Shown here piece by piece: positions 1 to 5,815 of a stretch of 5,815 nucleotides of DNA (positions within the stretch are counted from its first letter, which is position 1; the number at the start of each line of letters is the position of its first letter). The DNA lies in the IMG/VR virus record IMGVR_UViG_2740892211_000008, one strand, 5' to 3'. The notes under the pieces were generated by a model. It did no database searches. It had not been told where the DNA came from and worked only from the letters and a program-made list of their open reading frames with translations. The DNA is from a virus (Duplodnaviria > Heunggongvirae > Uroviricota > Caudoviricetes). The translations under genes were made by a program, and so were the position numbers.

Positions 1-81
1 CAAAATCGGTGGAGCTGCATGACAAAGTCATCGGGCATTATCTGAACATAAAACACTATCAATAAGTTGGAGTCATTACCG
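1..81. repeat. Left copy of a perfect 81-bp inverted repeat at the window terminus
   Basis: Positions 1-81 are the exact reverse complement of 5735-5815 (81/81). Identity breaks at position 82 versus 5734. The repeat may continue beyond the window edge, which cannot be seen. Confidence 0.95.
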
Positions 82-191
82 CATCTGTTATGGATAAAAA
101 TGAAGTCGTACGACAGAGTCTTGTTGATTATATCGACTCGCTTCAACCTGGCACTTTCAATCATGAGAGCTTCAATCATGAGAAAGAGCAT
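1..191 (-). CDS. Partial outward-reading ORF of unknown function; 37 unique codons then 26 codons encoded by the repeat; continues past the left edge
   Basis: The minus-strand frame is open from the stop at 270-272 through position 1. From ATG at 191 it reads MLFLMIEALMIESARLKRVDIINKTLSYDFIFIHNRC, then the repeat-encoded GNDSNLLIVFYVQIMPDDFVMQLHRF. No convincing Shine-Dalgarno before any of the candidate ATGs (191, 179, 164), so start and reality are uncertain. Confidence 0.25.
   Translation of the reverse strand, partial: MLFLMIEALMIESARLKRVDIINKTLSYDFIFIHNRCGNDSNLLIVFYVQIMPDDFVMQLHRF
156..183. repeat. Tandem direct repeat, two copies of TTCAATCATGAGA (156-168 and 171-183)
   Basis: Exact 13-bp unit repeated with a 15-bp period; each copy contains the palindromic hexamer TCATGA. 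Lies between the 106-aa gene and the left inverted repeat. Confidence 0.8.
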
Positions 192-213
192 GTTAAGTCT
201 GTAATTAATTCTC

Positions 214-534
214 TTATTTTGAATCAAAAGAATTAATGCTTTTTGTTGAAAAGTAATTTTCAAGGGGTTCTATTCGAATTCCTTTCTTTTTCATTAACAA
301 GCCAAGCCCCTTATCAATGATGTCCATTAGATCCAGGAAGTATTTTTCATGTAAATCCTGGTTATCAGAGAGCTGCTTCTCTTCGTACAGACCGATAAAG
401 GCACGACGCACGTTACCGGATATAGTATCGATGGTTTCTTTTTCTACGGTACTCAGGTCAAGAGTCGCCAGTTGGGAACGAACTATATTCGCTGCCATTT
501 CCTGGAATTGCATTGGTAAATCTTTAAATTCCAT
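214..534 (-). CDS. Hypothetical 106-aa protein, AT-rich cargo gene at the distal end of the leftward operon
   Basis: ORF of 106 codons with GAGG about 8 nt upstream of the ATG at 534. Visibly lower GC than the neighbouring immunity genes. No signal peptide or transmembrane segment apparent and no family recognised. Confidence 0.6.
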   Translation of the reverse strand: MEFKDLPMQFQEMAANIVRSQLATLDLSTVEKETIDTISGNVRRAFIGLYEEKQLSDNQDLHEKYFLDLMDIIDKGLGLLMKKKGIRIEPLENYFSTKSINSFDSK

Positions 535-556
535 TATTAGCCTCGTTGGTTAGCTA

Positions 557-775
557 TTAACGTGGGTATGTAATCATTCTGGCAATGCTTAATGCCGCTG
601 CTTTTTCCAGATTGGCGATACCCTGCTCCAGAGCGGACAGATTTTCAGCCTGCTTAGCCCTGGCTTCATTGGCCCATTTCAGATCCTGCGCTGCATTAAT
701 TTTCTGGCGCATCCACTCATAAAGTTCATCATCGGTATAGTCTGGCGCGATGATGACGGGTTCTCGTTTCTGCAT
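557..775 (-). CDS. ydfC: YdfC-like small prophage protein (72 aa)
   Basis: 72-codon ORF with GAGGA 7-8 nt upstream of the ATG. It is the third small gene downstream of the DicA-like repressor, matching the remembered Qin order dicA-ydfA-ydfB-ydfC and the remembered YdfC length (72 aa). The symbol rests on synteny and length, not on a sequence alignment. Confidence 0.6.
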   Translation of the reverse strand: MQKREPVIIAPDYTDDELYEWMRQKINAAQDLKWANEARAKQAENLSALEQGIANLEKAAALSIARMITYPR

Positions 776-804
776 ACTGATTCCTCGCGGTGCTGCTTCG
801 CTTA

Positions 805-933
805 TCAGCCGTTAGATTTTGCCGAGCTGGAAAGCGCCTGTTTAAACTCACTGAAGCTGAGAGCTTCTTCGCCTTCGGCAAGGCCTTCGAAGTATTCTTC
901 GTAAGCCTTTTCCATGATTGTGTCGAAATCCAT
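805..933 (-). CDS. ydfB: YdfB-like small acidic protein (42 aa); absent from the ORF track because it is short
   Basis: Minus-strand translation gives MDFDTIMEKAYEEYFEGLAEGEEALSFSEFKQALSSSAKSNG then stop. AGGTGA sits 5-6 nt upstream, and the ATG is 1 nt after the upstream gene's TGA (tight coupling). Length and position match remembered Qin YdfB (42 aa). Confidence 0.55.
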   Translation of the reverse strand: MDFDTIMEKAYEEYFEGLAEGEEALSFSEFKQALSSSAKSNG

Positions 934-934
934 A

Positions 935-1090
935 TCACTCACCTGAGTTTCTTTCCAGCCAGCGACGGGCACCATTTTCGGTTTTAAACGTTTTGCTTTT
1001 GGTATACGTCATCGCGGTGAATGTGCCGTCCTGGTTGGGAAACACGCCGTACACCAGAGATTCGTTGTTGCCAAGACCGATAGTATCCAT
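935..1090 (-). CDS. ydfA: YdfA-like small prophage protein (51 aa)
   Basis: Start chosen at the internal ATG at 1090 (MDTIGLGNNESLVYGVFPNQDGTFTAMTYTKSKTFKTENGARRWLERNSGE), which has GAGGT 5 nt upstream. The 69-aa version in the ORF track has no RBS. Length and position match remembered Qin YdfA (51 aa). Confidence 0.6.
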   Translation of the reverse strand: MDTIGLGNNESLVYGVFPNQDGTFTAMTYTKSKTFKTENGARRWLERNSGE

Positions 1091-1159
1091 GTTGACCTCA
1101 TTTCCCCTTAACGCCGGAGTAGCGGAACTGTTTGCTGAGAACACCGTGCGGTGTCTTGA

Positions 1160-1225
1160 TGAGTGAAATTTAGAATAACCTAAGTCATATGGTCAAGATT
1201 TTTATGTAGAAAAACCTAAGTTTTT
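1160..1225 (-). promoter_or_regulatory. Candidate leftward promoter and operator region upstream of the ydfA-like operon
   Basis: Minus strand has TTGACC (complement of 1191-1196) and a weak -10-like hexamer around 1168-1174. The 10-mer GACTTAGGTT (complement of 1177-1186) lies in the spacer, and a second AACCTAAG copy is at 1213-1220. The same 10-mer recurs in the repressor/cro intergenic region. Confidence 0.4.
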
Positions 1226-1291
1226 TGGTGTAAAAAACACAAGTGTTTGAAAGTTTGTGCTTTTTATTACAGGGTGTGGAGAAAAAAGGGG

Positions 1292-1699
1292 TTATTTGTT
1301 TGCGCTTCTTTTGCGAGCTTTAAGTAGTTCTTCAAAAAGTTTGTTGAAATTTTCAACTCGAGCACGCATCTCTGACAACAGGGCCTTTTGCTCTGAGTCA
1401 GGCAGTGCGTCGAACAGTTGAAGTAACTCTTTTTGATCTTCTGTCAGAATGGCTGGCTGATTATTCGGGATCGGTTCGCCTGGTTGTTTATCTTCATCCC
1501 CAAAAAGAAGCCAAGTCGGTGAGCACTGAAGCGCTTGGCTCAGTGCGAATAATCTTTTCCCCGCCGGCTGTGTTTCATCTCTTTCCCATTGAGAAATTGT
1601 TACGTGAGCCACTTTGACCAGCTTACCTAATGCGGCCTGAGACAGTTTTAATTTTTTACGCCTATGTAAGAGGCGAGCACCGAAGGTTTCGTTTTTCAT
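1292..1699 (-). CDS. dicA: DicA-like XRE-family HTH prophage repressor (135 aa, cI functional analogue)
   Basis: N-terminal HTH (KLSQAALGKLVKVAHVTISQWE) and a C-terminal segment (LFALSQALQCSPTWLLFGDEDKQPG ... MRARVENFNKLFEELLKARKR) that closely matches my memory of E. coli Qin DicA. Same 135-aa length. Divergent from a Cro-like gene. No Shine-Dalgarno upstream of the ATG. Confidence 0.8.
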   Translation of the reverse strand: MKNETFGARLLHRRKKLKLSQAALGKLVKVAHVTISQWERDETQPAGKRLFALSQALQCSPTWLLFGDEDKQPGEPIPNNQPAILTEDQKELLQLFDALPDSEQKALLSEMRARVENFNKLFEELLKARKRSANK

Positions 1700-1775
1700 A
1701 TTAGGGAATTCTAATTTTTCTTGACTTAGGTTTCTCTACGATCTGGTTTCCTTAGGAAAATCTAAGGAGCTCGAT
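1700..1775. promoter_or_regulatory. Divergent promoter/operator region between the repressor and the Cro-like gene
   Basis: 76-bp intergenic region. Contains TTGACT (1721-1726) overlapping GACTTAGGTT (1723-1732), plus CTTAGG at 1751-1756 and CTAAGG at 1762-1767. AAGGAG RBS sits before the cro-like ATG. A TAGAAT-like -10 on the minus strand (complement of 1708-1713) sits about 7 nt from the repressor ATG. Confidence 0.5.
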
Positions 1776-2003
1776 ATGTTGAAAATTGATGCTATAGCGT
1801 TTTTTGGCAGCAAAACAAAGCTTGCCAATGCCGCAGGAGTTAGGTTGGCAAGCATTGCTGCATGGGGGGAACTGGTTCCTGAAGGTCGCGCGATGCGCCT
1901 GCAAGAGGCATCCGGCGGGGAACTTCAGTACGACCCCAAAGTTTATGACGAATATCGTAAGGCAAAGCGGGCGGGGCGGTTGAACAATGAAAATCACCCC
2001 TGA
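1776..2003 (+). CDS. dicC: Cro/DicC-like small DNA-binding regulator (75 aa; YdaS-like)
   Basis: 75-aa ORF divergent from the repressor with AAGGAG 6-7 nt upstream. Size and position match the cro/dicC slot of lambdoid immunity regions. The dicC assignment is by position and size only. Confidence 0.65.
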   Translation: MLKIDAIAFFGSKTKLANAAGVRLASIAAWGELVPEGRAMRLQEASGGELQYDPKVYDEYRKAKRAGRLNNENHP

Positions 2004-2538
2004 ACAGGTTTGTGAGGCTCTGGATGCCTGGGTATGCCGACCAGGAATGACACAGGAGCAGGCGACGATATTAATCACGGAAGCATTCTGGGCTCTGAAA
2101 GAACGCCCGAACATCGATGTTCAACGCGTCACGTTTGATGATGGCGCGGTTGATCAACGGGCGCTGGGCGTTAACCGGGTGAAGATATTCGAACGCTGGA
2201 AATCTATCGACACCAGGGATAAGCGGGAAAAATTCACGGCGCTGATTCCGGCAATTATGGCGGCTATCCGGATCAGTGATTTCAGGTTGTATCGTGAAAT
2301 TACTGACGGAAAAAGCATTACGTACATGATCGCCGGGTTAAACAAAGAATATGGCGATGTGGTGGAGTCAGGGCTACTTTTTGCGGATCCAGCTGTTGTG
2401 GAACGTGAGACTGACGAACTTATAGAAAAAGCTATTGCTTTCAAGCGTGCGTATCGTCAGCAATACCAACATTACTTTGCAGATAAACAAATATCTGTCT
2501 GGGGTTCGTATGAGTATCGATGCGCTACGATGGGCTAA
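1987..2538 (+). CDS. YdaT-like protein (183 aa), the proposed CII functional equivalent
   Basis: Immediately downstream of and overlapping the Cro-like gene by 17 bp, which is the slot occupied by YdaT in Rac/CP-933P-type prophages. Family assignment is by position and general resemblance, not an alignment. Confidence 0.5.
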   Translation: MKITPEQVCEALDAWVCRPGMTQEQATILITEAFWALKERPNIDVQRVTFDDGAVDQRALGVNRVKIFERWKSIDTRDKREKFTALIPAIMAAIRISDFRLYREITDGKSITYMIAGLNKEYGDVVESGLLFADPAVVERETDELIEKAIAFKRAYRQQYQHYFADKQISVWGSYEYRCATMG

Positions 2539-3550
2539 AAAGGTGAAAACCGGCAGTTCATCCAGTAAGTCAGTATTGACCTGGCTTGCTGATATGTGCG
2601 GTGCCGATTTGTGTGCATACCCGTCTGTATCTGCACTGGCAGAAGTAACGGAACTGAACAAAAAGACTGTGCAGGACAGCTTACGACACCTGATGGAGAT
2701 TGGGTTAATTGTTGATACCGGTGAGAGAAAAGGCCGGACAAAACAAATTGTGGTGTACCGACTTATCGGTGTTGAAGAAAGTGTTACCGAGGATGAATAC
2801 ACCCAAAAACGGGAGTCTTTAAAGGTAGGTAAAATTGGTACTGTTAATAAAAACAGAACCGAAAACGGTTATGTTTCAGCACAAAACAGCCCCAAAAACG
2901 GAACTCTTTGCTGCATGGAAAATAACCAAAGACACCCAAATTTTCCATCAAAGACACCCAAAAACGGATCACGGAACCCAAAGGAACCCAAAGATTTAAA
3001 CCCCACACATAACGCACGCGAGAGTGCTCCGACCAGTGAGCAGGAAGTTTTGTCGTTACAGGCAGTCCCCCCTGTATTCCTGGATGGCCTGAGCGAACCC
3101 ATCGGAAAATTTCCGATGACCGATAACTGGTATCCGTCACGGGATTTTCGACGACGGGCTGCGTTGTGGGGGATGGCTTTGCCGGAGACAGAATTCACAC
3201 CTGCTGAACTTGCCGCATTCCGGGACTACTGGGCAGCGGAGGGGAAAGTGTTTACGCAGGTTCAGTGGGAGCAGAAATTCGCCCGTCACGTAAATCACGT
3301 CAGGGCGCAGGTTAAACCAGTCAGCAAGGGGGTAAACCATGCAGCAGCACCAGGTGGAACCGCATCACGGGCAGTTCAGGAAATTCGGGCAGCACGTGAG
3401 CAGTGGGAACGTGAAAACGGATTTATCAGCGACGGAAACGGCCTGGAAGCTGTGGGAGCTCATGGGGGAGGTTTATTCGAACCGCTGGACCCAGAAGAAC
3501 GGGGCCGCACCTTCGAAGCTCTGGATTGCACAGATTGGCGCGATGACTGA
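2510..3550 (+). CDS. Replication initiator, lambda O functional analogue, with N-terminal HTH/winged-helix and C-terminal DnaT-like region (346 aa from ATG 2510)
   Basis: Start placed at the internal ATG at 2510 (MSIDALRWAKKVKTGSSSSKSVLTWLADMCGADLCAYPSVSALAEVTELNKKTVQDSLRHLMEIGLIVDTG), a typical phage initiator HTH N-terminus. The C-terminal segment (TPAELAAFRDYWAAEGKVFTQVQWEQKFARHVNHVRAQ) resembles DnaT-like domains of prophage replication proteins. A low-complexity linker holds iteron-like DNA repeats. The last 212 bp overlap the P-like gene out of frame. Confidence 0.7.
   Translation: MSIDALRWAKKVKTGSSSSKSVLTWLADMCGADLCAYPSVSALAEVTELNKKTVQDSLRHLMEIGLIVDTGERKGRTKQIVVYRLIGVEESVTEDEYTQKRESLKVGKIGTVNKNRTENGYVSAQNSPKNGTLCCMENNQRHPNFPSKTPKNGSRNPKEPKDLNPTHNARESAPTSEQEVLSLQAVPPVFLDGLSEPIGKFPMTDNWYPSRDFRRRAALWGMALPETEFTPAELAAFRDYWAAEGKVFTQVQWEQKFARHVNHVRAQVKPVSKGVNHAAAPGGTASRAVQEIRAAREQWERENGFISDGNGLEAVGAHGGGLFEPLDPEERGRTFEALDCTDWRDD
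2856..2994. repeat. Iteron-like repeat cluster inside the O-like gene (putative replication origin)
   Basis: Repeated CCCAAAAACGG-type units at about 2858, 2891, 2932, 2955, 2975 and 2986 (for example GAACCGAAAACGG, CCCCAAAAACGG, ACACCCAAAAACGG, GAACCCAAAGG twice). An AT-rich stretch lies just upstream at 2821-2855. Lambda's origin is likewise iterons embedded in the O gene. Confidence 0.45.
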
Positions 3551-4004
3551 GCAGCAAATCCGGCAGGTCTGCCGCCAGTGCATGGACTGCTGCCGGGCGG
3601 GTGAAACATGGCCTCCGGACCTGGCTGAGTTTGTGGCGCTGATTTCGGAAAGCGGGGCCAATCCATTTGGTCTGACGGTGGATGCTGTGATGGAGGAGTA
3701 CCGCCGCTGGCGCAATGAGTCCTGGCGATACGACGGAAGTGATAAGTACCCGTGGTCTCAGCCTGTGCTGTATCACATTTGCCTCGAGATGCGTTCAAAG
3801 GGGATTGAACGCCAGATGACCGAAGGGGAGTTAAAACGGCTTGCAGAACGGCAGCTGACGAAATGGGCAAAGCATGTTAGCAACGGCCTGAGTGTTCCGC
3901 CTGTCCGGCGACAACTGGCAGCACCCAAACGTCCTGCGGGACCAACGCCAATTGAGTTGCTGAAACAGGAATATGAACGCCGGAAAGCGGCTGGGTTTGT
4001 CTGA
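3339..4004 (+). CDS. Lambda P-like replication protein (221 aa; helicase-loader family)
   Basis: Strong RBS AAGGGGG 9 nt upstream of ATG 3339. Segments (AMTEQQIRQVCRQ..., PDLAEFVAL, YPWSQPVLYHICLEMR, TEGELKRLAERQL) resemble the lambda P layout as I remember it (TTMEQVNAGMRVARRQ, PGQFVAWC, YPWKSNAHYWLVTNLYQNMR, TDAELRRKAADEL). Sits directly after the O-like gene as in lambda. Confidence 0.65.
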   Translation: MQQHQVEPHHGQFRKFGQHVSSGNVKTDLSATETAWKLWELMGEVYSNRWTQKNGAAPSKLWIAQIGAMTEQQIRQVCRQCMDCCRAGETWPPDLAEFVALISESGANPFGLTVDAVMEEYRRWRNESWRYDGSDKYPWSQPVLYHICLEMRSKGIERQMTEGELKRLAERQLTKWAKHVSNGLSVPPVRRQLAAPKRPAGPTPIELLKQEYERRKAAGFV

Positions 4005-4036
4005 TTTGAGAAGTAATTTTTACCGGGAGGAAATTT

Positions 4037-4783
4037 ATGGAGACTGTTTTTGACGCACTGAAAGCGATGGGAAAAGCCACGTCGGTAGAGCTGGCTGCGC
4101 GACTTGATATCAGTCGTGAAGAAGTGCTGAACGAGCTGTGGGAACTGAGAAAGGCTGGCTTCGTTGATAAAAGCGTATACACCTGGCGTGTGGCTTATAA
4201 CAACGTTCAGCAGGAACAGCCAGCGCCGGCAGAACTGTCGGAAGAAACCACCACGGCAACAGTCGCTAAAATTTCGGAGTGCGATTTAACTGCGACGGTT
4301 GAACAACGCGGACCACAAACGGCTGATGAGCTGGCTACGTTGTTCGGTACAACATCACGCAAAGTGGCTTCAACGCTGGCAATGGCAATCAGCAAAGGTC
4401 GTCTGATTCGTGTAAACCAGAACGGTAAATTTCGTTACTGCATGCCGGGCGATAAGTTACCAGCAGAGCCGAAATCCGTGCCGGTAACGGAAAATGATGG
4501 TAAAGCCTTTCCTCAGCCAGCAGGTGTTGCGTTACCAGTACAGGAAGCTGCAACACAGGAAGATATTAAAACAGAAACTGTGGCTGATATTGTGCAATCG
4601 TTGCCATCGTTTACTGAAACGCGAGCGGATGACCTGGTTTTACCATCGCTGCATATGGCAAACCGCGAATTGCGTCGGGCGAAAAGTCATGTCCAGAAGT
4701 GGGAGCGAGTCTGCGCCGCGCTGCGGGAGCTGAACAAGCACCGAGATATGGTTGCCGGGATTTGTCGGAAGTCCGGGCAATGA
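4037..4783 (+). CDS. Prophage protein with two winged-helix-like modules (248 aa), function unknown
   Basis: GGGAGG RBS 7 nt upstream of the ATG. N-terminal segment [33 protein letters not shown] and a second segment [33 protein letters not shown] both look like winged-helix recognition modules. Possibly a DUF1627-type prophage protein, but that is a recollection only. Confidence 0.6.
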
Positions 4784-4944
4784 GCGGATGGTGCAGGCCT
4801 GAAATTATGATACTAACAATGAAGGTAAAATGCATCGGCAGTCTGATTGGTCGTAGTGAGGCGGCGGTCAGGATGAAAGCCCGAGTTAAGGGAATAAGCC
4901 TGATTCTGCGGGGTAATTTTCACCAGTCAACAAAATATCCGTAG
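4780..4944 (+). CDS. Small hypothetical ORF (54 aa), possibly coupled to the upstream gene
   Basis: ATG at 4780 overlaps the upstream TGA (ATGA arrangement). Translation [54 protein letters not shown]. Weak RBS and no recognisable family. Confidence 0.3.
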
Positions 4945-4981
4945 CGCGATAACGGTCAAAAATCATGGCGCTGACACTTTT

Positions 4982-5224
4982 GTGCCACTGGAGATGACTG
5001 TACCTAAGTTCAGGGGAGAAGAACACGTCCGGTGGGATGGTCGGGCCAGATTTAAAGGGCAGGTCATGGCTCCAGCCAGTACGCTGGCAATGGAGGCTGC
5101 CTGGCTGGAAATTGATATGGGAACCACGCCACTCAGGGATTTACTGCCGGTCCAGAGAATAAATTCCTGTTACGGTTACACCACTGTGATCTTGCAAGTG
5201 CAGGAAAGTAGGTCTACACGGTAA
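4982..5224 (+). CDS. Hypothetical ORF (80 aa from GTG 4982, or shorter from ATG 4994), possibly a gene remnant
   Basis: Open frame only. No good RBS for either start and no recognisable domain. Sits where the phage module gives way to the AT-rich right arm. Confidence 0.25.
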   Translation: MPLEMTVPKFRGEEHVRWDGRARFKGQVMAPASTLAMEAAWLEIDMGTTPLRDLLPVQRINSCYGYTTVILQVQESRSTR

Positions 5225-5450
5225 CGCGAGTGCGTGTAACTTTTGATGTTATTTCCGTAGAAACACCGGACAAATTTTCGCTGGCAGGTCATGCTGAAGG
5301 TATAAATCTGCAGATTATGGACAATTACGGATATCCGGCAAGAGCCGGAAAAAGCATGCCGCCTCTAATTCTCAGTGGAAGATGGACTTGATTATACTCA
5401 TTGCATTGTCAGAAATAGTTATCCATTAAAGGCTGGCTATTCCAAACAGG

Positions 5451-5478
5451 ATGTTGATTACAAAAATGTAATCAACAT
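5451..5478. promoter_or_regulatory. Perfect 28-bp palindrome (12-bp arms, 4-bp spacer), candidate operator upstream of the secreted-protein gene
   Basis: ATGTTGATTACA-AAAA-TGTAATCAACAT; the two arms are exact reverse complements. About 165 bp upstream of ATG 5643 and just upstream of a consensus -10. Confidence 0.6.
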
Positions 5479-5504
5479 GTAAGGTTTATACTCTTCAATA
5501 TGCG

Positions 5505-5510
5505 TATAAT
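5505..5510 (+). promoter_or_regulatory. Consensus -10 hexamer TATAAT, candidate promoter for the right-end gene
   Basis: Exact TATAAT at 5505-5510 in an AT-rich leader. No good -35 at 17 bp (AGGTTT), which suggests activator dependence or an extended -10 type promoter. Predicted start about 5517. Confidence 0.3.
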
Positions 5511-5642
5511 TTTCCTTATTTTGTTAACTTTAAATAACAAGCTATGCACGAGGTAAAGTCGGATAAGTTTATCTGGATGTAATATATATTATTTGTAGTG
5601 TTTATAACTTTATTTCATGATAACCAATAAAAGGAGTTTTTT

Positions 5643-5815: not shown

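Follow-up and report, generated by a model that had tools for sequence, protein, structure and literature searches.

A small accessory gene of Qin-like prophages and its convergent partner in the interval between ydfC and dicF

The systems closest to the locus described here are the ymfJ/ymfI pair of e14, the sieB slot of Rac and lambda, and the dicB operon of Qin. In e14 of Escherichia coli K-12, ymfI converges on ymfJ with an overlap of 63 nt, and ymfJ comes first after the repressor gene ymfK in the downstream direction. The ymfI–ymfJ and sieB–ydaF pairs are both among the convergent transcript overlaps of K-12 (PMC12288877). During the SOS response ymfJ was induced late (log2FC of 4.05 and 4.83) and its protein was detected, while ymfI changed less (log2FC of 1.00 and 1.98) (PMC11002266). 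In P22, SieB is modulated by the antisense RNA sas and the Esc protein (PMC12197685). The K-12 Qin prophage has an empty interval of 340 nt between ydfC and dicF. It is this interval that houses, in relatives of Qin, the small gene designated X in this study and a convergent partner designated Y. A filamentation screen in UPEC covers a Qin-like region and is silent on X (PMC6206680).

The window, namely the whole stretch of viral DNA that was analysed, is 5815 nt long and is bounded by IS1 on both sides. Positions 1-81 are perfectly complementary to positions 5735-5815, which gives an 81-nt inverted repeat, and they are 100% identical to the ends of IS1A/IS1B family transposase elements; identical ends annotated as IS1A/IS1B were present in at least 5000 plasmid records. 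The first IS1 terminus (positions 1-80, plus strand) consists of the 3' end of insB and the terminal inverted repeat and abuts a truncated cassette. The second (positions 5736-5815, minus strand) is inverted with respect to the first and truncates a paa adhesin gene. IS1 proper stops at position 80, and base 81 already lies within the reading frame of Y91, the partner gene of this allele. Gene X is identical in a 5807-nt contig of IMG/VR (L014/L099), so that the window has the look of an entire contig from a draft assembly, broken off in a repeated insertion sequence. The sequence-only reading that preceded this analysis had overlooked the IS1 end and, next to it, a convergent gene fragment at positions 81-236 (plus strand).

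The minus strand of the window carries a gene for a DicA-like helix-turn-helix repressor of 135 residues (positions 1292-1699; HTH_3, 8.4e-14), only 81 of which are identical to DicA. It is followed by ydfA, encoding a DUF1391 protein of 51 residues (positions 935-1090; PF07151, 2.4e-27; 50/51 identical to K-12 YdfA), ydfB (42 residues, positions 805-933; 42/42 identical to K-12 YdfB), and ydfC (72 residues, positions 557-775; 70/72 identical to K-12 YdfC; phrog_1744, 1.9e-38), the last of which is directly upstream of X. The Qin order described in the sequence-only reading, a DicA-like repressor followed by proteins of 51, 42 and 72 residues, is confirmed. Upstream of ydfA, at positions 1171-1221, there are two operator-like repeats with the core ACCTAAGT; these are complementary to a further copy at positions 1722-1739, between the repressor and cro-like genes, and we regard the repeats at 1171-1221 as putative operators. 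The plus strand contains a Cro/DicC-like gene, a YdaT-like gene, O- and P-like replication genes and a DUF1627 gene, as well as a fimbrial pseudogene and the truncated paa adhesin gene. The window is a decayed prophage remnant bounded by IS1, and the copy of X within it is an orphan.

Gene X is an ATG-to-TAA reading frame of 106 codons (positions 214-534, minus strand) that specifies an N-terminal helical hairpin (residues 1-53) and an allele-specific C-terminal module (residues 54-106). A Shine-Dalgarno sequence, GAGG (positions 541-544, minus strand), can be read 6 nt 5' of the ATG and lies within sequence shared with K-12. The GC content of X is 0.377, compared with 0.484 for ydfC, 0.473 for ydfB, 0.494 for ydfA and 0.446 for the repressor gene, in keeping with the original description of an AT-rich 106-codon frame with its own ribosome-binding site. 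The profile phrog_6937 gave a match to X over its full length (E 1.9e-68), in which residues 1-106 align with the first 106 of 124 profile positions. Homologues of X form 235 clusters at 90% identity, every one of which is annotated as hypothetical. Between X and its diverged copies, dS reaches up to 0.29 while dN is 0.03-0.04, corresponding to a dN/dS of about 0.1-0.2. The profile match, the number of homologous clusters and the low dN/dS together indicate that X is a real gene and no chance reading frame. The product is an acidic protein of 106 residues (pI 4.97) devoid of any hydrophobic segment of membrane grade. X is genuine, an accessory gene of foreign composition whose family is already in the databases.

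Comparison of K-12 Qin with relatives of the window revealed a single clean indel of 590 bp between ydfC and dicF, and this block holds X and Y91. Homology to K-12 ends at window position 537, 2 nt before the ATG of X, and resumes 13 nt before the ATG of Y91. Complete E. coli genomes carry the cassette DNA at 97-99% identity. In strains CFSAN018748 (L001; NZ_CP028192) and M7424 (L002; NZ_CP063153), the genes are arranged in the order of repressor, ydfA, ydfB, ydfC, X (106/109 residues), convergent Y91, DicF and dicB, and dicB is followed by a DUF1482/ydfD-like gene, an exonuclease gene, an excisionase-like gene and an integrase gene adjoining tRNA-Ser. The insertion in L001 spans positions 8866-9455 and has a GC content of 0.38, as against 0.48-0.52 in the flanks. 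DicF downstream of the cassette was identified in both strains with Rfam RF00039 (76.7 bits). The part of the cassette retained in the window, a block absent from K-12 Qin, extends from position 81 to 536. Because IS1 interrupts Y91 at codon 41, the cassette is reduced to 456 of its 590 nt, and dicF, dicB and everything distal to them have been lost. We hold the anatomy and genomic identity of the cassette with high confidence.

The sequence-only reading had placed X where Qin has dicF and dicB, and had stated that the window lacks both. The latter statement is correct. DicF was not found in the window with Rfam RF00039 at the gathering threshold, and blastn-short searches with K-12 dicF gave chance matches of 8-9 nt; tblastn with K-12 DicB detected no dicB, and X itself is no DicB (PF05358) and has no Pfam match above noise. 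Such an absence would suit a novel cargo gene that took the place of the dicF-dicB module in this element. However, the window stops in IS1 133 nt past the X reading frame, inside the partner gene, and it is this cut that accounts for the missing dicF and dicB. Relatives whose cassette DNA is 97-99% identical have DicF and dicB directly downstream. The actual place of X is between ydfC and the would-be dicF site, and the relatives run ydfC, X, Y, DicF, dicB, with DicF and/or dicB following the cassette in 76 of the 77 X-bearing loci that have more than 1300 nt of downstream sequence. The proposal that X was swapped in for dicF-dicB was accordingly rejected, and we accord it next to no probability.

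As to the frequency of X, the sequence-only reading had reasoned that a gene found at this position in most dicA-type prophages would be ordinary. Of 5426 complete E. coli genomes, 932 (17%) contain X-like DNA, 726 of them at a coverage of 80% or more, compared with 4126 genomes that have ydfABC-type sequence. Among 80 IMG/VR loci anchored on YdfC, the slot was empty as in K-12 in 63 (330-340 nt), about 12 had an allele of X, and 5 were too short. Since X occurs in a minority of dicA-type prophages it remains cargo, as had been proposed for a compositionally distinct gene in a repressor-controlled leftward operon, though it was inserted with nothing swapped out. These distributions point to X as moderate-frequency accessory cargo of some Qin-like lambdoid prophages, added to the dicB operon. 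With its convergent gene, the cassette is of the lambdoid early-operon accessory type.

The X family is small and its members share one end of the protein. A profile search of 1.84 billion representative proteins yielded only 43 X-family clusters, none of which has a recognisable extra domain; the named homologues are all from Escherichia, save for one Salmonella cluster. In the family alignment, residues 1-53 (MEFKDLP...ISGNVRRAFIGLYEEK) are almost invariant and ISGNVRRAFIGLYEEK is invariant, while the C-terminal remainder is wholly different between the length classes of 106/109, 124, 133, 122, 135 and up to 208 residues. PHROGs 1363, 2151, 9419 and 33007 match X by its N-terminal 53-67 residues alone, and these four and phrog_6937 are, like X, without functional annotation. 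Compared with the 124 positions of phrog_6937, the 106/109-residue form ends in a shorter and different tail, the Y91 module having taken the place of the final ~19 codons. X106 and X124 are homologous through codon 91, and only the tail that overlaps Y differs between them. Depending on the allele, the mosaic breakpoints fall at X codons 37, 53, 60 or 92. An AlphaFold2 model of X contains helices at residues 8-23, 32-55 and 59-83, with a pLDDT of 78-87 over the N-terminal hairpin (means of 10-residue blocks) and of 68 on average overall. On the alignments, X is best described as a constant N-terminal hairpin fused to one of several unrelated and interchangeable C-terminal modules.

The fragment convergent with X in the window (positions 81-236, plus strand) is the remnant of Y91, comprising codons 41-91 and the stop codon, and overlaps the last 23 nt of X. 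Its translation, ASVMDKNEV...LILNQKN*, corresponds to residues 41-91 of a 91-residue protein that L001 and L002 encode; IS1 removed the first 40 codons together with an AGGAGG ribosome-binding site. Two sub-alleles of Y91 have a dN/dS of 0.28 at a dS of 0.43, and Y91 is 28% identical to Y92 (E 9e-6). Both findings mark Y91 as a real gene. The protein was modelled as a four-helix structure with a mean pLDDT of 65. Convergent overlapping pairs were found for five X alleles, namely X106/109 with Y91, X124 with Y73, X133 with Y92, X122 with Y100, and X135 with Y77. The tail-to-tail overlap is 23 nt in the window, where the partner is truncated, 32 nt in L001, 11 nt for X124/Y73, 41 nt for X133/Y92 and 77 nt for X122/Y100. 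This is the geometry of the YmfJ/YmfI type, in which a leftward-operon gene is overlapped tail-to-tail by an antisense gene. Three of the four partner genes examined have the identical start context AGGAGGGTGAA-ATG, located at the margin of the conserved flank.

With respect to transcription of Y, a terminator-like hairpin with a T-tract, AAGGGGTTC-TATTC-GAATTCCTT followed by TCTTTTTCA, is located at positions 262-293 (plus strand), 26 nt past the Y91 stop codon and inside the coding sequence of X. A terminator scan gave a match in L002, the hairpin of which was evaluated by RNAfold at about -11 kcal/mol; the value for the best segment of the window, short upstream hairpin included, was -10.9 kcal/mol. 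None of the other Y alleles examined is followed by a comparable terminator. A consensus scan and manual reading of the conserved flank gave no convincing sigma-70 promoter for Y, and promoter-like matches in the Y region were no more numerous than in shuffled sequence. The best candidate, TTAACA-16-GAGAAT between dicB and dicF, was discarded as it is unconserved in the Y73 allele.

The two genes of the cassette can be separated. X124 occurs without any Y in seven loci, in which DicF lies 306-307 nt past the X stop codon, and the X homologue of the Stx phage ArgO145 has no convergent partner. In the opposite direction, a prophage of serotype O45:H2 with the same backbone has the slot filled with an antisense gene for a 114-residue zinc-ribbon protein alone. 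At least four unrelated Y families occupy the slot. Strict co-variation of X and Y was likewise considered and dismissed, as the X106/124 core is found with Y91, with Y73 or with no Y. Loci with X but no Y, the Y-type gene without X and the variable breakpoints lead us to regard the interval as a mosaic hot spot of two separable modules; it is hypervariable and accommodates a convergent two-gene cassette.

This separability is what would be expected if X were a stand-alone effector of the early operon, for example in host takeover or anti-defence, with a C-terminal module diversified by an arms race and with Y as unrelated cargo of the same hot spot. X without Y in at least seven X124 loci and in Stx phages, the lone Y-type antisense gene of the O45:H2 prophage, and allele-dependent breakpoints beside unrelated Y families all agree with that explanation. 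Nevertheless, each of five X alleles has retained an overlapping convergent partner that shares the start context, and an intact Y91-type partner was retained in 58 of 58 X106/109 loci uncut by IS1 (57 at 91 residues and one called at 96 residues). The ymfJ and ymfI genes of e14 are equally linked and have homologous modules on both sides, which also counts against independence. A stand-alone X is a possibility that we rate clearly below an even chance.

Searches for the function of X and Y gave no functional lead, including for the host-takeover, exclusion or defence role that the sequence-only reading had suggested as possible for X. The profile search and structure prediction that had been recommended delivered a family and its helices, but neither a functional homologue nor an informative fold. 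Scans of X, six Y-type proteins and distant X relatives against Pfam, NCBIfam, PADLOC and PHROGs matched PHROGs of unknown function alone, plus YmfI for Y100. The C-terminal parts of X matched no Pfam family in all the length classes examined, and ten X and Y proteins gave noise only against PADLOC-DB v2 (E 0.014 or worse). A search of PDB sequences with the X family profile gave nothing below E 0.3. Foldseek searches with the X model against the PDB and BFVD and with the Y91 model against the PDB gave nothing below E 0.02, with query models of a mean pLDDT of only 65-68; the best match was a homologue of 52 residues from phage phi191 that consists of the N-domain only. A literature search by the RefSeq protein accessions of the family found no papers.

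Pore-forming colicin operons place the immunity gene on the strand opposite to that of the effector. A cognate effector/immunity (toxin-antidote) pair would have the same geometry here, with a toxic X under repressor control, whose variable C-domain would serve in killing or targeting, and a constitutive immunity protein Y from the opposite strand. The combination of a conserved N-terminus and a variable C-terminus beside a variable small convergent gene is compatible with such a pair, as are the predicted small four-helix protein Y91 and the fact that X, in intact relatives, shares its repressed operon with the toxic genes dicF and dicB. On the other hand, no toxin, antitoxin or defence model matched, and the best score was that of Y92 against a RelB-like antitoxin (E 0.011; 15.9 bits versus a cutoff of 50). 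Nor do X and Y form a type II toxin-antitoxin system, the genes of which are co-directional and encode recognisable toxin and antitoxin domains, since X and Y are convergent. The C-terminal module of X is just ~50 residues of predicted helix. The pair is further disfavoured by the occurrence of the X core with Y91, with Y73 or alone, and by the intact X beside a destroyed Y in the window and in L014. We consider a cognate toxin-antidote relation improbable.

Sequence kinship to named genes outside the family exists with ymfJ and ymfI. Residues 2-41 of YmfJ are 75% identical to residues 69-108 of X133 (E 3e-20), and its residues 61-94 share 47% identity with X122 residues 65-95 (E 4e-8), so that YmfJ is built from the same pool of modules as the C-termini of X. 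Y100 is 56% identical to K-12 YmfI (E 2e-37) and matches the NCBIfam YmfI model NF051477 at 8.1e-32, its 109.6 bits being under the 140-bit cutoff. Y100 is the single Y allele to match this model; Y91 does not and shows no detectable similarity to YmfI, and X106 has no BLASTP match to YmfJ. We also considered whether the C-terminal module of X106 is a diverged form of the YmfJ module. An LL...EP motif could be aligned with MAFFT, but the hhalign probability was 0.1%, and this candidate was abandoned. In both cassettes, a small repressor-controlled gene of the leftward operon is overlapped tail-to-tail by a small antisense gene. They differ in that YmfJ is without the conserved MEFKDLP...GLYEEK N-domain, and in that the ymfJ/ymfI pair adjoins xis/int in e14 while X-Y precedes dicF/dicB. 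The shared modules and arrangement mark the X-Y cassette as a relative of ymfJ/ymfI. YmfJ and YmfI are themselves uncharacterised, so that the analogy transfers architecture alone and says nothing on biochemistry.

Taking these observations together, the explanation that we favour, at roughly even odds, is that X is the induction-expressed sense member of a convergent two-gene cassette which is broken in the window. X is co-oriented with and downstream of ydfA-ydfB-ydfC, and in intact copies it is co-oriented with dicF and dicB. It also lies downstream of a promoter region whose operator-like repeats are found again between the repressor and cro genes. X would be made only when the prophage repressor is inactivated, as for ymfJ, while Y would be made from its own opposite strand in the lysogen. 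Because the two transcripts would converge and overlap, their expression would tend to be mutually exclusive, in an excludon arrangement as in ymfJ/ymfI and ydaF/sieB. We suggest regulation of this excludon type with some reserve, judging it slightly less probable than not. The failure to find a convincing Y promoter, the restriction of the terminator-like hairpin to Y91 and the separability of X and Y speak against it. The X protein may serve as a small protein-binding adaptor, with the constant N-terminal hairpin docking on a conserved partner and the exchangeable C-terminal module setting target specificity. Such an adaptor would fit a role in early-phase host takeover or counter-exclusion; this assignment is speculative and, in our estimate, has a low probability.

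A bolder extension, which we put forward as a long shot, is that a hitherto undescribed hot spot lies between ydfC and dicF and has the organisation of a convergent switch, with antisense cargo against sense X. The lysogen-expressed cargo would then be Y91/Y92, Y73, Y77, the YmfI-like Y100 or the 114-residue zinc-ribbon protein, and new proteins of superinfection exclusion or defence would be among them. The X transcript or the allele-specific C-terminal module would silence or neutralise Y in the lytic development of the prophage. By analogy, this would generalise the sieB/sas/Esc logic of P22 to a new protein family. If the switch were true, exclusion or counter-defence genes of E. coli and Shigella-type genomes could also be sought in this family of small proteins and at a hot spot defined beside the DicF/DicB cell-division module, and the long-uncharacterised ymfJ and ymfI of K-12 would gain a testable context. 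For the window itself the outcome is a correction, in that the distal operon and the partner gene were lost to IS1 with no swap of dicF/dicB. Its copy of X is a poor experimental starting point, and the intact relatives L001 and L002 are better. The by-products are the ydfC-dicF hot spot, the kinship to ymfJ/ymfI and a parallel to the sieB slot.

In that slot, sieB runs opposite to a gene of the early-left operon and adjoins or overlaps its 3' end, as Y does. In Rac, ydaF-[sieB]-kilS-kilR, an sRNA and a cell-division inhibitor follow sieB, in parallel to Y followed by dicF and dicB; in lambda, N-[sieB]-ral, sieB is embedded antisense in the same geometry. This correspondence of position and orientation suggests a further interpretation, in which Y is the functional cargo, a lysogen-expressed exclusion or abortive-infection protein in a sieB-type slot, and X or antisense transcription through Y switches it off at prophage induction, like sas/Esc acting on SieB. 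The described P22 mechanism (PMC12197685) and the diversity of antisense genes in the slot also speak for it. The proteins themselves are dissimilar, however. Y proteins have 73-100 residues and are mostly acidic, whereas SieB has 162-184 residues and is basic and hydrophobic; no Y allele matches SieB in Pfam or PHROGs, and the maximum 19-residue hydropathy (KD19) is 0.6-1.4 for Y proteins versus 1.7-2.2 for the SieB of Rac and lambda, so that Y is short of SieB-grade hydrophobic segments. The want of a PADLOC match and of a detectable Y promoter weighs against it as well. Both halves of this interpretation, the exclusion function and the switching off, seem unlikely to us, and for the window it has historical bearing only because Y is truncated there.

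Returning to the sense member X and its operon, a further close counterpart of the locus is the dicB operon of Qin. In distinction from K-12 Qin, the 590-bp X-Y cassette is present in the interval, the repressor is 60% identical to DicA, and in the window the distal operon has been deleted by IS1. After the gene for its DicA-type repressor, the window shares with Qin the downstream genes ydfA, ydfB and ydfC, whose proteins are 97-100% identical between the two, and the intact relatives continue, as Qin does, into DicF, dicB, a ydfD-like gene and an exonuclease gene.

A comparison of positions 935-1699 of the window with K-12 Qin (L003) reveals a sharp mosaic boundary. YdfA, YdfB, and YdfC of the window are 97-100% identical to their K-12 counterparts, but the repressor adjoining ydfABC shares only 60% identity with DicA, and the Cro/DicC-like protein has 63 of 76 residues identical to that of K-12 Qin. 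These levels of identity therefore indicate that the element differs from K-12 Qin in immunity specificity while having the same early-left genes. Three operator-like repeats with the core ACCTAAGT are present at 1171-1187, 1206-1221, and 1722-1739 (covered by repeats D4, I5, and I6). Two of the copies are located on the upstream side of ydfA, and the third lies in inverted orientation in the intergenic region between the repressor and cro-like genes. The ACCTAAGT repeats are likely to be bound by the DicA-like repressor. A cluster of direct repeats (2796-2992; approximately AAnACACCCAAAAACGG in four copies and CAAAGACACCCAAA in three copies) is located within the O-like replication gene, and is similar in appearance to the origin iterons inside the initiator gene of lambda.

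Two inverted copies of the IS1 terminus (1-80 and 5736-5815) occupy the two ends of the window, and the genes that were compared are identical between the window and a 5807-nt IMG/VR contig (L014/L099). In all probability, the window represents an entire contig of a draft assembly, broken off at the repeated IS1. The segment at 4784-5735 begins the list of accessory genes near the right end: it contains a pseudogene of fimbrial type, a short gene annotated as hypothetical, and the 5' portion of paa, which encodes the AcfC-family adhesin Paa and is truncated by the second IS1. This segment shows 99.9% identity with O45:H2, O103:H2, and other strains, and in E. coli O45:H2 FWSEC0003 (L097) paa is internal cargo within the same prophage backbone as that of the window.

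The ydfC-dicB slot of the FWSEC0003 prophage does not contain the accessory gene X. Instead, the antisense strand of the slot carries a gene for a 114-aa protein (L097 3293-3637, + strand), which is zinc-ribbon-like with two CxxC pairs and represents the sixth kind of antisense cargo at this position. The conserved N-domain of X is also found in proteins encoded by functional Stx phages, and is therefore not confined to the dicB operon. Specifically, the gene for a 147-aa N-domain protein of Stx phage ArgO145 (L012 3501-3944) is flanked on one side by a DUF2303 gene and on the other by a PAPS-reductase gene and has no convergent partner, and BFVD entry A0A096XEQ2 from phage phi191 is an N-domain-only form of 52 aa.

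Relationships were also observed with the ymfI/ymfJ locus of K-12 e14 (L096 5498-6085). YmfJ combines, in mosaic fashion, two modules that in Qin-like prophages belong to different alleles of X, one forming the C-terminal part of the 133-aa allele (X133) and the other that of the 122-aa allele (X122), and YmfI is homologous to the convergent antisense partner of X122. These similarities connect two K-12-type cryptic-prophage regions that are not annotated as related. A close positional match to the cassette locus of Qin-like prophages, which is arranged as ydfC/X (-), Y (+; the antisense partner of X), dicF sRNA (-), and dicB (-), is provided by ydaF (-), sieB (+), kilS sRNA (-), and kilR (-) of K-12 Rac (L094 4906-5660). 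The Rac and Qin-like loci are alike in that an antisense gene is followed by an sRNA and a division inhibitor.

Follow-up and report, generated by a model that had tools for sequence, protein, structure and literature searches.

A probable DicA-type immunity switch with TTAG-N6-CTAA operators on both sides of the repressor gene and a predicted near-leaderless repressor mRNA

The window, by which we mean the whole stretch of 5,815 nucleotides analysed, holds a gene for a DicA-type repressor of 135 amino acids (1292-1699, minus strand), 61% identical to K-12 DicA (E 5e-60), and, divergent from it, a DicC/P22-Cro-like gene (1776-2003, plus strand) whose product is 84% identical to K-12 DicC. The repressor joins a P22 C2-like helix-turn-helix N-terminal domain to a short C-terminal domain and has no peptidase domain: Pfam gives HTH families only (HTH_3, E 8e-14), and residues 2-69 match the N-terminal domain of P22 C2 (E 1e-21), with V33, S36 and Q37 of the recognition helix conserved. 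The cro-like gene matches Pfam P22_Cro (E 3e-13) and the P22 Cro structure 1RZS (E 2.5e-7), carries the Shine-Dalgarno sequence AAGGAG at 1764-1769 (-8.3 kcal/mol) and is followed by a gene of the YdaT family. To the left lies a ydfA-like gene (935-1090, minus strand; Pfam DUF1391, E 5.7e-27), the first of a leftward dicB-type operon, which has a Shine-Dalgarno sequence of -8.3 kcal/mol before its ATG at 1090 and whose equivalent in a 99.6%-identical O103:H2 copy is annotated ydfA. The leftward genes in relatives are ydfA, ydfC and dicB; ydfC and dicB follow the ydfA-like gene in the O103:H2 copy and are replaced or cut by IS1 in the window, where dicF and dicB are cut off by this element. The window copy is bounded by IS1. 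A hairpin with a U-run after the repressor stop codon (1231-1266, minus strand; MFE -9.2 kcal/mol, z -2.9, with 1 of 200 shuffles folding equally well) is a probable terminator parting the repressor transcript from the leftward promoter, and divergent loci have hairpins of other sequence with T-runs at the same place. An Rfam scan of the whole window returned nothing at the gathering threshold.

The leftward promoter (the PL or dicBp equivalent; 1168-1197, minus strand) has a -35 TTGACC at 1197-1192, an 18-nt spacer and a -10 TAAATT at 1173-1168, reaches 9 of 12 matches in a consensus scan and occupies the same position as TTGACC-17-TAATCT in K-12; its -35 is invariant in close relatives. The rightward promoter (the PR or dicCp equivalent; 1721-1749, plus strand) has a -35 TTGACT at 1721-1726, a 17-nt spacer and a -10 TGGTTT at 1744-1749, and both -35 elements, TTGACC on the left and TTGACT on the right, are those of K-12 Qin. 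The rightward -35 hardly varies, and at the same spacing relatives have a hexamer of the form TAnnnT, in most cases TAGTTT; the window has a G at the -11 position (1745), an A-to-G change that is also found in 7 of 77 related viral contigs. Judged from the hexamer, the TGGTTT -10 probably weakens the rightward promoter of the window copy, and part of the switch may no longer be functional. Other rightward -10 elements were considered, such as TACGAT at 1737-1742, and rejected, there being no usable -35 at 16-18 nt and relatives keeping TAnnnT at 1744-1749. The -35 of the repressor promoter, GAGAAA, is poor, so that its activity probably needs an activator; in K-12 the activator of the dicA promoter is DicA bound at Oc (PMC3441716).

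Five P22-like palindromic dyads of the form TTAG-N6-CTAA flank the short repressor gene, and all five copies found in the window with at most one mismatch fall in the two intergenic regions. On the left, the exact dyad OL1, TTAGAATAACCTAA (1170-1183), overlaps the leftward -10, and OL2, GTAGAAAAACCTAA (1206-1219, one mismatch), lies upstream of the leftward -35 at 36 bp from OL1, the two dyads bracketing the promoter TTGACC-18-TAAATT. On the right, the exact dyad OR3, TTAGGGAATTCTAA (1701-1714), contains the repressor -10 TAGAAT; OR2, TTAGGTTTCTCTAC (1726-1739, one mismatch), sits between the rightward -35 and -10; and OR1, TTAGGAAAATCTAA (1752-1765, exact), lies over the predicted rightward start and overlaps the cro-like Shine-Dalgarno sequence. 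These three correspond to the Oa, Om and Oc operators of dicA-dicC-dicBp, which were reportedly described by Bejar et al. in 1986 and 1988, the original operator description being that of 1986. They stand at the same offsets from the repressor ATG as in K-12, OR1 being homologous in position to K-12 Oc. The earlier literature is said to give three left operators; the window shows only two convincing left dyads, and a search beside and between them, allowing up to two mismatches, yielded no third.

Regions of 34-36% G+C, in which TTAG and CTAA resemble promoter words, could in principle generate such copies by chance. Local shuffles that preserve dinucleotides effectively refute this, with at least five sites in 0 of 20,000 for both regions together and P < 5e-5 for the right region and 0.0025 for the left. 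Furthermore, in 11 loci from eight genera the regulatory DNA, 3.3 kb in all, holds 31 exact dyads and the 35.9 kb of flanks none, at positions that are fixed relative to the repressor ATG, and a chance origin of the motif can for practical purposes be dismissed. Each of the 11 loci has an OR3-type dyad that encloses TAGAAT (TAGCAT in K-12) and starts 13-16 nt upstream of the ATG; it is exact in 10 loci and has one mismatch in the eleventh, Enterobacter. Each also has an OR1-type dyad with no more than one mismatch, which starts 64-66 nt upstream of the ATG. Of the two OR2 half-sites, the one joined to the -35 (TTGACTTAG) is retained by most loci whatever their genus, and some loci have single-base variants of it; the other half is degenerate in the group formed by K-12, E. 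albertii and Citrobacter. Pantoea, Erwinia, E. albertii and E. ruysiae share OL1 as TTAGGTTATTCTAA (opposite strand), from which Enterobacter departs by a single spacer change; in close E. coli relatives OL1 is near-invariant (one spacer change, A/G, among five sequences). OL2 is an inverted copy of the OR2 site (16 nt, 94%) and is invariant in close relatives, and most other loci likewise have two left dyads, 35-36 bp apart. Among close relatives generally, the operators and -35 elements are invariant or nearly so and the bases between them vary.

The initial annotation had approached the same sequences from a different unit, the 10-mer GACTTAGGTT, which it placed in both early promoter regions and which is indeed present exactly at 1177-1186 (minus strand, within OL1) and 1723-1732 (plus strand, running into OR2). 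With one-mismatch copies at 1213-1222 (minus) and 1837-1846 (plus) there are four matches vs 0.26 expected, and at least four occurred in 0 of 200 shuffles. The additional CTTAGG copies that it listed are found at 1215-1220 (minus) and 1751-1756 (plus); others lie at 1179-1184 (minus) and 1725-1730 (plus), and an unrelated one at 5003. Its statement that the 10-mer overlaps a -35 in both regions holds on the right, for TTGACT, and fails on the left, where TTGACC lies 5 nt upstream and the 10-mer falls in the spacer of the leftward promoter. As the functional unit the 10-mer does not stand: the repeated unit is longer and palindromic, and the 10-mer is one half of the TTAG-N6-CTAA dyad. The repeats pair 1171-1187 with 1722-1738 (17 nt, 88%) and 1206-1221 with 1724-1739 (16 nt, 94%), and these 16-17-nt pairs between the two regions are inverted repeats. 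One could still regard GACTTAGGTT itself as a monomer site that recurs in both promoters in association with a TTGAC -35, given the excess of copies and the overlap of the right one with TTGACT. However, the 10/10 identity of left and right copies rests on one SNP at 1185 that is missing from the closest relatives: the O103:H2 copy has GCCTTAGGTT at the left 10-mer, most other close relatives also differ 5' of CTTAG, and across 78 related loci there is free variation at the GA of the left copy, while CTTAGGTT is retained in most close relatives, with single-base variants in a few haplotypes. The left -35 is 5 nt off, and every copy forms a dyad with a second half-site, conserved at N6 spacing; the exception is the one-mismatch copy at 1837, which falls within the coding sequence of the cro-like gene and lacks such a partner. 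We therefore hold a monomer site to be very improbable; as part of the explanation that we favour, the 10-mer is in all likelihood the stronger half-site CTTAGG plus a T-rich spacer, its right copy fused to the -35 TTGACT.

A DicA-like repressor, a divergent DicC/P22-Cro-like gene, three dyads between them and a second set over the leftward promoter, the marks of a Qin/DicA-type region, are all found here, in the gene order of K-12 Qin dicA-dicC-dicBp. The ydfA gene, leftward promoter, repressor (135 residues in both) and cro-like gene agree with K-12 in order and orientation, as do the TTAG-N6-CTAA core with its distances from the repressor ATG, and the start lacking a Shine-Dalgarno sequence with its -10 inside the proximal operator. 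The region is very probably the immunity switch of a Qin/DicA-type lambdoid prophage, with operators on both sides of the short repressor gene. This immunity type is present in 751 of 5,426 complete E. coli genomes, O157:H7 included.

That the motif belongs to the operator set through which the DicA-like repressor controls both promoters, as originally proposed, is supported by homology to K-12, by the Oc core and by the conservation of the dyad across eight genera. Among the K-12 DicA operators, Oc, TTGTTAGTCATAACTAACAA (TTGTTAG-N6-CTAACAA), is the one that was tested; DicA binds to it in vivo, and a single A-to-C change that turns CTAA into CTCA abolishes binding (PMC3441716). The window dyad core is identical to that of Oc. 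In O157:H7, overproduction of DicA lowers dicB expression, and overproduction of DicC lowers dicA and raises dicB (PMC6915034); the allele studied there is that of the window, and the published primers match it. By homology to K-12 (PMC3441716, PMC10448788) and from the O157:H7 overexpression genetics (PMC6915034), the repressor would be expected to bind these operators and to repress both outward promoters. A dimer of the 135-residue protein would bind 14-18-bp dyads with the core TTAG-N6-CTAA, three of them in the interval that separates the repressor gene from its divergent cro/dicC-like neighbour and two downstream of the repressor gene over the ydfA/dicB-type promoter. Judging by their positions, repressor at 1752-1765 and 1726-1739 would cover the rightward start site and spacer, and repressor at 1170-1183 the leftward -10; the dyad at 1701-1714 holds the repressor's own -10, and if excess repressor or the Cro-like protein occupied it, repressor synthesis would be turned off.

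In the in vivo assay of Yun et al., K-12 Oa and Om showed no DicA binding (data not shown there; PMC3441716), so that 1701-1714 and 1726-1739 may be weak, may need cooperativity or may serve the Cro-like protein. The same result could be read to mean that only the outermost dyads, 1752-1765 and 1170-1183, are true repressor operators and that the proximal and middle ones are mainly promoter elements or DicC targets, which would fit the degenerate half of the middle site in the group formed by K-12, E. albertii and Citrobacter; moreover, since the -10 TAGAAT falls within 1701-1714 and the -35 adjoins 1726-1739, promoter function alone could conserve both dyads. We consider this unlikely, as the middle site is a near-complete dyad in the window's allele group with 94% identity to OL2 over 16 nt, the proximal site keeps both half-sites in 11 of 11 loci, including the CTAA half that lies outside the -10, and P22 and lambda use three sites cooperatively, a kind of binding that single-site assays miss. 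Repressor operators at the proximal and middle as well as the outermost dyads remain the reading that we prefer.

The repressor ATG at 1699 (minus strand) was noted at the outset to have no ribosome-binding site, and its anti-Shine-Dalgarno duplex of -0.7 kcal/mol bears this out, the other window genes with a credible start lying at -5.4 to -11.8 kcal/mol. No ATG, GTG or TTG occurs between the upstream in-frame stop (1738-1736) and this ATG, at which the N-termini of homologues align. The -10-like element reported beside it is TAGAAT at 1713-1708 (minus strand), which ends 8 nt before the ATG and is followed by 6 nt and then by A1701 (minus strand), the last A of OR3, 2 nt before the ATG. All 11 loci share this succession of a TAGAAT-type -10, 6 nt and an A, which gives leaders of 0-3 nt; for Klebsiella phage ST405-OXA48phi1.2 the corresponding A is the A of the ATG and the leader 0 nt. 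The start of K-12 dicA was mapped 3 nt upstream of its ATG by dRNA-seq, backed by RLM-RT-PCR (PMC4681348), and falls on the A homologous to A1701, which predicts a 2-nt leader for the window repressor, beginning at A1701. Furthermore, dicA is among the listed known leaderless genes (PMC8794815), and 5' RACE together with N-terminal sequencing showed PaaR2 of CP-933P, a positional analogue, to be leaderless (PMC8630535). These two precedents, together with the conserved -10, its spacing and the lack of a Shine-Dalgarno sequence, support the suggestion in the initial annotation of a leaderless repressor transcript like lambda cI from PRM. By analogy with the mapped K-12 orthologue, the mRNA would start at A1701 with a 2-nt leader and no Shine-Dalgarno sequence and would be translated in the leaderless manner of lambda cI from PRM; that it has essentially no leader is, on these grounds, almost certain, although a predicted 2-nt leader is not a 5'-terminal AUG and would count against the strict leaderless form.

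A different origin for most of the repressor would be a leadered transcript that the CII-like YdaT activates from a PRE-like promoter located in the cro-like gene or beyond it, with the ATG-adjacent -10 being incidental. A YdaT-family gene does follow the cro-like gene, in CP-933P YdaT has been described as functionally equivalent to CII (PMC9986795), and lambda has, for establishment, a leadered PRE transcript as a further source of cI. However, the published YdaT site, TTGATT-N6-AATCAA, has no good match near the right place: a search for it gave 10 weak matches vs 4.4 expected, none of them convincingly placed, the best having 2 mismatches at 219-236 and one at 1980-1997 having 3. A leadered transcript would still present no Shine-Dalgarno sequence before the ATG, the mapped primary start in K-12 is 3 nt from the ATG, and a PRE-like promoter could coexist with a leaderless maintenance transcript without replacing it. 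We judge this origin improbable, and a maintenance transcript starting at A1701 is the one that we retain.

The arrangement can be set against better-known switches. The P22 operator consensus ATTTAAGATATCTTAAAT, TTAA-N6-TTAA, has the N6 geometry of the window dyads (PMC5175364), and the two systems share 4-bp half-site cores 6 bp apart in tandem sets at two promoters, a clearly homologous N-terminal DNA-binding domain (P22 C2, PDB 2R1J) and homologous Cro proteins. They differ in the half-site itself, TTAG in the window and TTAA in P22, in recognition-helix residues 31, 32 and 34 (A-H-x-T against S-N-x-A) and in the C-terminal part, which in the window is a short helical domain and not of the RecA-cleavable peptidase type. 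By analogy, induction would be expected to go through an antirepressor, as it does for K-12 DicA (PMC10448788). CP-933P of E. coli O157:H7, with its PaaR2-YdaS-YdaT set, likewise has a short non-cleavable HTH repressor at the cI position, a repressor mRNA shown experimentally for PaaR2 to be leaderless, a divergent cro-like gene followed by ydaT, and operators at PR/PRM and a PL-like promoter. Unlike the window, it has its own repressor, four 18-bp inverted repeats with the half-site consensus GTTTAGTAA, and a toxin-antitoxin pair downstream of paaR2. The cI mRNA of lambda made from PRM is the classic leaderless mRNA, and the window resembles lambda in having its repressor gene between OL/PL and OR/PR, the maintenance -10 inside the repressor-proximal operator, no Shine-Dalgarno sequence and a predicted start at or beside the AUG. 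The repressor family and operator sequence are unrelated to those of lambda, the leader predicted in the window is 2 nt as against a 5'-terminal AUG, and the activating site reported for K-12 is the distal Oc, not the middle operator (PMC3441716).

Within the DicA family the window copy departs from K-12 in several respects. The repressor is only 61% identical, the middle operator is near-complete where that of K-12 is degenerate, the predicted leader is 2 nt vs 3, the early right genes are YdaT-like, DnaT-like/O and P, and dicF and dicB have been lost to the IS1 junction. The core is flanked as CC-TTAG in the window vs TG-TTAG in K-12, and helix 2 reads SQAALGK, as in P22 C2, vs TQRSLAK; with these differences in flanks and helix, a different immunity specificity is possible. 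The allele group concerned comprises the window, the O157:H7 'PPompW' prophages and the Pantoea, Erwinia, Enterobacter and Klebsiella-phage relatives, and has operators of the form CC-TTAG...CTAA-GG (TG-TTAG...CTAA-CA in K-12), the P22-like helix 2 and a complete middle operator (one mismatch in the window). One could tentatively speculate, at somewhat less than even chances, that this group is a separate immunity specificity in the DicA family, of which the window copy has in addition been silenced on the right by the A-to-G change at -11. If so, the complete middle operator would permit occupancy of all three sites in the manner of lambda or P22.

The locus is an ordinary copy of the known E. 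coli Qin/DicA-type switch and does not reveal a new mechanism, and its significance beyond correct annotation is small. The repressor, operators and promoters of a DicA-type immunity region can now be annotated with confidence. The comparison yields a family-wide operator rule, TTAG-N6-CTAA, and a geometry that is fixed across the family, in which the repressor transcript would start from the last A of the proximal operator with a leader of 0-3 nt, thereby extending the link between prophage repressors and leaderless translation.

The 10-mer GACTTAGGTT, which the initial annotation proposed as an operator shared by both early promoter regions, does occur exactly on either side of the gene for the HTH repressor (135 aa; 1292-1699, minus strand): at 1177-1186 (minus strand), on the side of the leftward small genes, which include a ydfA-like DUF1391 gene (935-1090, minus strand), and at 1723-1732 (plus strand), on the side of the divergent P22-Cro-like gene (1776-2003, plus strand). 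With one-mismatch copies counted there are four matches against 0.26 expected, a number reached in 0 of 200 shuffles, and the CTTAGG copies likewise lie where they had been placed. The identity of the two copies over all ten bases hangs on one SNP at 1185: the O103:H2 copy, 99.6% identical, reads GCCTTAGGTT at the left 10-mer, and across 78 related viral-contig loci there is free variation 5' of CTTAG, with the dyads and the -35 nearly fixed. The proposed overlap with a -35 element applies on the right only; on the left TTGACC (1197-1192) sits 5 nt upstream of the 10-mer, which falls within the promoter spacer.

The repeated element exceeds the 10-mer in length and is palindromic. A repeat search pairs 1171-1187 with 1722-1738 (17 nt, 88%) and 1206-1221 with 1724-1739 (16 nt, 94%), and TTAG-N6-CTAA, searched window-wide with at most one mismatch, gives exactly five matches, starting at 1170, 1206, 1701, 1726 and 1752, all confined to the two intergenic regions, with two rather than three on the left. 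When these AT-rich intergenic regions alone were shuffled locally with dinucleotides preserved, 0.07 dyads were expected on the right against three observed (P < 5e-5) and 0.08 on the left against two (P = 0.0025), and five dyads arose in 0 of 20,000 joint shuffles of both regions. We compared the window with relatives whose repressors are 53-74% identical (Pantoea, Erwinia, Enterobacter, E. albertii, E. ruysiae, two Citrobacter species and Yersinia), adding a Klebsiella phage and K-12. All 11 loci have a dyad starting 13-16 nt before the repressor ATG (exact in 10, with one mismatch in Enterobacter) and a second one, exact or with one mismatch, starting 64-66 nt before it; downstream of the repressor gene one or two dyads flank a -35-like hexamer (TTGAC, TTGCC or TTGAT), 35-36 bp apart in loci having two. 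Exact dyads number 31 in the regulatory DNA (300 nt per locus) and 0 in the remaining 35.9 kb. This conservation of positions and counts over 11 loci strongly supports the dyad, rather than the 10-mer, as the conserved functional unit.

The repressor aligns with K-12 DicA (61% identity, E 5e-60) and the cro-like protein with DicC (84% identity). Residues 2-69 of the repressor match the solved DNA-binding domain of P22 C2 (E 1e-21), with recognition-helix residues V33, S36 and Q37 conserved between the two, and the cro-like protein matches P22 Cro. Since the P22 operator consensus is ATTTAAGATATCTTAAAT, i.e. TTAA-N6-TTAA (PMC5175364), each window site is a P22-type dyad in which one base per half-site is changed. 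Read in the same orientation, K-12 Qin has the same plan of operators and promoters: its ATG-proximal operator, Oa, is the dyad TTAGctaatgCTAA, two bases from the dicA ATG; Om is a degenerate middle site joined to a -35 TTGACT; Oc, TTGTTAGttatgaCTAACAA, adjoins dicC; and TTAGtcatggCTAA, downstream of dicA, overlaps the -10 of a promoter starting with TTGACC. Yun et al. found that DicA binds Oc (5'-TTGTTAGTCATAACTAACAA) in vivo, that a single A-to-C change in its CTAA half abolishes binding, that from Oc DicA acts as a repressor of dicC and an activator of dicA, and, as data not shown, that there was no binding of K-12 DicA to Oa or Om by itself (PMC3441716). Ragunathan and Vanderpool describe an immunity region whose operator sets lie at dicCp (PR equivalent) and dicBp (PL equivalent), and note that DicA has no site for RecA cleavage and that an antirepressor controls it (PMC10448788). 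Every sequence-testable feature of the Qin/DicA immunity family is present at the window locus, as is every such feature of lambda PRM-type leaderless repressor genes; the initial annotation read the sequence correctly overall, and this biology was already known from the orthologous locus in K-12.

The window nevertheless differs from K-12 in that its repressor is only 61% identical to DicA and has a P22-like helix 2, its middle operator is more complete, and its dyads are flanked as CC-TTAG rather than TG-TTAG. The CC-TTAG flank occurs with helix 2 SQAALGK in the window, Pantoea, Erwinia, Enterobacter and the Klebsiella phage, and TG-TTAG with TQRSLAK or TQREAAR/K in K-12, E. albertii, E. ruysiae and Citrobacter. 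As a lead drawn from two clades only, these flank and helix-2 classes may mark separate immunity specificity.

The repressor ATG, noted at the outset as having no RBS, indeed has no Shine-Dalgarno, with an anti-SD duplex of -0.7 kcal/mol against -5.4 to -11.8 kcal/mol for the other genes whose starts are credible. There is no alternative start between the upstream in-frame stop and this ATG, and the N-termini of repressor homologues align there. For K-12 dicA, the primary start mapped by dRNA-seq lies 3 nt before the ATG, and RLM-RT-PCR confirmed that the mRNA is leaderless (PMC4681348); dicA counts among the known leaderless genes in a later study (PMC8794815). The K-12 start coincides with the A that ends the proximal dyad, 6 nt after TAGCAT. 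The window reads, in order, TAGAAT, tcccta, A (1701), t and ATG, from which its repressor mRNA is predicted to be leaderless, with a leader of 2 nt. All 11 loci keep the same distance between the -10 and this A, and the gap from the A to the ATG varies from 0 to 3 nt, as expected if transcription starts at that A family-wide. In the Klebsiella phage ST405-OXA48phi1.2 (repressor start 912, minus strand) the last A of the proximal operator is the A of the ATG (CTAATG), so that the leader would be 0 nt, compared with 3 nt in K-12 and 2 nt in the window. The CP-933P repressor PaaR2, which occupies the equivalent position, was shown to be leaderless by 5' RACE together with N-terminal sequencing (PMC8630535).

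From positions and homology we infer three promoters and the logic of their control. The rightward promoter would consist of -35 TTGACT (1721-1726), a 17-nt spacer and a -10 hexamer at 1744-1749; with dyad 1752-1765 covering its predicted start and 1726-1739 occupying its spacer, repressor bound at these sites would block the cro-like operon. The putative leftward promoter (minus strand; -35 TTGACC 1197-1192, 18-nt spacer, -10 TAAATT 1173-1168) would have dyad 1170-1183 overlapping its -10 and 1206-1219 just upstream of its -35. The leftward ydfA transcript has a leader of roughly 70 nt that contains a hairpin, ACACCG-CA-CGGTGT (1142-1155), followed by TCTCAGCAAACAGTTCCGC; the hairpin has no Rfam match, and Enterobacter, Citrobacter and Pantoea carry at the equivalent place a hairpin with changed stem bases and the downstream motif. 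This pattern suggests a conserved RNA element, possibly a nut-like, processing or termination signal. The predicted repressor promoter (minus strand; -35 GAGAAA 1736-1731, 17-nt spacer, -10 TAGAAT 1713-1708) would have its -10 inside dyad 1701-1714, where the Cro-like protein or excess repressor should switch the repressor off; cooperative binding may be needed at the proximal and middle sites, or these may serve DicC. Its poor -35 fits the K-12 repressor promoter, which has no consensus and whose activity needs DicA at Oc (PMC3441716). Immediately past the repressor stop codon, a hairpin and U-run (1231-1266, minus strand; -9.2 kcal/mol, z -2.9) probably form a terminator that insulates the leftward promoter from transcription of the repressor gene; divergent loci have hairpins of other sequence at the equivalent place. 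The proposed logic agrees with genetics in O157:H7, which has the same allele: DicA overproduction lowers dicB, and DicC overproduction lowers dicA and raises dicB (PMC6915034). The primers published there match the window sequence.

The immunity core (1150-1780, 631 nt) occurs at at least 90% identity in 751 of 5,426 complete E. coli genomes, among them O157:H7, whose phage records name the genes dicA and dicC, and the window region is 99.6-99.7% identical to prophages of many E. coli strains, such as O103:H2 12009. The window itself is a 5,815-nt fragment from the early region of a lambdoid prophage. Its ends (1-81 and 5735-5815; 81 nt, perfectly inverted) match an IS1A end by repeat and sequence search, so the fragment sits between two IS1 elements of opposite orientation; the one on the right truncates a paa gene (AcfC-family adhesin, gene start 5642). 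Between them lie also YdaT-family, DnaT-like (O-type) replication, lambda-P-like and DUF1627 genes. The P-like ORF (3339-4004) overlaps the 3' end of the DnaT-like gene (2510-3550) by about 210 nt; RefSeq gives the P gene of the O103:H2 copy a shorter annotation (start equivalent to about 3543), and ATG 3339 is a candidate start only. In O103:H2 12009 ydfA, ydfC and dicB continue leftward, a ydfC-dicB continuation that is missing at the window's left side; since the best-matching E. coli prophages align from about 537 onward only, the left end differs in origin from the canonical ydfC/dicF/dicB segment. The stretch 81-536 contains a 106-aa ORF (214-534, minus strand) with no Pfam match.

The rightward -10 of this remnant (1744-1749) reads TGGTTT, with G at 1745, and O103:H2, O157:H7 and two other E. 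coli copies have TAGTTT. The first two positions are TA in 70 of the 78 viral-contig loci, mostly as TAGTTT, and TGG is found in eight, the window included. A G at the critical -11 position should strongly weaken a sigma-70 promoter. The A-to-G change at -11 has probably crippled the right-operon promoter of the window, and with this G the IS1-bounded remnant may no longer fire its right operon.

Follow-up and report, generated by a model that had tools for sequence, protein, structure and literature searches.

Two short overlapping genes lie immediately after the immunity switch in the stretch of phage DNA analysed here (5,815 nucleotides of IMG/VR virus record IMGVR_UViG_2740892211_000008, hereafter the window), and the question they raise is whether they form a toxin-antitoxin module or a pair of regulators of the lysis-lysogeny decision. 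[quoted passage not shown] We consider it probable that the two genes encode a Cro-type and a CII-type (YdaT-family) regulator of a Qin-like prophage of Escherichia coli, the second of which would act by a mechanism analogous to that of CII. The gene structure, family, fold and genomic slot, the conservation of the box and −10 element, and the mosaic boundaries described below have direct support from the tools used, and the features are collected in Table 1.

Table 1. Features of the dicA-dicC-ydaT region, with positions in the window
Feature	Position	Strand	Remarks
Left operator pair	1170-1183, 1206-1219		Overlaps leftward promoter-like site
Promoter-like TTGACC-18-TAAATT	1196..1167	-	Reads into ydfA/ydfC-like genes
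DicA-type CI-like repressor, 135 aa	1292-1699	-	HTH; divergent from the 75-aa/183-aa pair
Right operator cluster, three TTAG-N6-CTAA sites	1701-1714, 1726-1739, 1752-1765		Between dicA and dicC
ORF, 75 aa: DicC, Cro-type regulator	1776-2003	+	ATG start; matches NCBIfam DicC and P22_Cro
Predicted −10 hexamer TACGAT	1954-1959	-	20 nt from box; putative PRE-like promoter
Candidate YdaT-box, 18 bp, TTGAAC-AATGAA-AATCAC	1980-1997		Spans start codon of 183-aa gene
ORF, 183 aa	1987-2538	+	ATG start
183-aa residues 1-98	1987-2280	+	POU-like helix-turn-helix DNA-binding domain
183-aa residues 99-161	2281-2469	+	C-terminal helices, homologous to YdaT tetramerisation helix; 15-residue insertion
183-aa residues 162-183	2470-2538	+	Non-conserved read-through tail from replication module
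Replication initiator, DnaT-domain, O-like	2510-3550	+	ATG at 2510; right edge of slot

Position and distribution of the gene pair

The 75-residue and 183-residue reading frames share 17 nt (1987-2003). They are genuine genes and not chance open reading frames, because they are annotated in Escherichia coli O103:H2 12009, are widespread in E. coli, belong to a large cluster and show an excess of synonymous changes in the core of the longer one. In O103:H2 12009 the pair is labelled "Cro/CI family transcriptional regulator" and "toxin YdaT family protein", the counterpart of the 183-residue protein being WP_000705373.1. At least 80% of the window is held by 554 complete E. coli genomes, and pairs nearly identical to this one are found in hundreds of genomes of the species. 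A 173-residue form of the longer protein is found in phages mEp460 and PhiR42_1, the latter of which labels the pair Cro and cII.

The original prediction placed the pair in the cro-cII slot, and that placement stands, since a divergent DicA repressor flanks it on one side and replication genes flank it on the other. The repressor scores 236 bits against NCBIfam NF007257 DicA (cut-off 101) and 8e-14 against Pfam HTH_3; the replication initiator, which PGAP also annotates in the O103:H2 prophage, matches PF17948 DnaT (2.5e-17) and phrog_1032 (4e-92), and a lambda-P-like loader accompanies it downstream of the pair. The order repressor, Cro/YdaS-type gene, YdaT-type gene, replication genes is kept in all related loci examined except one (L108). 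An Rfam scan of the window returned no RNA family and no known dicF or OOP-like RNA.

The 75-residue protein and the dicA operators

The pair had been described as YdaS/YdaT-type, and only the second half of that description holds: the 183-residue protein belongs to the YdaT family, whereas the 75-residue protein is of the DicC/P22_Cro type and falls below the YdaS cut-off. The smaller protein, which adjoins DicA, scores 167.9 bits against NCBIfam NF007282 DicC (cut-off 130) and 49.7 against PF14549 P22_Cro (cut-off 30.2), but only 20.4 bits against the related HTH family PF15943 YdaS (cut-off 30). Its residues 1-58 match P22 Cro in the PDB (1RZS, E 2.5e-7), and it is 84% identical to DicC of strain K-12. 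Because the protein fails YdaS and passes P22_Cro and DicC, we assign the locus on its sequence to the Qin (DicA-DicC) type of lambdoid prophage and not to the Rac or CP-933P type. It shares with P22 Cro a role opposite a CI/C2-type repressor and differs from it in its operator specificity, TTAG-N6-CTAA, and in a basic C-terminal extension of 17 residues, within whose codons lie half of the candidate YdaT-box and the −10 element predicted for the PRE-like promoter.

A scan of the window for TTAGN6CTAA, allowing at most one mismatch, gave five matches, all within the two regulatory regions flanking dicA. The half-sites and their two regions agree with the palindrome TT(A/C/T)G...C(G/A/T)AA obtained for DicC by ChIP-seq, which was bound in two regions either side of dicA (PMC11430063). 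The leftward promoter-like site that the left operators overlap is the dicB-operon (PL-like) promoter.

Family and fold of the 183-residue protein

A profile search, by which the original prediction was to be checked, places the 183-residue protein in the YdaT family (PF06254, 28.6 bits against a cut-off of 21). An hhalign comparison with a set of classical YdaT proteins, that of Rac among them, covered residues 1-159 (probability 99.8%, E 3e-29), and a Foldseek search with the AlphaFold model gave the YdaT structures 8bt1 and 3c4r as top PDB matches (probability 1.0, alignments of 26-29% identity), with nothing else in the PDB at E < 0.4. Membership was decided by this profile-profile and fold comparison, as phmmer against PDB sequences was too marginal, matching only 8bt1 and 3c4r at E 0.02. 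The protein also matches phrog_163, "CII-like transcriptional activator" (5.9e-42), while the lambda CII family gave no Pfam match at E up to 0.1 and no CII structure was among the PDB sequence matches. The 183-residue protein would thus be a functional analogue only of lambda CII and no homologue.

The DNA-binding domain is predicted with good confidence (residues 1-100 at pLDDT 80-95) and contains helices 5-16, 23-36 and 57-70; helices 2 and 3 are joined by a long loop of 20 residues (37-56), within the 9-23 published for YdaT (PMC9986795). The recognition helix carries conserved N63, R70 and W71. R70-W71 is invariant in a 32-sequence alignment of the subfamily and aligns with R57-W58 of Rac YdaT (PMC11879457); in CP-933P the conserved arginine is Arg60. 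The C-terminal helices (111-132 and 135-159) are modelled with low confidence (pLDDT 52-72), and the family core stops at YRQQYQ. In YdaT the homologous region is one long helix, shown to tetramerise, and DNA binding requires that tetramer. On its sequence and fold, the protein is a genuine, full-length member of the YdaT family.

This fold bears on whether the pair could be a type II toxin-antitoxin module, with the 183-residue protein as toxin and the small HTH protein as antitoxin and autoregulator. Small overlapping genes are what such a module would show, the Pfam names "YdaS_toxin" and "YdaT_toxin" and the PGAP name "toxin YdaT family protein" speak for it, and cells filament and die when Rac YdaT is overexpressed (PMC5700377, PMC11879457). 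However, the fold is that of an HTH DNA-binding protein without a toxin-like domain, and we rejected a defence or toxin-antitoxin reading when neither protein matched any such model in PADLOC. The pair moreover sits in the cro-cII slot with replication genes directly downstream, as it does in mEp460 and PhiR42_1. Published tests, including those on the CP-933P homologues, found no toxin-antitoxin behaviour, and CP-933P YdaT is not toxic (PMC8630535, PMC5917428), and the toxicity in Rac has been traced to transcriptional mis-regulation of rcsA (PMC11879457). A toxin-antitoxin module is therefore most improbable, and the "toxin" label is a historical annotation.

Extra length, tail and mosaic boundaries

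The 183-residue protein had been noted as longer than Rac YdaT, put at roughly 140 residues, and Rac YdaT does have 140. The excess consists of a longer HTH loop (about 16 residues longer than in classical YdaT of Rac and CP-933P), the 15-residue insertion among the C-terminal helices and the 22-residue tail; the length is accounted for in this way and does not point to a new function. The tail (pLDDT about 51) overlaps the start of the replication gene with its last 29 nt, and its sequence varies with the replication gene downstream, giving 183-, 173- and 165-residue forms. At the DNA level, similarity with mEp460 and further loci breaks off at about 2471, and one mosaic module, about 1870-2471, comprises the ydaT core along with the box, the −10 element and the 3' part of cro. 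A disordered C-terminal end is likewise tolerated by YdaT of CP-933P (PMC9986795).

The same tail raises the question of whether the 183-residue form is a degenerate or fused gene, its long C-terminus marking lost function in a decaying remnant. A precedent exists in the Qin prophage of K-12, where ydfX is a truncated copy of the gene, and the databases hold many truncated or frameshifted variants. K-12 YdfX and DicC are orthologous to the present pair, YdfX being 89% identical to residues 1-93 and its gene showing the same 17-nt overlap with dicC, but ydfX ends after residue 93 through a rearrangement whereas the window gene is intact. YdfX, already named as the Qin homologue of YdaT (PMC11879457), retains the DNA-binding domain only and is without the oligomerisation helices that CP-933P YdaT requires for binding. 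Constraint in the tail does appear weak or relaxed: among 33 IMG/VR haplotypes, synonymous and nonsynonymous changes number 56 and 26 in the core but 1 and 5 in the tail (p=0.019). The core, residues 1-161, is nevertheless intact, of family length and, by these counts, under purifying selection, and the atypical part is confined to the last 22 residues. The closest cluster of 183-residue proteins (90% identity) has 1504 members, its representative being 93% identical to the window protein, and the best 80 IMG/VR matches all span the full 183-residue frame, for which reason we rejected a frameshift or fusion as the source of the length. Decay of the gene is accordingly very unlikely.

A candidate YdaT-box with a predicted −10 element at fixed distance

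The ATG of the 183-residue gene forms spacer positions 2-4 of a candidate YdaT-box. The register of the box is that of the Rac box mapped by footprinting, ATGATT-CATGAA-AATCAA (PMC11879457), and its sequence is similar to the site known from CP-933P, TTGATT-N6-AATCAA (PMC9986795). A generic repeat search of the cro/ydaT junction (1850-2150, seed 6) returned nothing, and the box became visible only through comparison with these published sites and with other loci. In all 18 diverse YdaT-family loci compared, the TGA-N10-TCA core sits at the start codon or a little upstream of it, and 1980-1997 is the sole perfect match in the window to the derived consensus. Against the TTGATT/AATCAA half-sites the box agrees at 9 of 12 positions with the core intact, but as a palindrome it is poor, the halves being complementary at 3 of 6 positions, so that its affinity or mode of binding may differ. 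The right half-site is partly constrained by the Met-Lys-Ile codons as well. Elsewhere in the window the consensus has further near-matches (among them 1458-1473 and 4404-4419), but these have no −10 element at an offset of 20-21, whichever direction is taken, and are about as many as expected by chance, and we rejected them as YdaT targets.

In 17 of the 18 loci a TAnnnT hexamer stands on the reverse strand at an offset of 20 or 21 from the box, while any other offset is occupied in at most 3 loci and the forward-strand control in at most 1; these loci are mutually related, and binomial figures would overstate their independence. The 17 include 4 of the 5 loci that served as a hold-out set. 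In two loci, L104 and L105, the box lies about 30 nt from the start codon and the −10 element is displaced along with it, and a second box-plus-(−10) unit is present upstream of xis-int in the O103:H2 prophage, mEp460 and PhiR42_1. We considered whether the −10 element might be an artefact of constraints from a Shine-Dalgarno sequence or from coding in the upstream gene, and rejected this explanation in view of the displacement in L104 and L105, the presence of the element at the xis-int site and the differing families and reading frames of the upstream genes. A scan for the simple sigma-70 consensus over 1776-2000 detected no reverse promoter inside dicC, and cross-locus conservation was therefore relied on; a missed consensus is what would be expected of an activator-dependent promoter, yet it lends no positive support. 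The geometry implies a putative PRE-like promoter reading towards dicA, with a predicted leftward start near 1947, antisense to dicC; for the unit upstream of xis the corresponding start would fall near position 1965 of locus L001.

The position of the box would also suit a protein that acts mainly as a repressor or roadblock, shutting off its own translation or transcription and the PR-type read-through that reaches the replication genes, with activation of the repressor gene absent or minor. The start codon falls within the box, which stands in the way of rightward transcription, the structural study terms YdaT a "repressor" (PMC9986795), and in Rac the operators between racR and ydaS are bound by YdaT as well (PMC11879457). 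Against this, the −10-like hexamer is fixed at 20-21 nt, and on the repressor-facing strand only, in 17 of 18 loci; the unit upstream of xis-int covers no start codon; and the homologues of Rac and CP-933P raise the activity of a reverse promoter by as much as 29-fold but leave the forward promoter almost unchanged (PMC11879457, PMC8630535). A role confined largely to repression is thus unlikely, though repression and activation are not mutually exclusive. The original prediction left the choice of role undecided; the question is not fully open, as the box over the start codon, the −10 element at a fixed distance towards the repressor and the second unit at xis-int favour a CII-like role, and such a mechanism is well supported as a prediction for the DicC-linked subfamily.

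Proposed role in the lysogeny decision

We propose that the pair would form the lytic-side regulatory operon of a Qin-like lambdoid prophage with DicA/DicC immunity, in which DicC would compete with DicA at the TTAG-N6-CTAA operators on both sides of dicA. After infection or derepression, the 183-residue protein would be made from the dicC promoter, would probably assemble through its C-terminal helices and could then bind the 18-bp box across its own start codon. Once bound, it would activate a weak leftward promoter with TACGAT (1959-1954) as its −10 element and the centre of the box near −41.5. The resulting transcript would run antisense through dicC into dicA, giving more repressor and less Cro and favouring lysogeny, and the second unit just upstream of xis-int would serve as PI does for CII in lambda. 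The DNA binding, oligomeric state, promoter activity and direction of regulation of the 183-residue protein are what we infer in this scheme.

It is also possible, though we would put it a little short of an even chance, that the YdaT family shares a fixed box/−10 cassette that recurs at xis-int in DicC-linked phages, and that the swapped tail might tune stability. If so, the box would be centred about 41.5 bp upstream of the leftward start with the −10 element exactly 20-21 bp off, which departs from the "action at a distance" of about 190 bp proposed for Rac, where the YdaT-dependent reverse promoter was placed at that distance from the box and not adjacent to it (PMC11879457). The Rac construct contains the proposed adjacent element, and the adjacent and distal placements both fit the data (PMC11879457). 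YdaT would then control PRE-like and PI-like establishment promoters in the manner of lambda CII, though with an unrelated fold and by recognising an inverted repeat.

The pair itself consists of ordinary, already catalogued prophage regulators, known in kind, and opens no new class of biology. Thousands of E. coli genomes carry the annotation "toxin YdaT family protein" where the present data favour a CII-like regulator of lysogeny, and K-12 ydfX, catalogued without a function, is a shortened remnant of the 183-residue gene. A box accompanied at constant spacing by a −10 element, with a second copy at xis-int, offers a concrete promoter model for a family whose promoter geometry has been described inconsistently in the literature.

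Comparison with known systems

The closest characterized relatives are YdaT of CP-933P (8BT1) and of Rac (b1358). These share with the 183-residue protein a POU-like HTH followed by C-terminal helices, the Arg-Trp of the recognition helix, a slot after a Cro-type gene and before replication genes opposite a repressor, and an 18-bp box, a candidate one in the window, with a TGA-N10-TCA core over or next to their own start codon. BLASTP aligns only a 32-residue stretch with Rac YdaT (44% identity), however, and the 183-residue protein differs from both in the insertion in its C-terminal helix region and in the tail at the module junction. The left half-site reads TGAAC here and TGATT in CP-933P and Rac, the partner is of the DicC/P22-Cro type and not Pfam YdaS, and the repressor is DicA in place of RacR or PaaR2. 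In both of those prophages YdaT switches on a reverse promoter that drives the repressor gene (PMC8630535, PMC11879457).

In phage lambda the corresponding slot is occupied by cII, and the two proteins would have in common a site at the 5' end of their own gene beside a weak leftward promoter. Lambda CII activates PRE, PI and PaQ. Phages related to the present one have a further site upstream of their integration genes; there the PI-like unit lies upstream of xis and not inside xis as in lambda. The fold class and tetramer geometry of the YdaT family differ from those of CII, and the box is an inverted repeat where CII binds the direct repeat TTGC-N6-TTGC. What the two systems would share, as described for lambda and predicted here, is a leftward promoter whose transcript runs antisense through cro into the repressor gene (PMC9986795).

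Gene organization and the immunity switch

The window belongs to a lambdoid prophage region that is widespread in E. coli, at least 80% of it being present in 554 complete genomes by megablast, with best matches of 99.6-99.7% identity. These best matches cover only positions 537-5735, placing further mosaic junctions near 537 and near 5735; the former falls between a 106-aa ORF (214-534) and the ydfC-like gene. The original prediction of a 75-aa ORF overlapped by a 183-aa ORF is borne out, both being found in the window with 17 nt in common. In the near-identical prophage of E. coli O103:H2 12009 (locus L001) they are annotated as a 'Cro/CI family transcriptional regulator' and a 183-aa 'toxin YdaT family protein', in the order int-xis-exo-dicB...ydfC-ydfA-repressor / cro-ydaT-O-P...Q.

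Features of the locus (window positions unless a comparison locus is named)
Feature	Position	Strand	Basis
DicC-type ORF, 75 aa	1776-2003	plus	ORF call on window
YdaT-family ORF, 183 aa	1987-2538	plus	ORF call on window
HTH repressor, 135 aa, divergent from pair, on its upstream side	1292-1699	minus	profile searches
DnaT-domain replication initiator, downstream of pair	ATG at 2510		profile searches
TTAG-N6-CTAA sites, one flank of dicA	1701-1714, 1726-1739, 1752-1765		motif scan
TTAG-N6-CTAA sites, other flank of dicA	1170-1183 and 1206-1219 (TTAGAATAACCTAA and GTAGAAAAACCTAA)		motif scan
Candidate YdaT-box TTGAAC-AATGAA-AATCAC	1980-1997		likeness to published sites
Predicted -10 hexamer TACGAT	1959-1954	minus	
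K-12 ydfX	L003 (Qin) 2847-3137; counterpart in window 1987-2265		sequence comparison
Second YdaT-box-like site CTGATTTTTAATGTTCAA-20-TATTCT	box L001 2015-1998; whole L001 1972-2015	minus	pattern scan

The 75-aa protein passes the NCBIfam DicC model (NF007282; 167.9 bits, cut-off 130) and Pfam P22_Cro (PF14549; 49.7 bits, cut-off 30.2), matches the P22 Cro structure sequence 1RZS (E 2.5e-7), and is 84% identical to K-12 DicC and only 28% identical to Rac YdaS; at 20.4 bits it does not reach the Pfam YdaS_toxin cut-off of 30. The 135-aa repressor is DicA by NF007257 (236 bits, cut-off 101). These assignments make the immunity switch one of the Qin DicA/DicC type and not of the Rac or CP-933P type; of the supposed YdaS/YdaT-type pair, the YdaT half stands and the YdaS half gives way to DicC.

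Allowing at most one mismatch, the pattern TTAG-N6-CTAA matches the window at five places, none of them outside the two regulatory regions flanking dicA. From their sequence, these sites accord with the published DicC ChIP-seq motif TT(A/C/T)G...C(G/A/T)AA and with the binding of DicC on either side of dicA (PMC11430063). Two predicted DicA/DicC-type operators, TTAGAATAACCTAA and GTAGAAAAACCTAA, lie 36 nt apart within 1166-1230. They overlap a promoter-like site that reads leftwards (TTGACC-18-TAAATT, 1196..1167); it precedes the ydfA-like DUF1391 gene and is the putative equivalent of the PL/dicB-operon promoter. The dicC promoter has a conserved -35-like TTGACT at 1721-1726; no convincing -10 hexamer was found 16-18 nt from it (1721-1775), the best candidate being TGGTTT. 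In K-12 Qin this position reads TATCTT, and in alignment with K-12 the window shows a 4-nt gap there. Rfam gave no dicF RNA in any part of the window.

Profile searches also place a lambda-P-like loader and a DUF1627 protein downstream of the pair. A mechanically called 221-aa P-like ORF (3339-4004) has ~210 nt in common with the 3' end of the O-like gene (2510-3550); the PGAP replication protein P is only 153 aa, starting near 3543, and PHROG 15931 matches both the O-like and P-like ORFs, as if they were fused in some phages. After the DUF1627 gene lies a frameshifted fimbrial-protein pseudogene (~4950-5480; L001 10414-10947), followed in the O103:H2 prophage by the adhesin gene paa, virulence-associated cargo within the early-right region.

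The 183-aa protein is a YdaT-family member

That the 183-aa protein belongs to the YdaT family follows from several independent lines of evidence. The profile search called for by the original prediction gave scores above the cut-off for Pfam YdaT_toxin (PF06254; 28.6 bits, cut-off 21) and 5.9e-42 for PHROG 163, 'CII-like transcriptional activator'. Aligned by hhalign with 12 classical YdaTs including that of Rac, a profile of 32 subfamily members matches over residues 1-159 with 99.8% probability (E 3e-29). With the AlphaFold2 model (mean pLDDT 77; 80-95 over residues 1-100), Foldseek convincingly finds only YdaT structures, 8bt1 (CP-933P YdaT) and 3c4r, both at probability 1.0 and target-normalised TM 0.59-0.66, the next match having an E of 0.46. 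Every subfamily member has the recognition-helix motif N63...R70-W71; it aligns to R57-W58 of Rac YdaT, in which R57A abolishes binding (PMC11879457). That the pair might be a toxin-antitoxin module is suggested by names only: the modelled fold is that of a transcription factor, PADLOC gave no match, the pair occupies a phage regulatory slot, and homologues gave negative results in published tests (PMC8630535, PMC5917428).

Only 84 relatives came out of an exhaustive HMMER search against 1.84 billion representatives; the family is narrow, and is found in enterobacterial prophages wherever the source organism is named. Salmonella variants (P0109, P0110, P0122, P0130-P0134) are abundant, one cluster having 879 members, and lose all similarity from about residue 120 onwards, as though their C-terminal half came from a different frame; a fixed frameshift or an alternative C-terminus could account for this.

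In K-12 Qin, ydfX comes after dicC and overlaps it by the same 17 nt. The 96-aa YdfX, named 'the Qin prophage YdaT homolog' and co-operonic with DicC (PMC11879457), shares 89% identity with residues 1-93 of the window protein, beyond which the match is lost, so the window has the intact form of a gene truncated in K-12. A rearrangement left ydfX, whose function is listed as unknown, with the DNA-binding domain alone.

Extra length and mosaic junctions

Alignments give three sources for the length of 183 versus ~140 residues. HTH helices 2 and 3 are joined by a loop ~16 residues longer, still inside the published family range of 9-23 (PMC9986795); a 15-residue insertion (~residues 123-137) interrupts the long C-terminal helix, which is predicted as two; and residues 162-183 form a 22-residue tail beyond the family core, whose end is YRQQYQ(RHDQ). 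This tail co-varies with the downstream replication module: HYFADKQISVWGSYEYRCATMG pairs with a DnaT-type initiator beginning MSIDALRW, the tail QKAGWNYEPSFC of a 173-aa form pairs with another initiator, and in 165-aa forms a clean end is followed by a short gap. At ~2471 there is a sharp loss of DNA similarity to mEp460, E. ruysiae and other loci. Among 33 haplotypes, core codons show 56 synonymous versus 26 nonsynonymous variants and tail codons 162-174 show 1 versus 5 (Fisher p=0.019), and pLDDT over the tail is ~51. The extra length thus consists of insertions typical of the family and of a read-through tail under weak constraint that arose at a mosaic junction. The idea of a degenerate gene was rejected, since the core is under purifying selection and full-length copies are abundant.

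On its left the shared module begins at a junction at ~1870, inside dicC. The module (~1870-2471) unites the predicted -10 element and the box with the ydaT core, as would be expected of an activator and its own target.

A candidate YdaT-box and a proposed adjacent leftward promoter

Published YdaT sites are TTGATT-N6-AATCAA at the ydaS/ydaT border of CP-933P (PMC9986795) and ATGATT-CATGAA-AATCAA in Rac, with the ydaT ATG inside the spacer (PMC11879457). The candidate box in the window has its ATG at the same spacer positions as Rac. A TGA-N10-TCA box occurs in all of 18 diverse loci, among them a hold-out set of five that was retrieved later. It lies over the start codon in the same register in 14 and in the upstream intergenic spacer in three; in L096 it is shifted by one codon, yet in register with an invariant Ile codon. 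Flanking sequence is mostly unconserved, and the derived consensus has one perfect match in the window, the box itself. The box is not a Shine-Dalgarno sequence, nor is its TGA the upstream gene's stop codon where the frame was checked (the window and the 4-nt-overlap loci).

On the strand towards the repressor gene, 17/18 loci have a TAnnnT starting at an offset of 20 or 21 nt from the box (hold-out, 4/5; the exception, L108, is without normal immunity context), as against at most three loci at any other offset from 0 to 69 and at most one at any offset in the opposite direction. Nominal binomial probabilities of 4e-25 (all loci) and 4.5e-6 (hold-out) exaggerate the significance, as the loci are related to one another. 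In L104 and L105 the box sits away from the start codon, and the hexamer shifts with it. In the window, with TACGAT as the -10, the box would be centred near -41.5, where activators that overlap the -35 region classically bind (class II activation). We infer an adjacent leftward promoter from this geometry; a simple consensus scan gave no promoter at the site. Transcription would start near 1947 and run antisense through dicC into dicA. The YdaT-dependent reverse promoter of Rac was assigned ~190 bp away, in a construct that also contains the adjacent element proposed here (PMC11879457).

Since the box covers the start codon, the 183-aa protein may also act as a repressor or roadblock, possible as an additional role; a pure repressor would leave unexplained both the strand-specific, fixed-distance -10 element and a site near xis-int. 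The latter emerged when the box-20/21-TAnnnT pattern was scanned over the 17.2-kb early region of the O103:H2 prophage: there were exactly two matches (0.36 expected from base-composition shuffles), one being the PRE-like site. The second, outside the window, lies between the exo 3' end and the xis-int genes, ~32 nt upstream of the xis ATG, and its box is identical to the first at 15/18 positions. Both sites also occur in phages mEp460 and PhiR42_1 (second site at L110 ~2714 and L111 ~4459). Judged by its sequence, the second site looks like a PI-like promoter.

Comparison with known systems

The 183-aa protein is already classed as YdaT family by PGAP, CII-like by PHROGs and cII in the PhiR42_1 record; given these classes and the published naming of the K-12 remnant, the finding is already known in kind. 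A literature search found no experiment on the DicC-linked YdaT subfamily. Our additions are modest: an explanation of the protein length, the link to ydfX, the conserved box/-10 geometry and the PI-like second site.

The pair probably works like lambda Cro and CII. By family, the first protein is a DicC of P22-Cro type outside Pfam YdaS and the second is a YdaT-family member, not a homologue of lambda CII. The predicted leftward transcript would run antisense into the repressor gene exactly as that from lambda PRE does. Lambda CII acts at PRE and PI, and the O103:H2 prophage, mEp460 and PhiR42_1 have two parallel candidate sites, the PI-like one lying upstream of xis, whereas that of lambda lies inside xis.

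Follow-up and report, generated by a model that had tools for sequence, protein, structure and literature searches.

The window, by which we mean the whole 5,815-nt stretch of the virus record IMGVR_UViG_2740892211_000008 (Caudoviricetes) that was analysed, contains a gene for an O-like replication initiator and, downstream on the same strand, a gene for a P-like helicase loader (Table 1). The O-like frame is free of stops from the ATG at 2510 up to the TGA at 3548–3550, the P-like frame is open from 3336 to 4004 with ATG 3339 as its first ATG, and the two genes have 212 nt in common, with P in the +1 frame relative to O. An earlier note on this DNA had reported an overlap of this length in different frames, with O open to 3550, and the ORFs confirm it. 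The genes around the overlap are ordered cro, ydaT-like, O-like, P and DUF1627, and the setting is the early-right operon of a Rac-like/PPompW-like prophage that carries an initiator/helicase-loader pair of the lambda type. A scan for promoters and terminators gave no site resembling either between the O-like and P-like genes, and an Rfam scan of the window gave no match. A 10-nt inverted repeat pairs positions 2909–2918 with the P start; we dismissed it as probably due to chance, because the context of the P start is not the same in other loci.

Table 1. Coordinates of the features discussed, in window positions
Feature	Coordinates	Strand	Details and basis
O-like replication initiator gene, 346 aa	2510–3550	+	Pfam PF17948, weak PF13730; identical bounds in RefSeq CDS WP_000020574.1
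Iteron-like direct repeats inside the initiator gene	2796–2992		ACACCCAAAAACGG x4, CAAAGACACCCAAA x3; repeat families D1–D3
Shine-Dalgarno sequence AAGGGGGT for P	3326–3333	+	Within O codons AAG GGG GTA; 5-nt spacer to ATG 3339
P-like helicase-loader gene, full form, 221 aa	3339–4004	+	PF06992, hhalign, Foldseek
Dual-coding overlap	3339–3550	+	O frame 0, P frame +1; 212 nt
Overlap part A, O constraint dominant	3339–3425	+	O helix (nt 3368–3415) and P residues 1–28
Overlap part B, P constraint dominant	3426–3550	+	First helices of P domain II and acidic disordered O tail
Internal ATG (Met42)	3462–3464	+	Start in RefSeq for other genera; inside predicted helix 29–54
ATGACTGA, RefSeq P start (Met69) over the O stop TGA 3548–3550	3543–3550	+	RefSeq

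The initiator consists of an N-terminal winged-HTH, a linker that AF2 predicts to be disordered (residues 89–195), a DnaT-like domain (residues 201–267), an isolated helix (residues 287–302) and a disordered acidic tail (residues 306–346). The AF2 model is of low confidence overall (mean pLDDT 56), with pLDDT 80–91 over the DnaT-like domain. This domain matches PF17948 (DnaT) at 2.5e-17 (62.8 bits, cut-off 25), which places the protein among initiators with a DnaT DNA-binding domain; the Pfam search also gave a weak match to PF13730 and no match of the window's initiator to Phage_rep_O (PF04492), and the protein thus falls outside the lambda O family. The iteron-like repeats lie within the part of the gene that encodes the disordered linker and, by analogy with ori-lambda inside gene O, are a candidate replication origin. 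The helix that follows the DnaT-like domain is conserved and amphipathic, and the tail beyond it is present in all full-length homologues; those from Klebsiella, Enterobacter, Salmonella and Yokenella (50–60% identity) share this tail and in most cases stop at the same position, a few running ~8 residues past it. An exhaustive phmmer search of 1.84 billion representatives with the tail returned 31 matches, among which proteins of roughly 317–360 aa have the tail at or near their C-terminus; the others are mostly short fragments, alongside a few long multi-stretch proteins whose matches probably reflect low complexity. These matches add little to what the loci show. When just the 85-aa tail served as query in a word-index protein search, all that came back were fragments from E. 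coli. The C-terminal part of lambda O deals with P, and by analogy with that domain the tail described here may be the element that recruits P-DnaB.

The loader matches PF06992 at 1.6e-16 (60.9 bits, cut-off 26), with residues 56–188 covering profile positions 28–161, and is thus a member of this family. Lambda P was retrieved in a PDB search (E 1.5e-6), hhalign paired residues 86–195 with lambda P residues 94–204, and a Foldseek search with the AF2 model of the loader (moderate confidence, mean pLDDT 72) gave as its best matches lambda P chains V, Y and Z of 9oa1, with 211–214 columns aligned at probability 1.00. Over its full length, the protein is therefore colinear with lambda P and similar to it in fold across domains II–IV. 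In lambda P, domain I (residues 1–29) is a disordered lasso and domain II spans about residues 30–119 (PMC12661323). The predicted layout of the window's loader agrees with this: residues 1–28 are modelled at low confidence (pLDDT 40–53 for residues 1–30), followed by one helix over residues 29–54, which spans Met42, and another over residues 60–67. The protein is a putative loader that would bind DnaB and deliver it to the initiator-bound origin.

The signals for starting P at ATG 3339 are strong and conserved. The earlier note had pointed to a strong ribosome-binding site here, and the predicted pairing of AAGGGGGT with the 16S 3′-end bears this out, at −11.8 kcal/mol compared with −6.1 at ATG 3462, −3.1 at 3543 and −6.2 at 3582; values of −9 or better occur at 3.4% of 4228 ATGs of related loci. 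In 32 overlapping loci, from ~17 Enterobacterales lineages, an ATG with a strong Shine-Dalgarno (SD) sequence sits at the position equivalent to 3339, 149–224 nt before the initiator stop. In all 31 unique overlapping loci and in locus L027, an in-frame ATG lies 234–273 nt 5′ of a WPPD motif, with a median SD energy of −10.2; at the 3339 equivalent the SD reaches −7 or better in 87% of cases (6.6% of all ATGs) and −9 or better in 65% (3.4% of all ATGs). The SD equivalent reads GGAGGT, or AGA/CGA GGT, in 31 of 31 unique overlapping loci. GAGG is retained because, where the overlying O residue becomes Arg, the codon is AGA or CGA. Similarly, the P ATG is spelled NAT Gnn while the overlying O residues vary among H/N/Y/D and A/V/E/G. 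Both signals thus persist despite changes in the residues of the initiator, conserved at the nucleotide level and not at the amino-acid level, and the internal gene has conserved start signals of its own.

Along the overlap, the signature of purifying selection passes from one frame to the other. In part A, nucleotide diversity is 0.43 at O codon position 3 compared with 0.28 and 0.23 at the other positions, segregating sites in E. coli are distributed 2/4/11 over the O codon positions, and amino-acid identity is higher for O (0.68) than for P (0.45). In part B, diversity is 0.39 at P codon position 3 (0.15 and 0.11 at positions 1 and 2), and it is now P, with an identity of 0.79, that is better conserved than O, with 0.54. 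In 20 Enterobacteriaceae loci, variability is greatest at O codon position 3 as far as ~3420 and at P codon position 3 from ~3430–3440 onward, which places the switch at ~3425–3440, 5′ of both ATG 3462 and ATG 3543; it is reproduced in 64 E. coli haplotypes and in the amino-acid identities. The viral contigs that were scanned yielded nothing but near-identical copies from E. coli (96–100%), which were used for the within-species polymorphism count and not for diversity. Over the first ~28 residues of P, in part A, no amino-acid-level constraint on P was detectable.

The frame under weaker constraint is nevertheless kept open: off-frame stops within the overlap number zero in both frames of all overlapping loci examined. 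Given the P protein, the expected chance that the O frame is open throughout part B averages 0.23 per locus (0.43 and 0.60 for its two sub-blocks), and it is open in 31 of 31 unique loci, which form ~17 clusters at 80% identity and are treated as independent in these statistics. Outside the overlap the same model is well calibrated, with 5.0 off-frame stops observed and 4.8 expected per 150 codons of the O body, and 7.0 observed and 7.7 expected per 132 codons of the P body. Codon usage points the same way as the open O frame. In part B, Lys in P is encoded by AAG in 31 of 34 cases (background 0.32) and Ser by TCG in 18 of 22 (background 0.16), and the P wobble positions are biased toward codons that give Glu or Asp in O. 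We also tested the openness of the P frame in part A as evidence; with a mean chance of 0.70 per locus it is only weakly improbable, and we therefore do not rely on it. Because neither that openness nor amino-acid-level constraint distinguishes the first ~28 residues of P, the case for ATG 3339 rests on the conserved SD and ATG and on the need for a start upstream of ~3430. From these sequence features, ATG 3339 is probably the start used in vivo.

Annotation pipelines steer clear of long overlaps between genes on the same strand, which in bacterial and phage genomes are usually written off as mistakes of annotation. At least four starts are in use for this loader, giving proteins of 221, about 180, 153 and 140 aa: RefSeq begins P of this prophage at 3543 (WP_000139453.1, 153 aa) and, in other genera, at the equivalent of Met42 (about 180 aa), LC567818 uses the 3582 equivalent, and GenBank is among the sources that have forms of 221–223 aa. 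The earlier note described the ATGACTGA junction and the internal ATGs at 3462 and 3543 correctly, and each of these ATGs offers an alternative start. If P began at Met42, the overlap would shrink to 89 nt and the P-frame ORF upstream would be untranslated or yield a minor isoform. In favour of this start, 33 of 34 unique sequences have the Met, RefSeq annotates it in Citrobacter, Klebsiella, Salmonella and others, with about 180-aa forms common in databases, and in some loci a moderate SD precedes it. However, that SD is weak and variable (−1.5 to −9.3), the residue is Leu in L025 and L027, and the predicted helix 29–54 would be halved. P-frame purifying selection and a conserved A-W-x-L-W motif begin ~30 nt upstream, and two orphan P genes that overlap no initiator (L032 and L041) begin upstream as well and still encode the W-x-L-W segment 5′ of Met42. 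We therefore consider a Met42 start unlikely.

A start at Met69, coupled to the end of O through ATGACTGA, would leave 204 nt of open P frame upstream as a non-coding accident; this is the RefSeq choice, and the junction, ATGA(C/G)TGA, is conserved within Enterobacteriaceae and resembles the 4-nt junction of lambda. But the SD at this ATG is very weak, 10 distant loci (L023, L029–L031, L033, L035, L037, L038, L040 and L042) have L, F or C in place of the Met, and both the Pfam match and the P-frame selection reach further upstream. Translation from 3543 would begin at approximately residue 77 of lambda P and, as the earlier note had anticipated, truncate the protein, which would lack half of domain II; this is a region whose loss inactivates lambda P, as deletion of its codons 9–86 abolishes function (PMC3640518). 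What is found at this junction is thus neither a conserved downstream start nor a complete product, and a Met69 start is very improbable. The earlier note had proposed that initiator homologues of full length with a matching C-terminus, together with P starting at 3543, would mark a normal arrangement; the homologues do share their length and C-terminus, whereas the P start at 3543 is an annotation choice, which homologues contradict because the Met is replaced in the distant loci. Its suspicion of a mis-set P start applies to the short annotations (3543 and the equivalents of 3582 and Met42) and not to 3339: P-frame purifying selection, the conserved SD and ATG and the colinearity with lambda P all lie upstream of the short starts, which are probably mis-set. 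Most likely, RefSeq annotation that avoids the overlap cuts the front off the loader protein. The RefSeq form in E. coli lacks about 68 N-terminal residues, and expressing, modelling or classifying these loaders from the short annotations would mean working with the wrong protein.

A different objection is that the overlap is translated yet incidental, with the O tail past the helix a functionless read-through and only one frame mattering at each position. Consistent with this, tail residues 306–346 are predicted to be disordered, the O frame evolves fast in part B (identity 0.54 compared with 0.79 for P), and in the last ~50 nt the diversity at P wobble positions equals that of the P-only region (0.57 and 0.60). 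Such a tail should not, however, be stop-free in every unique locus at an expectation of ~0.23 each, nor go with so strong a bias of P codons toward Glu and Asp in O, and no O in the overlapping loci ends before the motif EPLDxEE(R/W); we regard an incidental overlap as improbable. A frameshift, stop loss or sequencing error particular to this strain that lengthened O or created the upstream P ORF is almost certainly not the explanation. Apart from the unusual length of the overlap, nothing favours it; the segment is 100% identical in NC_013353.1, and the arrangement occurs in 906 E. coli genomes (at least 80% coverage) and in at least 30 species representatives. The option raised earlier of a C-terminal extension by frameshift or stop loss fails likewise, because full-length homologues and initiators with unrelated bodies share the tail and, mostly, its end. 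A programmed frameshift producing an O-P fusion was considered too, but of two ‘fusion’ proteins in the databases one (P0079) looks like the result of a deletion and the other (P0107) like an indel or read-through product, and neither speaks for frameshifting.

Taken together, conserved start signals, frame-specific selection and stop avoidance argue for the genuine long overlap that was among the possibilities listed in the earlier note. We put the probability at roughly 80% that the 212-nt overlap is genuine and ancient, with P initiated independently at ATG 3339 and colinear with lambda P. Under this reading, ribosomes translating O would continue to the TGA at 3548, and separate ribosomes would initiate at ATG 3339, using the strong SD spelled by O codons, to make the 221-aa P. 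The first ~90 nt of the overlap would encode the conserved amphipathic O helix and, in the other frame, a sequence-tolerant and probably disordered N-terminal segment of P, the counterpart of domain I in lambda P. In the remaining ~120 nt, the first helices of P domain II would be encoded together with the acidic disordered tail of O, which the choice of synonymous P codons would keep stop-free and acidic.

A single piece of DNA makes up both the O tail and the 5′-end of P, so that the tail and the loader move together as a cassette. This cassette is attached to at least four different initiator bodies; those carrying the tail include Phage_rep_O (in L022, a PF04492 body is joined to the same tail), HTH_36/DnaD_N, DUF1376, DnaT-type and unclassified bodies. 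Recombination has probably joined the cassette to these several unrelated origin-binding bodies. Of 5426 complete E. coli genomes, roughly 2000 have the loader gene, which occurs among others in O157, O103, O111 and O145 EHEC prophages. More tentatively, the overlap may act as a genetic linkage lock, in which the 5′-end of the loader gene encodes, in its other frame, the adaptor (helix and acidic tail) that any initiator needs to recruit the loader; a single recombination upstream of the tail would then give a new origin-binding body a matched loader, and the O tail and P domains I/II, as segments that share their nucleotides, might bind each other or DnaB. The overlap offers a simple account of how mosaic phages could swap origin-binding domains yet keep initiator and loader compatible. 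It also lends itself to clean experiments, since a mutation there can destroy one of the two proteins and be silent for the other.

The arrangement is a variant of the lambda O-P module of which literature searches turned up no earlier account; a survey of Stx-phage replication regions (PMC8044961) mentions neither ‘overlap’ nor P. As in lambda, an initiator gene is followed by a PF06992 loader in the early-right operon, the P proteins are colinear and of similar length (221 aa here, 233 aa in lambda), and iteron-like repeats lie inside the initiator gene. In contrast to the 212 nt shared out of frame here, lambda O (38686–39585) and P (39582–40283) share 4 nt, in agreement with the few bases given by the earlier note. 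The initiator also differs, combining HTH_36 with a DnaT-like domain where lambda O is Phage_rep_O, and having a helix and acidic tail encoded by the same DNA as the P N-terminus. The K-12 Rac prophage (ydaS-ydaT-ydaU-ydaV-ydaW) has the same operon layout and flanks (cro-like/YdaS, the YdaT family and DUF1627/YdaW), but there the loader, YdaV, is an ATPase of the DnaC type, the end of ydaU lies 6 nt ahead of ydaV with no overlap, and YdaU lacks the tail.

The classical long out-of-frame overlaps of phages include phiX174 A/B/K and D/E, lambda Rz/Rz1 and MS2 L. The overlap described here resembles them in that one DNA encodes two proteins in two frames, the internal gene having its own SD and start codon. 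However, those are mostly small embedded genes, whereas here the gene of an initiator runs with its 3′-end into the 5′-end of the gene of its functional partner, the two frames dividing the constraint between them along the overlap. A further parallel is lambda O′, a read-through product in which the initiator is extended into the P N-terminal coding region in another frame (Yates et al. 1977, as cited in PMC3640518). As that citation presents it, O′ is a minor product that requires read-through of a UGA stop; in the prophage described here, the extension is part of the normal, conserved ORF.

The O-like initiator frame ends at a TGA (3548-3550) and the frame of the P-like helicase-loader gene, open from 3336, has its first ATG at 3339; the two genes (O and P) therefore overlap by 212 nt, with P in the +1 frame relative to O. 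In contrast, lambda O and P share 4 nt. The Shine-Dalgarno (SD) sequence of ATG 3339 is predicted to pair with the 3′ end of 16S rRNA at -11.8 kcal/mol, compared with -6.1, -3.1 and -6.2 for the starts at 3462, 3543 and 3582. An earlier note had described this overlap (an O-like frame open to 3550, a P ATG at 3339 with a strong ribosome-binding site, and a few shared bases in lambda), correctly in every detail. Of the explanations it offered, we favor a genuine long overlap: with a probability of about 0.8, P is translated from ATG 3339 in a true 212-nt out-of-frame overlap with O, a reading drawn from a conserved SD and ATG, selection on P from about residue 30, and colinearity with lambda P.

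Scanning GTDB with a P alignment, one genome for each species, yielded 37 loci (P identity 42-92%) from Escherichia, Citrobacter, Enterobacter, Klebsiella, Salmonella, Pluralibacter, Kluyvera, Pectobacterium, Serratia, Rahnella, Rouxiella, Yersinia, Erwinia and others. Of these, 32 have an initiator-like ORF (>150 codons) upstream that shares 176-575 nt with the open P frame. Each of the 31 unique sequences, and locus L027 too, has an ATG in the P frame that precedes an invariant WPPD motif by 234-273 nt and the initiator stop by 149-224 nt. The SDs of these 3339-equivalent ATGs have a median dG of -10.2, with 65% at -9 or better and 87% at -7 or better, against 3.4% and 6.6% of background ATGs (n=4228). 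Read as O codons, the SD is usually GGA GGT; its Arg variants are AGA or CGA, and thus GAGG is kept despite the amino-acid change in O. The ATG reads NAT Gnn in the O frame, where the encoded residues vary (H/N/Y/D and A/V/E/G), and the whole conserved stretch maps to a part of O predicted to be disordered. What is conserved here is the nucleotides, not the initiator protein. The earlier note had also raised a frameshift or stop loss, to be sought as indels relative to related prophages; the same overlap in 32 species-representative loci and the tail shared by O homologues contradict this, and leave the chance of a strain-specific artefact close to nil.

Which frame is under selection changes within the overlap. 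In alignment-based statistics, which treat loci as independent, nucleotide diversity by codon position across 20 Enterobacteriaceae loci carries an O signature to about 3420, with O position 3 most variable (0.50 in the O body, 0.43 in 3339-3421), and switches to a P signature at about 3430-3440. In 3428-3547, diversity is 0.39 at P position 3 and 0.15 and 0.11 at positions 1 and 2, similar to the pattern of the P-only region (0.50, 0.15 and 0.12). Mean pairwise amino-acid identity is 0.68 for O and 0.45 for P in 3356-3421, and 0.54 and 0.79, respectively, in 3428-3547. Among 64 E. coli haplotypes (83 loci), segregating sites by O codon position number 2/4/11 in 3339-3425 (part A) and 18/4/6 in 3426-3550 (part B). 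Together these patterns place P under purifying selection from about residue 30, upstream of the internal ATG at 3462 (Met42) and far upstream of that at 3543 (Met69). An open P frame across part A is only weakly improbable (chance 0.70 per locus) and was not relied on as evidence.

Residues 86-195 of P match lambda P residues 94-204 by profile comparison and hhalign, and thus the two proteins, of 221 and 233 aa, are colinear. The AlphaFold model of P (mean pLDDT 72, against 56 for that of O; confidence in the two models is moderate to low) has low-confidence residues 1-28, then helices at 29-54, 60-67, 71-86 and 95-104 and better-predicted C-terminal domains; in the PDB it best matches lambda P chains of the DnaB-lambda P complex 9oa1 (211-214 aligned columns). 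In the lambda P structure, a probably disordered domain I (residues 1-29, the ‘N-terminal lasso’) is followed by compact domain II (~30-119), domain III (120-192) and domain IV (PMC12661323). In our P, the first ~28 residues, which are unconstrained, correspond to domain I, and P-frame selection sets in at the counterpart of the domain II start.

Public annotation gives this one gene four start codons (3339, 3462, 3543, 3582 and their homologues), for products of 221-223, ~180, 153 and 140 aa, and the choice varies with pipeline and genus. RefSeq/PGAP in E. coli sets O at 2510-3550 and P at 3543-4004 (153 aa, with a ATGACTGA junction); RefSeq P in Citrobacter, Klebsiella, Salmonella, Brenneria and Pectobacterium has a Met42-equivalent start (~180 aa); LC567818 places the start 3′ of the O stop (3582, 140 aa); and GenBank, ENA and Logan calls are often 215-223 aa. 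The Pfam P match begins at long-form residue 56 (nt 3504), profile position 28, and therefore P homology reaches upstream of 3543; annotation of the start is inconsistent and the product probably truncated. A main start at Met42, as in those five genera, seems unlikely: L025 and L027 have Leu in place of Met42, and a conserved A-W-x-L-W motif lies upstream of it in all lineages. Two orphan P genes (L032 and L041) that have no overlapping initiator still encode this motif, 13-30 residues downstream of their starts; it is therefore a P feature and not an O-frame by-product. A start at Met69, the E. coli RefSeq choice, is less probable still. The first residue of such a P would fall at about residue 77 of lambda P, and lambda P loses both replication function and P-lethality when codons 9-86 are deleted in frame (PMC3640518). 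The earlier note had envisaged homologues with the same O tail and P starting at 3543. The first half proved right, as full-length O homologues (50-60% identity, 328-352 aa) all have the tail, most with the same end point and a few ~8 residues longer; the start did not, the Met69 equivalent being L, F or C in ten loci (L023, L029-L031, L033, L035, L037, L038, L040, L042).

The orphan genes (L032 2492-3118, L041 2474-3043) lie in two Erwinia genomes with no initiator upstream and with housekeeping-looking neighbours, which we take to be a TtcA-like and a PTS-transporter-like ORF; they may be loaders that were domesticated or survive as relics. In L039 (Leclercia adecarboxylata NCTC13032, about 2500-3147), a tblastn match covers residues 9-221 but the open P frame begins only at 2686, probably a frameshift in a pseudogene or an assembly error.

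The O tail recurs on different proteins. A helix motif, S-x-A-x-Q-Q-[IV]-R-x-A-R-x-x-W-E-R, and an acidic motif, [LF]-E-P-L-D-x-E-E-[RW], are common to initiators with bodies of different families, and the C-terminal half of O recurs at 85-90% identity in E. coli proteins whose N-termini are of T5orf172/DUF1376 or ‘replisome organizer’ type. In contrast, K-12 YdaU, whose partner is a DnaC-type loader, lacks the tail, and ydaU ends 6 nt before ydaV. Given each locus’s P protein and local codon usage, the mean chance of a stop-free O frame to the observed end is 0.23, in a model that correctly predicts off-frame stops outside the overlap; the frame is stop-free in 31/31 unique loci, which form about 17 clusters at 80% identity. 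P wobble positions are biased to bases yielding acidic O residues: an invariant Lys (anchor -114) is AAG in 31/34 (background 0.32), a Ser (-132) TCG in 18/22 (0.16) and a Gln (-117) CAG in 18/18 (0.65), large effects whose p-values were computed without phylogeny. No initiator among the overlapping loci ends before the EPLDxEE motif. Both frames therefore constrain part B (its first half at the least), with P dominant, and a translated yet functionless tail is improbable.

We propose that the overlap is split family-wide by dominant constraint, with the O helix over the flexible P N-terminus in part A and P domain II over the acidic O tail in part B. Because the tail and the P 5′ end are the same DNA, they are passed on as one cassette, which fits its observed joining to several unrelated initiator bodies. 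In lambda, O handles P through its C-terminal part; by analogy, the tail may be a loader-recruiting element. The module has known component families and would work like lambda O-P, and no description of such a long, conserved, divided overlap or of a portable tail-plus-loader cassette turned up in the literature searched. Initiator sequence and P are joined in a single frame in two database proteins: P0079 (333 aa, Logan) looks like an internal deletion fusing a DUF1376 body to P residue ~105, and P0107 (385 aa, ENA) like a fusion of the O helix to P domain II that reads through into the next gene; either may be a real variant or an assembly error.

Features of the operon, parts of O and P, and bodies of tail-bearing initiators
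Feature	Position or locus	Strand	Remark
cI-like repressor	1292-1699	-	
P22-Cro-like gene	1776-2003		
YdaT-family gene	1987-2538		
Initiator (O)	2510-3550		weak HTH_36 match + DnaT-like domain
O winged-HTH domain	res 1-88		AlphaFold
O long disordered linker	res 89-195		AlphaFold
O DnaT-like domain	res 200-267		AlphaFold
O disordered stretch	res 269-285		AlphaFold; conserved SD/ATG stretch
O isolated helix	res 287-302		AlphaFold
O disordered acidic end	res 306-346		AlphaFold
SD of P	3326-3333		AAGGGGGT; spacer to ATG 3339, 5 nt
Lambda-P-family gene	3336-4004		open frame
DUF1627 gene	4037-4783		
Body Phage_rep_O	L022		
Body HTH_36/DnaD_N	L023		
Body DUF1376	L025, L026, L005		L005 by RefSeq annotation
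Body DnaT type	window, L029, L037		
Body without Pfam match	several loci		

The prophage is Rac-like/PPompW-like, and the region is its early-right operon. Positions 2400-4100 are 100% identical to E. coli O103:H2 strain 12009 (NC_013353.1). Of 5426 complete E. coli genomes, 906 carry related copies at no less than 80% coverage, and 2085 match in part. Other same-strand overlaps, both in RefSeq, are 17 nt for cro-like/ydaT-like (1987-2003) and 29 nt for ydaT-like/O-like (2510-2538). Iteron-like direct repeats within the initiator gene (2796-2992; ACACCCAAAAACGG four times, CAAAGACACCCAAA three times) fall in the disordered O linker, encode a repeated P-K-N-G peptide, and are a candidate replication origin by analogy to ori-lambda within gene O. 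Downstream of DUF1627 (4780-5583), the NC_013353.1 annotation has a hypothetical protein of 54 aa and a fimbrial-protein pseudogene that is frameshifted and contains an internal stop, reflecting cargo decay in a prophage remnant. The window ends (1-81 and 5735-5815) form an exact 81-nt inverted repeat matching an IS1 end (IS1A/IS1B transposase features, thousands of plasmids), and the right copy breaks the paa adhesin gene (ATG 5642), intact in NC_013353.1. The window matches that genome at 99.56% identity over 537-5735, 82-536 being different DNA, and looks like a whole short-read contig with IS1 copies at its borders.

Follow-up and report, generated by a model that had tools for sequence, protein, structure and literature searches.

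Introduction

The replication origin of bacteriophage lambda, oriλ, lies within the initiator gene O, and the partner protein P loads the host helicase DnaB; the Stx phages 933W and P27 are organized in the same way. The annotated oriλ iterons (ATCCCTCAAAACGAGGGA) occupy three reading frames of the part of O that encodes the interdomain linker. They are dyad-symmetric direct repeats with an A-rich center (unit ATCCCTC-AAAAC-GAGGGAT), 18 to 19 nt long and recurring every ∼20 to 24 nt, with an AT-rich stretch to the right of the array. The N-terminal domain of O and the iterons together form the specificity module, and the P-type loader gene follows immediately 3′, its start overlapping the stop of the initiator gene. 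In the lambda-type layout, the immunity switch lies upstream (PMC7466680). In phages lambda, P22, and L, the initiator genes contain iterons that differ from phage to phage, with an 11-bp unit present six times in phage L (PMC8022706). The gene 18 products of P22 and L are divergent ori-binding proteins of lambdoid phages with their own repeats in the coding sequence, but these repeats have other sequences, and their partner, gp12, is a helicase of the DnaB type and not a P-type loader.

The initiators of iteron plasmids (pSC101, R6K, P1, and RK2) and the G38P/oriL replisome organizer of phage SPP1 also bind arrays of direct repeats beside meltable DNA, although they differ in fold and family from the initiator described below. 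Plasmid iterons are intergenic, play dual roles, and serve copy control through handcuffing, whereas in SPP1 sites are found within the initiator gene as well. Another set of proteins described as O-like, of the DopC, DopE, and YdaU types, joins an HTH_36 or another N-terminal domain to a DnaT C-terminal motif (DnaT_C) and is encoded beside a P-like or DnaC-like loader gene (Brezellec et al. 2017, PMC5509034). The same study reported that domesticated chromosomal DopC genes, which combine HTH_36 with DnaT_C, are without iteron-like sequences. The DnaT C-terminal domain itself forms filaments on single-stranded DNA (ssDNA) (PMC13377028). Here we analyzed a window of 5,815 nt from a virus of the Caudoviricetes (IMG/VR record IMGVR_UViG_2740892211_000008), for which an original prediction had proposed a lambda-style origin inside an O-like gene.

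Gene content of the window

As predicted, the window encodes an initiator and a helicase loader together with an immunity switch. A DicA/CI-type repressor gene is located on the minus strand at 1292 to 1699 (identified by Pfam HTH_3 and Phage_CI_repr and by annotation). The rightward operon on the plus strand begins with a gene for a Cro-like regulator (1776 to 2003; Pfam P22_Cro, 3e-13) and continues with a YdaT/CII-like gene (1987 to 2538; Pfam YdaT_toxin; PHROG 163, “CII-like transcriptional activator”), which separates cro from the initiator gene (2510 to 3550). The latter encodes a protein of 346 amino acids (aa) with a winged-helix N-terminal domain, a repeat-coding linker, and a DnaT-like C-terminal domain; its RefSeq name is “DnaT-like ssDNA-binding domain-containing protein,” and it matches the PHROG annotation “replication initiation protein” at 1e-38. 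Directly downstream, at 3543 to 4004 on the plus strand, lies a gene for a lambda-P-like helicase loader (Pfam PF06992, 1.6e-16; PHROG 109, “P-like helicase loader,” 4e-54; RefSeq annotation agrees), the start of which overlaps the initiator stop (ATGACTGA) as in lambda. Unlike that of lambda, this P-like protein is short, with 153 aa covering PHROG 109 positions 74 to 235.

The N-terminal winged-helix (HTH_36-like) domain, encoded at 2510 to 2794 on the plus strand, is presumably the iteron reader. It matches PHROGs 1032, 6643, and 391, “replication initiation (O-like)” (4.6e-38 for PHROG 1032), and weakly matches HTH_36, RP-C, TrmB, and Phage_rep_O. An alignment of N-terminal domains (A1) revealed a conserved wing, DTGERxGxTxxVxVY. 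The HTH_36 score of the initiator (20.9 to 23.6 bits) is under the cutoff of 25, with homologues reaching 30 to 47 bits, including that of Edwardsiella phage EPP-1, which is 73% identical over the aligned N-terminal domain. The gathering score of Phage_rep_O (PF04492) was missed (14.7 bits versus 28.7; E = 0.045), whereas lambda O itself obtains 123 bits, and an hhalign profile comparison of A1 with lambda O was weak (probability 4.4%), although it matched up the equivalent recognition-helix and wing region. At the other end of the protein, a DnaT-like three-helix ssDNA-binding domain (3110 to 3310, plus strand; aa 201 to 267) scored 62.8 bits with Pfam PF17948 (2.5e-17; cutoff 25) and matched PDB DnaT chains with E values of 6e-19 to 5e-16 (∼1e-18 for 6aep, 4ou6, and 9zbt); the Phg_2220_C domain, the family reported for lambda O, was not found in the initiator. 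By Pfam thresholds, the initiator is thus outside the lambda O family and, judged from these profile matches, joins an HTH_36-like domain to an ssDNA-binding domain of the DnaT type. Calling it O-like is correct for its architecture, but its N-terminal domain stays under the Phage_rep_O threshold and its C-terminal domain is of the DnaT type. AlphaFold2 applied to the single initiator sequence gave a mean pLDDT of 39.5 and was unusable.

Repeat array in the linker-coding region

Four full iterons of ∼24 nt, as many as in lambda and all on the plus strand, were found at 2796 to 2819 (IT1, AATACACCCAAAAACGGGAGTCTT), 2852 to 2875 (IT2, AACAGAACCGAAAACGGTTATGTT), 2885 to 2908 (IT3, AACAGCCCCAAAAACGGAACTCTT), and 2951 to 2974 (IT4, AAGACACCCAAAAACGGATCACGG, which includes a GATC). 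Each combines a core of the form CC(C/G)AAAACGG (CCNAAAACGG) with arms that are complementary at 7, 8, 6, and 4 of 9 positions in IT1 to IT4, respectively, giving an internal dyad around an A-rich center. A variant iteron at 2929 to 2952 on the plus strand (AAGACACCCAAATTTTCCATCAAA) has an intact left arm and the center AAATTTT, and a perfect 9-nt inverted repeat (ATGGAAAAT/ATTTTCCAT; 2915 to 2948) flanks this left arm on both sides. The array ends with two tandem 10-nt copies of GGAACCCAAA (2973 to 2992, plus strand), which resemble left-arm half sites. The four full units, the variant, and the half sites all fall in the region coding for the linker between the N- and C-terminal domains (aa 95 to 160 of 346) and share one orientation. 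Compared with lambda, the full units are longer and unevenly spaced (56, 33, and 66 nt).

The clustering of six CCCAAA-type units at 2856 to 2994 was confirmed, with CC(C/G)AAA starts at 2859, 2891, 2935, 2957, 2977, and 2987. These boundaries nevertheless leave out one full iteron (2796 to 2819), since a seventh such unit starts at 2802; only four of the units are full iterons, the one at 2935 belonging to the variant (CCCAAATTTT) and those at 2977 and 2987 to the tandem. ACCCAAA occurs six times in the window (1.10 expected; none of 200 shuffles reached 6), and five of these occurrences fall within 2801 to 2992. The strict 9-mer C[ACG]AAAACGG is present exactly four times in the window (at 2804, 2860, 2893, and 2959), always on the plus strand and within 165 nt, compared to ∼0.13 expected by simple arithmetic (2 × 5815 × 3/4^9). 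With up to one mismatch allowed, the count was 13 (5.1 expected), a number not reached in any of 200 shuffles. Apart from the array, the window has a single repeat family, at 1194 to 1248, which is intergenic, lies in the immunity region, and is operator-like by inference.

An AT-rich stretch at 2814 to 2858 (75% AT over 40 nt) includes the 40-mer with the lowest stability in the gene (z = 3.2) and is a candidate unwinding element. The original prediction of an AT-rich segment next to the repeats was right about its existence, but the segment is internal to the array, between units 1 and 2 and mostly left of 2856 to 2994, rather than flanking it as in lambda. The right flank (2995 to 3050) is 50 to 58% GC and contains no lambda-like AT-rich block. 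In relatives, stability is lowest at the last iteron.

An Rfam scan of the window gave no match, and a promoter and terminator scan of 1100 to 4100 gave no excess over shuffled sequences. The two apparent minus-strand terminators at 2857 to 2870 and 2888 to 2905 amount to no more than iteron dyads that run into A-tracts. Helical phasing of the units (R = 0.27, 0.54, and 0.76 at periods of 10, 10.5, and 11 nt, respectively) was not robust, and we make no claim for it because the result hinges on the assumed period.

Constraint on the repeats as DNA

The peptide encoded at aa 95 to 165 is rich in Asn, Lys, and Pro, as predicted, and repeats could in principle follow from such a composition. However, the cores occupy two reading frames, IT1 encoding TQKRE and IT2 to IT4 encoding PKNG; a 14-nt exact repeat (CAAAGACACCCAAA) with a spacing of 22 nt is likewise out of frame, as is the 10-nt tandem. 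When synonymous codons were shuffled within the gene, 0.72 cores were obtained on average versus 4 observed, with 1 of 2,000 shuffles reaching 4. Pooled over 11 homologues, the same procedure yielded 7.2 cores (maximum, 15) versus 52 observed. Across 11 Enterobacterales loci, which supplied 43 unique sites, AA, CC, and AAAACGG are invariant and TT is nearly so over a 24-nt span, and the mean arm complementarity of this family is 5.5 of 9, compared to 2.5 in shifted controls. At IT1, amino acids vary among relatives (Q/R/P and K/N) while the core is kept, and cores persist despite an altered peptide in Edwardsiella, Enterobacter, Kluyvera, Serratia, and Plesiomonas. A linker maintained while synonymous changes destroy its DNA repeats would have spoken against an origin; we found the opposite. 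The use of two reading frames, the rarity with which synonymous shuffles recreate the cores, and the survival of the core through peptide change together lead us to conclude that selection acts on the repeats as DNA, whatever peptide they encode.

Within E. coli, where the module is present in ∼900 of 5,426 complete genomes, including prophages of enterohemorrhagic strains O157, O103, and O145, constraint is unevenly distributed over the array. Across 51 haplotypes, only 2 of 22 third codon positions segregate in the segment from 2929 to 2992, compared to 31 of 95 in the N-terminal domain and 71 of 166 in the C-terminal part. No other part of the gene is as conserved as this segment (Fisher P = 0.005 versus the remainder), in which the variant iteron falls. 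None of the eight third positions of IT1 segregates, and the core of IT4 shows no variation. The variation in IT2 and IT3 resembles that of neutral sites: four of the eight third positions of IT2 vary, with a common C>T change in the core, and one common haplotype has GGA>AGA in the core of IT3. The GGAACCCAAA tandem has two or three copies among E. coli prophages, the third copy causing a frameshift, and the gene is frameshifted in several haplotypes.

Co-inheritance of the array and the N-terminal domain

Similarity to alleles with other N-terminal domains begins at a mosaic junction at the 3′ end of the array, located at 2990 to 2998 by alignment starts in separate searches (query positions 591 to 598 and 481 to 489; window position 2990 or 2992), and the N-terminal domain and the array therefore form one exchangeable module, comparable to the specificity module of lambda. 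Relatives of the phage EPP-1 type have the same N-terminal domain and array but a Phg_2220_C C-terminal domain and a full-length P. Conversely, the array is absent where DUF1376 or another N-terminal domain joins the same DnaT-like C-terminal domain. Judged from these comparisons, inheritance of the array follows the N-terminal DNA-binding domain rather than the C-terminal domain or the loader. No convincing module-specific array was found in the Rac-SA53 YdaU (DUF1376) and TL-2011b alleles, and an in-gene origin is therefore not universal for DnaT-like initiators.

The initiators of EPP-1 and of Enterobacterales prophages (loci L002 and L011 to L019) share 67 to 76% identity with ours over the N-terminal domain aligned in A1 (58% over 163 aa for EPP-1 by tblastn) and carry two to six copies of the iteron core at homologous positions, differing in iteron number and spacing. 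The position of IT1 (relative position 292) is kept in most Enterobacterales relatives examined, and a last iteron of the IT4 type is present in all relatives examined. Comparison with L002 and L016 showed that the AT-rich stretch occupies the place of two additional iterons found in Edwardsiella relatives; these two have decayed in the window and in the E. coli lineage. Equivalents of the variant iteron (CCCAAATTTGGG or CCCAATTTTGG) are found in AP22, Bcep176, and Edwardsiella relatives. More distant HTH_36 initiators (phiV10, Vibrio H20, AP22, GF-2, Bcep176, and Mcat8) each have an array right after the N-terminal domain; several of these arrays have 21- to 22-nt spacing and use all three frames, and the cores are often CCCAAAAACGGG, CCCAAAATTGGG, or CCCAAATTTGGG. 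Matches to “plasmid” records carrying the module were discarded as proof of autonomous replication, as these records are large and of a chromosomal type or are fragmentary.

Discussion

The repeats look like the initiator-binding iterons of an in-gene origin of the lambda kind, a well-supported and ordinary case of the textbook arrangement. The iteron reading of the original prediction is supported by the DNA-level constraint, the co-inheritance with the N-terminal domain, and the breakpoints at the 3′ edge, and we consider it likely that the cluster at ∼2796 to 2992 serves a lambdoid prophage as its replication origin, placed within the stretch of the initiator gene that encodes the linker. 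The unit (CACCC-AAAAAC-GGGAG) differs from that of lambda, and neither P22 nor L is known to have this core. Our literature search on the origin of the HTH_36 plus DnaT_C initiator family, which took in lambdoid iterons, ydaU, phiV10/epsilon15, the Eru replication regions, and PPompW, yielded no experimental account of binding or of origin activity.

By analogy with lambda and by homology, we infer the following course for this copy, including its activity. Derepression would lead to expression of the rightward operon (cro, the ydaT/cII-like gene, the initiator gene, and the P-like gene). Dimers of the winged-helix domain would then bind the four ∼24-bp dyad iterons (consensus AACACaCCC-AAAAAC-GGGaGTGTT); the variant and half sites would probably be occupied as well, and an O-some-like complex would form on DNA that may be bent, with an A-tract at the center of each site. 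An adjacent, easily melted segment would open, for which 2814 to 2858 and the AAATTTT region at 2935 to 2950 are candidates. The DnaT-like domain may hold the single strand, and the lambda-P-like protein would bring in host DnaB.

The least probable alternative, that the repeats are a by-product of a low-complexity Pro/Lys/Asn/Gly linker (repeated PKNG) without a function as DNA, conflicts with the evidence described above. Three of the four cores do encode xxNG in one frame, and the repeats of phiV10 and Vibrio H20 are in frame with a 24-nt period, but two or three reading frames are in use overall, synonymous shuffles fail to recreate the cores, and the core stays constant while the peptide varies; the conserved flanking AA/TT and the dyad symmetry bear no relation to the peptide at all, and domesticated DopC, which shares the HTH_36-type and DnaT motifs and the adjacent lambda-P-like gene with our mobile copy, reportedly does without iterons. 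We also regard it as improbable that the sites bind the initiator for regulation (autorepression, a transcription roadblock, copy control, or exclusion) with the origin elsewhere. The dual roles of plasmid iterons are general knowledge, and the right flank of the array is without a clear AT-rich element; however, the array agrees in position with the oriλ iterons in the O linker, the only other repeat family of the window lies in the immunity region and is probably operator-like, and the gene has its lowest duplex stability within or beside the array both here and in relatives.

Somewhat less remote, though still unlikely, is an iteron origin by descent that is decaying or inactive in this copy, a prophage fragment bracketed by IS1. 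The IS1 ends cut the window on both sides, and the closely related PPompW prophage was not detectably packaged; the neutral variation of IT2 and IT3, the frameshifted haplotypes, and the two ancestral iteron positions that have degenerated in the E. coli lineage point in the same direction. Against decay stand the intact initiator and P-like open reading frames, the four remaining full iterons, as many as lambda has, and the conservation of 2929 to 2992.

The origin reading provides a concrete predicted map, with four 24-bp iterons and a consensus, for a module that is common in E. coli and distinct from the lambda O/P modules that have been the main focus of Stx phage replication studies. It leaves the general picture of lambdoid replication unchanged, illustrates how a protein linker and a cis-acting site can share one DNA stretch, and hints that the DnaT ssDNA-binding fold has a role specific to origins. 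More speculatively, HTH_36-type phage initiators of Gamma- and Betaproteobacteria might share an ancient lambda-like code in their own linker DNA (CCC, an A/T-rich 6-mer, and GGG), and in the DnaT_C subclass origin melting or strand capture might fall to a DnaT-type filament on ssDNA, with nucleation at N-terminal domains bound to the iterons; we consider this possible but rather doubtful. If true, initiators bearing DnaT_C would be origin-specific counterparts of the replication restart adaptor DnaT, which would support derivation of the cellular dnaT-dnaC pair from a phage initiator-loader module. The hosts concerned are Escherichia, Edwardsiella, Vibrio, Acinetobacter, and Burkholderia/Pandoraea.

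Probable dyad iterons within the initiator gene

The original prediction was that CCCAAA-type repeats at 2856-2994 suggest a lambda-style origin inside the initiator gene (2510-3550, + strand). Six CC(C/G)AAA units were indeed found in this interval, with a seventh at 2802, and repeat counts exceed expectation, ACCCAAA occurring 6 times in the window versus 1.1 expected (5 of the 6 inside 2801-2992). The strict core C[ACG]AAAACGG is present exactly four times in the window (2804, 2860, 2893, and 2959), always on the + strand. Alignment of 52 core-containing sites, 43 of them unique, taken from the window plus ten Enterobacterales relatives, defined a unit of ∼24 nt with invariant AA, CC, and AAAACGG, followed by a near-invariant TT. 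The 9-nt arms of its consensus, AACACaCCC-AAAAAC-GGGaGTGTT, are mutually reverse complementary, with a mean arm complementarity of 5.5/9 versus 2.5 in shifted controls. Four iterons fit this unit (IT1, 2796-2819; IT2, 2852-2875; IT3, 2885-2908; IT4, 2951-2974); a variant unit (2929-2952) has an intact left arm and the centre AAATTTT, and GGAACCCAAA is present in two tandem copies at 2973-2992.

A Dam site (GATC) falls within the last iteron's right arm, both in the window (2964-2967, CGGATCAC) and in relatives L002, L014, and L016 to L018 (CGGGATCCGG). In distant relatives, a conserved motif, ...GGGA(C/T)NC(A/G)GAA(C/T)C, which encodes G-(T/S/I)-(Q/R)-N, follows the end of the array.

The AT-rich stretch expected next to the repeats does exist, but it lies inside the array: the least stable 40-mer of the initiator gene (75% AT, z = 3.2) starts at 2814, between IT1 and IT2 rather than on the right side of the array, where the flank has 50-58% GC. 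Two iteron positions of the Edwardsiella relatives have become degenerate in the E. coli lineage, where they now belong to this stretch. In most relatives, the stability minimum is found at the last iteron or the variant unit (relative positions 425-470); both 2814-2858 and the AAATTTT region (2935-2950) are candidate unwinding sites.

We consider it probable that the array is the iteron origin of this replication module, with origin activity being predicted. Initiator dimers would bind the dyad iterons via the winged-helix domain, and an O-some-like complex could assemble on the A-tract-centred sites; neighbouring low-stability DNA would open next, and as the last step the P-like protein would recruit host DnaB. 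The principle of an origin within the initiator gene is already textbook knowledge; our literature search found no paper mapping or testing the origin of this module.

The initiator resembles lambda O in architecture but not in family

The N-terminal winged-helix domain of the 346-aa initiator matches PHROG "replication initiation protein" and "O-like" families (best, 4.6e-38), and its score for Pfam HTH_36 is slightly under the cut-off. Asn, Lys, and Pro are abundant in the linker, as had been anticipated. The C-domain shares homology with the ssDNA-binding domain of DnaT, a primosomal protein (Pfam, 62.8 bits; E about 1e-18 versus PDB 6aep, 4ou6, and 9zbt). The Phage_rep_O score was 14.7 bits versus a cut-off of 28.7, and hhalign against lambda O gave a probability of 4%, the aligned segment being the equivalent helix-wing region. 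Judged by these scores and the DnaT-like C-domain, the initiator lies outside the Pfam family of lambda O; its place is among the "O-like" HTH_36 + DnaT_C proteins described by Brezellec et al. (PMC5509034). The proposed likeness to lambda thus stands for the architectural and probably the functional arrangement but not for O-family membership.

In lambda, annotation places the oriλ iterons (ATCCCTCAAAACGAGGGA) at aa 116-144 of O (299 aa), and they are read in three frames. Differing iterons reside inside the initiator genes of lambda, P22, and L (PMC8022706), and the lambdoid origin has been placed mid-O (PMC7466680). Distant HTH_36 initiators (38-49% identity over the aligned N-domain; 33-43% by tblastn) each have a repeat array immediately following the N-domain, as seen in phiV10, Vibrio phage H20, Acinetobacter AP22, Edwardsiella GF-2, Burkholderia Bcep176, and Moraxella Mcat8. 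Their cores are often CCCAAAAACGGG, CCCAAAATTGGG, or CCCAAATTTGGG, with CCC/GGG arms and an A/T-rich centre, the same form as the oriλ iterons. Spacing is 22 nt in Bcep176 and 21, 22, and 41 nt in Mcat8, with copies in two or three frames. Both in-gene arrays are strong: that of Mcat8 (L010, 1800-2000) has the unit AAAGGGGGTACAATTTTGC, whose start AAAGGGGG recurs in up to 8 copies at the above spacings, and that of Bcep176 (L008, 1850-1930) has 4 copies of GGAAACAGTCCCAAA, spaced 22 nt and covering all three frames. Both would suit a family-wide comparison of the recognition code with N-domain sequence.

The lambda-P-like loader gene (3543-4004, + strand) overlaps the initiator stop with its start at 3543-3550 (ATGACTGA). 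A longer open reading frame (3339-4004) overlaps the last 70 initiator codons in a different frame. PHROG 15931 (482 positions) covers the initiator C-part and P as though fused, and the P-like protein has no counterpart to the first ∼73 positions of the P-like PHROG profile.

Constraint acts on the DNA of the array

The main alternative was that the repeats are a mere by-product of the peptide linker. IT2 to IT4 encode x-x-N-G, whereas IT1 encodes T-Q-K-R-E; CAAAGACACCCAAA, an exact repeat of 14 nt, has a spacing of 22 nt, and the 10-nt tandem, too, is out of frame. When synonymous codons were permuted within the gene, preserving protein and codon usage, the shuffled initiator gene had on average 0.72 cores versus 4 observed, and 4 were reached in only 1 of 2,000 shuffles; pooled over 11 homologues, shuffles gave 7.2 cores (maximum, 15) versus 52 observed. 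We also looked for homologues keeping the linker while synonymous changes destroy the repeats, and saw the opposite. In prophages of Scandinavium, Enterobacter, Kluyvera, Plesiomonas, Edwardsiella, and Serratia, whose N-domains share 70-80% identity with that of the window by tblastn (67-76% for four of them in the N-domain alignment), the linker peptide has diverged (e.g., Q/R/P and K/N at IT1) but the core is kept at homologous positions in 2-6 copies. Furthermore, iteron-like sequences are reported absent from the chromosomally domesticated DopC genes, which share the HTH_36 + DnaT_C architecture and lie beside a P-like gene (PMC5509034). Frames, shuffles, relatives, and DopC together lead us to reject a mere by-product, and we give little weight to a peptide-only origin; a purely regulatory role of the repeats receives similarly little.

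The array could also be an iteron origin by descent that is inactive in this copy, which we regard as unlikely. Population data on array constraint are mixed. In a comparison of 51 full-length IMG/VR haplotypes of E. coli, no part of the initiator gene is better conserved than 2929-2992, which holds the variant unit, IT4, and the tandem: 2/22 third-codon positions segregate there, versus 31/95 in the N-domain and 71/166 in the C-part (Fisher p = 0.005 for this segment versus the remainder of the gene). The core of IT4 does not vary, and none of the 8 third positions of IT1 segregates. IT2 and IT3 are as variable as neutral sites, core changes included, and frameshifts occur in some haplotypes, in two cases through a third GGAACCCAAA copy; many copies are therefore decaying. 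The GGAACCCAAA tandem has 2 or 3 copies among E. coli prophages in IMG/VR; a third copy shifts the initiator gene out of frame, so slippage of the repeat is one way in which these prophages lose replication.

N-domain and array are exchanged together

Similarity to alleles with other N-domains, in E. coli genomes, phages, and plasmid records, starts at window position 2990-2998, exactly the 3' end of the array, and we thus conclude that N-domain and array are exchanged as one module. This co-exchange is what would be expected of an origin-specificity module. The N-domain of Edwardsiella phage EPP-1 is 58% identical to the window's by tblastn (over 163 aa) and 73% identical in the alignment of N-domains. 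This phage has ACACCCAAAAACGG in five copies spread over two frames; its C-domain, by contrast, is Phg_2220_C, the one reported for lambda O, and the next gene is a full-length P. No obvious repeat array was seen in the linkers of Rac-SA53 YdaU (DUF1376) and TL-2011b gp12 (another, unassigned N-domain), both of which have the same DnaT-like C-domain.

Prophage context

Positions 537-5735 are 99.6-99.7% identical to a lambdoid prophage common to many E. coli genomes, such as O103:H2 strain 12009, where it adjoins rspB. A DicA/CI-type repressor gene (1292-1699, minus strand) is followed by P22-Cro-like (1776-2003) and YdaT/CII-like (1987-2538) genes, the initiator and loader genes, and a DUF1627 gene (4037-4783). 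The window ends (1-80 and 5736-5815) are perfect inverted copies of one another and match the termini of IS1-family elements in thousands of plasmids, so that inverted IS1 copies bracket the immunity and replication segment. The right copy truncates the paa adhesin gene (start, 5643). This exact arrangement was absent from the complete E. coli genomes in the collection, where the best matches span only 537-5735. Positions 81-536, with a 106-aa open reading frame (214-534, minus strand) lacking a Pfam match, are not part of the otherwise 99.6% identical 12009 prophage, and the left part of the window is thus mosaic. Beside the repressor gene lies a 23-nt tandem repeat (1194-1248, 2.4 copies, in the region 1150-1250), and CCTAAG/CTTAGG motifs recur on both sides of this gene (1150-1250 and 1700-1775); repeat and motifs are probably operators of the immunity switch.

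Follow-up and report, generated by a model that had tools for sequence, protein, structure and literature searches.

The paa locus of the prophage window

The window analysed here, by which we mean the whole 5,815 nt stretch of IMG/VR record IMGVR_UViG_2740892211_000008, is the early region of a lambdoid prophage, carrying genes for a DicA-like repressor, a cro-like protein, YdaT, a DnaT-like/O protein, P and a DUF1627 protein, a gene set that agrees with the annotation of E. coli O103:H2 12009. CTTAGG/CCTAAG repeats, including CCTTAGgaaaatCTAAGG, flank the DicA-like repressor gene at 1165-1235 and 1700-1775, in the divergent repressor/cro region, and are probably the operators of the prophage immunity system. 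Towards the right-hand end of the window a fimbrial pseudogene remnant is followed by paa (also named adfO or acfC), which starts at the ATG at 5643 and whose intact product is an AcfC-family adhesin and solute-binding protein with the Pfam domain SBP_bac_11. Paa/AdfO serves widely as a virulence marker for EHEC, EPEC and porcine ETEC.

In the window paa is cut by an IS1 after 31 codons, with the junction at 5735/5736. The two extremities of the window (1-80 and 5736-5815) are the same IS1 end in inverted orientation, each 100% identical to annotated IS1A ends, and the paa::IS1 junction was not found among complete RefSeq E. coli genomes. Since the IS1 destroys the target gene, the element described below is a relic in this particular window. 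The promoter together with an intact paa occurs at ≥99% identity in IMG/VR prophage contigs and in about 575-590 complete E. coli genomes, among them O157:H7, O145, O111, O103 and O121 strains. The features of the region are as follows.

5443-5450, + strand: 5' flank CAAACAGG, related to AAACAGCCTGG ahead of the hiuH box
5451-5478, no strand assigned: prophage-allele palindrome, a perfect 12-4-12 repeat, ATGTTGATTACA AAAA TGTAATCAACAT
5457-5472, + strand: core box ATTACA-AAAA-TGTAAT (ATTACAAAAATGTAAT), matching the CusR/HprR box type
5478-5483, + strand: third half-site TGTAAG, at the -35 position
5505-5510, + strand: -10 hexamer TATAAT, exact consensus and the same in all alleles
5632-5636, + strand: paa Shine-Dalgarno AGGAG, within the invariant block 5627-5635
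5643-5735, + strand: first 31 codons of paa/adfO (AcfC-family adhesin) with signal peptide, truncated, 100% identical to intact paa
5736-5815, no strand assigned: IS1 end interrupting paa, 100% identical to annotated IS1A ends

The perfect 12-4-12 inverted repeat to which the first-pass annotation had drawn attention is indeed present at 5451-5478, where it is the longest perfect inverted repeat of the window, and the accompanying claim that it is improbable by chance holds: when the whole window was randomised with a first-order Markov model, 5 of 2000 replicates had arms of at least 12, and for the local region (28% G+C) the figure was 2 of 2000. The exact TATAAT that had been noted downstream starts 26 nt past the palindrome end and, as had also been said, lacks a good -35; a TTGACA-like hexamer was sought 16-18 nt 5' of TATAAT and none was found, and it is because this match is missing that a sigma-70 scan made no promoter call at 5505-5510. 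The -35 position is instead taken by TGTAAG, a direct repeat of the right half-site that lies 5 nt downstream of the core box and 21 nt before the -10 hexamer. With transcription predicted to start at about 5516-5518, the palindrome would lie upstream of the promoter and of the transcription start, rather than in the leader where it had been placed. The predicted leader itself (5517-5642, about 126 nt) is long and contains several conserved blocks, for example TTGTTAAC at 5521-5528 and TTTATCTGG. A search for conserved secondary structure in the leader returned nothing convincing, with an alifold consensus of only -4.6 kcal/mol and almost no covariation.

Conservation of the box and promoter among paa alleles

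In order to compare alleles, the upstream regions of the window and of nine diverged plasmid alleles from E. coli and E. albertii were aligned (n = 10), between-lineage identity upstream of the gene being 70-83%. The first-pass annotation had treated the whole 28-bp palindrome as the site, and this stands only in part. The inner 6-4-6 core is kept across alleles, ATTACA-AAAA-TGTAAT being identical in nine of the ten, whilst the full 28 bp is not: most alleles have other bases, through non-compensatory changes, in place of the outer left arm (ATGTTG), the left-arm extension is missing in six of the ten, and perfect 12-bp arms are peculiar to the prophage allele lineage. The conserved elements are ATTACAAAAATGTAATCAA (ATTACA-AAAA-TGTAAT plus CAA), GTAAGGT after three variable bases, and TATAAT, so that the conserved unit also takes in an asymmetric third half-site at the -35 position, beyond the palindrome as first described. 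GTAAGGT (5479-5485) and TATAAT (5505-5510) are invariant in all paa alleles, and together with 5461-5475 and the Shine-Dalgarno block at 5627-5635 they form the longest invariant runs 5' of the start codon; the run of 15 has a permutation p of 0.002 in a longest-run test. Since the outer left arm varies and the core and GTAAGGT are kept, the element is asymmetric, consisting of a 6-4-6 repeat with a right-hand extension to the -35 position. The TCAA that extends the right arm is invariant in the ten alleles and recurs in Paraglaciecola (see below), and is absent at hiuH, cusC and silC.

The sole allele with a variant core (ATTGCA, E. albertii pEA50_1) belongs to a pseudogene with a frameshifted paa. 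In this plasmid (L007, 2714-3400) the frameshift falls around codon 63, and an annotated IS481-family transposase gene starts at 3401. Foreign DNA inserted in different plasmids, including IS21 and Tn3 remnants, reaches almost to the box but never into it.

Occurrence of the conserved 19-mer at copper loci

An exact search for ATTACAAAAATGTAATCAA, with one genome per species, gave 66 matches, most of them chance or coding occurrences in A+T-rich taxa (for example in a conserved Bacteroidota gene); L015 and L026 are not copper loci. In Paraglaciecola arctica, P. polaris and one contig labelled Flavobacterium sp. W21 the 19-mer forms a 20-bp palindrome, CCATTGATTACAAAAATGTAATCAATGG, situated between genes for a response regulator and a kinase with a CusS sensor domain on one side and a divergent OEP+DUF411 operon on the other. 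The Paraglaciecola 19-mer also lies 5' of a copper P-type ATPase/cupredoxin/MerR operon, and in betaproteobacterial MAGs it adjoins genes for a CusA-like RND pump, DUF411 and a multicopper oxidase. It was because of these matches at copper loci that the E. coli CusR/HprR box was considered. In P. arctica the region 5' of the MerR/copper ATPase operon (L017, 5640-5730) has four or five GATTACA/TGTAATC half-sites beside an FNR-like TTGACcttgATCAA, a cluster that suggests multi-site CopR-type control plus oxygen control.

Similarity to hiuH and other CusR/HprR promoters

The published CusR/HprR box at hiuH is CATTACAAAATTGTAATG (PMC9302797; bioRxiv 2021.09.09.459708), and we located it in K-12 DNA at the published place (L138, 1370-1387), where it reads ATTACA-AAAT-TGTAAT. 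HprR and CusR are reported to recognise the same sequence (PMC8249747). An inverted repeat of this type (ATTACAAnnTTGTAAT / CATTACAAAATTGTAATG / ATGACAAnnTTGTCAT) is present at paa 5457-5472, and the paa core, (G/C)ATTACAAAAATGTAATC, agrees with the hiuH box at 15-16 of 18 positions, the 12 bases of the half-sites being shared in full. Read toward the regulated gene, and with the -10 hexamers of hiuH, cusC and silC assigned here by reading, the promoters are laid out as follows (box, spacer, third half-site, gap, -10).

paa: ATTACAaaaaTGTAAT, caaca, TGTAAG, 21 nt, TATAAT
hiuH: ATTACAaaatTGTAAT, gctgc, TGTAAG, 22 nt, TATCCT (-10 by present reading)
cusC: ATGACAatttTGTCAT, ttttc, TGTCAC, 22 nt, TAAAGT (-10 by present reading)
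silC, on sil/pco plasmids: ATGACAacatTGTCAT, tatcc, TGTCAC, 22 nt, TAAAGT (-10 by present reading)

The distance from the box centre to the first base of the -10 is 40.5 at paa and 41.5 at each of hiuH, cusC and silC, for which the -10s are those assigned here. The third half-site stands at an equal offset at paa, hiuH, cusC (TGTCAC) and silC, and at the DUF305 promoter described below. Agreement continues outside the box, since TGTAAGGTT downstream of it is common to paa and hiuH and the upstream flank AAACAGCCTGG is identical at hiuH and at the paa alleles of plasmids pE105-3 and pSTEC299, the window having CAAACAGG. As box and flanks both agree with hiuH, the paa promoter looks homologous to a hiuH-type promoter, beyond mere likeness of motif.

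The closest known counterpart is the hprR-hiuH intergenic region of K-12 with its hiuH-msrPQ promoter, which shares with paa the half-sites ATTACA/TGTAAT in a 6-4-6 arrangement, a third half-site 5 nt downstream and the absence of a -35. The two differ in the spacer (AAAA at paa, AAAT at hiuH), in the flanking bases (G/C...C against C...G) and in the gap to the -10, which is 21 nt at paa and 22 nt at hiuH, the paa hexamer being the consensus TATAAT. They differ also in context: paa is carried on lambdoid prophages and F-type plasmids without a divergent regulator gene, has a leader of about 126 nt, and in the prophage allele shows the extension to 12-bp arms. The chromosomal cusC promoter and the silC promoter of sil/pco plasmids share the three-half-site layout, whereas their half-sites are TGTCAT/TGTCAC, in place of TGTAAT/TGTAAG, and they sit between divergent regulator and efflux operons.

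Two further promoters bear on the comparison. pcoE is a plasmid-borne gene under direct CusR control via such a palindrome (PMC11195947), and the pcoA promoter carries ATTACAcgatTGTAAT; both are copper-resistance genes, whereas paa is annotated as an adhesin or solute-binding protein. The Legionella pneumophila effector gene lciE, with its LciR element, belongs to a homologous system and has a 7-bp inverted repeat, ATTACAAnnTTGTAAT, and two short elements before the -10 at a precise distance, all of them required for copper induction; in E. coli, CusRS mediates the copper induction of an lciE-lacZ fusion (PMC6989116). Like paa, lciE is a horizontally acquired virulence gene whose box and short elements keep a set distance from the -10. 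It differs in adjoining its own two-component system, whereas paa travels without one and would rely on the host CusRS/HprRS. No regulator or kinase gene was found beside paa in the prophage and plasmid contexts inspected. Adjacent two-component genes are usual for CusR/HprR targets, though not universal, pcoE being an exception.

A second box promoter upstream of paa on plasmids

A second promoter of this design, ATGACAaaaaTGTAAT-cctta-TGTAAG-21 nt-TAAAAT, is present on plasmids pE105-3 and pSTEC299, at 631-700 of the pE105-3 locus (L009) and 616-685 of the pSTEC299 locus (L011). It lies about 200 nt 5' of a DUF305 gene, which is followed by a YncE-like beta-propeller gene, the pair being directly upstream of paa; the gap of 21 nt between third half-site and -10 is the same as at paa. 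DUF305 is the CopM family of copper-binding proteins (PMC4335983), and this neighbourhood may represent the ancestral copper/oxidant-responsive setting of the cassette. In Edwardsiella, Enterobacter, Raoultella and on a Salmonella plasmid the more distant Paa homologues (73-84% identity) lack the box, and Cop/Cus genes were likewise not found nearby. The absence of the box from these homologues limits the link to the Escherichia paa lineage, so that it is not ancestral to the AcfC family.

Proposed regulation of paa

On these comparisons we read the palindrome as holding a predicted binding site for CusR/HprR (CopR group, OmpR family) within what would be an activator-dependent promoter of paa/adfO, a reading to which we assign a probability of about 0.75. 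The first-pass proposal of a site for a dimeric regulator of the right-hand gene is thereby supported by comparative evidence, with CusR/HprR as the candidate family and activation as the mode of action. The functional unit would comprise the inverted repeat ATTACA-N4-TGTAAT, centred about 52 bp 5' of the predicted start, then, after 5 nt, TGTAAG as third half-site in place of the usual -35, and the -10 TATAAT 21 nt past TGTAAG. Hydrogen peroxide or HOCl would be sensed via HprS and Cu(I) or Ag(I) via CusS, and likewise by PcoS/SilS in strains that carry them; the kinases would phosphorylate their cognate regulators HprR and CusR (PcoR/SilR where present), and the phosphorylated proteins would bind the box and third half-site and recruit RNA polymerase to the -35-less promoter, raising paa transcription under copper or oxidative/chlorine stress. 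We infer regulator binding, the transcription start, and the direction and size of paa regulation from sequence. The 12-bp-arm extension of the prophage allele is not required by this model, and the promoter would add a new, horizontally carried example to a class of regulatory sites already known.

The extension is the starting point of another explanation, namely that a different dimeric regulator, such as a TetR-like protein borne by phage or plasmid, reads the long 12-bp arms, the likeness to CusR/HprR sites being partial or secondary. The symmetry of the prophage allele does run well past the canonical box, and the right-arm TCAA, found in all ten paa alleles, is missing from hiuH, cusC and silC. 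We nevertheless regard this as unlikely. With the left-arm extension lacking in six of the ten alleles a symmetric 12-bp site is not conserved, TTGATTACAAAAATGTAATCAA in Paraglaciecola is found precisely at CusRS-type loci, the spacing of third half-site and -10 fits the CusR/HprR promoter class, and the paa cassette carries along no regulator gene. It is less probable still, in our estimate, that the palindrome has no present role, either because a hiuH-type fragment was carried along inactive or because the repeat was born as a recombination scar at the cassette boundary. Among alleles that otherwise differ by 17-30%, upstream conservation is highest at the box, third half-site and -10, the single mutated box goes with a pseudogene, and IS21, Tn3 and other insertions stop short of the box, all of which speak against a relic, even though the palindrome begins about 8-11 bp from the left homology limit of the prophage and plasmid cassettes, paa is dead in the window and distant homologues manage without the box.

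A role at the RNA level, in which the repeat would form a hairpin in transcripts reading through from the prophage or fimbrial genes upstream and serve as a terminator, a site of processing or a stabiliser of 3' ends, appears very improbable. The predicted fold of -15.1 kcal/mol (z = -3.5 against shuffles) would allow it, but the stem is A+U-rich with G-C at 3 of 12 pairs, its tail GUAAGGUUUAUAC is without a U-tract, and a terminator scan made no call; in most alleles the stem is down to 6 bp, by changes that are not compensatory. Conservation is moreover asymmetric and runs into the -35 region, which favours a protein site over a helix.

Several other candidates were rejected. The prophage immunity region uses the unrelated CTTAGG/CCTAAG repeats and the box is also found on plasmids without a phage, so it is not a phage operator. 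Nor is it a member of a repeat family, an alternative that the first-pass annotation had itself raised, or an IS end: the window holds one copy, nearly all of the E. coli genomes that have it hold it in a single place, which is always paa, and the IMG/VR matches are paa prophages or unrelated coding sequences. The earlier exclusion of CRP and FNR was upheld, as the arms have TTGAT and ATCAA at a distance of 12 nt in place of 4, and TGTGA/TCACA are absent. For ToxT/Rns-type AraC proteins, CpxR (GTAAA-N5-GTAAA), PhoP, IHF, sigma-28, EvgA, TyrR and LacI-family regulators the spacing fits worse than for CusR/HprR, in a by-eye comparison.

Expression data and implications

Published expression data for the copper link are only suggestive. 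In EDL933, Z2053 (acfC, i.e. paa) had a log2 fold change of 2.4 in rumen content, where cusC (3.5) and cusF (4.0) were also up; in rectal content Z2053 was up as well and the cus genes were not, whilst in small-intestine content at 6 h Z2053 was not raised and cusF was (PMC8524897, supplement). A transient rise in early stationary phase has been described for ECs1772, and paa has been reported as not Fur-regulated. hiuH, the closest counterpart, shows strong HOCl induction via HprSR and copper induction via CusSR (PMC9302797; bioRxiv 2021.09.09.459708).

According to a 2026 study, which reported RNA-seq as well as HprR ChIP-seq, HprR is needed for EHEC adherence and colonisation, adherence of an EDL933 hprR mutant is reduced, and the ChIP-seq in EDL933 gave 41 peaks, with a 27-fold peak at hiuH; paa is not mentioned in the text of that paper (PMC13064566). 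Our literature search found no paper tying paa/adfO to CusR, HprR or copper, and no account of how paa is regulated.

The CusR/HprR box would thus provide the first concrete and cheaply testable regulatory hypothesis for a common virulence marker, namely that copper and reactive oxygen or chlorine species turn on the adherence factor Paa, and would tie in with the role of HprR in EHEC adherence and with the use of copper as a feed additive. Few CusR/HprR targets are known in E. coli, and these are mostly beside the regulator genes. paa would be a horizontally acquired member of the regulon, parallel to Legionella lciE, and a prophage cargo gene ('moron') whose promoter plugs into a host two-component system.

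The paa cassette and its possible recruitment

More tentatively, and with rather less than even odds in our view, paa might have joined the copper/oxidant stimulon when it gained a promoter of the hiuH type, inside an ancestral mobile unit arranged [box]-copM-like DUF305-beta-propeller-[box]-paa. In that case host HOCl/H2O2 and copper, whether from nutritional immunity or from the copper-supplemented feed of pigs and cattle, would act through HprSR/CusSR to switch on directly an adhesin of EHEC, EPEC and porcine ETEC, which would offer a direct route to part of the hprR-mutant adherence defect. It would also follow that Paa may be primarily a periplasmic binding protein related to stress or metals, and not a dedicated adhesin.

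The unit common to prophages and plasmids extends from about 11 bp 5' of the palindrome to just beyond two hairpins 3' of paa, and, having a promoter and a terminator of its own, is typical of a cargo cassette; the flank at 5443-5450 marks its left limit. The hairpins, seen 3' of an intact paa (L001, 7603-7665), are CCACGTCCttcaGGACGTGG followed by a T-run and then ATGCCGCgccaGCGGCAT; both are kept in prophage and plasmid cassettes, at the right end of the mobile unit. To the left, about 4949-5441 is what remains of a fimbrial subunit gene, for which the O103:H2 12009 annotation gives a frameshifted pseudogene. Over its final ~50 bp it matches, at 88-92% identity, the 3' end of a fimbrial gene that lies ahead of an usher gene in UPEC 536 and many other strains, and the homology ends about 10 bp before the palindrome.
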